Positions 1 to 64,000 of a DNA stretch of 64,000 nt are shown piece by piece (the stretch's first letter is position 1; every line of letters begins with the position of its first letter). The notes below the pieces were generated by a model, which was given only the letters and a program-made list of their open reading frames with translations, was not told the DNA's origin and searched no databases. The translations under genes were made by a program, and so were the position numbers. This DNA is from Trichosphaerium sp. ATCC 40318 (taxonomy: Eukaryota > Protista > Tubulinea): positions 90,706 to 154,705 of the forward strand of contig JALMLS010000195.1 of NCBI GenBank assembly GCA_038496445.1, given 5' to 3'.

Positions 1-372
1 GACCAGCAGTACTGAAATATGATAACACTAAACAGATAGATGTCGTTGTCAGTCAACGCGTAAATGATAAGTTATTTGTAAATTCTTATGTTCATGTGAT
101 GGCTTCAGACCGTTTCCTTTTCAGTTCTAGTGCACACATTGTAGCAAACGGAGAATAGTCTAAAGGTGTAACTATTTTCAAGACTAAGCTATAAACAGGG
201 TTTCTGCATAGAACGAAACAGCGCCTCCCGCTTCACATGTAGTCTAAAGTATTTATTCAAGGGTCCAAAATGGGATTGCTTTAAACAATTGCGTTTTCGA
301 AGGCACACTTGTTACCATTGATGAAGAATAAATTGTAAGGTCTCTATACAAGTTCAAAGGTTTTTTTTTTAC

Positions 373-450
373 AATGAGTTAGAGAGGCTTGATGGAGTGG
401 ATTCTACACTTTCTAATATGAACCTCATGCCTACACAAGGGCACATCTAA
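373..450 (+). pseudogene. Orphan 3' fragment of HAUS1 carried by the duplication
   Basis: Matches the reverse complement of 34923-35003 (NELERLDG..STLSNMNLMPTQGHI*) with a 3-nt deletion and no upstream exons. Confidence 0.85.
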
Positions 451-648
451 TTGTAAAAAACCCGAAATAACTAGACCCAAAAAGAGTCAATAATCAATAT
501 TTGATGTATCAGCCAATCAGTTTTTATGTCGCTTTTCAAAACAATATTTATTGTCTTTCAGTTAACGTGCCTTTTTTTGTTTACAGTCGGTGTTTGAAGT
601 TTAGCTGATACAGAATCTGAATATCATTCCAGTGTTTGTGTTCATTGG

Positions 649-2179
649 TTATTGTGTATCAGTTGACTCATCTTTTTTAGAGGTTGAATCTTTTCCTCCT
701 GCTAAGCCACCCATAAGAGTTACAGCACGTCCAATAACTGAATCTACAGAACCAACATCTTGAGGTAGTACAACTGTGTTTGAGGATTGTACAATCTTTT
801 CAAAGCTCTTAAAGTACTCAGATGACAAGTTAGCCTTCAAGGCATTCTTTCCTTCCTCGTTGGCAAGAGATTTACCAACAATGGCGAGAGCTTCAGCCTT
901 TTGAGAACCAGTGAGTTTAAAGCGAAAAAAAATGGATTTTCGACTTCTTGAACGTACTTGAGCGCTAGCCTTCATTTTTGTTGCATCTGCTTCTGCTTGT
1001 GCAAGCTCTCTTATTGTTGTTGCTTTTGCAGATGTTTCATTCAAGATACGAATCTTCATACCTTCAGATTCGTTAATATCTTTTTGTCTTTGACCTTCAG
1101 ACACTTCAACCTAACATCTTTCTTAAAACTTTAATAAATGTCTTCAGAAAACTTACCATTCCTTGTTTCTTTGCAGTAGCCTCTAGAACCTGTTCCCTTC
1201 TGTTACGTTCTGCTGCAGCTTGTCTATCCATAGCCTTAGCGATCTACACAACTACAAGTCAGGAAAAGAGTCCAAACAAAAAAACGTGCACAAGCATGAA
1301 CTCACCATTGGGTCAGGTTTTATATCGGTGACTTCATAACGTAATACATTACACCTCCATTTCGTACAAGCATCTTTCATACCATCCAATAAGTTTGAGT
1401 TAAGAGTCTTTCTGTTGTGGAAGAGTTCATCGAGTTCAAGCTACACGAAGAAAAAAATGAGTCCAAACTTTACAAAAAAAAGTTCAAACTTGAAAAAACT
1501 TGTAAATAATTTTTCAGTCGTACTTTACCACATTCTGTACGCATAAGCGCTTGAGCCATCATTGTTATAGAATACAATACACGGCGAACTTTGTAGCTAG
1601 CGTCATGTGCATCTTCGATCTGCACGTATAGATTTCCTGAGAGGTGAACACTGTAATAATAAATTGGTCAGTTTTTGATTTTTTTACAAAAACCCATTGA
1701 GTGAGTTCTAACCTGACGTTATCCCTTGTAACTGCGAATTGGGGTTCGATGAATATTGCCTGATGAGTTTAGATGCGAATGGTTGCATAGTTTGTATTTT
1801 ATTGTACCATTTCTCTCATATCGTGTACGTATGCAACTTTATCAATAAAAGGGATCGCTAAGAACCATCCTAGCGTTGCGTTAAAAATAACGCTTTTTTT
1901 TGCTAAACGTCTTAATACCTGACGGTTGAACAGCTAGGAACTTTCCCATGCGTTCTACTACCATATTGTACCCTTGAGGCACAATATTGAGAATGGTATT
2001 GGGTTTAGAAGGAGGATATTGATAGATATCGACTGAGCGGCTAGTATTCAACGAGTAACAGCGTTTAGGAGCTGTTTTCCGAACGTTTGTTCTGACAGAT
2101 ACAGAGCGTGTTCTAATGGAGCCGTTATATGCACCATAATGCCAACATGTACGTACGCTTGTGTGTAGGCGCGTAACAT
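649..2179 (-). CDS. STOML2: Stomatin-like protein 2 (SPFH/band 7), mitochondrial, copy A; multi-exon
   Basis: Spliced translation gives NIVPQGYNMVVERMGKF, AIPFIDKVAYVHD, AVTRDNV, LRYEVTDIKP, MDRQAAAERNRR and an Arg-rich presequence. Confidence 0.9.
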
Positions 2180-2239
2180 TGCTTCAGTTGAATAATTGGG
2201 ATGTTCAGTTTTTCGTCAAAAAACTTAACCTTAAAAAAA

Positions 2240-4720
2240 TCAGTTGAATGAACTCACTTTTCCCGGTTTGGTAATCGTCCTCAAGGAACGAATAATGCAA
2301 AGATGTGTCTCCTTACAAGGGGTTCTAGCTCTGGCATGGATTTGGTTGTACCAAATTTCAGCCAACACGTCTACCGTTTGACCTCTTCCTTGTACCCTTC
2401 CTCTCTCGCTTACGTTTGGTCCAGAGACTGGCTAGGTTTTCCAATGGTAAAAAAGAGGAGAGTACAAGTATTGTCAAAAAGCTGGCTATCACGTTAATAT
2501 TTTATCCATACTTTTTTTTTTTACAAATTACATTTGACCAGCTTTTTGTCTTGCAAATCTATCTGTGTATGTAATCATATCTTGTGTTATTGGAAAATAA
2601 TGTACAATTCTTGATGCCCTTGCAAGTATTCTGTAATGTGTAATTGGATCATATTTAGCTAGATTCTTTGTATTCGCTTTTATCTTTGACCACTCTTTTA
2701 TCAATGCAGATTTTGCTATTATCTTATAACAAGGTATCATAAAAAGACTACCTAAAAACGGAGATACATAAGCAAATAATAATAAAAAATTGAAAGATTT
2801 TGGTTTTCTGGTTGTCACTAGATTTTTGAGCTACTTTAATAGTATGTGCACTAGCATGGGTATGGGTCAATGATAATAAGTGGTGTATCACTAAACCCAA
2901 CTTTATTTTCGAAAGGGTAAAAAACAAACCATGGAACACAGATAGACAAAAAATCTTGAAATGCAAAAAAAACAAGACAGAACTTGTTTTTCTCCCTTTT
3001 GGGTATAATCAACCACCAAGATTAGAAGGTTCCATATGTTCAATACACTCAAAGGTGGTATTTTGAACGTACCTAATATCAAGAAACGTATACGGAGCAT
3101 GTTAAACAGCATCAAAACAGTCTGTAATGTAAACTCCTTTTTTTGATCAAATCGACAGTCCTGGTGTTTACGTCAATTATTAAACCCTCAAGCGCAATAA
3201 AAAATATCTAAATACGTACTGTTGATTCTAAAAAGAGGTGCTGGAACTCATCAAACGAAGTAATTCCACTAAAACAAAAACGTTAGTAAAACTTTTTTTT
3301 TGTATCTGTTTTTTTTGTACTTTTTATATACAATAATAGGAGCACTTTCTATCCATTCTAGTGTATTAGAGAAAGATAATATAACTTCTAGACTCTAAAA
3401 AGGCAAAAGTTAAGATTATTTCATCTCTCCTTGGTCCACAACACGAAACGAAAGTCAAACTGATAAAAATCTTGATTTGTACCTCTTCACAAGACTCAAT
3501 GTGTTCTACCATATCATCCCATTCTTCTCTGCTATTCTTAGATTCTTTTTTTTTATTCTTTAGAAACTTATTTGGGTAATTCTTTAACAACAGCGATACA
3601 AACTCAGCAGAAATACAAATAGCTAAAAAGAAACAAGTCAGCATGATCAAAAAAAAATCAAAAAAAAAAATCATTCATTCAGCTTCATCTTTTATCACGT
3701 GCCTGCAAATTCGCCATCACACTTTAACCTATCGAATTTTTGTAGAATAATCTCATATTGATTTATTATTTCCCATATCAAACGATTCCTGAAGGTGTGA
3801 ACTATTCCCAAATGATCCAATTGCAAGAAATACAAAAACTTGAGAATTTCAGATTTATAAGCCTCTAAAAAACCGCGGTTAAAAATTAAATCATGTCACG
3901 TGACAACTTTCAAAAACATTTAAAAAGATACTATAAATTACTACTATTAGGATCAGACGCACGTACCTGCATTCAAGTACTGTGGTTGCCCGTTTACTAA
4001 AAATTCCATATCGATGAAATCAATATCCGGATCATGAATGAGTGCTACCTTGTAGTCATACCAAAAGAATCCTGGAGCTGACACAATTTGCCAGTGCATT
4101 TCTGAGGACCATCAATCTTGAAAGGCATCTCTAGAGCATAGTATTAGCAAAGAATAACGCGATTATGGATTGTGAGATCAAAACAACAAGAACGGCCTCC
4201 ACAAGTGCGTACTGATTGTTACTTCATAGTTTATTTTGCCTAGGTCGAAGAGGCTTCGTAGTTTACGACCTGTAGAGTATGTGAAGCGTGGACGGCTTGT
4301 TTTGTGCATTATATCACGTATTGTCTTTAGATTTTTGTTATTAGGCGCTTTTTGCATAAATTCTCTACTTAAACGCTCTTTAGGTCTCTTTCGCGGCTTT
4401 TTGTTTCTCGTTGCGATAATCCGGTCAATTGCTGTTGCTGATTTCTTACCATAGCTACGTTGACAAACGCTTCGTAAAGTGTAAGCGTCGATATAGAAAC
4501 AGTTTCAAAGCGCTGAAGCAATTTGGGTTTGTACTACCGCTAAAAGCGCTAAACACACTAGAAACCGTGTATTATGTACGTAAAAAGCCTAAATTATTAT
4601 ACAGGAATGCTCACAGCTTGGTTGAAAATTTTTTAATCCTAGCTGTACGTACCGAAAGTTATAGCACTTTCTTGGGCGCGTTAAAGCTACATAATGTCGT
4701 TTAGTAACAACTGAAAGCAT
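2240..4720 (-). CDS. Uncharacterised multi-exon protein with a basic, presequence-like N-terminus
   Basis: An open frame can be spliced across ~10 exons (…KMPFKIDGPQKCTGKLCQLQDSFVNGQPQYLNAEAYKSEILKFLYFLQLDHL…), including a GC-AG intron near 3700. Termini are uncertain. Confidence 0.5.
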
Positions 4721-4942
4721 AATGGCCGCTTTTGTTACGCTCGGTGCATAGAAAATTAGCTTTGCTGGCTTCAACAGAAGTCAAACATGTAAAAAATATG
4801 TACTAGAGTCCAGTACAAAACGAAACGTTTGTGGCTAATAAGGGGGTAAATGTATTTGTACAATACGCGACAATGAAATAAACTAATCAAAAAATTCGCG
4901 TAGCAGGTTAATTCTTTCTGTAAAAGCAGCGCTCCACAGCCT

Positions 4943-6563
4943 TTAAGGTTCACCTATAACTTCCACAACAGGTTCATCAGTACTAGCTGGAGAGGTAACG
5001 GTTTCTGGTGTTGTTTCTTTTTCCTCGACTTCAACATCACTACTTGGCTTTTCTACAGCTTCTTTAGGCGTCGTTTCAGGCGCAGCAGCGGTTGTAACAG
5101 CGGTTGTAGACTGACTTGGTTGTTCATCAATTTTAGTTGCTTCCTCTTCGCTAAAAGGAGCTGGTGGAATCTTAGCACACTCTCTCAAAGCAGCTTCCCA
5201 TTTTTCTATTGAGTACTCTCTTTTTCCGCCGTATTGAGCGTCTAAATTATCCTCATCGATATATTTAAGTAAATCAGTTTGCTCTGGTAGATGTTGTATC
5301 TAAAAACACAATAGAGTCAGCTCAAACTAAATAATTTTTTTTGGAATCAAAAAAAACAACATATCTTTCTTAGTCTCTGACACGTACCCTATCACATAAT
5401 TTCTTGGCAACAAACATACGTGCAACACTAAGTACATAGGATAAAATACGTGATCCATTGATAATCAAGATTTTTTTAATACGGATAGGAAATGTATTCT
5501 AAAAAGATTCATTAATAAAGTAACGCCAATAAATTTTACGCCGGTATAACCTCTTGTATGCAATATAATTATGTCCCCTATAATTATAGGAATACAAACT
5601 CAAGTGTATTACTACATAAAACACCCAGTAAAAAAACAAGAAACAAACAAACAAAAAAAAACAAAGTTTTTTTCTACGCACCTGCATTTTCCAAGCGTAC
5701 TTACTGAAACTCAAATCAACTTGCCATACACTAAACTCAGAGAAATCAAGAATAAGAACAGCTCCTCTTCTTTGTAAATCCTCTCTATTCAAAACGTCAA
5801 AACAGCAAGCAAAATAAATGAAAAAAAGTCACAAAACCAAACTTCAACATTGATAAAAAAAAACATGATAAAGGTTGAGTCTTCACGCGTACGTTTCATG
5901 AAACATGCCATACGTCATGTACCAAAGAACAAAATTCATTAATTTCTCGTGTCCGTGTTTCGCAAAGTCCATCTTTGCTGGCTTGGAGTAAATAATACCA
6001 TGGCCATCCTTGAATTACGGGTTAGACAACGTCGACAAAAACTGTTATTTTTGAAAAAAAAATTAATTCGTGTAAACGTGTCATCAACGCTTGTTTTTGA
6101 TGTCAGACACCGTTGTAAACGTAAGAATGAGTTATGGGTAAAAAAGGTATTGTTAAAAATGCCCGGGCTGCTGAGTTTAAGAGTCTAAAGGTATTAGGCG
6201 CGTACTATGCTTCTGGAGCCAGGTATAATCCACAGGGTGCCTGTTTGCACAATTTCTGTGTTCGTGTCTGTCCACTCGTGGCTTGGGGTGCATTTGGTGT
6301 CCTTACATAACCCATTGTACTTGTCTAGCATCCTTCCCACGGAATCGACTCTCAAGTCTCTGCTTAGTAAGCATATGTACAAGTAACGCTCGTGGAAGCC
6401 TTTTAGATACATTAGCGCTTTGTAGAAAGAATATCAGACCTTTTGAAATCGGTTGTTCCTTTAAAACTGCCAAAGCTTTTTTTTCTGCCTCAGCGTCAGC
6501 TTTCAGCGGCACGTCATCAGGAAAATCGGGTTCGCGCGGTGATCTCGATAAGAAGCTGAACAT
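4943..6563 (-). CDS. CRAL-TRIO/Sec14 lipid-binding protein with acidic low-complexity tail
   Basis: Spliced motifs LQRRGAVLILDFSEFS, NTFPIRIKKILIING, LLKYIDEDNLDAQYGG. Confidence 0.85.
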
Positions 6564-6883
6564 TGTAGGGTGTTACGATTTACTACCGGTACGCTTGTTT
6601 CGTGCGCGCTCCTAGCGATGGAACAAAATTGACAATTTAAGCTTTTTAGTAACCCTTTACCTTAACTGACCACCCCGACGTTTCTCGGCCGTACAGCCAC
6701 AGGTCACATCAAAGGTCACGTCTCAGTAATAGAGTGCATGATGTTCTATTTTTCCTGTTTTAGCACGTGTGTTAAACAAGCTACCCTGCTAATTGTATAA
6801 CGCGTGTAATGAAAGCAAACTGCGCTTTCAATTACACCTTAAGTTGTAGCACCCCTTAAATTCTCATTTCTTGACAGAGGAGC

Positions 6884-9800
6884 ATGCTACGGCTGGTAAC
6901 ACGCCAGTCGCGACCGTGTGCGAGTGCATATAAGCCAAAGCAAGCGCAAATACGCGTACCAAAGCGTTGGGTAGAAATTAACCCAGCGTTAATGCCAGCG
7001 TACCTAAAACGTGGTATTTATAACCGTACGTATAGAAACACGCGATTATATACAAATAAACGCTATACGCGTCCAATATACCTCTAATATACGTAGGTAA
7101 GCATATAAAAGAAATTCACTACCTCCTTTCGCGTGAAGAAGTTTGGCATTCTGAAAAAAAATGTAAAGAGTTCCTAGACTTCGTATGAGCGTCATATACC
7201 TTCAATATACGTCTAATATCATTAAACAAACAGGTTGCTCATAGATATGATGTAAGAGAACCGAAAGATTGGCAGAACATTAGAAAAGTGGATGTTTTAA
7301 AATGTGGAGGGCGTGGATTGCTTGAGTACGTTTTATGTTGCATTGGCTATTTTTTTTTTAAATGTGGCCATGTTTATAGTTAACACCTTGATAGAAAGTA
7401 TCGCTCAGTGGGACGTGCATTGGTTGAATTACGTCCTGAAGAAGGCCATGATGCAAAACTTATTGACAGTATGAAAATTTTCTTATTTTTTTTTGAAAAG
7501 TTTTTCATTTCACACGTGAGTTGTTATCCACATGGACATGATCAAGTTGATCTAAAATTATATGTTATTTTTAACAAAAATGCAACTACTAAAAGCATAC
7601 CTGTAGAGAGCATTAGAGTACCATCAACGGTTTGGGCAGATAAGAAAAATCAACGCGAGTTTTTAGATTATGTGCGCCTCCTCATCACTGAAAATCATTA
7701 ACTATCATTGAAAAAGGTTGGTAAATTGCTACTAGAGAAACCTGTTCCCGAAGGTTGGTATCTTTTATCTGGACAAAGACGCCAAGTTAGCAGTTTTGGT
7801 GGTGACCCTTTCCTAAAGTATGGAACATAAAAAACTCTTATAGCGCTCAGACTTACCTGCTTTTCTCAGGCACCATTCGATGAATTTAGGCTCTGCACTA
7901 ATGGACCTCTATCCAGAGGTCGATTGGCAAGGATGGAAGTTTGGTACATACCGAATACTTTAGCCATCTTTACTTCTTTCGGTAATCAAAACTCTTAACT
8001 TTTACTCCAAGATCAGCTCCCTGTGGATTACTTTGCCAAAGTGTCGAACCAGCGAAGATATTTACTAGAAGAAGTAACACTACTTTTTAGCTATTTATCT
8101 TACTCTATTAATTGAATTACAAGGGTCTTAAAGAGCTAGGTATTGAAAAATACACAGATTGGTATAATATTCGTCAACAAAAACTTCTTGAAATGGAGTT
8201 GCCAGCTCAGCTTCTTGAGTACGTTTTTAACCTACTATAGCAAAGTGGATACTGAACAATGGCTTAACTTATTTTTTGCAGAGTATATGGTAATAATCTT
8301 GCTGAGGCCTTATTAACAATATTCCCTGAAGAGTCTTGGAAAGCTTGGAAAATAGGTATTCCAATTGTTTTCTTTTGTTATTAGTTCAATAACATTACGT
8401 CCTTCTAAGGAGGACTTATTAGCCGCCTTTTACTGTGTCAAACTACACTTTCTTTATATAAGCCTACATCGGACGTTGATTAATTGTGATATATAGATGG
8501 CGAAGTACCTCCAAATTTTTGGGCAAAAAAAGATAACATTGTATCATTTATAAGGTAAATCCTGTGCAGCTTTGTTATACCTAAAAGTATATTAGAGACA
8601 TTCAAGATGAGTTTAAAATAACACCAGATCAATGGCAAGATCAGAGTATTACAGTGAGAGGAGGGTTGAACGCATTACGTGTATACGAACAACACAAAGA
8701 AGCTTTTTTGGATGCTTTGAAAACTCTCAACCCAAGTTTTACCTTTGATACTTCTAAGGTAGAAGCAGCCAACTCTATTAGTAATTTATATAAAGGGTAC
8801 GGTTACTATTGTTACAGAACATCTTATTAACAAACATTTTAGACTTGTTTTTTGGTACACAAAGAGGATTTACCCTAAGAGTGAAGTACAGAAAGATTTC
8901 GTTTTTAAGAATGATAAAGATGATACAGGAGAATTTGAAAAAGAGATAACACTTACTTCGTATATACCTGATAAACGTCTTGGGTTTATTTATTTGGGTA
9001 AGTAATTTTTTTTCGGACATTAAAAAAAAGTGTGACGTGTTGGAGCTCATATTGATCAAGTTTAAAAATAGGTAGAGACGTTTTAAAGAGTTCAACAGGC
9101 ACTTTCCATGACCCAGATGAGTTGTATTATAATTTTCTTGAGAAACAAAGGGAGTACCTTGAAGCCAAAGGCAAGTTGTTTTTATACCACTTTGACATTA
9201 AGTACCTTTTTTAACTGGCTTGTTGTAGGTGTTGATATAGTTTACATCCCATACTGGTGGCGTGCTGATCGTAACACCTTTGAATCTACGCTTCACCAAG
9301 TGAGAGAGGACTTTAACGAGCTCCCAGAACAAGTTCATCCGCTTCTCAAAGGACCAGGTAATTTTTTGTTGTTTTGGAATTAAGGCGAAAGATGATTCTG
9401 ATCTACAATCTGTTGTAACGTTTTTCCAATGTTGGTACAATTATTGGTAGTCCTAAATATCTTAAGGGAGTTACATGATGCCATTGCTACTAAAAACACA
9501 AGAGTTTACAAAAACAGGTGCGGATTACAGTACCTGTAAAACGCTAACAATTTTATTGTTAGATATCTGTCGTTATGGATACTACCCAATACCAATGTTT
9601 GCTTTCTTTACAAAGCGTACATTTGAAGGAAAACATACAGTCAACGGATGGTAATATTACTTTTATTCTGAACTTGATAAATCAGTGAAAACATCTAATT
9701 TTGGATGTTGATTTAGGTATATTTCGGAAAAACTTGACGGCATTAGAGCATTTTGGGATGGTATTAATTTTGTTTCAAAAACAGGTCATATAATACCTGC

Positions 9801-10976
9801 ACCGGATAAAATTCTTAATATGTTCCCACAACACATACCCTTGGATGGAGAACTATGGTACAGTTTTTTTTTAACGTTTTGCCAGTTTGCTATTTTTTTT
9901 GGTCGTATTAAAGCAATGATCACGAAATATTCAATTTTAATTTAGGGCTGGATACGATACAACTGTAGAGCAAATGGTACATAAAATTTATAAGGACAAG
10001 GATTGGACCGGTACGCTGGAGTTTATACTTTTTTTTTACAACTTTTTCTTCTTTTTGACTGCACGTATTCACGCGAACCAGACGCACTTGTTTGGAGTAT
10101 TTATATTGATTAATCTCTTTAGGTATTAAATTTCATATTTTTGATTGTACTGTCATTGGTAAGCGTATGAAAGCGCGATGGGATGCAGCAAAGTACACTT
10201 ATTAATTTTTTTTTTTGTACTTTCGGTTTTACTTACTGTTTAAAGCGCTGTTGTTAAACCCGATCACCCATTTTTTGTACTTATGAAACAAGATATAATC
10301 AATAGTTTTAAAGAAATATATGATGAGTATGCTGTTGTAAAAAAACGAGGCGGTATGCATATAACATGAAACATCACAAAAACTTTTTTGTTCTTCTAAG
10401 GTTTACAAAACTGAACTAACTACTATTTTCCTTTAGGTGAGGGTGTTGTTGTGAGAAAACCTCATTCATTCCAAGCCACTGGAAGAACCAATACAATACA
10501 AAAGTACAAGGTAACATTTCTCACATGAAACATTTTTTTTATTTTGGATAAAAGCCTACACAACTACCAAAGAAAGACCCTGTCACTACCACTCGTTTAC
10601 ACTTTGCCCTTTTAAATTGTTTTGCTAGGGTCATTTGGATCAAGAAGTCCGATTTTTAGAGTTAGTACCAGGACTAAATAAGTTTAAATGCTTGAGGTAC
10701 AAGCCCTTGTGCCGCAATCTTCTATGTTCTCAGTTTTTTCTCACTTCATTTTCTAGGCCAACGGGACACACAAGTACAACACATATCGAAATAGCGTGTA
10801 CACCAGAACAATATGCAAGCCCACCTCCTAAAGGGTCAATACTTACAGTAAACATTGATGATGATGAGCACAAAGGGAGGATTTGGATAAACCCAGTATA
10901 CTCAAGAATTAATTACGAAATGGACTGGAATACAGTAATGGCTGAATGGAAAATGAATATGGAACCTATTCAGTGA
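6884..10976 (+). CDS. Trp-rich repeat protein + degenerate RAP/Vsr-like domain + ATP-dependent DNA ligase (NTase + OB); >20 exons
   Basis: Continuous spliced frame: presequence MLRLVTRQSR, ~4 repeats (NQREFLDY…DWYNI…GG..LL…YPEVDWQGWKF), then IPYWW. Ligase motifs follow: EKLDGIR, DGELW, FHIFD, EGVVVR, QKYK, PPPKGSILTV. Confidence 0.85.
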
Positions 10977-11333
10977 CTTGTGTAAATAAAAACCATACAT
11001 GTAGCCCTGCCCTTTGCCCTTGTTTCTACTACTACAAACATCTACTTGGTACGATTCAGTAAAATGACACTGTATTCCACACTGAGATGCGCGTGTCTTG
11101 TGCTACACAAAAAATCTGTTGTTCCTGTTGTTGTTTCTAGGGACTATTAGATTTCGAAGAAATCACGTGATTTGGATGTTGTTTCGCTGGAATTTGTACA
11201 GGAAACAGCTAATTTTTTAGTCAAACAAAGCTCTAATCAGTTTCGACGTACCGTTGTGTACCACAACCTTATAAATATTTAGGAAACCAAAAACTTTCAG
11301 CCTACTCACACAAGCAGAACAACACGTTAAGAT

Positions 11334-12874
11334 ATGAATGACTCTACAACATTAAACACGTTGCCACTTGACGTTATAGCAATATTTTGTGATTATTTAC
11401 CAATCGACGAGATATTGTCTTTTCGGCTTGCTTCAAGAAGGTGTTGTGAAGGAAGTAACAAATCCTACCTGAGACACATCTTACAACTCAAGAAATACCT
11501 AAAATCAACACTCGATAAACACCACAATGACCCTATCACTATCAAATACAACTGGCTGGTCTCCAAGACGATGAATGATCTTCATGCTTTGAATGAATTG
11601 ATTCAATTGGAACGTGCTCCAAATCCGAAAAGTAATAATACTGTACTTTTTGTCGCTCTTTAAGTCACTAATCAACTTTTTTACAAGGTACAATCAAGAG
11701 ATTTTTAGCATGGTACTCTGAGGAGTCAAAAGTTCCTACCGAAGCGAAAGGATTATTTTGCGAGTTTCAATTGAATACAAAAGACGGTGAGGATGTTGTC
11801 TATGGATTTTGTTGCTATGATGAAGTGTACAACTTCCGACAAGGTAATTTGTCTTTGCTTTTCTTGACGAATTCTGAATTCCGTCTTTGATTTGGTAATC
11901 TCATTCTTGTCAGACGAAAAACAAGTTGGAGTTCAAATGGAACTAACCGTTGGAAAGTCCAAATCGGCACCGCTCGTCAATATATACGCAACATACAATA
12001 AATACTATGATCTAGAATTATCGGAGGCTGTGAGATTGAAGATGGCCGATGAATACCAACAGTTGAATGATGAGCAGTTTTGTATTCAAATTCTCAAAGA
12101 TATTGGTATCGACATGGCTGACCTTGGAACACTTGAAATTGGAATGAGTCGTTATTTAGATGTACCCTATCCAGGCTTCATTTTAAAAGAAGGACAAGTA
12201 CCAGAAGTTCCACGTTTTATTTCAGTGCTGTTAAAAAAGTCATTGGTTCAGTATGTCAGAAAGAGGATAACTGCTTGCTTATTTCAAGTTGTGCTATCAG
12301 AAGACCTGAAGAGTACCAATAGAGGATATCCATTAGTACACGAAGATGAACTCAAAAGGGTACAGCTGATATCCTGTGAATCGTGGTCAATAGGTTGTCA
12401 TGAATACTGCTGCGTACGCTACTTACTTAGTACATTTCTGTGAACTAACATTTCAAAAAGGATCGTGGTTTCCTCGATGTTGTCTATCGCTACAAAGGTC
12501 ACCTTGTCCACTGTATTATTAGTGGTCACTCTTACTATGAAGACGAATTTGCAATCAAACTACACTTTGACACTGTGGCTCTTGGAGAATTACACCAAAA
12601 ATCCGAGGGTTACGAGTCTCTGAATATCTTGTCAACTTCTGATGCACCAGACGAGATTTGGGATTCTGTAAAAGATATCATTCCAAAAGAATCGCCTTCG
12701 CATACTGATAGTATGTTATTCCTAGCGTCATTGGCAATTATCGGATGTCCTAGCACACATATTGGAACGGTTGAAGATGTGGGAAGAAATCATCTGTTGT
12801 ACGAAGATCCTCTACTCAAGTACTTTTTTCATATTGTGACGAAAGGACTTCCAAAAGGATCTATATATCGCTGA
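11334..12874 (+). CDS. F-box protein with unknown C-terminal domain (multi-exon)
   Basis: N-terminal LNTLPLDVIAIFCDYLPIDEILSFRLASRR F-box signature; exons joined by short GT-AG introns. Confidence 0.75.
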
Positions 12875-13211
12875 TAATAAACTCACTGTTCCCTTCTGGG
12901 CTTGCATATTTTACTGGATATCTTTTTAAAACGTTGAACTTAAAGCATGTGTTGTTATTTGAGACACTTTCATTGCCTATCGGCACTAGGTGTTAGAAAT
13001 TCGCAAAAATTTGCAATCTAATTTGACAGTTGCCTTCAAGGGACTTCAGACTAGTACAGGCCATTAGAAGACTCTCAACTATCACCTGTGTGACACATAG
13101 GTCCACATAAAGCGGTTTTAGAACCGTATCTTGTGATTCATTACACAGACATTTTTCCGCAGTGGCAACTTAACGAAAATTGTTTTTCACCAATTTCAAC
13201 TCGTTTACTTC

Positions 13212-16200
13212 ATGACAACCGTATTTATAAACGAACTTCACTACGAAGATAAGTGGGAGGACCAATTCGAAGGTATGTAACTTCTAAACGTTCATCTGTA
13301 AAGCCTCAAACAATTTTGAAAGGAGTCGAGATTGCTGGTCCCGCGGGTACTAATTTGACTGGCTGGTCGCTTGCGCTTTACAAAGGTATGTCTATCTAGC
13401 GCCAACTCCGATTTTGTATCTTTTTTTGTGTATGTTAAGATTCTTTCTTCAAGGTGATGGCACAATGTATAAACAAGTCGATGTGCATGGTTTGATAGCG
13501 AATTTGTCAGTACGGTTATTTTTTTTTTACCATCCAAAAAAAACATCACGTGATTTTTTGTTTTCAAACTCAAAAATTGTTATTTTAGAACGGTTTCGGG
13601 TGTGTGTTTGTGTATGTTCCTCATATTGATAACGGTAAGTGAGAAGATAATCTCCTTAAAAACTACAACTCTAACTCTTATGAAGGTGAACACGGTGGCG
13701 CTGGTATAGCGTTAATTGACGCTGATGGCACTGTCCGACAATTTTTAAGGTAACGAATAGAACATAAATCACGACAGTCGTTATTCTCACTTGTAATTAG
13801 CTATGAGGGTCAGTTTACAGCGAGCGATGGTAAATAAGATTTAGCTCATTCAAAACTCAACGTTTTCTTACCGGAAACTCAATAGGTCCTGCTTCTGGTA
13901 CTGAAAGTATTGATATCTCAGTATCAGAATCTGATCAGAGCAGTAACAAGAACTCCTTACAGCTACAGGGAAAAGGTCGTGTGTACGAAGACTTTGAATG
14001 GGTACGTGTCTATTAACAAACCCTTTGTTCCTTACAACACATAGCATGGTCCTGTAAAGAGTTCTCCTGGTGCTATCAACGCCGGTCAAGAGTTTGGTAT
14101 GTCACTTTGTTAACTGAGCTGTGAAGCTAAATTAAGAGCAGAGGAAGTCAAAATTGAAGCGGGAGGTGTAGCTTTAGACATGAAAGTCCAAGAAAATAGA
14201 AAAAATCATCACACAGACTTGTATGAAACGCCTGTGATGCTATTACTGCGGTACACATATATACAATATATATATTACTAATTAAGCACATCTAGACGCG
14301 CTCAGGAGTTTGACGTTGAGTTTACTACGGACAAACGTAATTTTTTTTAAACAATTGTTGATGAGATTCTTTTCTTATAACCTGTACAGCAAGCGACTCC
14401 AAGATATCGATTGAGTTATCAGTATTCCCTGAGGAAGAGAAGATAACGTTTGATGTCTTGCAAGAAAGACCATCACGTGATTCAAACAAGTGGGAGGCAT
14501 ACATATGGACGAAAAAAGAAAATGGATTTTCGATGAGAATAAGGTTTGTTCCTTTTGAAACTTTTTCCTCCAGCACTTTCAGCCCTTTCTATTTTGGGAT
14601 TTTTGCTCAAATTTCTTGATTCTATTTTGCGGAGGGTTAATAAATATGAAGGATACCTGCGAATGCAATTGTTGGACAGTACACAATGAAAATTACTTTC
14701 GAAGGAGAAGAGCCAATAGCATATCCTCATCCAGTAATTGTTTTGTTCAACCCTTGGAGCGAAAAAGATGATGTTTACATAAGAAATGATAGAGATAGAA
14801 CAGAGTATGTAACAAACTATGAGGGGGCTATTTGGGTACGTAAAAACAACACTGAAGACAAGAAAAAGCCAAACAGAATTAACTATTTTTTTACCATTTG
14901 TCCATTGTTTTTGTTTTGCTTGTTTTGTTGTATTACCACCTCTTTTAGAAAGGTAGCGCATTGCTCGCAACTCGACTAGCATGGGATTATGCTATCTATG
15001 AAGAGAAGTCTCTTTTGGCTTGTCTACAGCTGGTTACAATGTTGCCAGTACGGTTTTTTTTATTTACTGTAATGACGTATGAAGCTTATATTGTTTTGTA
15101 GTTAGATACAAGGTCTGACGCAGTTCTTTTTTCAAGAGCTTTGAGCGCACTTGTAAATTCTCAAGATGAAGGCGGTATCTTGGTGGGAAACTGGAGTGGT
15201 ACCGTTTGTTTTTAACTTGATTTTCTGCCAAAATAACCAACGAGGTTTTTGTTTGATTGATTGTCTATTTAGGAAACTACGAAGGTGGAGAGAAACCAAG
15301 TTCTTGGACAGGATCAGGTCCTATCTTAGAGCAATTCTATGTTACTGAAAATCCAGTAAAATACGGTCAATGCTGGGTGTTTGGTAAGTAGTCTTGTTTA
15401 GCTGGTTTTTTTTCTAACTCTTCTTCAGCTTGCGTTTTATGCTCCGTTTGTAGAATACTTGGTATCCCTTGTCGTTCCTTGACGAATTTCAACTCAGGTA
15501 CGGTTTTGTTTTAATATGTCATCGTAGATCACGTGATATAAGGCAACTTTTTGTTTATTCTGTTTTGTTTATGTTAGCCCACGACACATCTTTTGACAGA
15601 GGCATTGAGTTGTATTTCTACAGAGACGATGATGGAGAACTCATTAAAGATCATGCTGTAACTTCAGATTCCATTTGGTACCACATCATAAAACCCTTTA
15701 TTCTTTATTAGAGTATTGCCTTTGTAATCGATTAACCTATCTTCTTAGGAACTTCCATTGCTGGAATGAAGTATGGTATGTTTGTTGATTTTCTCAGCTT
15801 CACTTTACTAACGCTATTGATAGGCTTGCAAGGAGAGACTTACCACCTGGATATGGTTCTATTTATACTTCTTATTTACTTTGTTGCTAATCTAAGGTCT
15901 GTAGGTGGTTGGCAAGCACTTGATTCTACACCTCAAGTACGCTTGTTATTTTTTACTATTTACTAAGCAATACAAAGGAATTGAGTGGTGGTATATATCA
16001 AACTGGACCTTGTCCGGTTTCGGCTATTAAGGCAGGATCTAAGAGCAAAGCAATTAAATATGATCTTGACTTTATTTATGCTGAAGTTAACGCTGATATA
16101 AAGTAAGTTGACTTGATAAGATGCTTGTCAAGAAGGATTAAAAGCAATTTCGTTCAACATTTCTAACTGTTATATTTTTTAGACACTTTGCACGTGATGA

Positions 16201-17722
16201 AGAGAGTGGGGAATATGAATTAATTAAAGTAAATACTAAACATGTTGGCGCAGAAATAGTTACAAAGGTACACTTGGCTTTATTAATCACATGCGAAAAC
16301 AATTTCGTTATTTTGTTTTTTTCTTTGATGTGAAATGAGTAGTTTCACTTGGCAGTATTCCTGTGTTCGCAAGAGACTATCCTATTTACCACACCAGATC
16401 TCTCTGCTTGATAGCTTGTTAACTTGTTTCTAGGCAGTTAACTCTATGCTAAAGAGATACATTACAGGAGGTTACAAGCATTTTGAAGGAACTGCAGCGG
16501 AACGTGCAGTACACCAAGCACCATCAGGTATTTAAAACCAGGTGTCTTTTAAACTGGTTGCTCATAACAATTGTAGAAGCACTCAAGCTTGAAATGTCTG
16601 TTGAACCAGAACAGGTAAGCAAATATCAAGATACTTCTATTGTTATGAGGAGGTCTAGATTACAGCTATGCTAAAATGCAGTCTTGACCACTTACGCACA
16701 TTGTTACTTTTTTGGCGTTCAAAAGAAAAACGAAAAAGTTGAAAACCCAAACAGTTTTTTGTTTATGTAGTTTTAATTCAACATCTAAAACGAATGTTTT
16801 AGGCTCGTGTTGGCGATGACTTTGAAGTTACTATAACTGTAACAAGACTTAAAGGTGCCGGTTATACTCCAGATAGGAATGCTTCACTCATGTGCGTTTT
16901 TAAAACTGTTTTTTTTTTGTGCTTAAACTTTGTAATTATCACTTAGGTTTGTTGCTTATGCGCTGTTCTATACTGGAGAACCAAGAGATAAATTTAAGTC
17001 CAAGACTGTTAGAAAATTCACTGTCCTTGGATCAGGTGAACCTGCAGAATTTAAGATTAAAATATCTCAGCGGAATTACCTACCTCTTCTTGATGATGTA
17101 AGTATCTTATAATTTTCTACTTTTTGATGTTTTCTTAACTCTGAAATTAGGATCACTATATGAAGTTTTCATCATATGTACTCATAGATGATACGAAAGA
17201 GACCGCCATCAATGAACTTAACTATGATTTACTCGATCCTGAAGTAAATATGGACGTTGATGGTGACTTAAAAGAAGGTGAAGAAAAAGTGGTTAAGGCA
17301 AGAACGAACGGTCTTTTTTTTACAAGAAACTAACCTGTTTATTTAACATAACAGGTATCCTTTAAGAACCCAATAAGTAAAGATCTAACAGATATGACTT
17401 TACATGTTGAGGGAGCAGGTCTTATTCATAGGGAGAAGTTCAAGGTAACTCAATCATATCGCTCCAAAACCGAGAAAAAATTAAGAAATAACTCATTACT
17501 CTATTGTAGATTGGTACTTTAGCCAGTGGAGCTACAATGGAACAAGATGTTACAATCAAGGGATTACATACAGGTAATCACATACTAGTAGCGACAATAA
17601 ACTGTAACGTACGTCGAAACGAAAAAAAAAACTGGAAACTTTTTTTTTGATTTATTGGTTTATAACTTTTGGTGTAGGAATTGGCGCCAATCCATGGTGA
17701 GCAAGATGTATCTGTGATATAA
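13212..17722 (+). CDS. Animal-type transglutaminase with N-terminal bacterial-type lamin-tail-like domain
   Basis: Catalytic triad motifs YGQCWVF, NFHCWNEVW and GWQALDSTPQ, plus NHHTD, LFNPW and C-terminal barrels (FKNP). N-terminus VFINELHY…GVEIAGPAGTNLTGWSLALY…QFLSYEG splices in frame. Confidence 0.9.
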
Positions 17723-18157
17723 AATGATTTACATGCGGAATTGTCATAAGGGATTAAAAAAATAGAAACACAGTATTACAGCTGGAACGAAGAAAAAACC
17801 AAATAAAACTTTACATTCTTGTACCCTCCTTCATATTAACTTAGCATGCCCTAAACTACAAAGAATTTAACGAGCAAATGCATTATAGCCGTTAGCCGTC
17901 ACGTGTTCTCTGGTACCAATGGCTGCAAGCACGCTCATACTATTTTTTTACAGACGCTCAAATTGCTGCAGCAATTTAGCTTCTTTTTTTGAGGTATGCG
18001 CTACACCAGGTGCTCTTCAATCCTTTGTAATCAGTGGACTGTATACTGTGTTTATAGTTCGTTGGAGATGTCATTAGAGTATTTTCTTTGAAATAAATTA
18101 TAAACATTTGTTAACAACTTGACGCAATAACAAGGAAAAAAAATGGATCATTTGTAT

Positions 18158-20345
18158 TTATATTACAGGCACAACATAGATAATGAGACAAAGAAAGCAT
18201 ATAGTAAACACAGTCATAAAGACACACCACTCAATAAATGATGCATACTTGGGGCAAGCACCTAAGGAGAAACATCTTTAGCAAGACTAACAAACAACAT
18301 CAATGACAAATTGTACCTTGTCTGCGATGTTTCTTTTTGATTGATCTTGCAAAATCCTTCAAAAAAAAAAATTAGCCAAATGACAAAGCATAAAGAATAC
18401 AATTTTTAGACATACCTCTGGCTTTTCTTCTTCTTCCTTTTGATCATTAAATTTCTGAGTCTCTGACTTTAAAAATCTTTCAAGCCTTTGAGTATACTTT
18501 CTACTGAAAATATCGAAATAGTAGCAAGCACCTAAAGAAACCCTTGTAAGAAAGAAAAAAAATCTATCAATCTCCAAACAACCGAAATATACGTACCACT
18601 CCAACACGAGAAAAAGAAGATAAATAGAACATAGACAACATTAAACCAACGGTACTCATAAGCGAACTTGGCTGGGATCAAGAATATTATAGTATACACA
18701 TATTGAAACCCTGAAAAAAGCAAGAAGAGCGTCAGTAAACAAAGCACATCTCACTCCTCAAAAAAAAAATTCAAAAAAAATACTTGCCTACGAGTAATAC
18801 CAATGGAGGTACATTCACTCCACGCTTGTGGAAAAAGTTGTAAATAAAGTGAGGCTGAATTTCAGACATCCAGATTTTAGAGGTGACCAAGTACTTGTCT
18901 TGTTTAATTTTACTCCTATCTAATAGCTCTGTTCTGATCAAGTAAAATATCTAAAACAGCAAAAAACGCCAAGAGTCAGCCTTCATTTAAGAATTTTTGA
19001 AGAAATTTGAACAAAAAGCTCTAAAAGCCAACAAAATGTATCCATATCGTTTACGCACCTGCCAAAAGCTGTATACAACGAGCGGGATTACCAAAAAATC
19101 TTTAAATGAGATATGCTCGTCTTCTGGCTGATTAAACAGCTCAGGGTTCTTCCAACGCAAGCAATAGCTAACTATTAATTATTAGAACGGCAATTGGTCA
19201 GTTTAAACATGAATCCAAAAGAGGACTTACCACAAGGAGGAAACATATGTATAAATAAAGTTGTTACTTTGTCTAAATCATGGAATACTAAACTATTACG
19301 CCATGCGACAACTGCAAAACCAAGAGGGCCAGTTCTAAGCAAAATTAAAAAAGTCAGAAATTTTGAACATCCATTCTGAATAAGTGAACATCTGTTGATG
19401 GTTTTGAAAACTATTTTCGGGCTAGATTCTCGCCGTGAACGTACGATAATGAGAATATCAGTTTAAAGTATTTAATATCATTCCAAAACCCGAGAAAGTA
19501 TATGAGGTAAACGAATTGGCAAAAGTAGCAGTAATCTAGCAAGAAGTAGTGAAACTTCAAGCCATGGTAGTGAAAGAAGCGCCAAAGTATAAGCTAGAAT
19601 CGAGTAAACGAAGGACATTTCGCACGAAAAATACAAAAAACGTACTGGAATCATAGAAAATATGTAAAACCAGTGTATGAACTGTGGTGCTGCCAAGATA
19701 AAGTATTGAGTGCCTAAAACAAGGCGTTTCAGCATTGAGAAAAATAAAAAAAAGACAAATCTGGCATTTCTTCGTTTACTTACCTAGTAGAAGTGCAATA
19801 CCCGCCATGAACGCTCTATAGTGAGTTAACCACGTATACAGAAGTACGGAAAAACTTTCGTCATACATTTTATCAATGGTTCTAATAAACGGAGGTGATT
19901 TTAGTTTTGCTCTCGATTTGTCTAGGAACTTTTGAAGGTCTTCACGCGATTTGCTGGTTCTTATTTTCACCAAGTCTCTTCCTTTTTTAATATTTCCCTG
20001 TAAATGCGAATTAGCGTATTTCAGCGCGTGGAGGATAAGATCCGAGCATTAATAGAGCTAACAATTGCTTAAAAAAGATCCATACCATTATGCTTTGGCC
20101 TACTTCTTTCCAGTTGTTCAGGTCTGTTCCTTTCTGTAGTTGTAGCCTGCGCGCGGCTTATTAGCGTTCAACGATGAATTTCTGTCGTACGTTGCCCAAG
20201 TACTCGTAAACTCTTGAAAAAACGCTGCCTTCTGGTTAGGGCCTGGAACCCAGTCATCGTATTCGAAATTCAAACCGTCAAAGTTATGATTATCTCCCTC
20301 TGAGGCATACTCATCAGCGTCGCTGGAAGGACGTTCTGTCGCCAT
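18158..20345 (-). CDS. GPC1: Glycerophosphocholine acyltransferase (DUF2838 family)
   Basis: Spliced motifs YFLLDYCYFAN, AWRNSLVFHDLDKVTTLFIH, GACYYFDIFSRKY; multiple TM segments. Confidence 0.85.
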
Positions 20346-20820
20346 GCTACGTGGTCAGTCCAACTTGCTGGTTGAAAATGAAAGAAGTCAGACACGTTCT
20401 TTCAGCAATAGTCATGACAGCTGTTTTAATGCTTAATTAGAGCGAGTTGCTTTTTTCAAAGACTGTTTAGTGTAGTAATCTACTTATTACAAGGCGTATG
20501 AGCGCCAGTAGAAATTGTCTTGCCAAAACCGTTAGATAACTGAAAAAAAAGTGTGAAAACGCCTCATTTGGATTGATTGCGTTGTACCATGGTTATAGTG
20601 ATCGAAAAGGGGTAGAAGTGGCTGTTGGAGGCTCCAAGCGCCGTAGAAACGCTCACAAGTTGGTAAAACGTATTAGAGTGGAAATAATGCGCTTCTTGGG
20701 ACGAATTCATTTTGTGCGGTGCATTCCCAAAAAGATTAAAAAAACAGTCAAGTTTGTGATTTTCGCGATAATGATCAGAAAAAGAGTACGATAATTACAT
20801 CCTCGCGTGTTGCGCACGCA

Positions 20821-23668
20821 ATGAATTTTATTCTCCTCATATTGATCTCGTTGGCGCTTATTAACGAAGCCCAATCAACAATATGTACAAATGCTACATG
20901 CGAGTATACCTTTGTTATAAGCAACCGCCTAACCATGGTACTAATTAAACAGTGTTTCCCTACGCGTAATATTAAAAAACGTTAGTCTACAAAAAACCTT
21001 CCCAACTCAAACGGAGTGTATGTATACGTAAAAGACGGTTCATACTATTATCTTGATGGAACAGTACAGTGAAAACAAGGTTCATAACCCGAGCTAACAT
21101 TACCTTTTTAGAAGGAAGTAAAGCTGCCAGATGATAAGGTTGACGAAATCATAGATACTGATGGTTTCTGGCGCATGGTTACAGTAGTAAATGGGCAATT
21201 ACCTGGACCTGCGATAGAAGTAATGGAGGGCGCTGAAATAGTAGTACACGTGGAGAATAGACTAGAAAATGAAGCCACTACTATGCATTGGCATGGCATG
21301 TTCCAGAGAGGTACACCATGGATGGATGGTGTCTCTCAGATTACACAGTGTGGTATATTACCAGCTACTTCGTTTACATACCGATTCAAAGCAGAACCGG
21401 CAGGTACACAAATTATTATTTTATCTCCATTGGTCGTTTTGGTCAATTTTTTGAGTATCTTAGGAACACATTGGTATCATTCGCACCATGGTCTACAACG
21501 ATCTGAGGGTGTATTTGGAGCATTAATAATACATTCTAAGAAGCCTGATACTCTCCACGCCAAATATTGTAACGAGGAGAACGACTTTCATTTGGTATGC
21601 TAGTGTTTTTTGAAATGAGTTACAACCACGTGGTTGCTGTTTTTTTTTTGTTCTGACCTTTATAAGATATTGAATGATTGGTATCATCACTCTCAGGTAG
21701 ATATTATGCATAAGCGTATTGGTACTGGTTACCACCCAAATGGTCCAGATAAAGCGAGCACTCCGTGGACATTTGGTTTTGATGGAAAAATTACAGCTGA
21801 AGTACCTTTTCAGTCAGCCTTGATAAACGGCAAAGGACGTTTCAAGTAGGTTATAATTATGCCACAGATTTACTTATTATAAACAGCAACTCAGAGTATG
21901 ATTTATTGGACGGCTGTCCGTCAGTGAGAAAGAATAAAGTACTTACATAATACGAAACTTTCTAAAACTAATTGTGATCAAGATACAACTCACAACGTAT
22001 AATGTCAAACCAAACTCAGTCTACTGTTTCCGCGCGATTGGTGCTATGATGGAGAAGAATTTTGAGATATCTATAGATGGTCATCCAATCACGTGCGTGG
22101 TTAATTTAATCACGTGCAAACGTTAATTTTTTTGTTCGTAGTATTATAGCTTCAGATGGACATGAAGTCGAACCAATTACAGTGGATACCCTTCACTTGC
22201 ATGGAGGTGAGAGATATGATTTTGTAGTAGAGACAAAACCATCAACGCCTGGTGATGGTAATGTATGGATTCGTGCACAAACTACAGAGCATGCACCAGG
22301 TACTCAGAATCACCAAGGACTTGCTATTCTGCGGTATCAAGGTACAAAACATAAAACTCGTTCTGTATTTGTTTTTAAACTCTGTTTACTAGGCGCCCCA
22401 AACAAAGATCCTCAGTCATCGAGAACGCCTTGCACTGCCACCAAGAGATGTAAAAGCCTTAACTGCCCTTACCCTGCTTTTCCTACATCGTATTACAAGG
22501 ATTGTATTCATGTTGATGCGATGAGAAGCTATGAAAAGTCTTTTGTTCCAAACTTCCCTGAGCCTGATTTTGTTGAGTATTTTCTTAACTTTGTCTTTGA
22601 ACCACTCGGCGTTAATAGAAGAAGGTACGAGGTTGTTTTTGTATTCAAAAACGTGAAGCTATTGCGTGCATGTTGAGACTAAAACAAACCCTAGTTTCGT
22701 GGTCCCAAGTTCTCCACTATTAACTCAATTCGGAAATGGTACTACTCTATTTACTTGATGATTGGTTCTTTTTTTTTCCCTTTTTGGAACAAACTCGTGC
22801 CTCTTAGAAGAAATACTATTTATTTTTTGCACGTAAATTTGGACTAAGAATAATTATAGATACACACGTTCCTTGTGATGACACGAAATGTGATTACGAC
22901 TCATGTAGTTGTACACATTACCAAACAATAGAATACAATAAGACAGTACAATTGGTATTAACTAATTTTGGTCGACATGCTGCAGCAATGCACCCAGTGC
23001 ACCTTCATGGACACTCATTTTATGTTCTTCAAACAGGATTTCCAGACTTTGATCCCGTTACTGGTATGTCACAATTAGTGTTATGACCATTGTTTTAAAA
23101 CTGCATAGGAAGATTACTCAATAATATAACATCGAATATTGAGTGTATTAATGGCACTGTATGTGGTACGCAACAGAACAAACAAAAAAAATTGTTCGCA
23201 GTATCAAACTTTTTGTTGTTTATCGTGTTTAACACAATGTCTAGCCGTTCAGAAATGGAAACCTGGATACCCTAAAGACTTGAACCTAGAAAACGCCCCT
23301 CAAAAGGATACAGTCGTTGGTATGCAAATTTAAGAAGTACCAAAACAATAATTACTAACTTGGATTTTTAGTTGCACCAGGATCTTATGTTGTTGTTCGT
23401 TTTGTCTCTGACAATCCTGGTTGGTGGCATTTACATTGTCATATGACTCAACATCTTTACTATGGTCTTGGAATGATCTTAAACGAAGCACCTCAAGAGC
23501 AGAAGCTATTTCCACCACCTGCAGGGTACAAACACTTCAAAATAGCTTTTTTTTTGCTTCATTTCTTTATACATCTTTAGGTTCCCAACTTGTGGTAACT
23601 TTAAGACTGAAAGTATCTCTGATAGCAGAAAAATGTGGGAAAATCTCAAAGCAAAAAGGGCACCATAA
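20821..23668 (+). CDS. Secreted multicopper oxidase (laccase-like)
   Basis: Signal peptide and all four Cu-binding motifs: HWHG, WYHSH, HPVHLHGH, HCHMTQH. Confidence 0.95.
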
Positions 23669-23896
23669 TAAAATAAACTAACCTATTAAACATCACAATG
23701 GTTTAAACCAGGATCACCAATGCAAACAAAGCGTTAACATTACAAAATATATTTAAACCCTTTTTTTTTTGAACCTTCATCAAGAATATTATCTACAGGC
23801 ACTTGATTGTATATTCTTTGAGACAGACAGCAAAACCTTGCACGGCTTCCTGACTTGAAGGATACTGACTAAGCAATCGGAACATGTCATTAAGTC

Positions 23897-25096
23897 ATGT
23901 CTGTAGCAAATCGTTATGAGCTCTCCTCCACAGCGTACGACATTATGCTATCCGCCTCAGAGTGTTGTAAAAACGACAGTGTCACTGGTATAAGTTTGTT
24001 ACAGCTACCAACAGAGATATTAGCGCACATCTTGCGTCAAACGACCAAATCACGATTTAAAGCTTGTCAAACCTCTCGTTTCCTTGCTTCTATCGTTCAT
24101 GACGTTATCGGATACCATGCTGTTACGATTAAAACGCCAACTCAAGCAAAATTAGCATTAAAACATGCTGGCATTCTGAAACATACAACAATCACCCTCT
24201 TGGGTAACTTTTATGACAACATAATCAAGCAATTCGCTGGTGCTCATTCGATTTACCTTAAGTACACTTCAGTAACAGATGAAGGTGTCAAAGCTCTTGC
24301 TGGGGTCCATGATATTTACCTTAAGTATGCTTCAGTAACTGATGAAGGTGTCAAAGCACTTGCTGGAGTTCATATTATTAACCTCAGTAGTACTGCAGTA
24401 ACTGATGAGGGTATCAAAGCACTTGTTGGAGTACATGATATTAACCTTAGTGGCACTTCAATAACTGACGATGGTGTCATAGCACTTGCTGGAGTTCATA
24501 CTATTAACCTCCATAACACCCCAGTTACAGACAAGGGCGTCATAGCGCTTGCTGGCGTTCATGCTATTTGCCTTGATGATACTTCAATAACAGACATAAG
24601 TGCCAAAGCACTTGCTGGTGCCCACACTATTAGCCTCAGTAGAACTTCAGTAACTGATGAAGGTGTCACAGCACTTGCTGGATCTCATACTGTTTACCTC
24701 AATAAAACTTCAGTAACTGATAAAGGAATTAAAGCACTTGCTGGAGTACATACCATAGACCTCAGCAACACTTCAGTAACTGATGAAGGTGTTATAGCAC
24801 TTGCTGGAGTTCATACAATTTACCTCAGTCGCACTTCAATAACTGACAAGGGTGCCACAGCACTTGCTGGAGTTCATACAATTTACCTTGATAGAACTTC
24901 AGTAACAGATGTAGGTGTTAAAGCACTTGCTGGAGTTCATGAGATTCACCTTCAGAGCACTTCAGTAACAGACGAGGGAGTTAAAGCGCTTGTTGGAGTT
25001 TATACTATTAACCTCAATAGAACTTCAGTAACTAAAGAAGGTATTAAAGCACTTGCTGGAGCAAAAAATATATACTGCTCCCGCTTGGTCCGATAA
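23897..25096 (+). CDS. Intronless F-box + leucine-rich repeat protein
   Basis: LLQLPTEILAHIL F-box motif followed by 13 tandem 21-aa LRRs (ALAGVHxIxLxxTSVTDEGVK). Confidence 0.9.
   Translation: MSVANRYELSSTAYDIMLSASECCKNDSVTGISLLQLPTEILAHILRQTTKSRFKACQTSRFLASIVHDVIGYHAVTIKTPTQAKLALKHAGILKHTTITLLGNFYDNIIKQFAGAHSIYLKYTSVTDEGVKALAGVHDIYLKYASVTDEGVKALAGVHIINLSSTAVTDEGIKALVGVHDINLSGTSITDDGVIALAGVHTINLHNTPVTDKGVIALAGVHAICLDDTSITDISAKALAGAHTISLSRTSVTDEGVTALAGSHTVYLNKTSVTDKGIKALAGVHTIDLSNTSVTDEGVIALAGVHTIYLSRTSITDKGATALAGVHTIYLDRTSVTDVGVKALAGVHEIHLQSTSVTDEGVKALVGVYTINLNRTSVTKEGIKALAGAKNIYCSRLVR
24230..25070 (+). repeat. 63-bp coding tandem repeat array (LRR units)
   Basis: Recurring gcacttgctggagttcat…acttcagtaactgatgaaggtgt at a 63-nt period. 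Confidence 0.9.
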
Positions 25097-25343
25097 AAGA
25101 ATTGTTAAACTGTACAGTAGCGAAGTTGTGATCTAGACAATACTAAATAAAGTTCTTTCAGACGAGCTTTAAGGTTCTCAAAAAGAAACCGTTTGGTGTT
25201 GTACATTTCAGTCAAGCTTGTTGTACTGCTTTCAAAATCAGAGTGGCACTTATTTAAGATATTTAGACGACTTCAATGGTTTAGGTATCACGTGGTGGCA
25301 GTCAACTTTGTTCATTTTGATCATTTTCAGTCCTTCCAACGTC

Positions 25344-27279
25344 ATGAAAGCAGTTATAGAATCAATATCAGAGAACAAGTACATTCACTGGTACTGTAAA
25401 AGCTGAAACGAATGCGTTAGTTCACTAAAATTATTTGCTGAAGGTTCCTTGCTGAGATGTTAGGCACATTTGTTATCGTGTTTATTGGTATTGGCAGCGT
25501 ACGTTGTTCTACATGACAAGAAATGGCGCACTTCGCAAAACTACAAGGAGTATTAGACGAGCACGTGCACGTGATAACTAATCACTCAAGCGCTAAAAGA
25601 AATGGCGTCTCTTCTGTCAATCCTATTTTTTTACGGTTTATTGCGTGTTTATTAGTCTAGGTTACTGTAGATGTAACAATGAGCACTTATCAAGGCAAGA
25701 AATTATTGTGCTTGAATGGTTGAAGTAAATTTCTTGTTTTAGGACTGTGGCAAGTACGCCTTTACTGTTTGTATGTTGAATTGGTATCCCAACACAATAA
25801 GTAGATTGCTTCAATTTGGGGATTTGGCATCGCTCTTGCAATTTTTGTTTCGGACAGTGTCTCAGGTGAGTAAAAAAAAAACCAGAATACTGTGATGTTC
25901 TAAGTGTATGCTTTTAACAGGGGCCCACGTAAGTTAGGATCAACTCAAAACGTGTATGAGCTTAATTTTGGTGTAATAGTTAAATCCTGCTGTTACTATC
26001 GCATTTTATTTGTATCGTAAAAAAGAAATGAAGTTAACTTGGCACGTCACTTTCAAAACTCGCTTGCAACTTTTTTTTTTGGTCTTATATTTTTAAAGGT
26101 ACAAAGTACTGTTATACATTGCAGCTCAGTTTGTTGGTGCATTCATAGCTGGAGCTACAATATACGGTACTTTGAGGTTGTCAAGTACTAGAGCTTAATC
26201 ACAATGCTACAGGTTGTTTCCGTAGATTTTTACAAAATTTCGAGAAACAACAAGGACTTGTACGTGGTCAACCAGGTACTTTCACACCCATTCGTTTATA
26301 TGCTCAATATACTCACTAACACAAAATCTATTTCAGGAAGTCAAATATCAGCAATGTGTTTTGGGTGTTATGTACGGGAAACAACAAATTTTTGTCAAGT
26401 GAGGTTTTTACATTTAGAAATAGTTCCCGAATCCTGGTATTTTTGGTGTCGAACGTGCGTATTGAGATGCATTCTATAGGCTATAATGTATATTATAAAC
26501 ATTTATTTAGATAATTTCTTGATAAACTCAATTGAGGCTTTTGCAATTGAAGCTCTGGGAACAGGTTTTCTGGTACTTGTCATTTTTACACTCACAGATA
26601 AACGCAATAAAACGCTTCCCAAAACTGCAAAAGGTACGCCAAGTGTATTAAACAATTTCTCGTTATAATCGAACACATAATAGCACTAGCACCATTCTTC
26701 ATCGGATTCACAGTATCTGTCTTGATCAGGTATGTGTTTAATTTAACAGTTGGAAAACAAGAATAAAATAAGAAATAAGTTCTAACCTTTTCCGGGCAGT
26801 TTGTTTGCTCCTTTGACTCAAGCGAGTTACAATCCTGCACGTGATTTTGGTCCAAGACTTGTTGCGTTGATTGGTATGTTGAAGTTAGCCATAATTAAGC
26901 ATTCAAGGCATACAATAACTAATTTCTATGCAGCTGGTTGGGGTAAAATTGCTATTCCAGGACCTCGCAATGGCTTCTGGTTGTACCTCATTGGTACTTT
27001 GTTTCTTTTTTATTCAACTAGTTAATTGTATGTGTAGCTCCTTTTTTAGGGTCTGTCATAGCAGGTGCCATGTACGAGTTTGTATTCGGGTATGTTTCTC
27101 ATTTCCTATGATATTTTGCTTTGTTGGAAAACACCATACTTACATGTTGTGTTAGGCTGTCCTTCAGAGTCAAGAAGAGTAACGACGGTAATTCTTGTCA
27201 TGTACTTAGCACTCCTCATGGAGATATAACATGTACGACTGCATCTAACGATAATGGAATAAAAGATATCGATTTGTAA
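25344..27279 (+). CDS. Aquaglyceroporin (MIP), copy 1; ~15 exons
   Basis: [19 protein letters not shown] and [10 protein letters not shown] (Asp after the second NPA indicates GlpF type). Includes 8- and 11-nt microexons. Confidence 0.95.
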
Positions 27280-28063
27280 CCATCATAAATAAACAATATG
27301 AAATACAAGATGCTTTAGTTATGTTTAGTATCACACAAAAGGAAACAAGTAAGCCCGTACCATATTTTTAAACACTATAAAATAAATACTATACTTGAGT
27401 CATAGCCATCACGCTTGTGGCTCATGTGTAAGAACTAAAACTATTTTGGAAAAATATATTCAATCACTGGCAAGTCTCAAATTATCCGCCTACGGTTCCC
27501 ATTCTTATGAACAACAAAAGAAATGCATTGTTATAAACAAAGTCACATTGAGGAGATGGATTGGTTAGCGTTTTATGAGGCAATAGGAGCGCCACCTGTA
27601 GACTAGTTCGACATATGTCAAGTGTGAATGTGTCGCTTAGTCTACCAACCCATAGTTGTACCGCTCTAGTCTTTGATACACTTTGGATCGCTATTGACTC
27701 ATTCTACCTCTATCCTTTCAAGTCCTACAGCTTGTGGGCATCCAAAAATGAGTCCCTGACTCCACAATCAGAATCAGAAGTGTTGGAATTATTTACCGTT
27801 GTACGTACTTCGTCTATAATTTCGTATGCAACTAGAAATTCACTCTGAAGTCCTCAGGGTTTGACCCGAAATAGAGCTATTTTTTAGCACTAAGCCTGAG
27901 TTTGCAGAATGGTTTGTGAATATAGGTAGACCTAGTGCAACTCTGCAAGCTATCGTGCATCCCTATGGAGTACTGTACCAGATCAGCATAAGCGTAGAAA
28001 GTCAAGTGCATATAGCGTTATTTCTTAAATCCCTAATTGAAGGCTAAACTATTCTTGATGAGT

Positions 28064-28198
28064 TTGTTTGTTTGGTTTATTTGACTTAAGCATTGCTTAA
28101 ATACAGGCGCAGGCCGCGAGTATTTTTGGGCTTTTCCCGTTCCGCGTTACATTATATAGTACAACACAGGTTCTCCATCTAACCTGGACTGCCCCTAT
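28064..28198 (-). mobile_element. Putative short retroposed insertion (SINE or 5'-truncated LINE) flanked by a 14-bp target-site duplication
   Basis: TATTCTTGATGAGT occurs at 28050-28063 and 28199-28212. The insert ends on the minus strand in a hairpin plus AATAAACCAAACAAACAA. Confidence 0.55.
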
Positions 28199-28268
28199 TA
28201 TTCTTGATGAGTATCACGTGGTGGCAGTCAACTTTTTCATTTTGATCATTTTCAGTCCTCCAAACGTC

Positions 28269-30201
28269 ATGAAAGCAGTTATAGAATCAATATCAGAGAA
28301 CAAGTACATTCATTGGTACAGTAAAAGTGCGAGTTGATTAATTTAATAAACATTTGCTCAAGGTTCCTTGCTGAGATGTTAGGCACATTTGTTATCGTGT
28401 TTATTGGTATTGGCAGCGTAAGTTGTTCTACATGACAAGAAATGGCGCTATTTTTGTTTAGTAGGCTCACTTTACTTCTCAACGCCACTACAAAGAGTAA
28501 TAGATGAGCACGTGATAATTAATCACTCAAGCGCTAAAAGAAATGGCGTCTCTTCTGTCAATCCTATTTTTTAAGGTTTTATAGCGTATTTATAACTCTA
28601 GGTTACTGTAGATGTAACAATGAGCACTTATCAAGGCAAGAAAATACAACTTAGTGGTTAAAGTAAATTTCTATTTTAGGGTTATGGCAGGTACGCCTTA
28701 CTGGTTGTATTTTGAACGGTACCCCAATATAATAAGTAGATTGCTTCAATTTGGGGATTTGGCATTACTCTTGCAATTTTTGTTTCGGACAGTGTCTCAG
28801 GTGAGGAAAAAAAAAACCAGAATACTTTGATGTTCTAAGTGTATGCTTTTAAGGGGCCCACGTAAGTTAAGGTCAACTCAAAACATGTATGAGCTTAATT
28901 TTGGTGTAATAGTTAAATCCTGCTGTTACTATCGCATTTTATTTGTATCGTAAAAAAGAAATGAAGTTAACTTGGCACGTCACTTTCAAAACTCGCTTGC
29001 AACTTTTTTTTTTGTCTTATATTTTTAAAGGTACAAAGTACTGTTATACATTGCAGCTCAGTTTGTTGGTGCATTCATAGCTGGTGTTACAATATACGGT
29101 ACTTTGAGGTTGTCAAGTACTAGAGCTTAATCATAATGTTACTAGGTTGTTTCCGTAGATTTTTACAAAATTTTGAGAAACAACAAGGACTTGTACGTGG
29201 TCAACCAGGTACCTCAATGCGCTTTTATTATGCTAGATATACGCTAAAATAAATCTATTTCAGGAAGTCAAATATCAGCAATGTGTTTTGGGTGTTATGT
29301 ACGTAAACAACAAATTTTTGTCAAGTGAGGTTTTTACATTTAGAAATAGTTCCCGAATCCTGGTATTTTTGGTGTCAAACGTGCGTATTGAGATGTATTC
29401 TATAGGCTATAGCGTATTGTATAAATATTTATTTAGATAATTTCTTGATAAACTCAATTGAGGCTTTTGCAATTGAAGCTCTGGGAACAGGTTTTCTGGT
29501 ACTTGTCATTTTTACACTTACAGATAAACGCAATAAAACACTTCCCAAAACTGCAAAAGGTATGCCAAGTGCATTAACAATTTCTCGCTATAATCGAACA
29601 CATAATAGCACTAGCACCATTCTTCATCGGATTCACAGTATCTGTCTTGATCAGGTATGTTAATTTATTATGATGAAAAACTATAAGGGAAGAATAAAAT
29701 AAGAACTAATGTTTGGGCAGTTTGTTTGCTCCTTTGACTCAAGCAAGTTATAATCCCGCACGTGATTTTGGTCCAAGACTTGTTGCGTTGATTGGTATGT
29801 TGAAGTTAGCCATAATTAGGCATTCAAGGCATACAATAGCTAACTTCTATACAGCTGGTTGGGGTAAAATTGCTATTCCAGGACCTCGTAATGGCTTCTG
29901 GTTGTACCTCATTGGTACTTTGTTTCTTTTTTATTCAACTAGTTAATTGTATGTGTAGCTCCTTTTTTAGGGTCTGTCATAGCAGGTGCCATGTACGAGT
30001 TTGTATTCGGGTATGTTTCTCATTTCCTATGATATTTTGCTTTGTTGGAAAACACCATACTTACATGTTGTGTTAAGGCTGTCCTTCAGAGTCAAGAAGA
30101 CAAAAGACAGTGATGATTGTCATATGCTTATAACTCCTCAGGGAGATATAACATGTACGACTGAATCTAACAATAACGGAATCAGCGATAGCGATTTGTA
30201 A
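28269..30201 (+). CDS. Aquaglyceroporin (MIP), copy 2 (tandem duplicate)
   Basis: Near-identical to 25344-27279, including introns; the C-terminal tail has diverged. Confidence 0.95.
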
Positions 30202-30394
30202 CTCATAAATAAACCAAAATGCAATCAGGCTGCTTTTTAGTATCACATAAAAGGAACGAAAACAAGTACGTCCTTTATAGTAAACCACGTTGTCAAATCG
30301 ATGCTACAGTTTACTCATTAAGTCATCACGCATTGTGGAAGGTTAAACAGAACCAAACGGATTTTTGGTTAATGTACAATTTTATTAATTTTAT

Positions 30395-31108
30395 TCAACT
30401 TTCGTCAAGGAGAACCTTTTTTCTTTTTCCTTTCTTATAAATACACTGTAAAATAAGGTATCCGTCATCATCCCACTCTTTATACTCACCATGCCTTTTA
30501 CCTTTTCTATTATAATAGCACTCCGTAGTGAGTACACCATTAATGTTCCACTCTTTGTACAAACCGACTACTTTGCCGTCCTGATAAACACATTTAGACC
30601 TTATCTGTCCGTTATTGTGCCACCATTTATACTCTCCGTGGACGTTACCATCCTTTATAAACCAGTCTAAACAGAGTTCTCCATTGTTATAATACCGTTT
30701 CTGCTCTCTATCTCTCTTTCCGTACTTGTAGAAGCAAGAAATATGAGGAATACCGTTCGGATACCATTCCGAATACTTGCCGTGCTTCTCATCGTTTGCG
30801 TATGTACACTTTACCCTGTGTTTCCCGTTTCTATGCCATTCTTGGTGCGTGCCGCATAGTTTATCTTGTATATAGTGACTTTTTGTGCTTAATTGTCCGT
30901 TTGGATGCCATTCTATGTATTCACCGTGCCGCTTACCGGTTTTCCAGTATTGTTGTTGAATTACCCTTCCTTTACTTTTTTTCTTCCAAACTCCAGTGTT
31001 TTTTAGTTTAGCATCAAATCTCGTACTCGTAGCCGCTTTACGCGATAATAGAGGCCACAAACAATAAACTTGGTGGTTTAAATCCATTATATCAAGTTGT
31101 AACTCCAT
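30395..31108 (-). CDS. Intronless MORN-variant (YwqK-like) repeat protein
   Basis: Repeated GKRHGEYxEWxxNG units after an F-box-like leader (LPMELQLDIMDL). First in-frame ATG is near 31108. Confidence 0.85.
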   Translation of the reverse strand: MELQLDIMDLNHQVYCLWPLLSRKAATSTRFDAKLKNTGVWKKKSKGRVIQQQYWKTGKRHGEYIEWHPNGQLSTKSHYIQDKLCGTHQEWHRNGKHRVKCTYANDEKHGKYSEWYPNGIPHISCFYKYGKRDREQKRYYNNGELCLDWFIKDGNVHGEYKWWHNNGQIRSKCVYQDGKVVGLYKEWNINGVLTTECYYNRKGKRHGEYKEWDDDGYLILQCIYKKGKRKKVLLDES

Positions 31109-33165
31109 GGGTAGGTCCAATATATTGATTGGATGCGCGGAACGCAGAAAAGACTACAATGATGAGTTTGTAAAAATAGAGGTTACAAAACGTTTTCGCG
31201 CTCTACCACTGGCGGGCTTTGTGTTTTAACAGAACGTAAATGTATATAGAGATATCGTACCATGATTGTAGGTTCTTGTGATGCAGTTCCTTCAATGTTC
31301 AGAAAATAGTAAAAAAGAAACTTCACTAAAACTCCGTTTACCATTTTGGAATGCTCGCTCAAACGAAACGCTAAAGTTCGAAAACTACACCAGCTTCAAT
31401 TGGACAGGTATTTGAGTCGTCTTATATGAGAGAACCGATAGAAATAATGGAAACAGAAAATAAAGACGGTCACATTTGAAGGCTTCCAGAAAATAGTGTA
31501 TTTTTACACCAGTTTAGTATCCAAGTAATTCAACTTTGTAACTATACTATTTTGGTTGTACATACCTGTTTTGCAGGCGTCACACTCACCTACAAGAAGT
31601 TTGTCACTGCAGATACCTCAGAATACTATTAGCTATTTACCTATGATTTGTACAACAAGTTGCTATTCGCTGATAACCTTTGGTTTGTAAACTGAGTTTA
31701 ATAAGGCAATTCCAGAATTAGAATCACGTTTATTGTTACAGTCATGATTGCAATGCATACCTTGTAAAATCCGTAATACTTTTGACACTTTCTTGATCGT
31801 ACCCAATGACTCAACATCTTTGGTTGGGTTTCATATTGTCGTAAGAAAAGCACAAAAGAAGCTCATGGAAACTTCAGACTATATTAACAAGGCACCCATA
31901 TACTGTTGTGCTTAGTGATTCTAACCAAAAAATATGGTATGTTTTCTAAATACTAGGTATTAAAGCTAAGGTTCCATGCTGTTGTTATTGATGGTACTTT
32001 CAATATAGACGAAGTTGACATTTTGCGAATTTATTTCTTCCCTCCTGAACCGCAAGTTGCACCAATGTTTCATTGATTAACCTCACCAAAAGAAAAGTGC
32101 TGCAACACAAAGTGTCAGTACATTTTTATCAACACGTTTCAACCTTTGCTATTCTGTGTAGAGCAACAAAGACTCTTGTTCCTGATAGGTACAGTCAAAA
32201 TGGTTAGGCGTAGTAAGCCTGATTCGCCATTTACAACAGATGGCGGCTTGTACCGCTTTGCTGGCAAAAAAGCCAAAAACTGATTTAGTTTTGTGTCTCG
32301 GCCAACGCTCCTAAAACGCGTACAAATAGTCGAACTTGGCTCTCTACGCCCGCAAAGGCAGTATGCAAGCGGAAACGTGTAAGTGTAAGTCAACATTAGC
32401 AAACAAACTTAAACACTATCACAACCCACTAGCCCGTAGAAACACAACCTCAGTACGCTTCCCTACCATTCTAAACAAAAACCAAAAAACACAGTTTAAA
32501 AATACCTTTTTGAAACTAAAAGCTGTTTAAAACCTCATGGTGCCCACTGTGGTGTAATATTACTAATACCACAATTTTTTCCCAACGCGAATAAGAAATT
32601 CAAAAGCTCGATGATGTATAGTACTACTGCAGGATCGGAAACTGTTTGTCAGGGCTACGGCTCAGTCCAGGCTGAACACTATGCCATCAATGAAAGTTAA
32701 CTATTCGGTGGCTACATGGTGGCGTGGGTGCCTTTGCAAAGGGACTAAGGTTTGAGATATTGGTTTACGGAATTCCATCCTACATTTACTATTTTTTATG
32801 GTTAGATGAGCAGGCTTGGAAGAATGATACACTTAAATTCAGCAGGCTATTTTTCAAGACAAGATAGAACCAACAGAAAATAGTGAAAGTTGGTTGTATC
32901 CGTTTAGGTTTTATTCTCACTTTTGAAGTGCGAGCTCTTTACACTTACGTCTTTTAATTCCTAGTTGGAGTCTATTACTCACTGAACATTTTACAACCAA
33001 AGCTTAATCGCCATTTTAAATAGAATGTTGCATGTACACATTCTTTACATTATTCGTCCCTTGAGGACAATTACCAAACCGGGAAAAGTGAGTTCATTCA
33101 ACTGATTTTTTTAAGGTTAAGTTTTTTGACGAAAAACTCGACATCCCAATTATTCAACTGAAGCA

Positions 33166-34682
33166 ATGTTACGCGCCTACACACAAGCGTACGTATATGT
33201 TGGCATTATGGTGCATATAATGGCTCCATTAGAACACGGTCTGTATCTGTCAGAACAAACGTTCGGAAAACAGCTCCTAAACGCTGTTACTCGTTGAATA
33301 CTAGCCGCTCAGTCGATATCTATCAATATCCTCCTTCTAAACCCAATACCATTCTCAATATTGTGCCTCAAGGGTACAATATGGTGGTAGAGCGCATGGG
33401 AAAGTTCCTAGCTGTTCAACCGTCAGGTATTAAGACGTTTAGCAAAACAAAAAAGCGTTATTTTTAACGCAACGCTAGGATGGTTCTTAGCAATCCCTTT
33501 TATCGATAAAGTTGCATACGTACACGATATGAGAGAAATGGTACAATAAAATACAAACTATGCAACCATGCGCATCTAAACTCATCAGGCAATATTCATC
33601 GAACCTCAATTCGCAGTTACAAGGGATAACGTCAGGTTAGAACTCACTCAATGGTTTTTTTGTAACAAATCAAAAACTGACCAATTTATTATTACAGTGT
33701 TCACCTCTCAGGAAATCTATACGTGCAGATCGAAGATGCACATGACGCTAGCTACAAAGTTCGTCGTGTATTGTATTCTATAACAATGATGGCTCAGGCG
33801 CTTATGCGTACAGAATGTGGTAAAGTACGACTTAAAAATTTTCTAACAAGTTTTTTTTTTTGTTTTGAACTCATTTTTTTCTTCGTGTAGCTTGAACTCG
33901 ATGAACTCTTCCACAACAGAAAGACTCTTAACTCAAACTTATTGGATGGTATGAAAGATGCTTGTACGAAATGGAGGTGTAATGTATTACGTTATGAAGT
34001 CACCGATATAAAACCTGACCCAATGGTGAGTTCATAGTTGTGCACGTTTTTTTGTTTGGACTCTTTTCCTGACTTGTAGTTGTGTAGATCGCTAAGGCTA
34101 TGGACAGACAAGCTGCAGCAGAACGTAACAGAAGGGAACAGGTTCTAGAGGCTACTGCAAAGAAACAAGGAATGGTAAGTTTTCTGAAGACATTTATGAA
34201 AGTTTTAAGAAAGATGTTAGGTTGAAGTGTCTGAAGGTCAAAGACAAAAAGATATTAACGAATCTGAAGGTATGAAGATTCGTATCTTGAATGAAACATC
34301 CGCAAAAGCAACAACAATACGAGAGCTTGCACAAGCGCAAGCAGATGCAACAAAAATGAAGGCTAGCGCTCAAGTACGTCCAAGAAGTCGAAAATCCATT
34401 TTTTTTCCCTTTAAACTCACTGTTTCTCAAAAGGCTGAAGCTCTCGCCATTGTTGGTAAATCTCTTGCCAACGAGGAAGGAAAGAATGCCTTGAAGGCTA
34501 ACTTGTCATCTGAGTACTTTAAGAGCTTTGAAAAGATTGTACAATCCTCAAACACAGTTGTACTACCTCAAGATGTTGGCTCTGTAGATTCAGTTATTGG
34601 ACGTGCTGTAACTCTTATGGGTGGCTTAGCAGGAGGAAAAGATTCAACCTCTAAAAAAGATGAGTCAACTGATACACAATAA
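33166..34682 (+). CDS. STOML2: Stomatin-like protein 2, copy B
   Basis: Same spliced SPFH motifs as copy A, with an intact frame. Confidence 0.9.
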
Positions 34683-34922
34683 CCAATGAACACAAACATT
34701 GGAATGATATTCAGATTCTGTATGAACATTTTCCGGCTTTGTATCAGCTGAACTACAAACGCCGACTGTAACAAAAAAAAAGGCACGTTAACTGAAAGAC
34801 AATAAATATGTTTTGAAAGGACGACATAAAAAACTGAAGTTGTTATCGGCTGATGCATCAAATTATTGACTTTTTTTGGGTCTAGTTCTACAATTACAGC
34901 GTTTATTTGGGGTTTTTTACAA

Positions 34923-35893
34923 TTAGATGTGCCCTTGTGTAGGCATGAGGTTCATATTAGAAAGTGTAGAATCCATTTCTCCATCAAGCCTCTCTAACTC
35001 ATTCTTGGCTTCAGAAATCTTCAATTTCACCAACTCGATATCTGCTGGTAACCCATGATATTTACCAACCTTTTCTCGTAATGGCGCTAACTCTTCTTCA
35101 CATTGCTTAATTTTAGCAGCTTGTAGACTCAAAGATGAGTGAAAAACGCCTTTAGAAACTTTACTCTCGCTCAACTTTTTCTTTTGATTGCCAATCGCAA
35201 TATCATACTCCTGAGCCTTACTTGCAAGATACTGAAGCGTTTTTTCTAATTTTTGACGTTGTCTGATGGTGTCAGGTACGCTAGTGGCAATTTGTTTGTT
35301 GTGTCTAAAAAAGAGTAGGTAAGTGACATTTACGCTCATACTGTCTACAACGCACCCTACGAGCTTCTTTTGCATGGCCTTGTACTGCCTGGCGCTACCT
35401 TTTGCTTGGTACAATTCATCTTCTAAATCTTCTATTTCGCTCTACAACAACACTCAATGCTGATTATGGTATCCACGTACCTCTAAATCGTCTTTTCGCA
35501 TGTACATGTCAGTGAGCGCGGAAACATAAGCAGAAGACGACACGTCGTGGAGGTCCAATAGCATCGCCAGCTCTACTAAACCATCTGATACATTGTCATT
35601 GTGATTAACGCCAACGGTGTTCAATACAAGTTCCAGTTTATCCGCTAATACACAATTACGCTTGTTTATACACTCACCATACCGTTTTGCTTGTATTCAG
35701 CGATTTTAGCTTCTAGTTGTTCTTTTTCTTCTGAAAGCTCTTTAAATTGCCGTTTGGCGTCAATGGCAGTTTTATAGAGTCGGTTGATGTTACTATCATT
35801 CACTTTTAAATTTGGCGGGGTTTCAGTGCCATAGGTATCTTTTAACCAAGAGAGAACTACAGCGTATTTGCTTGAAGAGGTTTGCTGGCTCAT
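34923..35893 (-). CDS. HAUS1: HAUS augmin-like complex subunit 1
   Basis: N-terminal WLKDTYG..PPNLKVN and C-terminal HSSL…LAPLREKVGKYHGLPADIELVKLKISEAKNELERL match recalled HAUS1 features; coiled coil. Confidence 0.8.
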
Positions 35894-36065
35894 GGAGATT
35901 GGTCCCGGTTACGTGAAAGCCTGTTTTTTTTACAAAATTTCTGTTTACGTGACATTTTGACTTTGTTCTGAAATTTTTATCCGAAACAATTTCTGCATGA
36001 AAAAAAACTTTGTTCTCAACCTTTCACATCTACAACACAACTCTTGCCCAGAGCTCACCATAGCA

Positions 36066-36278
36066 ATGACGACCACAGCAACACCAGTGAATCTCGTAGT
36101 ACCATTGGCTCAACCAAACGAATCGCCTACACAGCTCTTGAAAAAACGATTCGCCGAAGCGTCTACTGTATGGAGTTCATGCGCACACAGTGGTTTCAAG
36201 CTCAGTGATGCTTATTTGTGGGGTAATCCGCTTGATGATATGGTAGATGAAGAAGAAGAGGGCGATTCGCTCCGCTAG
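36066..36278 (+). CDS. Possible small acidic protein
   Basis: Intronless ORF from ATG 36066, divergent from HAUS1, with coding-like composition and no recognised domain. Confidence 0.35.
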   Translation: MTTTATPVNLVVPLAQPNESPTQLLKKRFAEASTVWSSCAHSGFKLSDAYLWGNPLDDMVDEEEEGDSLR

Positions 36279-37335
36279 ACGGCGGGTAAAACGTTTTCGG
36301 AATTTCAGCATTAGCGAAACTAAAGCAAGTAATCGCTTGTTGAATGTTGTACATTAAAAATAGCTTTGCAAAATCGTCTGCAAGACATTTTTAATTCTAT
36401 CTAGCAAGGTACGGGTTCATTTCCTCAATTCTTCCTACTCGAATGTTTTTTGTAACCTGCAATTCCACTTACAACGTTCGTGGCTCTTTAGCTACTGAGC
36501 AAAGACTTGGGTACTTTTAGTGCACAGATAACAATGGGTTTAGAGCTATGGGGTTTTAAAACAATGGAGTTACTCAAACACTACACTGCGGAGTTGACGC
36601 GTTAAATTGCGTTTCTCACAACGCCACATTTATTTACCCGCCTCACACAATACCCCCTTTGTTCTTTTGTTGATAGTATACTTGTTGCAATAGAATCTAG
36701 CCGAGTCAGTTTTAGCGAAAAGTTTGCAGTAGCGAAAAAGTTATTTGAGGCGTAAAGTGCAGTTTAAAATAATACCTACACGCAGGTTCTTACACAGCAA
36801 ACTCCCGCCCTTTTTCTCTTCCCTGTCTAACGCTTCGCTAAACACTTCTCTTGGTGTCTATTACCCTATGTTAACAATGGAATGATGTCACAACAAAAGA
36901 TCAAGTTTTTTATGGTGCGATGCCCCGATAAAATTTTGGTACAGGTAAGTTGGTAGCGCTATGTACTTGCGATTGGCGCTAGTATTTGGTACACAAAAGC
37001 CATAGGTACTTGCGTTGAGGTGATATCTTCATTGTTACAGCGTCCAAAATGTAATAGACGCTAGTAAAAACAAAATAATAAAAAATGCTTATCAAAAACT
37101 TTCTCGTTCATTTTAGCATTTTGAAATGAAAAATTTTGGTTTGACACGTGACACTTAATTTTTTTTTTTGTTTGTGAACAGTTGCAAATACAAACAGAAC
37201 GTAAATTAACAATGAATATTGTGTAGAGTTATTTTTGATTTACATACAGTATTGTTTTGTTGCAATTTCAGAGGTTTTCGCACCTTTGAGCTTATTTCGT
37301 CGTTTTCTTTTTTTTATCGCGTTGTGAGTGTCTAT

Positions 37336-37651
37336 TTACCATAAACTGGCTCCACCAGACTCTATGCACTCCATTTCTTCATCAGTGAGCTGAGGTCGTA
37401 GAAGATGTAGCGTGGATACGTCGCTGCTTTCTATGACGCTGTTTAGATGCGATTACAACGTGTTTGAAGTACCTGGCTTTGGAGTTACTTTCTTTACGCT
37501 TTGAGTTGGCTGGCGTTGTTTTATATTCATCATACCGACTATTGCGCCGTTAAACGAATAATTACGTTTTACTGCGAGTTAGCGTACTTGGATTTCTTGT
37601 AGGAAACCGTATTGAAGGAGCGCGTCGTGTAGCGCGAATAAGAGAGGCCAT
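37336..37651 (-). CDS. KGD4: 2-oxoglutarate dehydrogenase adaptor subunit Kgd4/MRPS36
   Basis: N-terminal RRAPSIRFPTR and C-terminal LRPQLTDEEMECIESGGA signatures. Absent from the ORF track because it is split by introns; the middle junctions are ambiguous. Confidence 0.75.
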
Positions 37652-38499
37652 TCGAGTTGGCTGTTTTTTTTATGTTGAGTTAAGTGATTTCGCTCCTTAG
37701 CAAAAGAGAAAACGTTCTGCACCAATGGCAACGAAACCAACTGACTGCGTACGGTTACTGTTAGCGTTATTTTGCGTTATTGTTTTTTGTAGGACATTGT
37801 TTATCACTTGAGCACAAGCGCAACTGCTTGGGAAACCGCCAAGGCTAATGGAAAGTACGAGGAGAGCATGGAAGATGTACAGTTTCTTACAATTCAAAAC
37901 GTGATCTTTACGCGCTCTTAGGGCTTTATTCACCTTAGCACTGGTTCTCAGATAGCTGGGACGCTTGGAGCGTTTTTCAAAGACGCAAAAAATGTTACAA
38001 TTTGCGAAATGAAAACTGATGCTATCACTTCAGAGGTGAAATGGGAGGAGGTAAATTAGAAAGGAAAAAACAAACACATTTTTTGACACCTCTGTTACGA
38101 AGTTTCTTAATTTTTCTTTATTCAGGGAAAACCAGGAGTGCTATTCCCACACGCTTATGGACCTATTAATATGTCTTCTGTAACAAAGATTTATAGTCTT
38201 GCTGATGAAAGGGATGATTCTAAATGGCGTGAATACTTGACAGAATTGAAATAAAACAAGATCTCTCCTAGCTATTGTTTTTGCTAGTGTTATTTTAAAG
38301 CATAATCGTTTCTTTGCCGTCTTCTGTACATGAACGTTTGCCACTCTGATCACGTGACAAAAATCGTGTTATTTATTAACTAAACACTTGATTGCTAATT
38401 TGAAAACCTACAACAACATTGCCATGGATAGAAAGGTCATTGAAGTCGAGTCACTAAGTAAACTAACTTTTTCTTGCCACCTAGTAATTTTTCCTTGCT

Positions 38500-38850
38500 T
38501 TAATTCAAAACTCATGTGTTGTAATTGTAATACCATATTTTTCTTTCCGTATGTATGCCATGTACAACGACAGCATAATCGTACAATTGGCCATTTTTGC
38601 CTCACCATGTTCTCCATCTTTTTTACCATCACGGTAATTACATTGTTGCTGTCCATTGTCGTACCAATACTTTGTTTCTCTTTCGTACTTGTTATCGATA
38701 TAATTGCAGTGCTGTAATTGGCCATTGCTATGCCACAGCTTTTGTTCTCTTTATTTATGTATTTGTTTGATTATATTACCAAGTCTAGCTTACATGTTCC
38801 TGCCCTTGCGCCATTGGTGTAGTAGAGTTTTACAATAATTCACCTTTACA
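38500..38850 (-). pseudogene. Degraded MORN-variant repeat gene
   Basis: EQKLWHSNGQLQHCNYIDNKYERETKYWYDNGQQQCNYRDGKKDGE, with neighbouring units in other frames and containing stops. Confidence 0.65.
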
Positions 38851-38964
38851 ACTGACTGGATTTCCGTAAATGGCTATGACAACAGAAAAAAAATCTCGCA
38901 TTTTTGTCGATACTTAAACTGCTCATTAGTTCTTGTACAGTCTATTGTATTTATTGTAAACAGG

Positions 38965-41083
38965 ATGAAATACGTAAGCACACGTGGTGGTATTAAACCG
39001 ATTGGTTTTGAGGCTGCTATAATGACAGGTTAGTATGTTTTACTTAAAGTAGTGTAATCAAAACTAGGATACGCTGCCGATGGCGGACTACTGGTTCCTG
39101 AGCGTATACCAAACATTACAATTGACCAGGTATACTATTGACACTGAGTACATATTCATCCATTTTATGCGTCTATGCGAAGCAAGAGCGCATTCTTCCT
39201 TTTTTGACACTTGATCGTTACAGCTATCATAAAGTCTGAAAGTCTTTAGCTTCGCTCGTGGTCGTCTTGTAGTTATGAGCAGATACTAACGGATGTATTA
39301 CAATTATTTATTAGTTCAGATGAGATTCCAACAACAGTTCTCTCTGAAATAATTACAGAGAGCTTTAAACGCTTTGATAAAAAAGATATCATGCCACTAG
39401 GTTCAGAGCACTCATTTTAGAATCACGCATTATGACACCTAACTAACCAAGTATAGTTGATATAGGCAATGACATGCACGTGTTAGAAATGTTTCATGGC
39501 CCTACTGGAGCTTTTAAGGACATAAGTCTTGGCGTTTTAGGCAAGTCCCGATTGTAAACGAAAAAACTCCTCAAAATCACGTGATTTCCAAGTGGTTCCA
39601 AGGCGTTCGTACTCATTTTTGGAAAAGGTAAACTATTCGACTATTTCCTTGGTAAGAGTAAGCGTAAAGTGACAGTCCTGGTGAGCACGTCAGGTGCGTC
39701 TTGCTTGGTGGATTTTGCTGTTTTGAAGATTCCATTTCTGATACTTTTAGGCGATACTGGTTCTGCTGCAATTGAAGGTGTTCGTGGTTCGAAAAATATT
39801 GACATAATTGTTGTTTACCCTTTTGGTAAAACAAGCAACGTTCAAGAAAAACAAATGATAACAGTTCTGGATGAGAATGTTCACGTCTTTGGAGTAGATG
39901 GGTACCACGTTATCACATAACAAAGTGTACTTTTTTAACTCTTGTGAAGTACTTCAGATGATTTGGATATCGCTGCTGTTGCGATATTGCAAGATACGCC
40001 CTTTGTGACGCGTCATGGTATTACATCGTTGAATAGTTTCAATTTGGGTCGTATCCTCTTGCAGGTTCAAAAAGAAAAAAATTGCTGGCCAGTACAAACT
40101 AATTTTCGCAAGGTTGCTCATTTCTTTTATGCTTATGTTAAGACCTGCCCTTCCGCTGACAAGACGTTGCATATAGTACAATTCATATCCCAATTATTTC
40201 GTAACAATGGTACTAAAGATTTTAGGCCGTGCCAACGGGTGCTTGTGGTAACCTAGCAGGAGGTAATTGTGGATTTCTTTTATTTCATTGTTTAAAGTTA
40301 AATAAATGTAGGATCACTTGCTTATAAGATGGGACTCCCAATCAAATTCGTAAGGTACCATTCAAAGCAAACTAACGTCTTTTATTTATACTGAGTCATG
40401 TATTTAAGCGCTGTAAATAAGAACGGTGTTGTACACGAGTGCGTTCAATCTGGTACTTTCTTCTCAAATAAACATGTATCAAAATCGTTGGCTCCAGCTA
40501 TTGATATTGCAGCTCCGTACAACTGGTATGTGTTTACAGTATTAAGGTGATTAAAGGGAATGCTAGGGAGCGTGTATGTTGGGTTGCTTCTGGTTGCAAT
40601 AGCAAAGAGATTAAGGAGATGATGGAAGGTTTTAATTTGGGCAAAGTAGTTACCCTTCGAAAAGGGACTGCGTCAAAACTCCGAGAGATGATGGTGACTG
40701 CAAAGATAAGTGATAAAAGGATAGAAGACACTGTGTCCAAAACATGGAAGAGTGCAGGTTATATTCTTGATCCACATACAGCAGTTGCTGTAGCTGGTTG
40801 CGAGGATGTAAAAGTCAAAGGCAAGCTTTTTGATTGTTTCAAGCAAGTGTTTATTCCTTTTGTAGGCCCAATAGTTGTCTTGGCTACAGCGACACCTGAT
40901 AAATTCCCTGACGAAATGAAAAGAATTGTAGGCTCGTTTGAGTTATCAGAGAAGTCGAAAGTATTACTGAAAAAACCTGTAAAAGTAACAAGAGTTGAAA
41001 TGTTAAGCGGATTGGAAGCCTTGTTACGCAAGAAGATTAACACTATTACAGTAGACAGAGAATGTAATGAATCAACCGAATAA
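38965..41083 (+). CDS. Threonine synthase (or THNSL2-like PLP enzyme)
   Basis: MKYVSTRGG, GYAADGGLLVP, LEMFHGPTGAFKD, TSGDTGSAA, VPTGACGN, LDPHTAV, LATATPDKF. Confidence 0.9.
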
Positions 41084-41365
41084 ACTAACATTATGCTCCG
41101 AAATTATATTGAATACACGTCCACAAGCAAGCAAACTAAAAAAACAAAAAACAAATGCAACAAAAATACGTAACATTCTTAGTTAGATTTGTGTCACGTG
41201 ACAGCTGTTTTGAAGAATAGTCCATAGCCAGGTTAACGAGGTTACCGTTTGTATAACTTACAACCTTACAGCTCAATACAGCGTATTGTGACAACAACAT
41301 TCAAGAGGTACTAATTTGGAGATTCTTGTAAAGTCTTGCTCTCAAAATTCGTTTATTTCAACACT

Positions 41366-42725
41366 ATGGAGACAATTAGCATTTTATTGTGGAATGTCCA
41401 CAAGTGGTATACTCCAAAAGGCGCAGAAAACCTACAAATGGTAACAAAAGTGTTGATGGGATGTGGTGTAACCGATGTAGTCTGTTTGAACGAAGTGGGT
41501 ACCATTTCAACAATAACACAGTTTGAAGTATCATTTAACGTTTTGTGGTATCCAAAACGCTAAAACAAATTATTGTAGGTTACAATGCCTTCTGACGATG
41601 ACGAATACAGCATTTGTGTTGTGTGGGGTAGAATTAGCCATTGGTTCTCGTTTACAGAAGAGAATTTAGGCACGACAAAGTGGCTTAAAACAAGCTGATT
41701 AAGTTGTTTAGAATCCTTCCCATTACGGATACGGAAACGTTTTTGTATCGCACCTACAACACAAATACACCTATATGAAAACATAAGCGAAGTACCAATG
41801 ACTTTTGATAAGCTGGTAGATACTACATCATATCTATTAAATCCAACAATACAGTAACACGTTTAAAGGTTGAATTTGAAGGTGCCGTTTTGAGTCTATC
41901 TGTACAAGGGCTTCAACCATCCTATGGATATGAAAGCGAAATAGATGATACATATGGGCAATTGGGAACGTTAAATAATTCCTTGGGATGCGATTACAAG
42001 TTCTTCTTTGGATCAGCAAACAGTAATTTTTTTGGAAATGCAATTATTTCAAACAAAGAAGTTATAGAATCAAGCAACGTTACGTGCAAGCTGAAAGGCG
42101 CTGCAAAGCGTGGTATGTTACGCGTTTGTATTAATGCTCCAAATATTGTAATCTACTTGTTACACTTGGACCACAAATCAGAGGTAAGTTGCTGTACCAG
42201 CTATTCTTGTACAGCGTTATCTAAAAACGTGACGTAATTGCCCGTTATTTTGTTGCTAACTTGAAATGTGTTCATTGCTCTTCAATACATTTCAACAGTT
42301 TTCTTATTGCACGTTTGTAGAGCATTCGAGTTTCTCAGCTAGACACTTTTTTGTCTAGGATTTCAGAACCTGAACATGTGATTGTTGGTGATTTCAATGC
42401 AGTAACAAAACGAGATTATACAGATGAATATTTAAACATGATTAACAAAGAAAGAGAGCGAAACAAAGTTCCTGAACTTATTTTCAACGTAACTAATACT
42501 ATGGAGAATAGAGGATATATGGACTGCTTCAAGGCTTGTCACCCAAACGCCACTGATGCCAAAGTGAGAACTCACCAGCACGGTGTCCGTGTGGATTACA
42601 TGTATGTTAGCAAAGAACTTGCAAAAAGATGTAACTGGGAAAAGAGTACATTTATAATATTGGATGAAACGATTTCGTCAGATCACTGCCCACAAAGACT
42701 TGTTCTTAATCTCAAGAAGAAATAA
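41366..42725 (+). CDS. Endonuclease/exonuclease/phosphatase (EEP) family protein
   Basis: WNV, DVVCLNEV, GNAIIS, HLDH, GDFN, RVDY and SDHCP motifs. Confidence 0.88.
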
Positions 42726-43638
42726 ACTATTTACTTATTATCGCTGTAGCTCAGTTAACTGACAATAGAAAAAACCAGCGATTGAATACACTGTTGTAAA
42801 AACGTTGTTGGTAAAAGTGCAGAAGTTCATACATGAACAGAGAGGCAAATGGACGATCTCATGGCTTTGTTAAACAAGACACCGAGAGTGTTAATGCTGT
42901 CGAAAAGGTCCAGTGGATACATGCGGCAACCTGCCAGTAGAATTAAGCAGTCTTGTTGTATGACTTTTTCCTTTGTTTAACAAACTGCAAAGTGACAAAG
43001 CAACAGGTTATGGTAGTTCTGAAGGCAATTACACTTCTCTAGACGACCTGTCGAAGAACATGTGCGTTTCAAACAGTAGTTGATGCTGAACATTCCCGTG
43101 GTTAAGTAAATAAAAGCACCCACGTGCATTTTTTGTTAATAAGTGTTGGCTCCACGTGCCTTTTTGACCTGAATAGACCTACAGTTTGCTCAGCATAACG
43201 GCTTCTAGTTGTCAAACGAACTTGTCCTTCGTCTTATTAGACAGTAGGAACCTCATGAAGGCGAGGTAAGCTAAACGCGAATGGATAATCTTATTGGTAC
43301 TAGACTCAAATCACTAGGAACTTGAAGAACGGCAATGTAGATTTAGAACGAAGACTGAAATCTGCTATTCCAGAATAACGCCTTGTGAGTATTTGCACCT
43401 TATCAAACGTGCGGCAATGTTTGTTACACAAAACAACTCTTTGCAACTTCGTATTGTTACAGATTGTGCTTTTTTTTTGAAGGTTTTATATTTGGAATTA
43501 TAGCAGTTTAATCAGCAAAGAAATTGTAGCGTCTGGTCAAGGACTATCGACAATTTGTACAAGCACGTTCCTTAGGAAATTAAGTCAACTGCTTTTCTTC
43601 ATTATCTAACGTATTAGCACTTATTTAGTGTTCTCGGT

Positions 43639-46600
43639 ATGGAACAGCAGCGGTACGTTATATTCGTTAAAAAAACAGCTAAACCCACAAAATAGCTTGC
43701 GCTTGAGCATATACCCAAGTCTACGTAATGTTACCGACGCCTATCTATTTACCAATGAAGTTCGCTTGGATAGACGTACAAATCGCTGGAATTTGGTTGA
43801 GATAACTATAGCAAACTGGACGTCATACTCTCGTTTGAGCTCTCTTGCGTTTGTTGCCTCTGGGTCTACTAAAGGCATGATGGTTCCGACATGGCCCATT
43901 TTCAACCAAGCTGGCTATGTTAAAGAGTGTCGGTACGCAAAGAATGTTCAATAAACCAACGAATAACGTAATTGGAGAAAACGGTACTAATAAAACACTA
44001 GCGACTGGCATGCCGCCCCAAATGATCGTAACGAAATGGTCATAACATTTAAGTTTACGTTCGGGAAAGTGCGTACAATTCTCTTCCAGAAAGTTTTTAT
44101 TCCTTGTCCAACGGTTAATTAAAACGCCTGTAGAAATCATATGAAGACGTATGGGTTAAAGCAAACAAAGCAGACGTTGTAGCAAAGGTACAAAATAATC
44201 CCAAAAGACTCGAAGTCAGCATATCGCCAGTGAGACCCTGAAAAAATCTCACAGCGCATACGTAGTAATAGCTTTATTCTTGTTACAAAGTTCGTGCACA
44301 ATTCCAGAAAAACGACACAAACGTCGCTGTTGACACTGTGTTGTATCCTAGTATGTGCTACGACCTTTATACAAAGGGGTTACTGGACGAACAGTTACTT
44401 TAACGTTCATGAACGGCTAAATCACACGTTTTTAAAAACAAAAGTTTTGCGTTTTTTTATGAAAAATTATTTATTTAATATGTTATAGTTATGCCTTGAA
44501 GCCCAAATAGAAGATACAGACCAAGAAGATATGCTATCTTATGGATCTCCAGTTAACTGGAGCACTGAAGTAACGATAAAGCGCGTACGTTAAGCAAACT
44601 CACCTGAAGTTGCATGAAAAACTAAAAACAGACTTTTTCTTTTTGTCTGTTTTCTTATTGTTGAAACCCCTAAATTGATCAATTAGTACAAAGAAGGGAG
44701 TAACAAGCGTAAGCGAGTACGGGATGCGGCCGCGAATGGAGACCAAAGCTCTAAGAAACCAAAACTGAAGAAGCAAGAACAGGAGATGGGCGTAATTGTT
44801 AGTGCGTCTCCATCTCTTTCAAATTCACCGAGCACGCCTGAATCTCAAGATACTTGCGCAAGCCCTGGTCATACCCCTCTTCCGTACAGCTCAGAGGTCG
44901 AAGAAATCAGACAGCGTTCAGAAGCTATTGTTGATGCTGGTACTTTGCTTAGCTTTTTCCATCAATTTCTTTTTTCAGTGATTTTAATCTCGGGTGCTAA
45001 CGTGAAATTTTAGCTGAAAAGTACGATACTACTGACGCACCAGGTTGGGCATCTGCAGCACTAGAAGAAGTTAAACAACTAGAACGCGTATGGCAAGAAT
45101 TTCAACAACGTAAATCTACAGATGGTTTCCTAGTACCTTTTGACATTTTTGATCCTTTGGCTGATTATTCGGACAGTCCTTTTGCTGCTTGTGGTTTGTC
45201 AAAGGTACATAAAAAACGCTTGGTTGATGTTTGTTAATTATCCTAGGGTACAAGCTATGTGGGGCTTGCTACGGTTCTTTTCATTGGTATACTCATTGGA
45301 TGTGGAGCAGTGTTGACTTACAATCGTATAAATTCTGGTAGTGCAGCAGGTGGTGGACATGGACCAGCTGGTTCCAATCCAAATGGTCCTGCTGGAGGAC
45401 CTGGCGCAAGTACTATTAACCCAAATGATCCTGGCGCACCACCTGATGGAAACCGAATGGTACGACACGTTTTTTTCACACTTCGTACTTAAACAACTTG
45501 ATGTAGTCTACTACGGAAGGCCCAACTACAGAACCTCCAATTACAGAATCACCAACACCAGTTGTCACAGCCGAACCAACAGTTGCACCTGCAACCACGC
45601 GTCCGCCAACAAAGACGCCAACAACGAAGCCTCCATCAACACGTCCACCAACAACAAAGCCTCCACCAACACGTCCACCAACAAAGCCGCCAACAACGAA
45701 GCCTCCATCAACGAGGCCACCAACAACAGAACCGCCAATGACAAGGCCACCAACAACGACAATATCTCCTACTGAAGTGAAACCAACTGAGAGTCCTACA
45801 GTAGACTCAATACCAAGTAATATCCCACTGCCTCCAACCAGAATAACATCAGATACTAATAATACTGGCCTAGTACCTACCTCACCGAGCGATAAGCCAC
45901 CAACAGCTGCCTCTACTAAGCCTCCATCAAATATCATCGCTGCGAATGTAACTGATGCACCAACCAGGGATCCAGATGATCCCCCTACAGACGCACCAGC
46001 CACTTTTCCTACTGCCCCAACTTCGGCTGATAGTGTACCTTCTTCGAAGCGTAGTATTGTTAATGAGGTCGTTTGGACAGATTTTACGCCAGTATTAGTA
46101 AAATTAAATCAGGGGCATGATCGCGTGGTGGATATTGTGGCGTTTAACAGTACGCGAAAAGTGATAATCAGATTTTTTATTATTTTGTCTGATGGTTTTT
46201 AGACTCCGTTTATATTTCTACCGAACACTGCCAGATAATACAACAGCTACCTGGCGGAGAATCAACTCCTATTGAAATAGATTCTGTGCATTGTGGACAA
46301 TTAACGTTTTTACCTCTACTCGATAAACTCTTTGCTATTATTGAAGTTGACAATTCGGATCGAACTGTAATAGTTGGTGTAAGCAAGGTACGTAACGTGA
46401 GGTTTTTTTTTTTTGCAACTTGCAACAAACATTTTCCGAAATTAAAAGATTAAACATCAATGTACGTTGGAAATTGGTATTAAGTTTGTTTTTGTAGAAT
46501 TCAAGCGTTTGGCCTTTTACACAGGATGACTTTTCTCTACGCAGACTTGCTATAGGTAAAAATACGGCGTACTACGCAACATGTACGTATCTAAGCACGC

Positions 46601-46804
46601 TATTACTTGATTTTGATACTGGATGTAGCGCGCGTAATCTACAAATATGAACGCGGAGGTGCAAAACAGAGCGTTGTGGCTAAGGTGCCCAACTCTTGTA
46701 ATACTCAAGCACTAGCTCTTTCGACAAATGATCATGGCAACCAGAAATTACAAATCATTTGTGAAAAAGGAGAAATGCTAGTTACTGAGCTACCTTCGAT
46801 ATGA
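43639..46804 (+). CDS. Type II membrane protein: N-terminal domain, bipartite NLS, TM helix, Pro/Thr mucin-like stalk, C-terminal beta-rich domain
   Basis: Spliced frame links KRKRVRDAAANGDQSSKKPKLKK to TM VGLATVLFIGILIGCGAVL and then to T(R/K)PP repeats. The 5' exons are less certain. Confidence 0.65.
45590..45760 (+). repeat. Coding 15-bp quasi-repeat (TTKPP/STRPP)
   Basis: Recurring acaacgaagcctcca / acacgtccacca units. Confidence 0.8.
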
Positions 46805-47150
46805 AATTATCCTTTGTAAAAAAAAAATTTGTACACTAAAAAAAAACAACGTTTAATTTTTGTTCTTTGAAGAATGACCATTCTTTGCTTCCATATTAAT
46901 ACACCTATGGTGTTTTACCTTGTAGTGTTTTCCCACACCCTTTTACCGAACGAGAGGAGAACAAACAATGCCTTTATGAAGAATTCTTCTGTTCTCCAAA
47001 CTATGAACTGTTCCTGTGACAAACAAACAAACCTACCTGTCAATTAAAATTGCACTTCTTGACTTATTAACTTTCAAGAAATTTGGGACAAGGATGTCTT
47101 TGTGACAACAGTATGTTTAAGTGAAATAAAAGAAAATAATTAAGTGTCAA

Positions 47151-49261
47151 ATGATACGCCGCGTCTCTGTAGTGAAAGTATGGTACATTAGTAATATATG
47201 GCTATAAAGCGGGGTGGCTATGCACGCGTAAAGAGTGGCCATTGGCTTAAAATATCGAATGTGCGCAGAAGCTTCGATAAAGTGCGTAATTACGTTTGAT
47301 TGTCATTTAAACGACTTCAGCTTCAAGAAAATCTCAGGCTCCATACAAAGAGTGATTGGCATGTAATAGGAGTCGCTGCTCTCAGATCGCAACGCGGTGG
47401 CGCTAGTTTACTTTCGTACGCGTCAGTTGAAGTTTATTCGCTATTTACTTCTATTTTAGCCGTCACAATGGAGCTATCACTCTAGTGTTGAAAAAAATGG
47501 CTTCTGAGCACGTTTGGAATATTAACGATTTTGGTACGATTTCTTACGCTATGTAACATAACTAAACGCGTCCTTGCCGCATATATTAGCGTAAAACCGC
47601 TCTTCAATATTTATATATCAAAACAGTTAATTTAACGCTTAGCTCGCAAACCAAAACACTCTTGGAAGTTCACAGAGAATAAAAGAGCAATGATAATGCA
47701 TGTGCGTGCATTTTTAAAGGTTTCTTGTTTGACACTTCGATAAAAAGGTTGAAAAGGAGTTTAATATTGTAAAATTGGAAGATTGGTATGATATTAGGAA
47801 CGAACAGTTTATAAAAGCGGGAGGAAGTAATTTTTTAAAGACAAATGATCTTAATGGGTCATTACAAAGATTTCTTGAAATTGTTTATCCTGATTTTGAA
47901 TGGAAGAGTTGGATGTTTAGTATGTTGCATGCTATAGAATTTGTACTAATTTGTTTGTTAAGCAAAGGTTCAGAACAGATTTTGGGATATTACCGAGAAT
48001 AAGATCAATTTCATTAGATACGTATGTAGTTTTAGTTGGATGAAAAAAAAAAATAAGAAAATATTGCGAATTTTTTTGAGGCTTACAGACGTTAGGCAGA
48101 GGCTGAATTAGATATAAAAGAGATAAAAGATTGGTATAATGTTACACAAAAAATATTCCGGGCAGTGAAAGGTGGATGGGGTCTTCTCTGTTCAGGATAC
48201 AATTCAAGTATAAAAGATATGATTTCTGACATTTACCCTGATGAAGTATGGCAGCCCTGGCGCTTTAGTACGTGTTATTATACATTAAAGATACTCTACA
48301 CTTACAAAGTGCGTTTAATTTGCTTACACAAATTAGAAAATTGCGGACAAAACACGTGGGACTTATCAAAACCACATTGTAAAGAATACTTATTAGAAAT
48401 TAAAGAAGCGAATAATATTACGACGCCACAAGAGTGGTACCGAGTTGGTTTTGATACAATTGCAAAGAGTGGTGGCCCGGGGTTCTTAAAATTGTGGCCT
48501 AAGGTATTGACATTGATTCATCCAGAGTATAACTGGGATTGGTCAGTATTCACTACAAGAGATAGAAAAGTTATTCAAAGGTAAAATTATAATAATTGTT
48601 TTTTTGTTTGCTGTCAAAAAACTCTATTCGTTTTGTTTGCTCACTCGTTTTTTAAACCTATAGAGCTCTAGTTTCTACGTTACAAAGTGTATTTCAAGGT
48701 TATGAAATACTGGAAGAGTATCATACTAGTATGCATACTGTTCTTATTGGCACACAGACAATAGATATCTTTATTCCAAGTCTTCGTATTGGGTTTGAGT
48801 ACCAAGGAGAGCATCATTATAAAGATATGCTACAAGGATACGGCCCTGCAGCAATGCAACAAGCACGTGATTCGGAAAAATTAGAGCAATGCTTTGAGCA
48901 GGGTACAAAAAACAAAATCGTTCAGTTGGCGGTTTTTTATAATGCTTCTTTCAAGGTATCACGGTTATCCCTATCCCCTTCTCTTGGTCTTCAACAGATG
49001 TAAATAGTATAAAGGCTACAGTACTAAAATATAGGTAAAAGAGTCTAACACGTGACACCACTGACAGTTTTTTTAACAAGGCCTGACTTAAGTAGTATAA
49101 TAAGTGTTGAATCGGAAGCAAAACCAATTGAAATGAACGAATCACCTGCTATTTTGGGTATCCTTTCTCTCTTTAACATGTATGAGTAATTAATGTATAC
49201 AATAGGTATGATGATGCCCGATAACTTGGGTAAAGAACCTCAAAGCAGATCATTTGTTTGA
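47151..49261 (+). CDS. Trp-rich repeat protein + intact RAP/Vsr-like PD-(D/E)XK domain
   Basis: Presequence-like MIRRVSVVKRGGYARV, four repeats (EDWYDI…GG..FL…YPDFEWKSWMF), then IDIFIPSLRIGFEYQGEHHY…RDSEK…IPFSW. Confidence 0.85.
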
Positions 49262-49519
49262 AAAAAATCTTTCTTGCTTAAGATGTGGAGAAGGTTTATT
49301 TTTTGGGTTTTCAAGCCAACCTCTTCATCACATCATGACATGACGCTGTTTTTTTGTACATACCACTATTACTGACATAGTTACTACTGTCATTAATATT
49401 TTTTAAAGCGTCATGTGCATGTGTGAGCGAAGAGTTTGTTTGTTTTTCAAAAATCCCCAAAATGTAGTGTACACAGCTTCGTAATATAGTTTTGTGAATT
49501 CAAATACGTCTGATTGGCT

Positions 49520-51175
49520 TAGTAGTTGATGCTGAGCGACTACGCTTCTTGTTACTCCTACGAACAAAAAAGTTAAAAACTTTGAAGTGAAAATTTCTTC
49601 AGTTTTCTTTTATCGTACTTTGTCCCAATTGAGTCTCCTATAGTTGTATTTCTGCGTGGTCTTTGATGTACATCAGATAATGTATTTGATCGTTGCTTCT
49701 TTCCAGTTCGTTTGTGGCTTTTTTTCTTTGGGGTTTCAACAATCCTTTACCAAAACAGTCCAATTAGTATTGTAACAAAAAGACAGTTCGTGAATGCTGT
49801 CGAATTCGACTTGTTATTTATAACGCACCTGAGTTTCCGTGGAGGTTTTGTAAAGTCCTTTGATACACCGTTATCAGCTAGAGCACTCTCTGATGCTCGT
49901 TTGGAAGGATTTGACTTGCTTCTCTTTTTTTTTGTAGAACCGCTCGTTTTCTTCTCTGGTGGTGGGTTTTCAAACCAATCCTCGCGTCTATCACATAAAT
50001 AGAATGAATCTCTGTTAACTAGCCTATTTGAAACAAATAAGCTTTAAAATGATCTCAACATGCAATTCGTCGCTTATACGCACTTCTTACTATTATAAGG
50101 CTTCTTTGACATGCCTGTTTAGTCGTTGTTGACAACAGCTCTAATTTTGGGTTTGGTACCTTAATTTAGTAGCCTTTTGCTTTCCTTAAATGTTTGAATT
50201 TCCGGTATTCTAACGATGTATGTGTTAGACATCTCAAGGTTATATCTTCCACCAATACAAGTCACTACGTTGCAAGATTGATTCTATTAACGATAGCTTG
50301 GTTTAAAAGGTGAGTGAACGAGTTCTGTACTTTACAGCATCAAATACATGCATCCAATATTGCTAACTTTCTATCACGTTTGGCCCACGTGATGCAGTAT
50401 TCTATGTAGCTCCTAACGCACCAATCATAGAATTTTCTTATGTTGTACAACTGGAACATTGCGTGTGTTCTTACTTCAAGATGAAATCAATAGCATGTGC
50501 AATGAAACCTTTTCATACCTAAACAATCTTCGAAAGAACTCTTTATTCCTGAGCCGGAAACGCATACATTAATGTAGATGACCTAATTAGCCTTACATAA
50601 TTAGTAGCTAATGACAGCAAGCCAGGTACTGTAACATAGGCCGAGCACTATTTGTATCAATGTTGGTAGAGCAGAACATACTCGAGGCATCTTACTGAAC
50701 TATTTATGGACATATGTAGTGGGCCAAGAAAAGCATGTTGTAGCAAGACGTGGACAAAAAACTGAACTGAAAAACATTCAAGATAGTTTTGTATTCACGT
50801 TAAAATTATATTTTTCCTCTCTGGCGTTGTATTCACACTAATTTAGTACCAACGTTATAAGTTGGACCTTGTATTTCGAGCAAAACAGTTGTTTTTATCC
50901 CTTCCCACAAACGCGTTCTCATCGCGCAAAACTACCTACGTTGATTGCACACTCATTCAACGTAGCCAAAGCAGTGATATGAAGGCTTTCCTATGTTGCT
51001 GAAGAAGTGTAACTACAAAACAATAGAGAGACCTCCGTTTTAGCATAAAGAATAGGAGCGCTTGTTTGTAAAGAACGTGGAGTGGCGCCTTTTGGACCAC
51101 GTGATTTATCAACGGAATATTCCTTCGCGGGGAAACTCGTAAAAACGTTGGAACTACGCGCTTTCCAACGCATAG
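49520..51175 (-). CDS. Uncharacterised multi-exon protein with basic low-complexity C-terminus
   Basis: Exon-like blocks (RREDWFENPPPEKKTSGS…, IVETPKKKSHKRTGKK) flanked by splice signals. The full model was not resolved. Confidence 0.4.
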
Positions 51176-51415
51176 CGCGGTAGAAGCGTTGAGCGATAAT
51201 AGTTTCTCCACGAACGGTTAGTAGTGAAGTTTTAAAAAAAATTGAAAAAACACGCTCTAAGAACGCTGAAAGTATTCGTATACTGATATGCACTGGAGAA
51301 ACATCGCTAACGGAACATTTTTAAGCCGATTTAGGCACCCAAAAGCGTCGGAGAATTGAATTTTTGTCCTGTTTGACTTTTCCAAAAACTTTCATAATAC
51401 TGAACTCGTACAACC

Positions 51416-52278
51416 ATGAACACTCTTACAGTCGCTCTTGTCCTTGCTTTTGCTTGCGTAGCCTCATGCGCTCTCGTTAGATTTGCTCATGCCTCTCCTG
51501 ATGCACCTGCAGTCGATATTGAAGTAGACGGTCTTAAAGTACGTAGCGGAACACTCAGGCTTGTAGACTTGGAGACTAATGCCTCTATGTAGGTATTCAG
51601 AGACCTCAAATTCAAAGGTGTTACATTCTATGCTCCTCTCCCTGCCGCCAAGTACAACGTTAGCGTTGTTGCCGCTGGTACTACTGGCCCTGCCGTCATT
51701 CAAGTAGAGTGCGTTCTTTTCCATTTCTTCAAGTTTTATCACGTGATAAACGTTTTATTCCTTTGGTCTATTATCTAATCGACTACCACAGTGAATTTGA
51801 TGTCACCCACGACCAAATCATCACTGTAGCTGCCGCTGGAAAACTCGCAAACATTGGACCAGTCGTTTTCATGGATGACACCAGACGTCCTAACAACGTA
51901 CGTCCCGGTTTGCCTCGCCAAAAATTCCCAACGGTTTTTCTCCTTACGGTTTTTTTCTTACGTTTTAAACGTACTAACGTCTTTGTACAGGGTTTCGTTG
52001 CTATCCGCTTCGTACACTTGTCTCCTGATGCACCAGCTGTCGATATTGCCGTAAAGGGAGGACCAGTTTTGTTCAAGAACATTGCCTTCAAAGGAGCCTC
52101 AACATACGCTCAAGTAAAACCTGGCAAGTACGACCTCGAAGTCCGTGTTGCTGGCACAACCACTGTTGCTCTTGATGTACCTGGTGTTGAGCTCGGTCCT
52201 GATCGTATTTACTCTGTTTTCGCAGAAGGTTTGCTCGCTACCAAGAGCCTCACTGCTGTATTGCACTGGGACCTTTAA
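51416..52278 (+). CDS. Secreted tandem DUF4397 protein
   Basis: Signal peptide and two VRFxHxSPDAPAVDI motifs; three introns; strongly biased codon usage. Confidence 0.88.
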
Positions 52279-52485
52279 ACAATAAACTAATAAAAATACA
52301 TTAACAAACCTATGTTTTCCACGTGGTATTCAAACGCTCTTTTTCTCAAAGCAAAGCTGCCCCATAACTGATGTGAAAGACACGTTCGACAATACGTGGC
52401 CACTCATGAAAACCAACTTCACAGCTCCGTCGCATTTTTCATGAAATTTCTGTGTAATTCAACACAAAATAACTTTGTAGTTACA

Positions 52486-53273
52486 ATGGCAGAAGAAGTG
52501 ATTGAAGAAAGTAGATACGAGCGCAAAGAGCGTTTGAGACGTGAGAAACGCGAAGCCAAGAAAAATAAACAAGGCGATCAGCCTGAATACGAGAAATACA
52601 ACGTGCAAAACAAGTCCAAGAAGGAACAGAACCAAGAACGCGCCCGCCAAGAGCGAGAAAAAAGAGAACAACAAAGACGCAACCAAAAGAAAAACAACAA
52701 GAAGAACTTGCAGCGCGAGCAGGTTAGCATGCGATTTTTTTTAGTTAAACGTCGTTTGCGATTGTTATTTCGCCTTTGAGACCACAAATGCTTTCTAGAC
52801 GCCATATTAACATTACTGGTAGCAAGGAGTAGCTAGAAAGTCAAAACCAACCCCAGCGCTTTCACCATTTAAATGCTTCCTCAAAGCGAACGCCAAAAGG
52901 TCAGAGGAAGAAAACAAGGCAAAATGGGGCGCAATGTCACCAGAAGACAAACAAGTACAAACCTCTATCAATTCCACTTTGTTTACATTTCACACGGCCC
53001 ATATACCAATAGGAGTCGTGTTTTTGTTGTTAGTTTCTTCCATCCGGCTGTTAACATTTGTACAACTAGGAGTACAAAGATCTTGCTAAAGCTGACAGAG
53101 AACGCTTCAAGGAAGAAATGGCGCAATGGCGTGAGCAACAAGAAAACCAAAAAGCATTGGGAAAAACAAAGAAAGGAAGGTACGTGTCGCACATCCTATC
53201 ATTTGAGCTTTTAAAAAGTCCAAAGTGCATTCTTTCAAGACACTTATTTTTTACATGTAGACAAGGTAGATAA
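52486..53273 (+). CDS. HMG-box protein with charged N-terminus
   Basis: Spliced KPTPALSPFKCFLK…AKWGAMSPEDKQEYKDLAKADRERFKEEM. Confidence 0.8.
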
Positions 53274-53546
53274 ACACCACATTCTTTGGAGTACAACACC
53301 ACATGATACGGCTATTTATTATCTAAGGAATTGGTGATATGGTAGCCTTTTGTATTACCCTCCATGAGTAAAATTGGTTTGTTTACGTGAACTTGTAGTT
53401 ACTCACTATTTTGCTTTATTTCCTATCCATAGCGCACGTAAATCGCTCACTACTAAAGAATGGGTGCCAGCGACAGTGGTCATTTTTTTTTCGAACTAAA
53501 GTGTCAAAATGCTCAATAGTAATTTATTACTTGATTTTTTGAGCTT

Positions 53547-54170
53547 TTAATACATCTCAACAGGTGTCTGTTCAGAGTAGTGGAAGAAACATTTACTTCC
53601 ACGTCTACTGCAAGTAAATTGCTTGTCTGCGAAGCTATATTTGAAAGAGCGATCTAGTCTCTTTAACCTAAATCCAGAGAATTCAAACATTACGTCCTCA
53701 ACGTCTTCCAGTTCAACAAACATGTCATATGGCATATCTTCTTGAGGGCGGAGTGCTACAGGCTGGTATACGCAATTAGCAACACCATCGAAATTGTAGC
53801 GTCCATTCGTTATTACAACAGGATTAACACGTTGCCATACAGATACAGCGTTTCTTGCATCATCGGCCAGTTCTTGTTCCGCTACTTCTTCTACTAGCGC
53901 TTCTTCCAAATCATCTTGTTCAAATCTACCCTCATCATAATACTCTAGTTCCTCATCTTCTGTTTCCTCGTCTTCGAAGGCGTTTAGTTCAAAGTTGTCC
54001 AACAATTCCTCTTCAGCTGGCTCTGCCTCTTCTACAAGGTAGAACTCTTCAGGCATTCTCTCTACAAGCTCCTCAAAGCCATCTGGCGTGTGAACAACAA
54101 GAGGGCAGTAGATAGCGTTGCAACAAGCAACAAAGAACAAAGCAGCAAGGATATGAGTTGCTTTTAGCAT
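53547..54170 (-). CDS. Intronless secreted acidic protein, unknown function
   Basis: 207-aa ORF with a signal peptide and a Glu-rich central segment. Confidence 0.75.
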   Translation of the reverse strand: MLKATHILAALFFVACCNAIYCPLVVHTPDGFEELVERMPEEFYLVEEAEPAEEELLDNFELNAFEDEETEDEELEYYDEGRFEQDDLEEALVEEVAEQELADDARNAVSVWQRVNPVVITNGRYNFDGVANCVYQPVALRPQEDMPYDMFVELEDVEDVMFEFSGFRLKRLDRSFKYSFADKQFTCSRRGSKCFFHYSEQTPVEMY

Positions 54171-54515
54171 ATTGGTGGTTGATAAAAGTGGTTCTGTTTA
54201 CCTTTTTTGCCTTTTACCTTTTTTGAGACTTTTTGTCGGCGATTCGGGTTTACCCGAGTTGTGAACGGGTGAACGCGATAACACAATTACAACGCAAGTT
54301 ATTGTTACGAAATTCAGAAAATATACGTGTTAGTGGCTGCTTCTAAACCCTCTATATAGCATTGCTTTCTTCAGTAATCAACGTACATATTGGAGTATTT
54401 ACACTCGTCCTGTTTTGAAGAAGTACTATTATGGAAGATGGTAGTTCACTCATAATTTTACGTGATATATTGCAAGGTAGTTAGTTGGTTACAAGTGATA
54501 CGTGTTGTAGGATTA

Positions 54516-57446
54516 TTATTTATTGTGTACTGGTAGTGTCATTAATTTTAGAATAGATACTTTTCTCATGTCATTTTGATGTGACCCTTGGACTTCCAAC
54601 ACCACTAACTGAAGTTTTTCTCCAGGTAGAGGTGTTGATTTTACGATCCTACAAGATAGACTTGCAATATAAGCGTTTCCGGGTAAAGCAACGTCACATG
54701 ATAACCAAGAAGTAGGCTCCTAAAGAAATTAACAATAAATAATAAAAATTTCAAAACACGTGTTAATGTGTACGTACTTCCGACATAATGTGTATTAGTG
54801 CATTGCTACCAATTTGTATATTATTTGAAGTAACAGTGCTTGATTCTAAAGCGAGAGATACAAGAGGTGGGTCTAAGGAGCAACTTGCAAAACTATTCGC
54901 TAGCAGCCTTGTTTTAGCATTCTTAAGTTCTAACAATACAACAGGCTCAGGTGGTAACACCATTTCCGGTGTTGAATTTTCTGTCTTCTCTTCCTTAGGA
55001 GGTTTGAATGCATTGAAAGATCGCTTTACATAAGTCAAAGAAGACCGCGTAGACTACAAAAGTTAGAAACAGTGTTTACCTAAGATGACACTTTGAATAC
55101 CTGCTTGAAGTCTGAGAAGTTAGCTATGACAATAGAGTGATCTCCAGCACTTTTAAAGTCGTGTGTGACGCATCTGCCAGATAAAAAACATTGAGGAAAT
55201 GTAACAAATCCTTGTAGCCGTTCAAAGCCTTCGAAAGCGTTCTTTGAAAGTGTAGGTGTTGAAAATTTGTCTGCGATGTCTTGTTGCTCCTAAAAAAAAA
55301 GTCAATGAGCCATCTTTCAGGGAACCAAAACCAAGGGGGTGTTGTGTGTACGCACTGGTGATAAAAAATGAATTAAAAATGCTTTAGGGTCATCTCCATC
55401 ACGTAATATCGAATGAAGTAGACTTGTCTTATCGACGTTAAAATACAAAAAATCTGTGTTGATAATAGACACTGATGATAACGTTATAGCGTAGTCAAGT
55501 CCTGATTGTGTCTTTGTAGTAAGAACAGCAATAGGCTTTGCGACACGAGACATGACATTCTTCATCAGTGTGGCACGTGACTCAACGTTTGGTGCCTTAA
55601 GCGTGGAATCTAGAGTGTGTACTGTACGTGAGTGTCTAGGTTTTAAAGTTACTTTCTGAAGTTAGCTATTTATCTTACCTTTCATAGACATAAAAGTTTG
55701 TTATGAGATTGTCGTGCTTAGTTAGTTCCAACTGTTCTTTCAGGTCAAGAAGCCTTGTTTAAAAGATTATTAATATCCAGTTTAGGATAAAAACCGTACC
55801 ATTGAGCCGCTGCTTTCGCTGTTGGGCAAGTCATTGCAGCTGTAGCTGCCATATCAGCAAGTGCGCAAGAAGTGGCGAGAACAGTTACTGAGCAAGGACT
55901 TGAGTGTGTTGCGTGCATAGCTAAAGTAAAAGTGAGTTGAGATAAATTTATTTCACTGATTACCTTTGCTTGTGACTGGGTCGATGATATGATGGTGACC
56001 TGTAGTACTTATTTGGTAATAATCTCCGCTAGTAGCTACAGCCTCATTCTGAATGTCTAATACTTCTATTCTCTTCTTAAGCATGTTCGGAGGTGCTACT
56101 GTTAAGAATCCTTTCTTAACACATATATCAAACATTGAAGTTACCGAAGGAGGTTCAATAATACCAACTCGCCAAGGTCTACAAGAGGGATGCTAAGGAT
56201 AGGTATGAGCGATTTTATATGAGAGCACTAGGGTGTTGGTAATTCTTTCTAACGTAGTAGCGACTCACTTACACATCCTTTGACCTTAATGTCTCCTCCC
56301 CAACATACATAGTAGTCTTTATACCCTATTTCTTCAAGTCTTTCGCCCATTAAATCAACTGCATGACCTTTAATCATTCCACCTTAACAAAGTTGTTAGT
56401 GAAGATAGAGTAAGAATGGTATAAGAAAATTATTACCAAAGTCGAGCTGTACGCTTTTATTTTCTTTGTAGAATGATCCACTTTCATGTATAAAGTGGAT
56501 TTTATCGAAGCCTACCTTAAAAAAATATTATTACAGGATACGACACTAAACAGTAAAAGATTCGCACTGATTTAGTAGTTTCAGCTATTTCTTCAGGTGT
56601 TGGGATTTTATTATTTTTTGATTTCTTTGCCCATAGGTTCTTTGCAGCGAGTATTGTAGGATCAAAGCGACCCTCTGTGAGTTGAACATATTTTTGTATT
56701 GAGCGTAGGAGTTTTTCCATCTGTGGTAAGTCAAAAGAGAGCGCTAATTTGCAAAAAAAAAAAAAAAAATCTCAATTTCAAATGACACATGTCATGTGAC
56801 ACATTTTGACATTTTGTGTTTTTTCAAAATCCTCCTACCCTTTGGGAGATTGCCATATTTGTATTAGTAGCGAGCTTATTCATTATAGATACTTCTGAGT
56901 TTGGGTTCCAGTTGTTAAACACCAAATCTATCTCGTTGAATGTGAAATCGGCAATATGCTTCAACACGTTAATTACAACTCTGACATTAGTTTTACATAC
57001 TTTTACTCTTGACAGAGCGTTAGGATCATTTTTGCGCTTGTGTACGAGGATGGTATACTGTATGGTATGAGCTACACCCGACAGCTTTACGAGATAATCT
57101 GCTTCATTTGCATCCGAGTTATCGCCATCTGCAGCAATATTAAGTGTCGGTATGGCGTAAACGCAGCTACAAAGCTGAAGGTACGCACTTGTTGCCAATA
57201 ACTGTTGTGTCGCTTGTAAACTGTGTAGCGCTTGCGATTCTGCTTCAAACTCAGGCTCAATGAACGTAGCTTCTGTCTGATAGGTATAAGAATGCTGTAC
57301 GCGCAACATAATGTATTTTTTCGCACGGTGGTGTCAGAGGCGCTATAGAATACAGGGGGAGCGAATGAGGACAACCAAGCCAACGAATTGTACATATTGG
57401 TAATAACACCTTTGTCTTCACCCAACGTGTACGAAACAGTACTCAT
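54516..57446 (-). CDS. apbE: ApbE-family flavin transferase fused to two flavin-reductase-like domains
   Basis: ApbE motifs NSEVS, GRFDPT, LDFGGMIKGHAVD, GGDI, PWRVGI, VATSGDY, HIIDP, ADMAATA. Then MSRVAKPIAVLTT…AGDH and SFASCSLDPPLVS. Confidence 0.88.
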
Positions 57447-57644
57447 CTTAAACGAAGCTATTTAGAGTTCTTTCATGCGGTAGTTTGTGTCAACGTGGTT
57501 TAAAGAGTAGACCGAAGAAGAAAACTATTTGACTTTACAAATTGCACCTTGAAAAACTTTGTTTTTTCTACGTCAAACAAAATTAATACGACAATCTAGC
57601 AGCCCAGAAAAAAAAATCGCAACACTGCGGCTGCACTTGGCGTA

Positions 57645-59278
57645 TCATGTATTTTTAATCGTGACATTGCAACCGGCAACATTTATCTTGTAAACCAGCT
57701 GGTTGTAGCCATCCGAAGTCTTTGTTACAGTTAATAAATACAAAGTGTTTCCAGCGCACGTAAGACGATGGATTCTAGTGTTTGAGGGCAATTCTGATAT
57801 CTTAAGCCTAAGACAAGCTTTTGTTTCTCTGTACACCTTTATCACGTGACTGCTTGTAGCATAATAAAAATCACCGCGTTGATCAACGGCTACACCACGC
57901 ACTACGCTCGATGGAGAATGTTTCTCCACGTCATATGTGCACACAACTGTAGAGTTACCGTTTGCGTCAATGTGTGATACATCACCTCGCCGGTGTTGCC
58001 AAGAAGCAGAGTCAAATGGAACAGTCTGTAGTTTATCTCCCCGTGTAGCCACTAAAAGTTCTCCTAAATAATTGGACGCCATGTAAAGAGGTCTATAACC
58101 CAAACAACATAAGCACTGTGCGTTCATATCGCCACCAATACGATGTTTGTTCAGTAGCACAACTTCTCCAGAAGCTAATGCCAGTATAAGATTACCATGG
58201 GTATCAAAGCACATTGCATCAGGAACTCGTATTTGACGTAATCTTTCTTGGGTATTAGGACGCTTTGGATAAGTCTTTTTATCTTTAGGCAAACGCCCGT
58301 ATTTGTGAACAAAAGCGCCAACGTCCTCACTGCTATCAGGTGTATTCGGCACAGAGCTAACAATAACGTCACTGTTTTGAACAATCATCAATTTTGAAGG
58401 GAATTCTTCAAGTAATTCATTCTCCTGTTCATTTTGTGAAGTGCCGTTCGTTGATGCATTGTTGCCAGGTGTCAACTTTAAAATTCTATGCTTTATGATT
58501 GTATCGCCTTTTTGCTTTGTTTTAACCTTTATACTGTAGAAGACGTCGGTTTTATCTGATAGAAAGTTAAAAACTAAGTTCGCGCTTCATTGAAGTAGTG
58601 TTTGGTAACCGGAGTTGGCGGTGTTTGGTTGGCAAAAAACTTTTGACATGCCAAAAGCCTTGCAATTTAGGCGTGACGTACGAGCACACAGAAGTTCTGG
58701 GGTGGAAGTGGGCTGTTCTTGTACAACTATAACACTTTGGCAATCAGAATCTGTTATCTTTACAACTGTTCTGCTCCTGCTGGAAGTGAAATATAGCTAC
58801 ATAGTGAGGTGTTAGTATTTTGTTTTTTGAGCTGTAAAAAAAACTGTATCGGAAAAAAGCCATTGGAGTACTTGTAAGTAGACGTAGATTGTATTGTAAG
58901 CGGTACATAAAATGAAAACGTAAAACCAAAAGAAAAATTCCAAACGCGTACATTTCCGCAGTTATCATGAATTAGACGCGTGACTAATGTTTTAGGCATA
59001 TCCACGGGTAGCAATATCGCTTTAAATAAAGTTGAAAGATCCTATGTTGTGGTTAATGCGTGGATAGCAGATAGAATAGGAATTAAATGGTGAAACGTTT
59101 GGTTTTCAAAGTTTAAATTTAGTTGAAAGGTTTTTCAGCTTATTGGCCTTACCACCCATTGTTTCATGGCACCGACATAGCAAGCCATTTGTTTTGAAAC
59201 CAATCTGAGCTGTAGGAAGTACGCCGGCGCTAATTGCTCTAGAACCGCCTCACGAATCTCCCTTGGCAGGTGTTCCAT
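57645..59278 (-). CDS. F-box + beta-propeller (NHL-like) protein
   Basis: MEHLPREIREAVLEQL…LRLVSK F-box; PDAMCFDTHGNLIL and RGVAVDQRGDFYYA blades. Confidence 0.7.
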
Positions 59279-59798
59279 TGGAGGTGGCGTTTGGGTGATA
59301 TTCACCTGGGGTGTATATTTTCGTACTAATACTTTCGTTCTTGTAGTGTGGGGTGTATTCAATCGACGTAAAATTGTCTAGAGCGAGAGCGTTCTTTGAT
59401 TGGCCCTAAGTGGCGATCCTTGCCTTAAAAAAAACGTACAGAATTCCGTGAGCAAGATGGAGATGTTAGGTAGAAATCTACCGGCGTTCGGCGTGCTAGA
59501 TATAGCTAAAGTGGCGATCATAGAAGGTACGTATTTTAAAGTGTTTTAAAAAAAGTCTGCAAACTACGAACCCGGGCTGTAGAGTGCGTACGTCGATACG
59601 CGCTCTATTCAAGATACGGTGTTAATTGGATTAAATCAAGCAAGTGGTAAAATTCATACATCAACAGACCAATTCCTTTGGTGCTTGAGACAGTTTTAAA
59701 CTCTACGCCATTTTACGAAACGGTTTATTTTTGTACTCCTTGTTACCTTTAGAACATACTCTACGCGTGCTTATATCGTTGTAGTGAGTGATAGCGCT

Positions 59799-61236
59799 AT
59801 GTTACCAACTAGGTACATTCCTCCGCAACCTTTACTTCCACCACGCGCCAAAAAGTGCAAGCAAGGTCCGTTCAATTCAAAATGAGAATACAATGATTTT
59901 CTGACGTTCGCTAAACCAAAATAAGTGAGATTGCCAGTATCGTATAAACCATCGCATTTTTTGGGATTACCAAAGGATTTGTTTGTGAACCTCGTTCAGC
60001 ACGAAACACTACCTGGTATTATTAACATGCGATTATTGTGTAAAACCGCAAAGCAAATGCTTGTAGAAGTACCAGTAGTAAAGGCACGTGCTTGAAAAAT
60101 CTTGAATTTGTTGACTTGATTTTCTTGTATTTAACTTCAATTAGATGCTCACTACGATACACAAGGCAACTTGTATCTCTAAAACATTTTCTCCCGGATA
60201 CATAAGTGGTATTCTAGCTCTACCAAACAACAACGTACGCTCTTAGAAGATCTAATGGTTCTCACGCTAAGATTCAAATTCAACAGGTTGTATTTTTGGA
60301 TTCAAAAAGGCATTTTGTTTGTGAAATCAACAAAAAAGGAGCAGGCTCTTTCATTATTGGGGATAACTTTGATAAGGAGTACCATCCCAATTCTATACGT
60401 GGAGGTGACTTGGATCAAGCTACAGTTTACCAGCCAATTGGAATTGCACAGAAAGTATGTTACCTTTGATTGGCAATTGAAAGTGCTAACACTATTATAG
60501 CCTTCTCAACATGCTTTGAATCAATTCATTATTTCAGATGCTCAGCATAGAATGCTTTGTTACATTGATCTTTACAATTGGTACTCGACAGTAGTCACTG
60601 TACAACCTACATTCTTCAATGATGTTACAGTAAGACGAACTTGCATTCCTGGTGCCATATGCTATGACCACAACGGAGACTTGTTGATTTGTGATCCTAG
60701 AAATAATGTTATATGCAAAAGAACAGATAATGGTGTACTGAGGCACGCTTATCATCTAAATACTTGTTTATTCTAATACGTGATCTAGCCTCTTTGCAGG
60801 TCAACTATCCTTATCTGATAGTAATGCTGCTTCATGTGCTTTTACGCAACTGAACGCTATTGCTTGCAACCCAGTAACTAAGGATATTTACATTGCTGAT
60901 GGCAAAACAATAAAGTATATCAGGAGTGGAGCTGTTACGGTTGTGCACACACGGCCAAAGTGCGAAAAGATTGCTGCGTTGACATTTGACGAAGAAGGCA
61001 ATTTGTACTTTGTTGCAAGAGCTGAAAAACTACATCGTGTTGGTTACAGAGGTCATCCAGAGATTCAATTCAAAAACGGCGGTGTATTCAAGCTACACGC
61101 AAACTCGAACGCTGTTGTTTGTGTCCGTACACGGCCTTCGTTTGATCAAATCTCAACAGCTCACTGCAGTAGCGGATACTTATACGTAGCCGGATTTATT
61201 GGCGAAACCCATAACTTGTACAAGATTAAAGTGTAG
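59799..61236 (+). CDS. F-box + NHL-repeat protein
   Basis: FLGLPKDLFVNLV…MRLLCK F-box; PGAICYDHNGDLLICD, IACNPVTKDIYIAD and LTFDEEGNLYF blades. Confidence 0.75.
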
Positions 61237-61354
61237 ATTAAGTTAAAAACGGTTGAAGGTCATAAACTAGTTCAGTGAACTATAGCTCAAAACTCCGCCT
61301 CATTTAATTGTATTATTGGCTCCTAACACAAAACACTTGTACAATTTTAACGCA

Positions 61355-61914
61355 ATGATTGTTGTAGCAAACTTAAACCCGTCTAACACATGGCACTACA
61401 GGCCTGATGGGAAAAAACATGCCTATGAAGCCATGTATGGCATGCAAAGTACAGAAACTACGATTGGTGACTCGCACCGCAAAAAAATAGTTGAACCGTT
61501 AACAAACACTTGCAAGATGCCACAAAACTAATTAGAACATTAACTGCGCTAAAGGCAAAGTTTCTGCTAATGGAGCCTGGTATAAAGCAAGATCCTGAAG
61601 TCTGGAGTGCTGTCGGGTTAAACTACGCTGATAGTATGGTCGTGGAGTGGTTGCTTAGTGCTTGCTCATACTTTATAACAAAATCCGCATCGTGGGCAAA
61701 AGACAGCCCAGTGCCGATGGACGTACATCACAAGGTACAATTTTGGCGTACAGTAGTATTTTTGTTTCGTTGCGATGGGCAGATGAGCTAAATTTCTACC
61801 AAGGTTCTTTTGCATTACATTTTCCAAAATAGACGCAATTGGGATGCTTATCTTACATCAAAGGGCATAGCCAATCCAGAATTTTCGGATTGGAAAGAGA
61901 AGGGAGAGAAATAA
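61355..61914 (+). CDS. Small uncharacterised three-exon protein
   Basis: Two ORF-track fragments join through plausible GT-AG introns into one open frame. Confidence 0.5.
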
Positions 61915-61957
61915 TGCTCTGTGTAAGTTAACAAGACCCTTACCAAAATTAGTTTCT

Positions 61958-64000
61958 TCAATTACAAAATAGTATGTACCAATCCAATAATATCTCTGGT
62001 CTTTGATCCGGCGTTCTTCTGTGTTGTACATATTGTCTATGTAATGGCACGTGGTTTTATGGTTGTGAGTGCGGAGACATTATTTTACAATTGACGTGAT
62101 GAGCATCTACAAATACTTGGTCAATGGGATAAACAGCATTTTCGTACTCTCAAAGCGCTTATCACTATTTAGTACAAGCGCCTCCGTAGAGCTATAGCTG
62201 ACATGTGTATCAAGTTGCACATCGGGTTTGTAATAAATTATAGTGCTGAGCAAGCTTTCTACATCTCCTTCCCACCAATATGGAATGGGAACCAAGCAAA
62301 TACCTAACACGTGTCAGCAACCGATTTTACCAGTTGTGCTACCATTTTCTTCGCATTGTCTTGCTTTTTCTAAATCACGTTCTTGGTGAATTGCTGCTGG
62401 GGCAACATGTGGTAATACATCGTGGTAGTGCTGTTCACCTACGATTAATGTGTTTGAGTTTGTAAAGACGCCAAATAGTACCTTGGTATTCTATAGCCAA
62501 GTTGTAAGCTGGTAAAAACAAATCAACAGAAAGTGGTCCACCTTTTGATCTAGTCCCAATACAATGTTCTTCAAGCGCTTCATCATGCGGAAGGGCCACT
62601 TTGATACACTCGATCATTTCACTAAATGTTATGAGTATTCTCTAGTGATTCAAACACAACAAAAGCGTACTATTGTCTTGATTTTTTACCAAATACAGTA
62701 AACCTTGTCCAATCCCAGTTTTCAGAAGGATACAAAACCTTTAATATGCGAGGGAAAGCATCCAAGAACCCTCCACCACCATGATCCTCTAGTTGTGATC
62801 GAGATACACGATACCTAAGTTACGGTAGAACGTTACAGAAAAATTAATAATAGTCTATTACCATTGTGAAGGATGCTCAACTTTTAATGCTTTTTCTATA
62901 TGCTGCAAAAACTCTATTTTATTATACCTGTCATTCCAGTATCCCCAAGAGTTTCGTTTACGACTTGGACTAGAGCTACTTGTAAGTTCACATTATGTAA
63001 AGTGGCACGTACCGAAAATTCCAAATAAATTGGGGATACAAAGCTTCAAGCGTTTTGCCCATAGTACCTCCATACCTGTATTTATGGTCAAAATCGCTTT
63101 ATTAATCATAGCATACTTTTCTAGAATTCCTCGTGCGCCATGGTCAATGAGAGCTAGTCTCGAAATACCATGCCAATCATCGAATACTTTGATGTCCATG
63201 TGTTTCGCTATTTCTTCAAACTGGGCTAGTTGGTTTGCCTTGTTATCCCAGTGACCCGACGCTACAGGTCTAAAATATATCTCAGTAAACGTCAAAGACG
63301 GATTCAATTGTACTTATTAAACACCCAATTGTGAGTAGGGTATATGACCAATAATACGTTAGCAACTGAACCATTGTGTCTAGAAACTAATTAGATGTGT
63401 TGTAACATCAAAATATGCTTGCTTATTTAGTATACTGCCTCCACCAGCCCTACTAAATTCTGCTTTTGACACATTGTGCCAGTCATCTAGTACTTTAATA
63501 TTCAGGTTGTTACCTAGGACATCCAACATTTTTTCTTGTGCTTGTATTACATGACGTCTCGGCTTTTTCCTAACCGAGAAAATTACTAACTTTAAACACA
63601 AAGCTGGCGTGCTTGAACTGTTGTTTAACCCACTTATGAAATGGGTACAGAGTTTTAGTGCTCGTGCTAACGAATCATCGTGCTGCTTCATTAAGGCGCG
63701 GGCGCCATTATCGTACATGTCTTGAAGGGATACAATGTACCAACCATCAAGCTCTTTTATGCGCAAATTACTGGCTACCCCATCAAGACACGTGCGATGA
63801 TTTTCCAAATCTTTCAATGGTCTTTCGGTGCACTCCTTGATAGTACCGACCGTCAATCAAAACAGCGGTATGGCCTGGCCCTTTGCGTACTTGAATTTCC
63901 AAGGAATCCAATCATGCTCTGGGTACATTGCCTGAAGTACACGAGACATTGAGTTATTATACCTGTCATACGAATAAGTTTGTAAAACGTGATTCCATTC
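61958..64000 (-). CDS. Third Trp-rich repeat + RAP/Vsr-like protein (5' end outside the window; two apparent -1 frameshifts)
   Basis: At least five repeats (GHWDNKANQL…DDWHGI…GARGILEKY…YPQFIW), then VDLFLPAYNLAIEYQGEQHY…RDLEK…IPYWW. Frame breaks near 63815 and 63655. Confidence 0.8.

Follow-up and report, generated by a model that had tools for sequence, protein, structure and literature searches.

The window is the whole 64,000-nucleotide stretch of Trichosphaerium sp. ATCC 40318 DNA analysed here (contig JALMLS010000195.1, positions 90,706–154,705). Its forward strand carries, between positions 6884 and 10976, a spliced, stop-free frame of about 24 exons with GT-AG introns and a single GC-AG intron (9171–9228). 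From 7135 to 10976, 23 exons join without a stop across introns of 41–141 nt; a longest-ORF splice search over-read the introns, and the junctions were set manually. An additional, probable first coding exon (6884–7025) is indicated by its ATG at 6884, by frame-compatible single-intron joins to the exon at 7135 and by its composition; where this exon ends is uncertain, GTACGT at 7026 being the best donor candidate, with alternatives possible. The predicted protein of about 780 residues contains, in this order, a basic N-terminus, four Trp-rich units, a Vsr/RAP-fold domain and a Lig E-type ligase, the repeats and the middle domain occupying about 470 residues ahead of the ligase. The spliced model is colinear with related proteins at every exon junction.

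The first 47 residues include 10 Lys or Arg and only one Asp or Glu, and the N-termini of several full-length relatives are likewise basic with few acidic residues. The N-terminus is presequence-like by composition only and suggests a mitochondrial location; organellar targeting of the protein is plausible. Unlike bacterial Lig E, the protein lacks a signal peptide, and the region that aligns with the bacterial leader is a linker.

The protein was originally predicted to contain about four Trp-rich repeats, and a repeat profile built from relatives and run against the spliced model indeed matched four units (model residues 1–72, 78–159, 156–231 and 234–308). Unit 1 (7135–7608; E 6.6e-15) is encoded by exons 7135–7182, 7234–7325, 7395–7468 and the first nucleotide of 7607–7671, unit 2 (7624–8016; E 2.7e-16) by exons 7607–7671, 7717–7817 and 7870–7943, and unit 3 (8023–8354; E 3.2e-12) by exons 8012–8073, 8124–8218 and 8282–8355, these three sharing the intron phases 0/2/1. 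Unit 4 (8511–8752, exons 8497–8554 and 8596–8796; E 1.5e-5) is the most diverged. In an AF2 model of three units of the family (pLDDT 86, pTM 0.44), each unit forms a five-helix domain of about 75 residues, with flexible linkers between units. Foldseek, VIA and Atlas searches with this three-repeat model gave no convincing match and no solenoid, the only structural likeness being a weak one to HTH-type DNA-binding domains (Z no higher than 4.4). DUF4046 had no Pfam match in relatives P0006, P0007, P0008, P0010 and L043 or in the in-window paralogs. The ~75-residue Trp-rich domain has no Pfam model and no convincing structural relative. An OPR, PPR or HPR array, which is a solenoid of 35–38-residue hairpins, was considered and rejected, as the units here are about 75 residues long, five-helical and independent. 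The earlier analogy to the sequence-specific RNA factors OPR and FASTK does not hold for these repeats, nor did Pfam RAP, FAST or OPR models match the relatives scanned.

The middle domain (8777–9317) is encoded by the end of exon 8596–8796 and by exons 8843–8997, 9072–9170 and 9229–9357. Its fold was read from the relative P0014 (residues 90–315, AF2 pLDDT 90.4) and not from the Trichosphaerium protein itself. The P0014 model resembles Vsr (1CW0) with Z 9.9 over 116 residues, the homing endonuclease I-Bth0305I (3R3P) with Z 9.2 and a DUF559 protein (3HRL) with Z 8.7, and also RAP proteins with Z 8.3–9.1 (Toxoplasma mitoribosome 9G6K, 9.1; human FASTKD4 9GEK, 8.3), which bears out the proposed RAP/Vsr-like character of the domain. 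At the sequence level, Pfam models for Vsr, DUF559, RAP (PF08373), FAST_1, FAST_2 and OPR had no match in L043 and 10 other relatives (E up to 0.1–1), and the nuclease domain of relatives gave only a weak DUF2726 match. Single exons and pieces of the in-window paralogs had no Pfam match, the nuclease exon of a paralog had no match in a PDB sequence search, and a homologous-protein search with the P0009 nuclease region returned only two matches.

Most family members retain an intact Vsr-type active site with the pattern D ... E-x-x-G-x-x-H ... D-x-x-K. The two paralogs in the window, for example, have the cores IDIFIPS...GFEYQGEHHY and VDLFLPA...AIEYQGEQHY, while the corresponding core of the Trichosphaerium fusion protein reads LTSYIPD...GFIYLGRD (LTSYIPD at 8952–8972, GFIYLGRD at 8982–9079). 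The loss of the putative catalytic Asp and Glu had been noticed originally, and it extends further: at the five polar positions where 29 relatives invariably have Q, D, E, H and D, this protein has K, T, I, V and L, respectively. The losses are selective, in that the polar catalytic residues are gone and the residues of the fold stay, namely L, P, Y, two G, P and WW, with the IPYWW motif kept at 9246–9260. Of the 20 highly conserved nuclease columns just 8 survive, and each is structural. None of the 39 other members retains so small a share, the next lowest being 12 of 16, and none shows such a loss; the dead nuclease is a distinctive feature of the Trichosphaerium member. The domain scores 46 bits against the family profile, as compared with 130–213 bits for relatives. 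These comparisons support its description as a Vsr/RAP-fold domain that has lost its catalytic residues, that is, a pseudo-nuclease.

A linker (9318–9588) joins the pseudo-nuclease to the ligase in a compatible frame through intron 9358–9466, a small exon (9467–9517) and intron 9518–9562; the equivalent linker in relatives is roughly 10–70 residues long. The adenylation (nucleotidyltransferase) domain that follows (9589–10507) contains motif I SEKLDG (9724–9741, with the Lys codon at 9730–9732), motif III DGELW split by an intron (9844–9946), motif IIIa FHIFD (10131–10145), motif IV EGVVVR (10439–10456) and motif V IQKYK (10496–10510). The best matches among solved structures are the Lig E entries 4D05, 8U6X and 6GDR (PDB sequence search, E 1.6e-8), a profile made from 31 Lig E sequences of bacteria gives the spliced ligase 139.8 bits, and the exon spanning motifs I–III is 57–63% identical to enzymes of marine gammaproteobacteria. 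The ligase is of the minimal Lig E type rather than Lig1, Lig3 or Lig4, as had been proposed. Of 35 ligase columns with at least 90% conservation, 30 are kept, a value within the range of ordinary members.

The probable OB-fold domain (10508–10976) is colinear with the OB domains of bacterial and amoebozoan Lig E and has diverged, with ‘ACTPEQ’ in place of the bacterial ‘GSGFSD’. Its motif-VI-like tail, INPVYSRI at 10887–10910, carries Ile two residues before the conserved Pro, at a position that is Lys or Arg in bacterial Lig E and in almost every relative. In the Chlorella virus ligase, motif VI is required for self-adenylation. The earlier description of a complete ligase is correct for motifs I–V and slightly too strong overall, because of this diverged tail. 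The adenylation Lys and motifs I–V being kept, the enzyme is apparently a working ligase. The last exon alone had no Pfam match and no PDB sequence match, and an exhaustive representative search with its 72 residues found P0003 as the sole true relative, a 78-residue fragment whose contigs contain no upstream DNA. The PF14743 matches of P0003 and P0009 are weak. The protein ends about 30 residues past the OB domain, and there is no Cys/His-rich extension.

The original prediction also mentioned possible look-alikes in some amoebozoans, and the homolog search did turn up amoebozoan fusion proteins. In 33 database proteins a Vsr-like domain is followed by Lig E, in the same order as here. The relative L043 is a single intron-free ORF of 864 residues that aligns to model residues 4–653 (E 4e-63), P0009 aligns over model residues 85–725, and fusion ORFs marked as complete are found in transcriptome assemblies of Arcella intermedia, Pyxidicula operculata, Amoeba proteus and Copromyxa protea. 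The family layout comprises a basic N-terminus, one to nine Trp-rich domains and a Vsr/DUF559-type PD-(D/E)xK domain, with a C-terminal Lig E in one subfamily. In the tree, a single clade (SH-aLRT 98) unites the ligase domains of 27 of 28 fusion proteins, that of the Trichosphaerium protein among them, and other eukaryotic Lig E, for instance P0015 and P0016, lie outside it. The Trichosphaerium ligase branch has a length of 2.86 against a median of 0.3, about ten times longer. Judged from its sequence, the gene is a fast-evolving paralog in a family of tubulinean amoebae. Each amoeba has many paralogs. The two repeat-plus-nuclease paralogs in the window have intact motifs and no ligase (one nuclease-intact paralog lies at 47.1–49.3 kb), while other members have an intact nuclease and degenerate ligase motifs (P0047 has CRRYEG for SEKLDG, and P0054 is without the GEG motif). 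In P0013 there is an added fusion to a Pol I-type 3′-5′ exonuclease (PF01612, E 2.4e-11).

In bacteria, Lig E is pared down to two domains, with no DNA-binding domains appended (PMC6144786). The Trichosphaerium ligase shares with the enzymes of Psychromonas (Psy-Lig, 4D05) and Alteromonas (Ame-Lig, 6GDR) and with 8U6X the adenylation and probable OB core and motifs I, III, IIIa, IV and V. The canonical bacterial enzyme has two domains and an N-terminal periplasmic leader, whereas the Trichosphaerium protein has its ~470 residues ahead of the ligase, a diverged OB domain, an altered tail and a place in a separate eukaryotic clade. Eukaryotic Lig E is known from bdelloid rotifers and Mortierella (AvLigE and MvLigE), with Amoebozoa among the holders (PMC10665377). 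These enzymes likewise combine a Lig E-type ligase with added eukaryotic modules, although what has been added there is PBZ zinc fingers at the C- or N-terminus, where the amoeba family has Trp-rich helical units and a Vsr-fold domain; PBZ fingers are absent from the end of the Trichosphaerium ligase up to the stop codon at 10974–10976. The same paper views the kinetoplastid LIG k-alpha and k-beta as possible Lig E derivatives. These minimal PF01068+PF14743 enzymes are mitochondrial in a protist lineage and set a precedent for a mitochondrial ligase of Lig E-like type, although, unlike the Trichosphaerium protein, they are without a repeat or nuclease fusion.

Vsr, DUF559 and I-Bth0305I have the fold of the family domain in common, and the D, E, H and D of the family motif correspond to T, I, V and L in the Trichosphaerium protein. 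RAP proteins (FASTK, the HPR/RAP proteins of the apicomplexan mitoribosome and Chlamydomonas OPR-RAP) have a similar layout, with an organelle-type leader, helical modules and a C-proximal Vsr fold. They differ in having 35–38-residue hairpin repeats and PF08373/FAST domains, while the amoeba family has globular units of about 75 residues, a DNA ligase after the Vsr-fold domain and, mostly, catalytic residues.

The locus is best read as one fused gene, as predicted from the continuous spliced frame: the exons join without stops, and the relatives contain fusions in the same order. Two adjacent genes, a repeat and pseudo-nuclease gene ending at 9381–9383 and a stand-alone ligase starting at ATG 9475, are very improbable. 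Read-through of the donor at 9358 does meet a stop after eight codons, an ATG-ATG at 9475 is in frame with the ligase, and ligase-free family members stop shortly past the equivalent point. However, the gap between two such genes would be just 91 nt and, on inspection, there is no AATAAA or ATTAAA within 9358–9466, while the real 3′ end has its AATAAA at 10985, 9 nt past the stop codon. In base composition (GC 0.30, T 0.42) and with every reading frame closed by stops, the 9358–9466 segment resembles the other introns of the gene, and all 26 other members of the same ligase clade are fused. As to function, the explanation to which we give about an even chance is that the product of this fused gene, a paralog of the amoeba family whose nuclease has lost its active site, seals DNA nicks, targeted by the repeats and the pseudo-nuclease, possibly in mitochondria. 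The N-terminus would direct the protein to mitochondria, and DNA binding, or the recognition of sites or lesions, would come from the helical domains together with the pseudo-nuclease, bacterial Lig E having no appended domains of this kind; such binding modules would replace the cut-and-seal role proposed for nuclease-intact paralogs. The substrate, the location and the targeting role of the N-terminal modules are inferred from the sequence. A DNA substrate is favored over RNA, because the ligase belongs to a DNA-ligase family, the fold is nearest to Vsr and a homing endonuclease, and P0013 is fused to an exonuclease. On the same grounds the roles suggested earlier in RNA editing, trans-splicing and the joining of fragmented RNA are not favored. 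An organellar RNA-directed ligase, in which the RAP-like domain and the repeats bind RNA and the ligase joins it for editing, trans-splicing or fragmented rRNA, is correspondingly a doubtful proposal with little probability: the fold matches RAP proteins nearly as well as Vsr, and RAP domains are thought to be dead nuclease folds serving as binding modules, but no scanned relative has a Pfam RAP, FAST or OPR match, the repeats do not form a helical-hairpin solenoid, catalysis lies with a DNA ligase of Lig E type that includes a probable OB domain, and most members keep an intact Vsr-type site, one being fused to a DNA polymerase-type exonuclease.

The very long ligase branch, the lowest share of conserved nuclease columns and the diverged C-terminal tail might also be expected of a decaying, non-functional paralog drifting after duplication. 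Decay is unlikely, though, given a frame that stays open across about 24 exons with all splice sites usable, the selective nature of the nuclease losses, which spare the fold residues, and a ligase whose conserved columns are as intact as those of ordinary members. There is a similarly small chance that the protein does the sealing in a split cut-and-seal system, paired with or acting in sequence with nuclease-active paralogs at sites chosen by the repeats. The ligase-free paralogs in the window, the members with an intact nuclease and a degenerate ligase (P0047 and P0054) and the many paralogs per amoeba are in line with such a division of labor, yet the complementary losses could also reflect members of a large family decaying independently. 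More broadly, and as a speculation of low probability, the Tubulinea family may form a modular nick-and-seal system in which one to nine repeats choose DNA sites, the Vsr domain nicks and Lig E reseals, with cutter-only, dual and sealer-only paralogs, this gene being the first clear sealer-only one. Its role would be in the maintenance of the mitochondrial genome, possibly as the mitochondrial ligase, or it would be selfish or defensive.

A literature search of incomplete coverage found no description of the repeat/Vsr-like/Lig E fusion family of Tubulinea, and the eukaryotic Lig E-type ligases known are only stand-alone or PBZ-tagged repair enzymes. The conserved fusion that links Lig E to a nuclease of Vsr type and to a new helical, DNA-binding-like domain may represent an unstudied coupling of DNA incision and sealing in amoebae. 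In the Trichosphaerium member the ligase is kept and the nuclease selectively disabled, and it is therefore a natural separation-of-function variant, useful for tests of the individual modules. The protein is a candidate mitochondrial DNA ligase of tubulinean amoebae.

From its sequence, the gene at 6884–10976 (+) appears to encode a ligase of Lig E type whose accessory domains are undescribed in the literature searched, and to be a family member with a selectively inactivated nuclease. The window is eukaryotic, with about 37% G+C and short introns. The gene model was assembled manually, guided by frame continuity and GT-AG sites, and joins 23 exons (7135–10976) into an open frame of 736 codons, with introns of 41–141 nt and a GC content of 0.31 in introns versus 0.38 in exons. 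The sole non-GT donor is that of the GC-AG intron at 9171–9228 (AAAG/GCAAGT at 9171), a junction confirmed by gap-free alignment with the family motif G-I-T-L-V-x-I-P-Y-W-W. The 5' basic exon, opened by the ATG at 6884, contains 10 Lys/Arg and one Asp/Glu in 47 residues; several in-frame joins to the exon at 7135 are possible, the best candidate donor being GTACGT at 7026. In this poorly resolved 5' region a motif of ~27 nt (CGTC-ATATACCT-C-AATATACGT) occurs at 7066–7095 and 7186–7218, flanking the 7135–7182 exon. The stop codon (10974–10976) is followed nine bases downstream by AATAAA, and the downstream neighbour (11334–11663, +) encodes an F-box-like N-terminus (LPLDVIAIFCDYLPIDEILSFRLASRRC). 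The sequence observations of the original prediction on 6884–10976 were confirmed.

The exon carrying ligase motifs I–III matches the solved Lig E ligases 4D05 (E 1.6e-8), 8U6X and 6GDR in the PDB and otherwise nothing notable; used as a query, it yielded 38 proteobacterial Lig E loci with 47–63% identity. A profile made from 31 of these loci matches residues 477–661 of the spliced protein with 139.8 bits. In the alignment with Lig E sequences every exon junction of the ligase part has conserved motifs, and therefore the gene model is right for this part. Among columns at least 90% conserved across fusion-family and reference Lig E, 30 of 35 are kept, including the adenylation Lys (codon 9730–9732), DGELW, F-x-x-F-D, GEG and K-x-K, a retention inside the range of ordinary members. 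The ligase branch measures 2.86 substitutions per site versus a median of 0.3 in the tree, and the C-terminal segment aligned to the bacterial G-K-P-R-F-x-x-F-x-R-x-R has an Ile two positions before the conserved Pro, where nearly every relative has Lys or Arg. Motif VI is required for self-adenylation in the Chlorella virus ligase. Because of the long branch and this Ile, the prediction of an intact ligase holds for motifs I–V but not for the diverged C-terminal segment.

The repeat and nuclease-like part is predicted to be joined to the ligase across 9357/9467. The segment between them (9358–9466) has ordinary intron composition, contains stop codons in every frame and lacks a poly(A) signal, and a two-gene reading leaves just 91 nt between the genes. 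Scanning metagenomes with the ligase exon as query revealed a relative, L043, on an intron-free contig; its single 864-aa ORF aligns to residues 4–653 of the spliced protein (E 4e-63). The C-terminal part of that ORF (L043:2150–2630) has a Cys-rich segment after the ligase (CxxC ... CxxxxC), which may be a zinc finger, whereas the Trichosphaerium gene has nothing comparable. Queries with L043, then with the database relative P0014, gave 33 proteins with a nuclease-like and then a Lig E domain in the same order, separated by a short linker. EukProt transcriptome assemblies of four species of Tubulinea (Amoebozoa), Arcella intermedia, Pyxidicula operculata, Amoeba proteus and Copromyxa protea, supply many of these as ORFs labelled complete, so that the suspected amoebozoan look-alikes do exist. 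A maximum-likelihood tree built on 142 ligase domains places the ligases of 27 of the 28 fusion proteins, this one included, in one clade (SH-aLRT 98), separate from bacterial Lig E and from the remaining eukaryotic Lig E. The indirect evidence for a single fused gene, drawn from sequence comparison, is good; fission in this gene alone, giving a repeat/nuclease-like gene and a ligase gene, would be unparsimonious given the fused relatives and is quite improbable.

In the relatives scanned, the nuclease-like domain has no Vsr, DUF559 or RAP match in Pfam, and its DUF2726 match is weak. An AlphaFold2 model of P0014:90–315, made with a 29-sequence alignment (pLDDT 90.4, pTM 0.81), has top structure matches that all belong to one superfamily: Vsr endonuclease 1CW0 (Z 9.9, 116 residues aligned), the homing endonuclease I-Bth0305I (Z 9.2), a Toxoplasma mitoribosome RAP protein (Z 9.1), the DUF559-like protein 3HRL (Z 8.7) and the RAP module of human FASTKD4 (Z 8.3). 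The Z-scores alone cannot choose between RAP and Vsr. The 29 aligned relatives share an invariant set of Q, D, E, G, H, D and WW; the Trichosphaerium protein retains G and WW but has K, T, I, V and L in place of the polar Q, D, E, H and D. It keeps 8 of 20 highly conserved columns, all structural, the lowest share compared with 39 other members (next lowest 12/16). Two paralogs in the window, at ~47.1–49.3 kb (+) and ~62.1–64.0 kb (-), have Trp-rich repeats and a Vsr-like domain with intact motifs (IDIFIPS...FEYQGEHHY and VDLFLPA...IEYQGEQHY, respectively) and no ligase; the latter extends past the window end.

A profile from 42 repeat units of relatives, which have one to nine each, finds four units here, in agreement with the predicted count of about four. 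Units 1–3 (7135–8355) are each a three-exon cassette with intron phases 0/2/1, which suggests that the cassette was duplicated in tandem once the introns were already in place. A three-unit model of the relative P0006 shows confident five-helix domains (pLDDT 86) with a pTM of 0.44, so the repeats are modelled as separate domains strung along the chain and do not form a solenoid. Structure searches with the repeats gave weak similarity (Z ≤4.4), mostly to TetR-type HTH DNA-binding domains, and an Atlas search with the repeat model found nothing outside the family's own Tubulinea cluster. An OPR/PPR/TALE analogy does not hold, on unit length and packing. In Pfam, the multi-repeat relatives P0006, P0007, P0008 and P0010, L043 and the in-window paralogs have no DUF4046 match. 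Of the proposed interpretation, the RAP/Vsr-like assignment is thus right at the level of the fold and the dead nuclease is well founded, but the OPR-type repeats do not stand.

Eukaryotic Lig E is known from bdelloid rotifers, Mortierella and others, with Amoebozoa among the listed holders; the only accessory domains reported are PBZ fingers (PMC10665377), in contrast to the repeats and pseudo-nuclease found here. A network study of minimal ligases covered only proteins of 250–370 aa (PMC8455567), and such fusions would therefore escape it. No description of the repeat/Vsr-like/Lig E fusion was found in the literature searched, the coverage of which was incomplete.

Decay of the gene is a rival explanation, although the selective pattern of loss resembles a pseudo-enzyme more than it does random decay. 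A live alternative is that the paralogs divide the labour, since the reverse case occurs in the family: P0047 and P0054 have intact nuclease motifs and degenerate ligase motifs (CRRYEG for SEKLDG; GEG lost), a mirror image of the Trichosphaerium protein. An RNA role is a further rival; DNA is favoured as the substrate by the ligase family, the Vsr/homing-endonuclease affinity, the intact nuclease motifs of most members and P0013. In this family member (JGI contig, 1061 aa), to which P0032 is related, the ligase is followed by a 3'-5' exonuclease domain of Pol I type (PF01612, E 2.4e-11; it also matches Klenow). The contig stops after the exonuclease domain. A polymerase domain may follow in P0013, which might then join ligase and polymerase in one protein for organellar DNA.

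In bacteria, Lig E is a minimal enzyme that consists of two domains and has no DNA-binding domains attached (PMC6144786), and N-terminal DNA-binding modules would thus be a sensible addition. The Trichosphaerium protein is proposed to be a nick sealer targeted by its repeats and pseudo-nuclease. Its N-terminus and those of several full-length relatives suggest a possible mitochondrial location.
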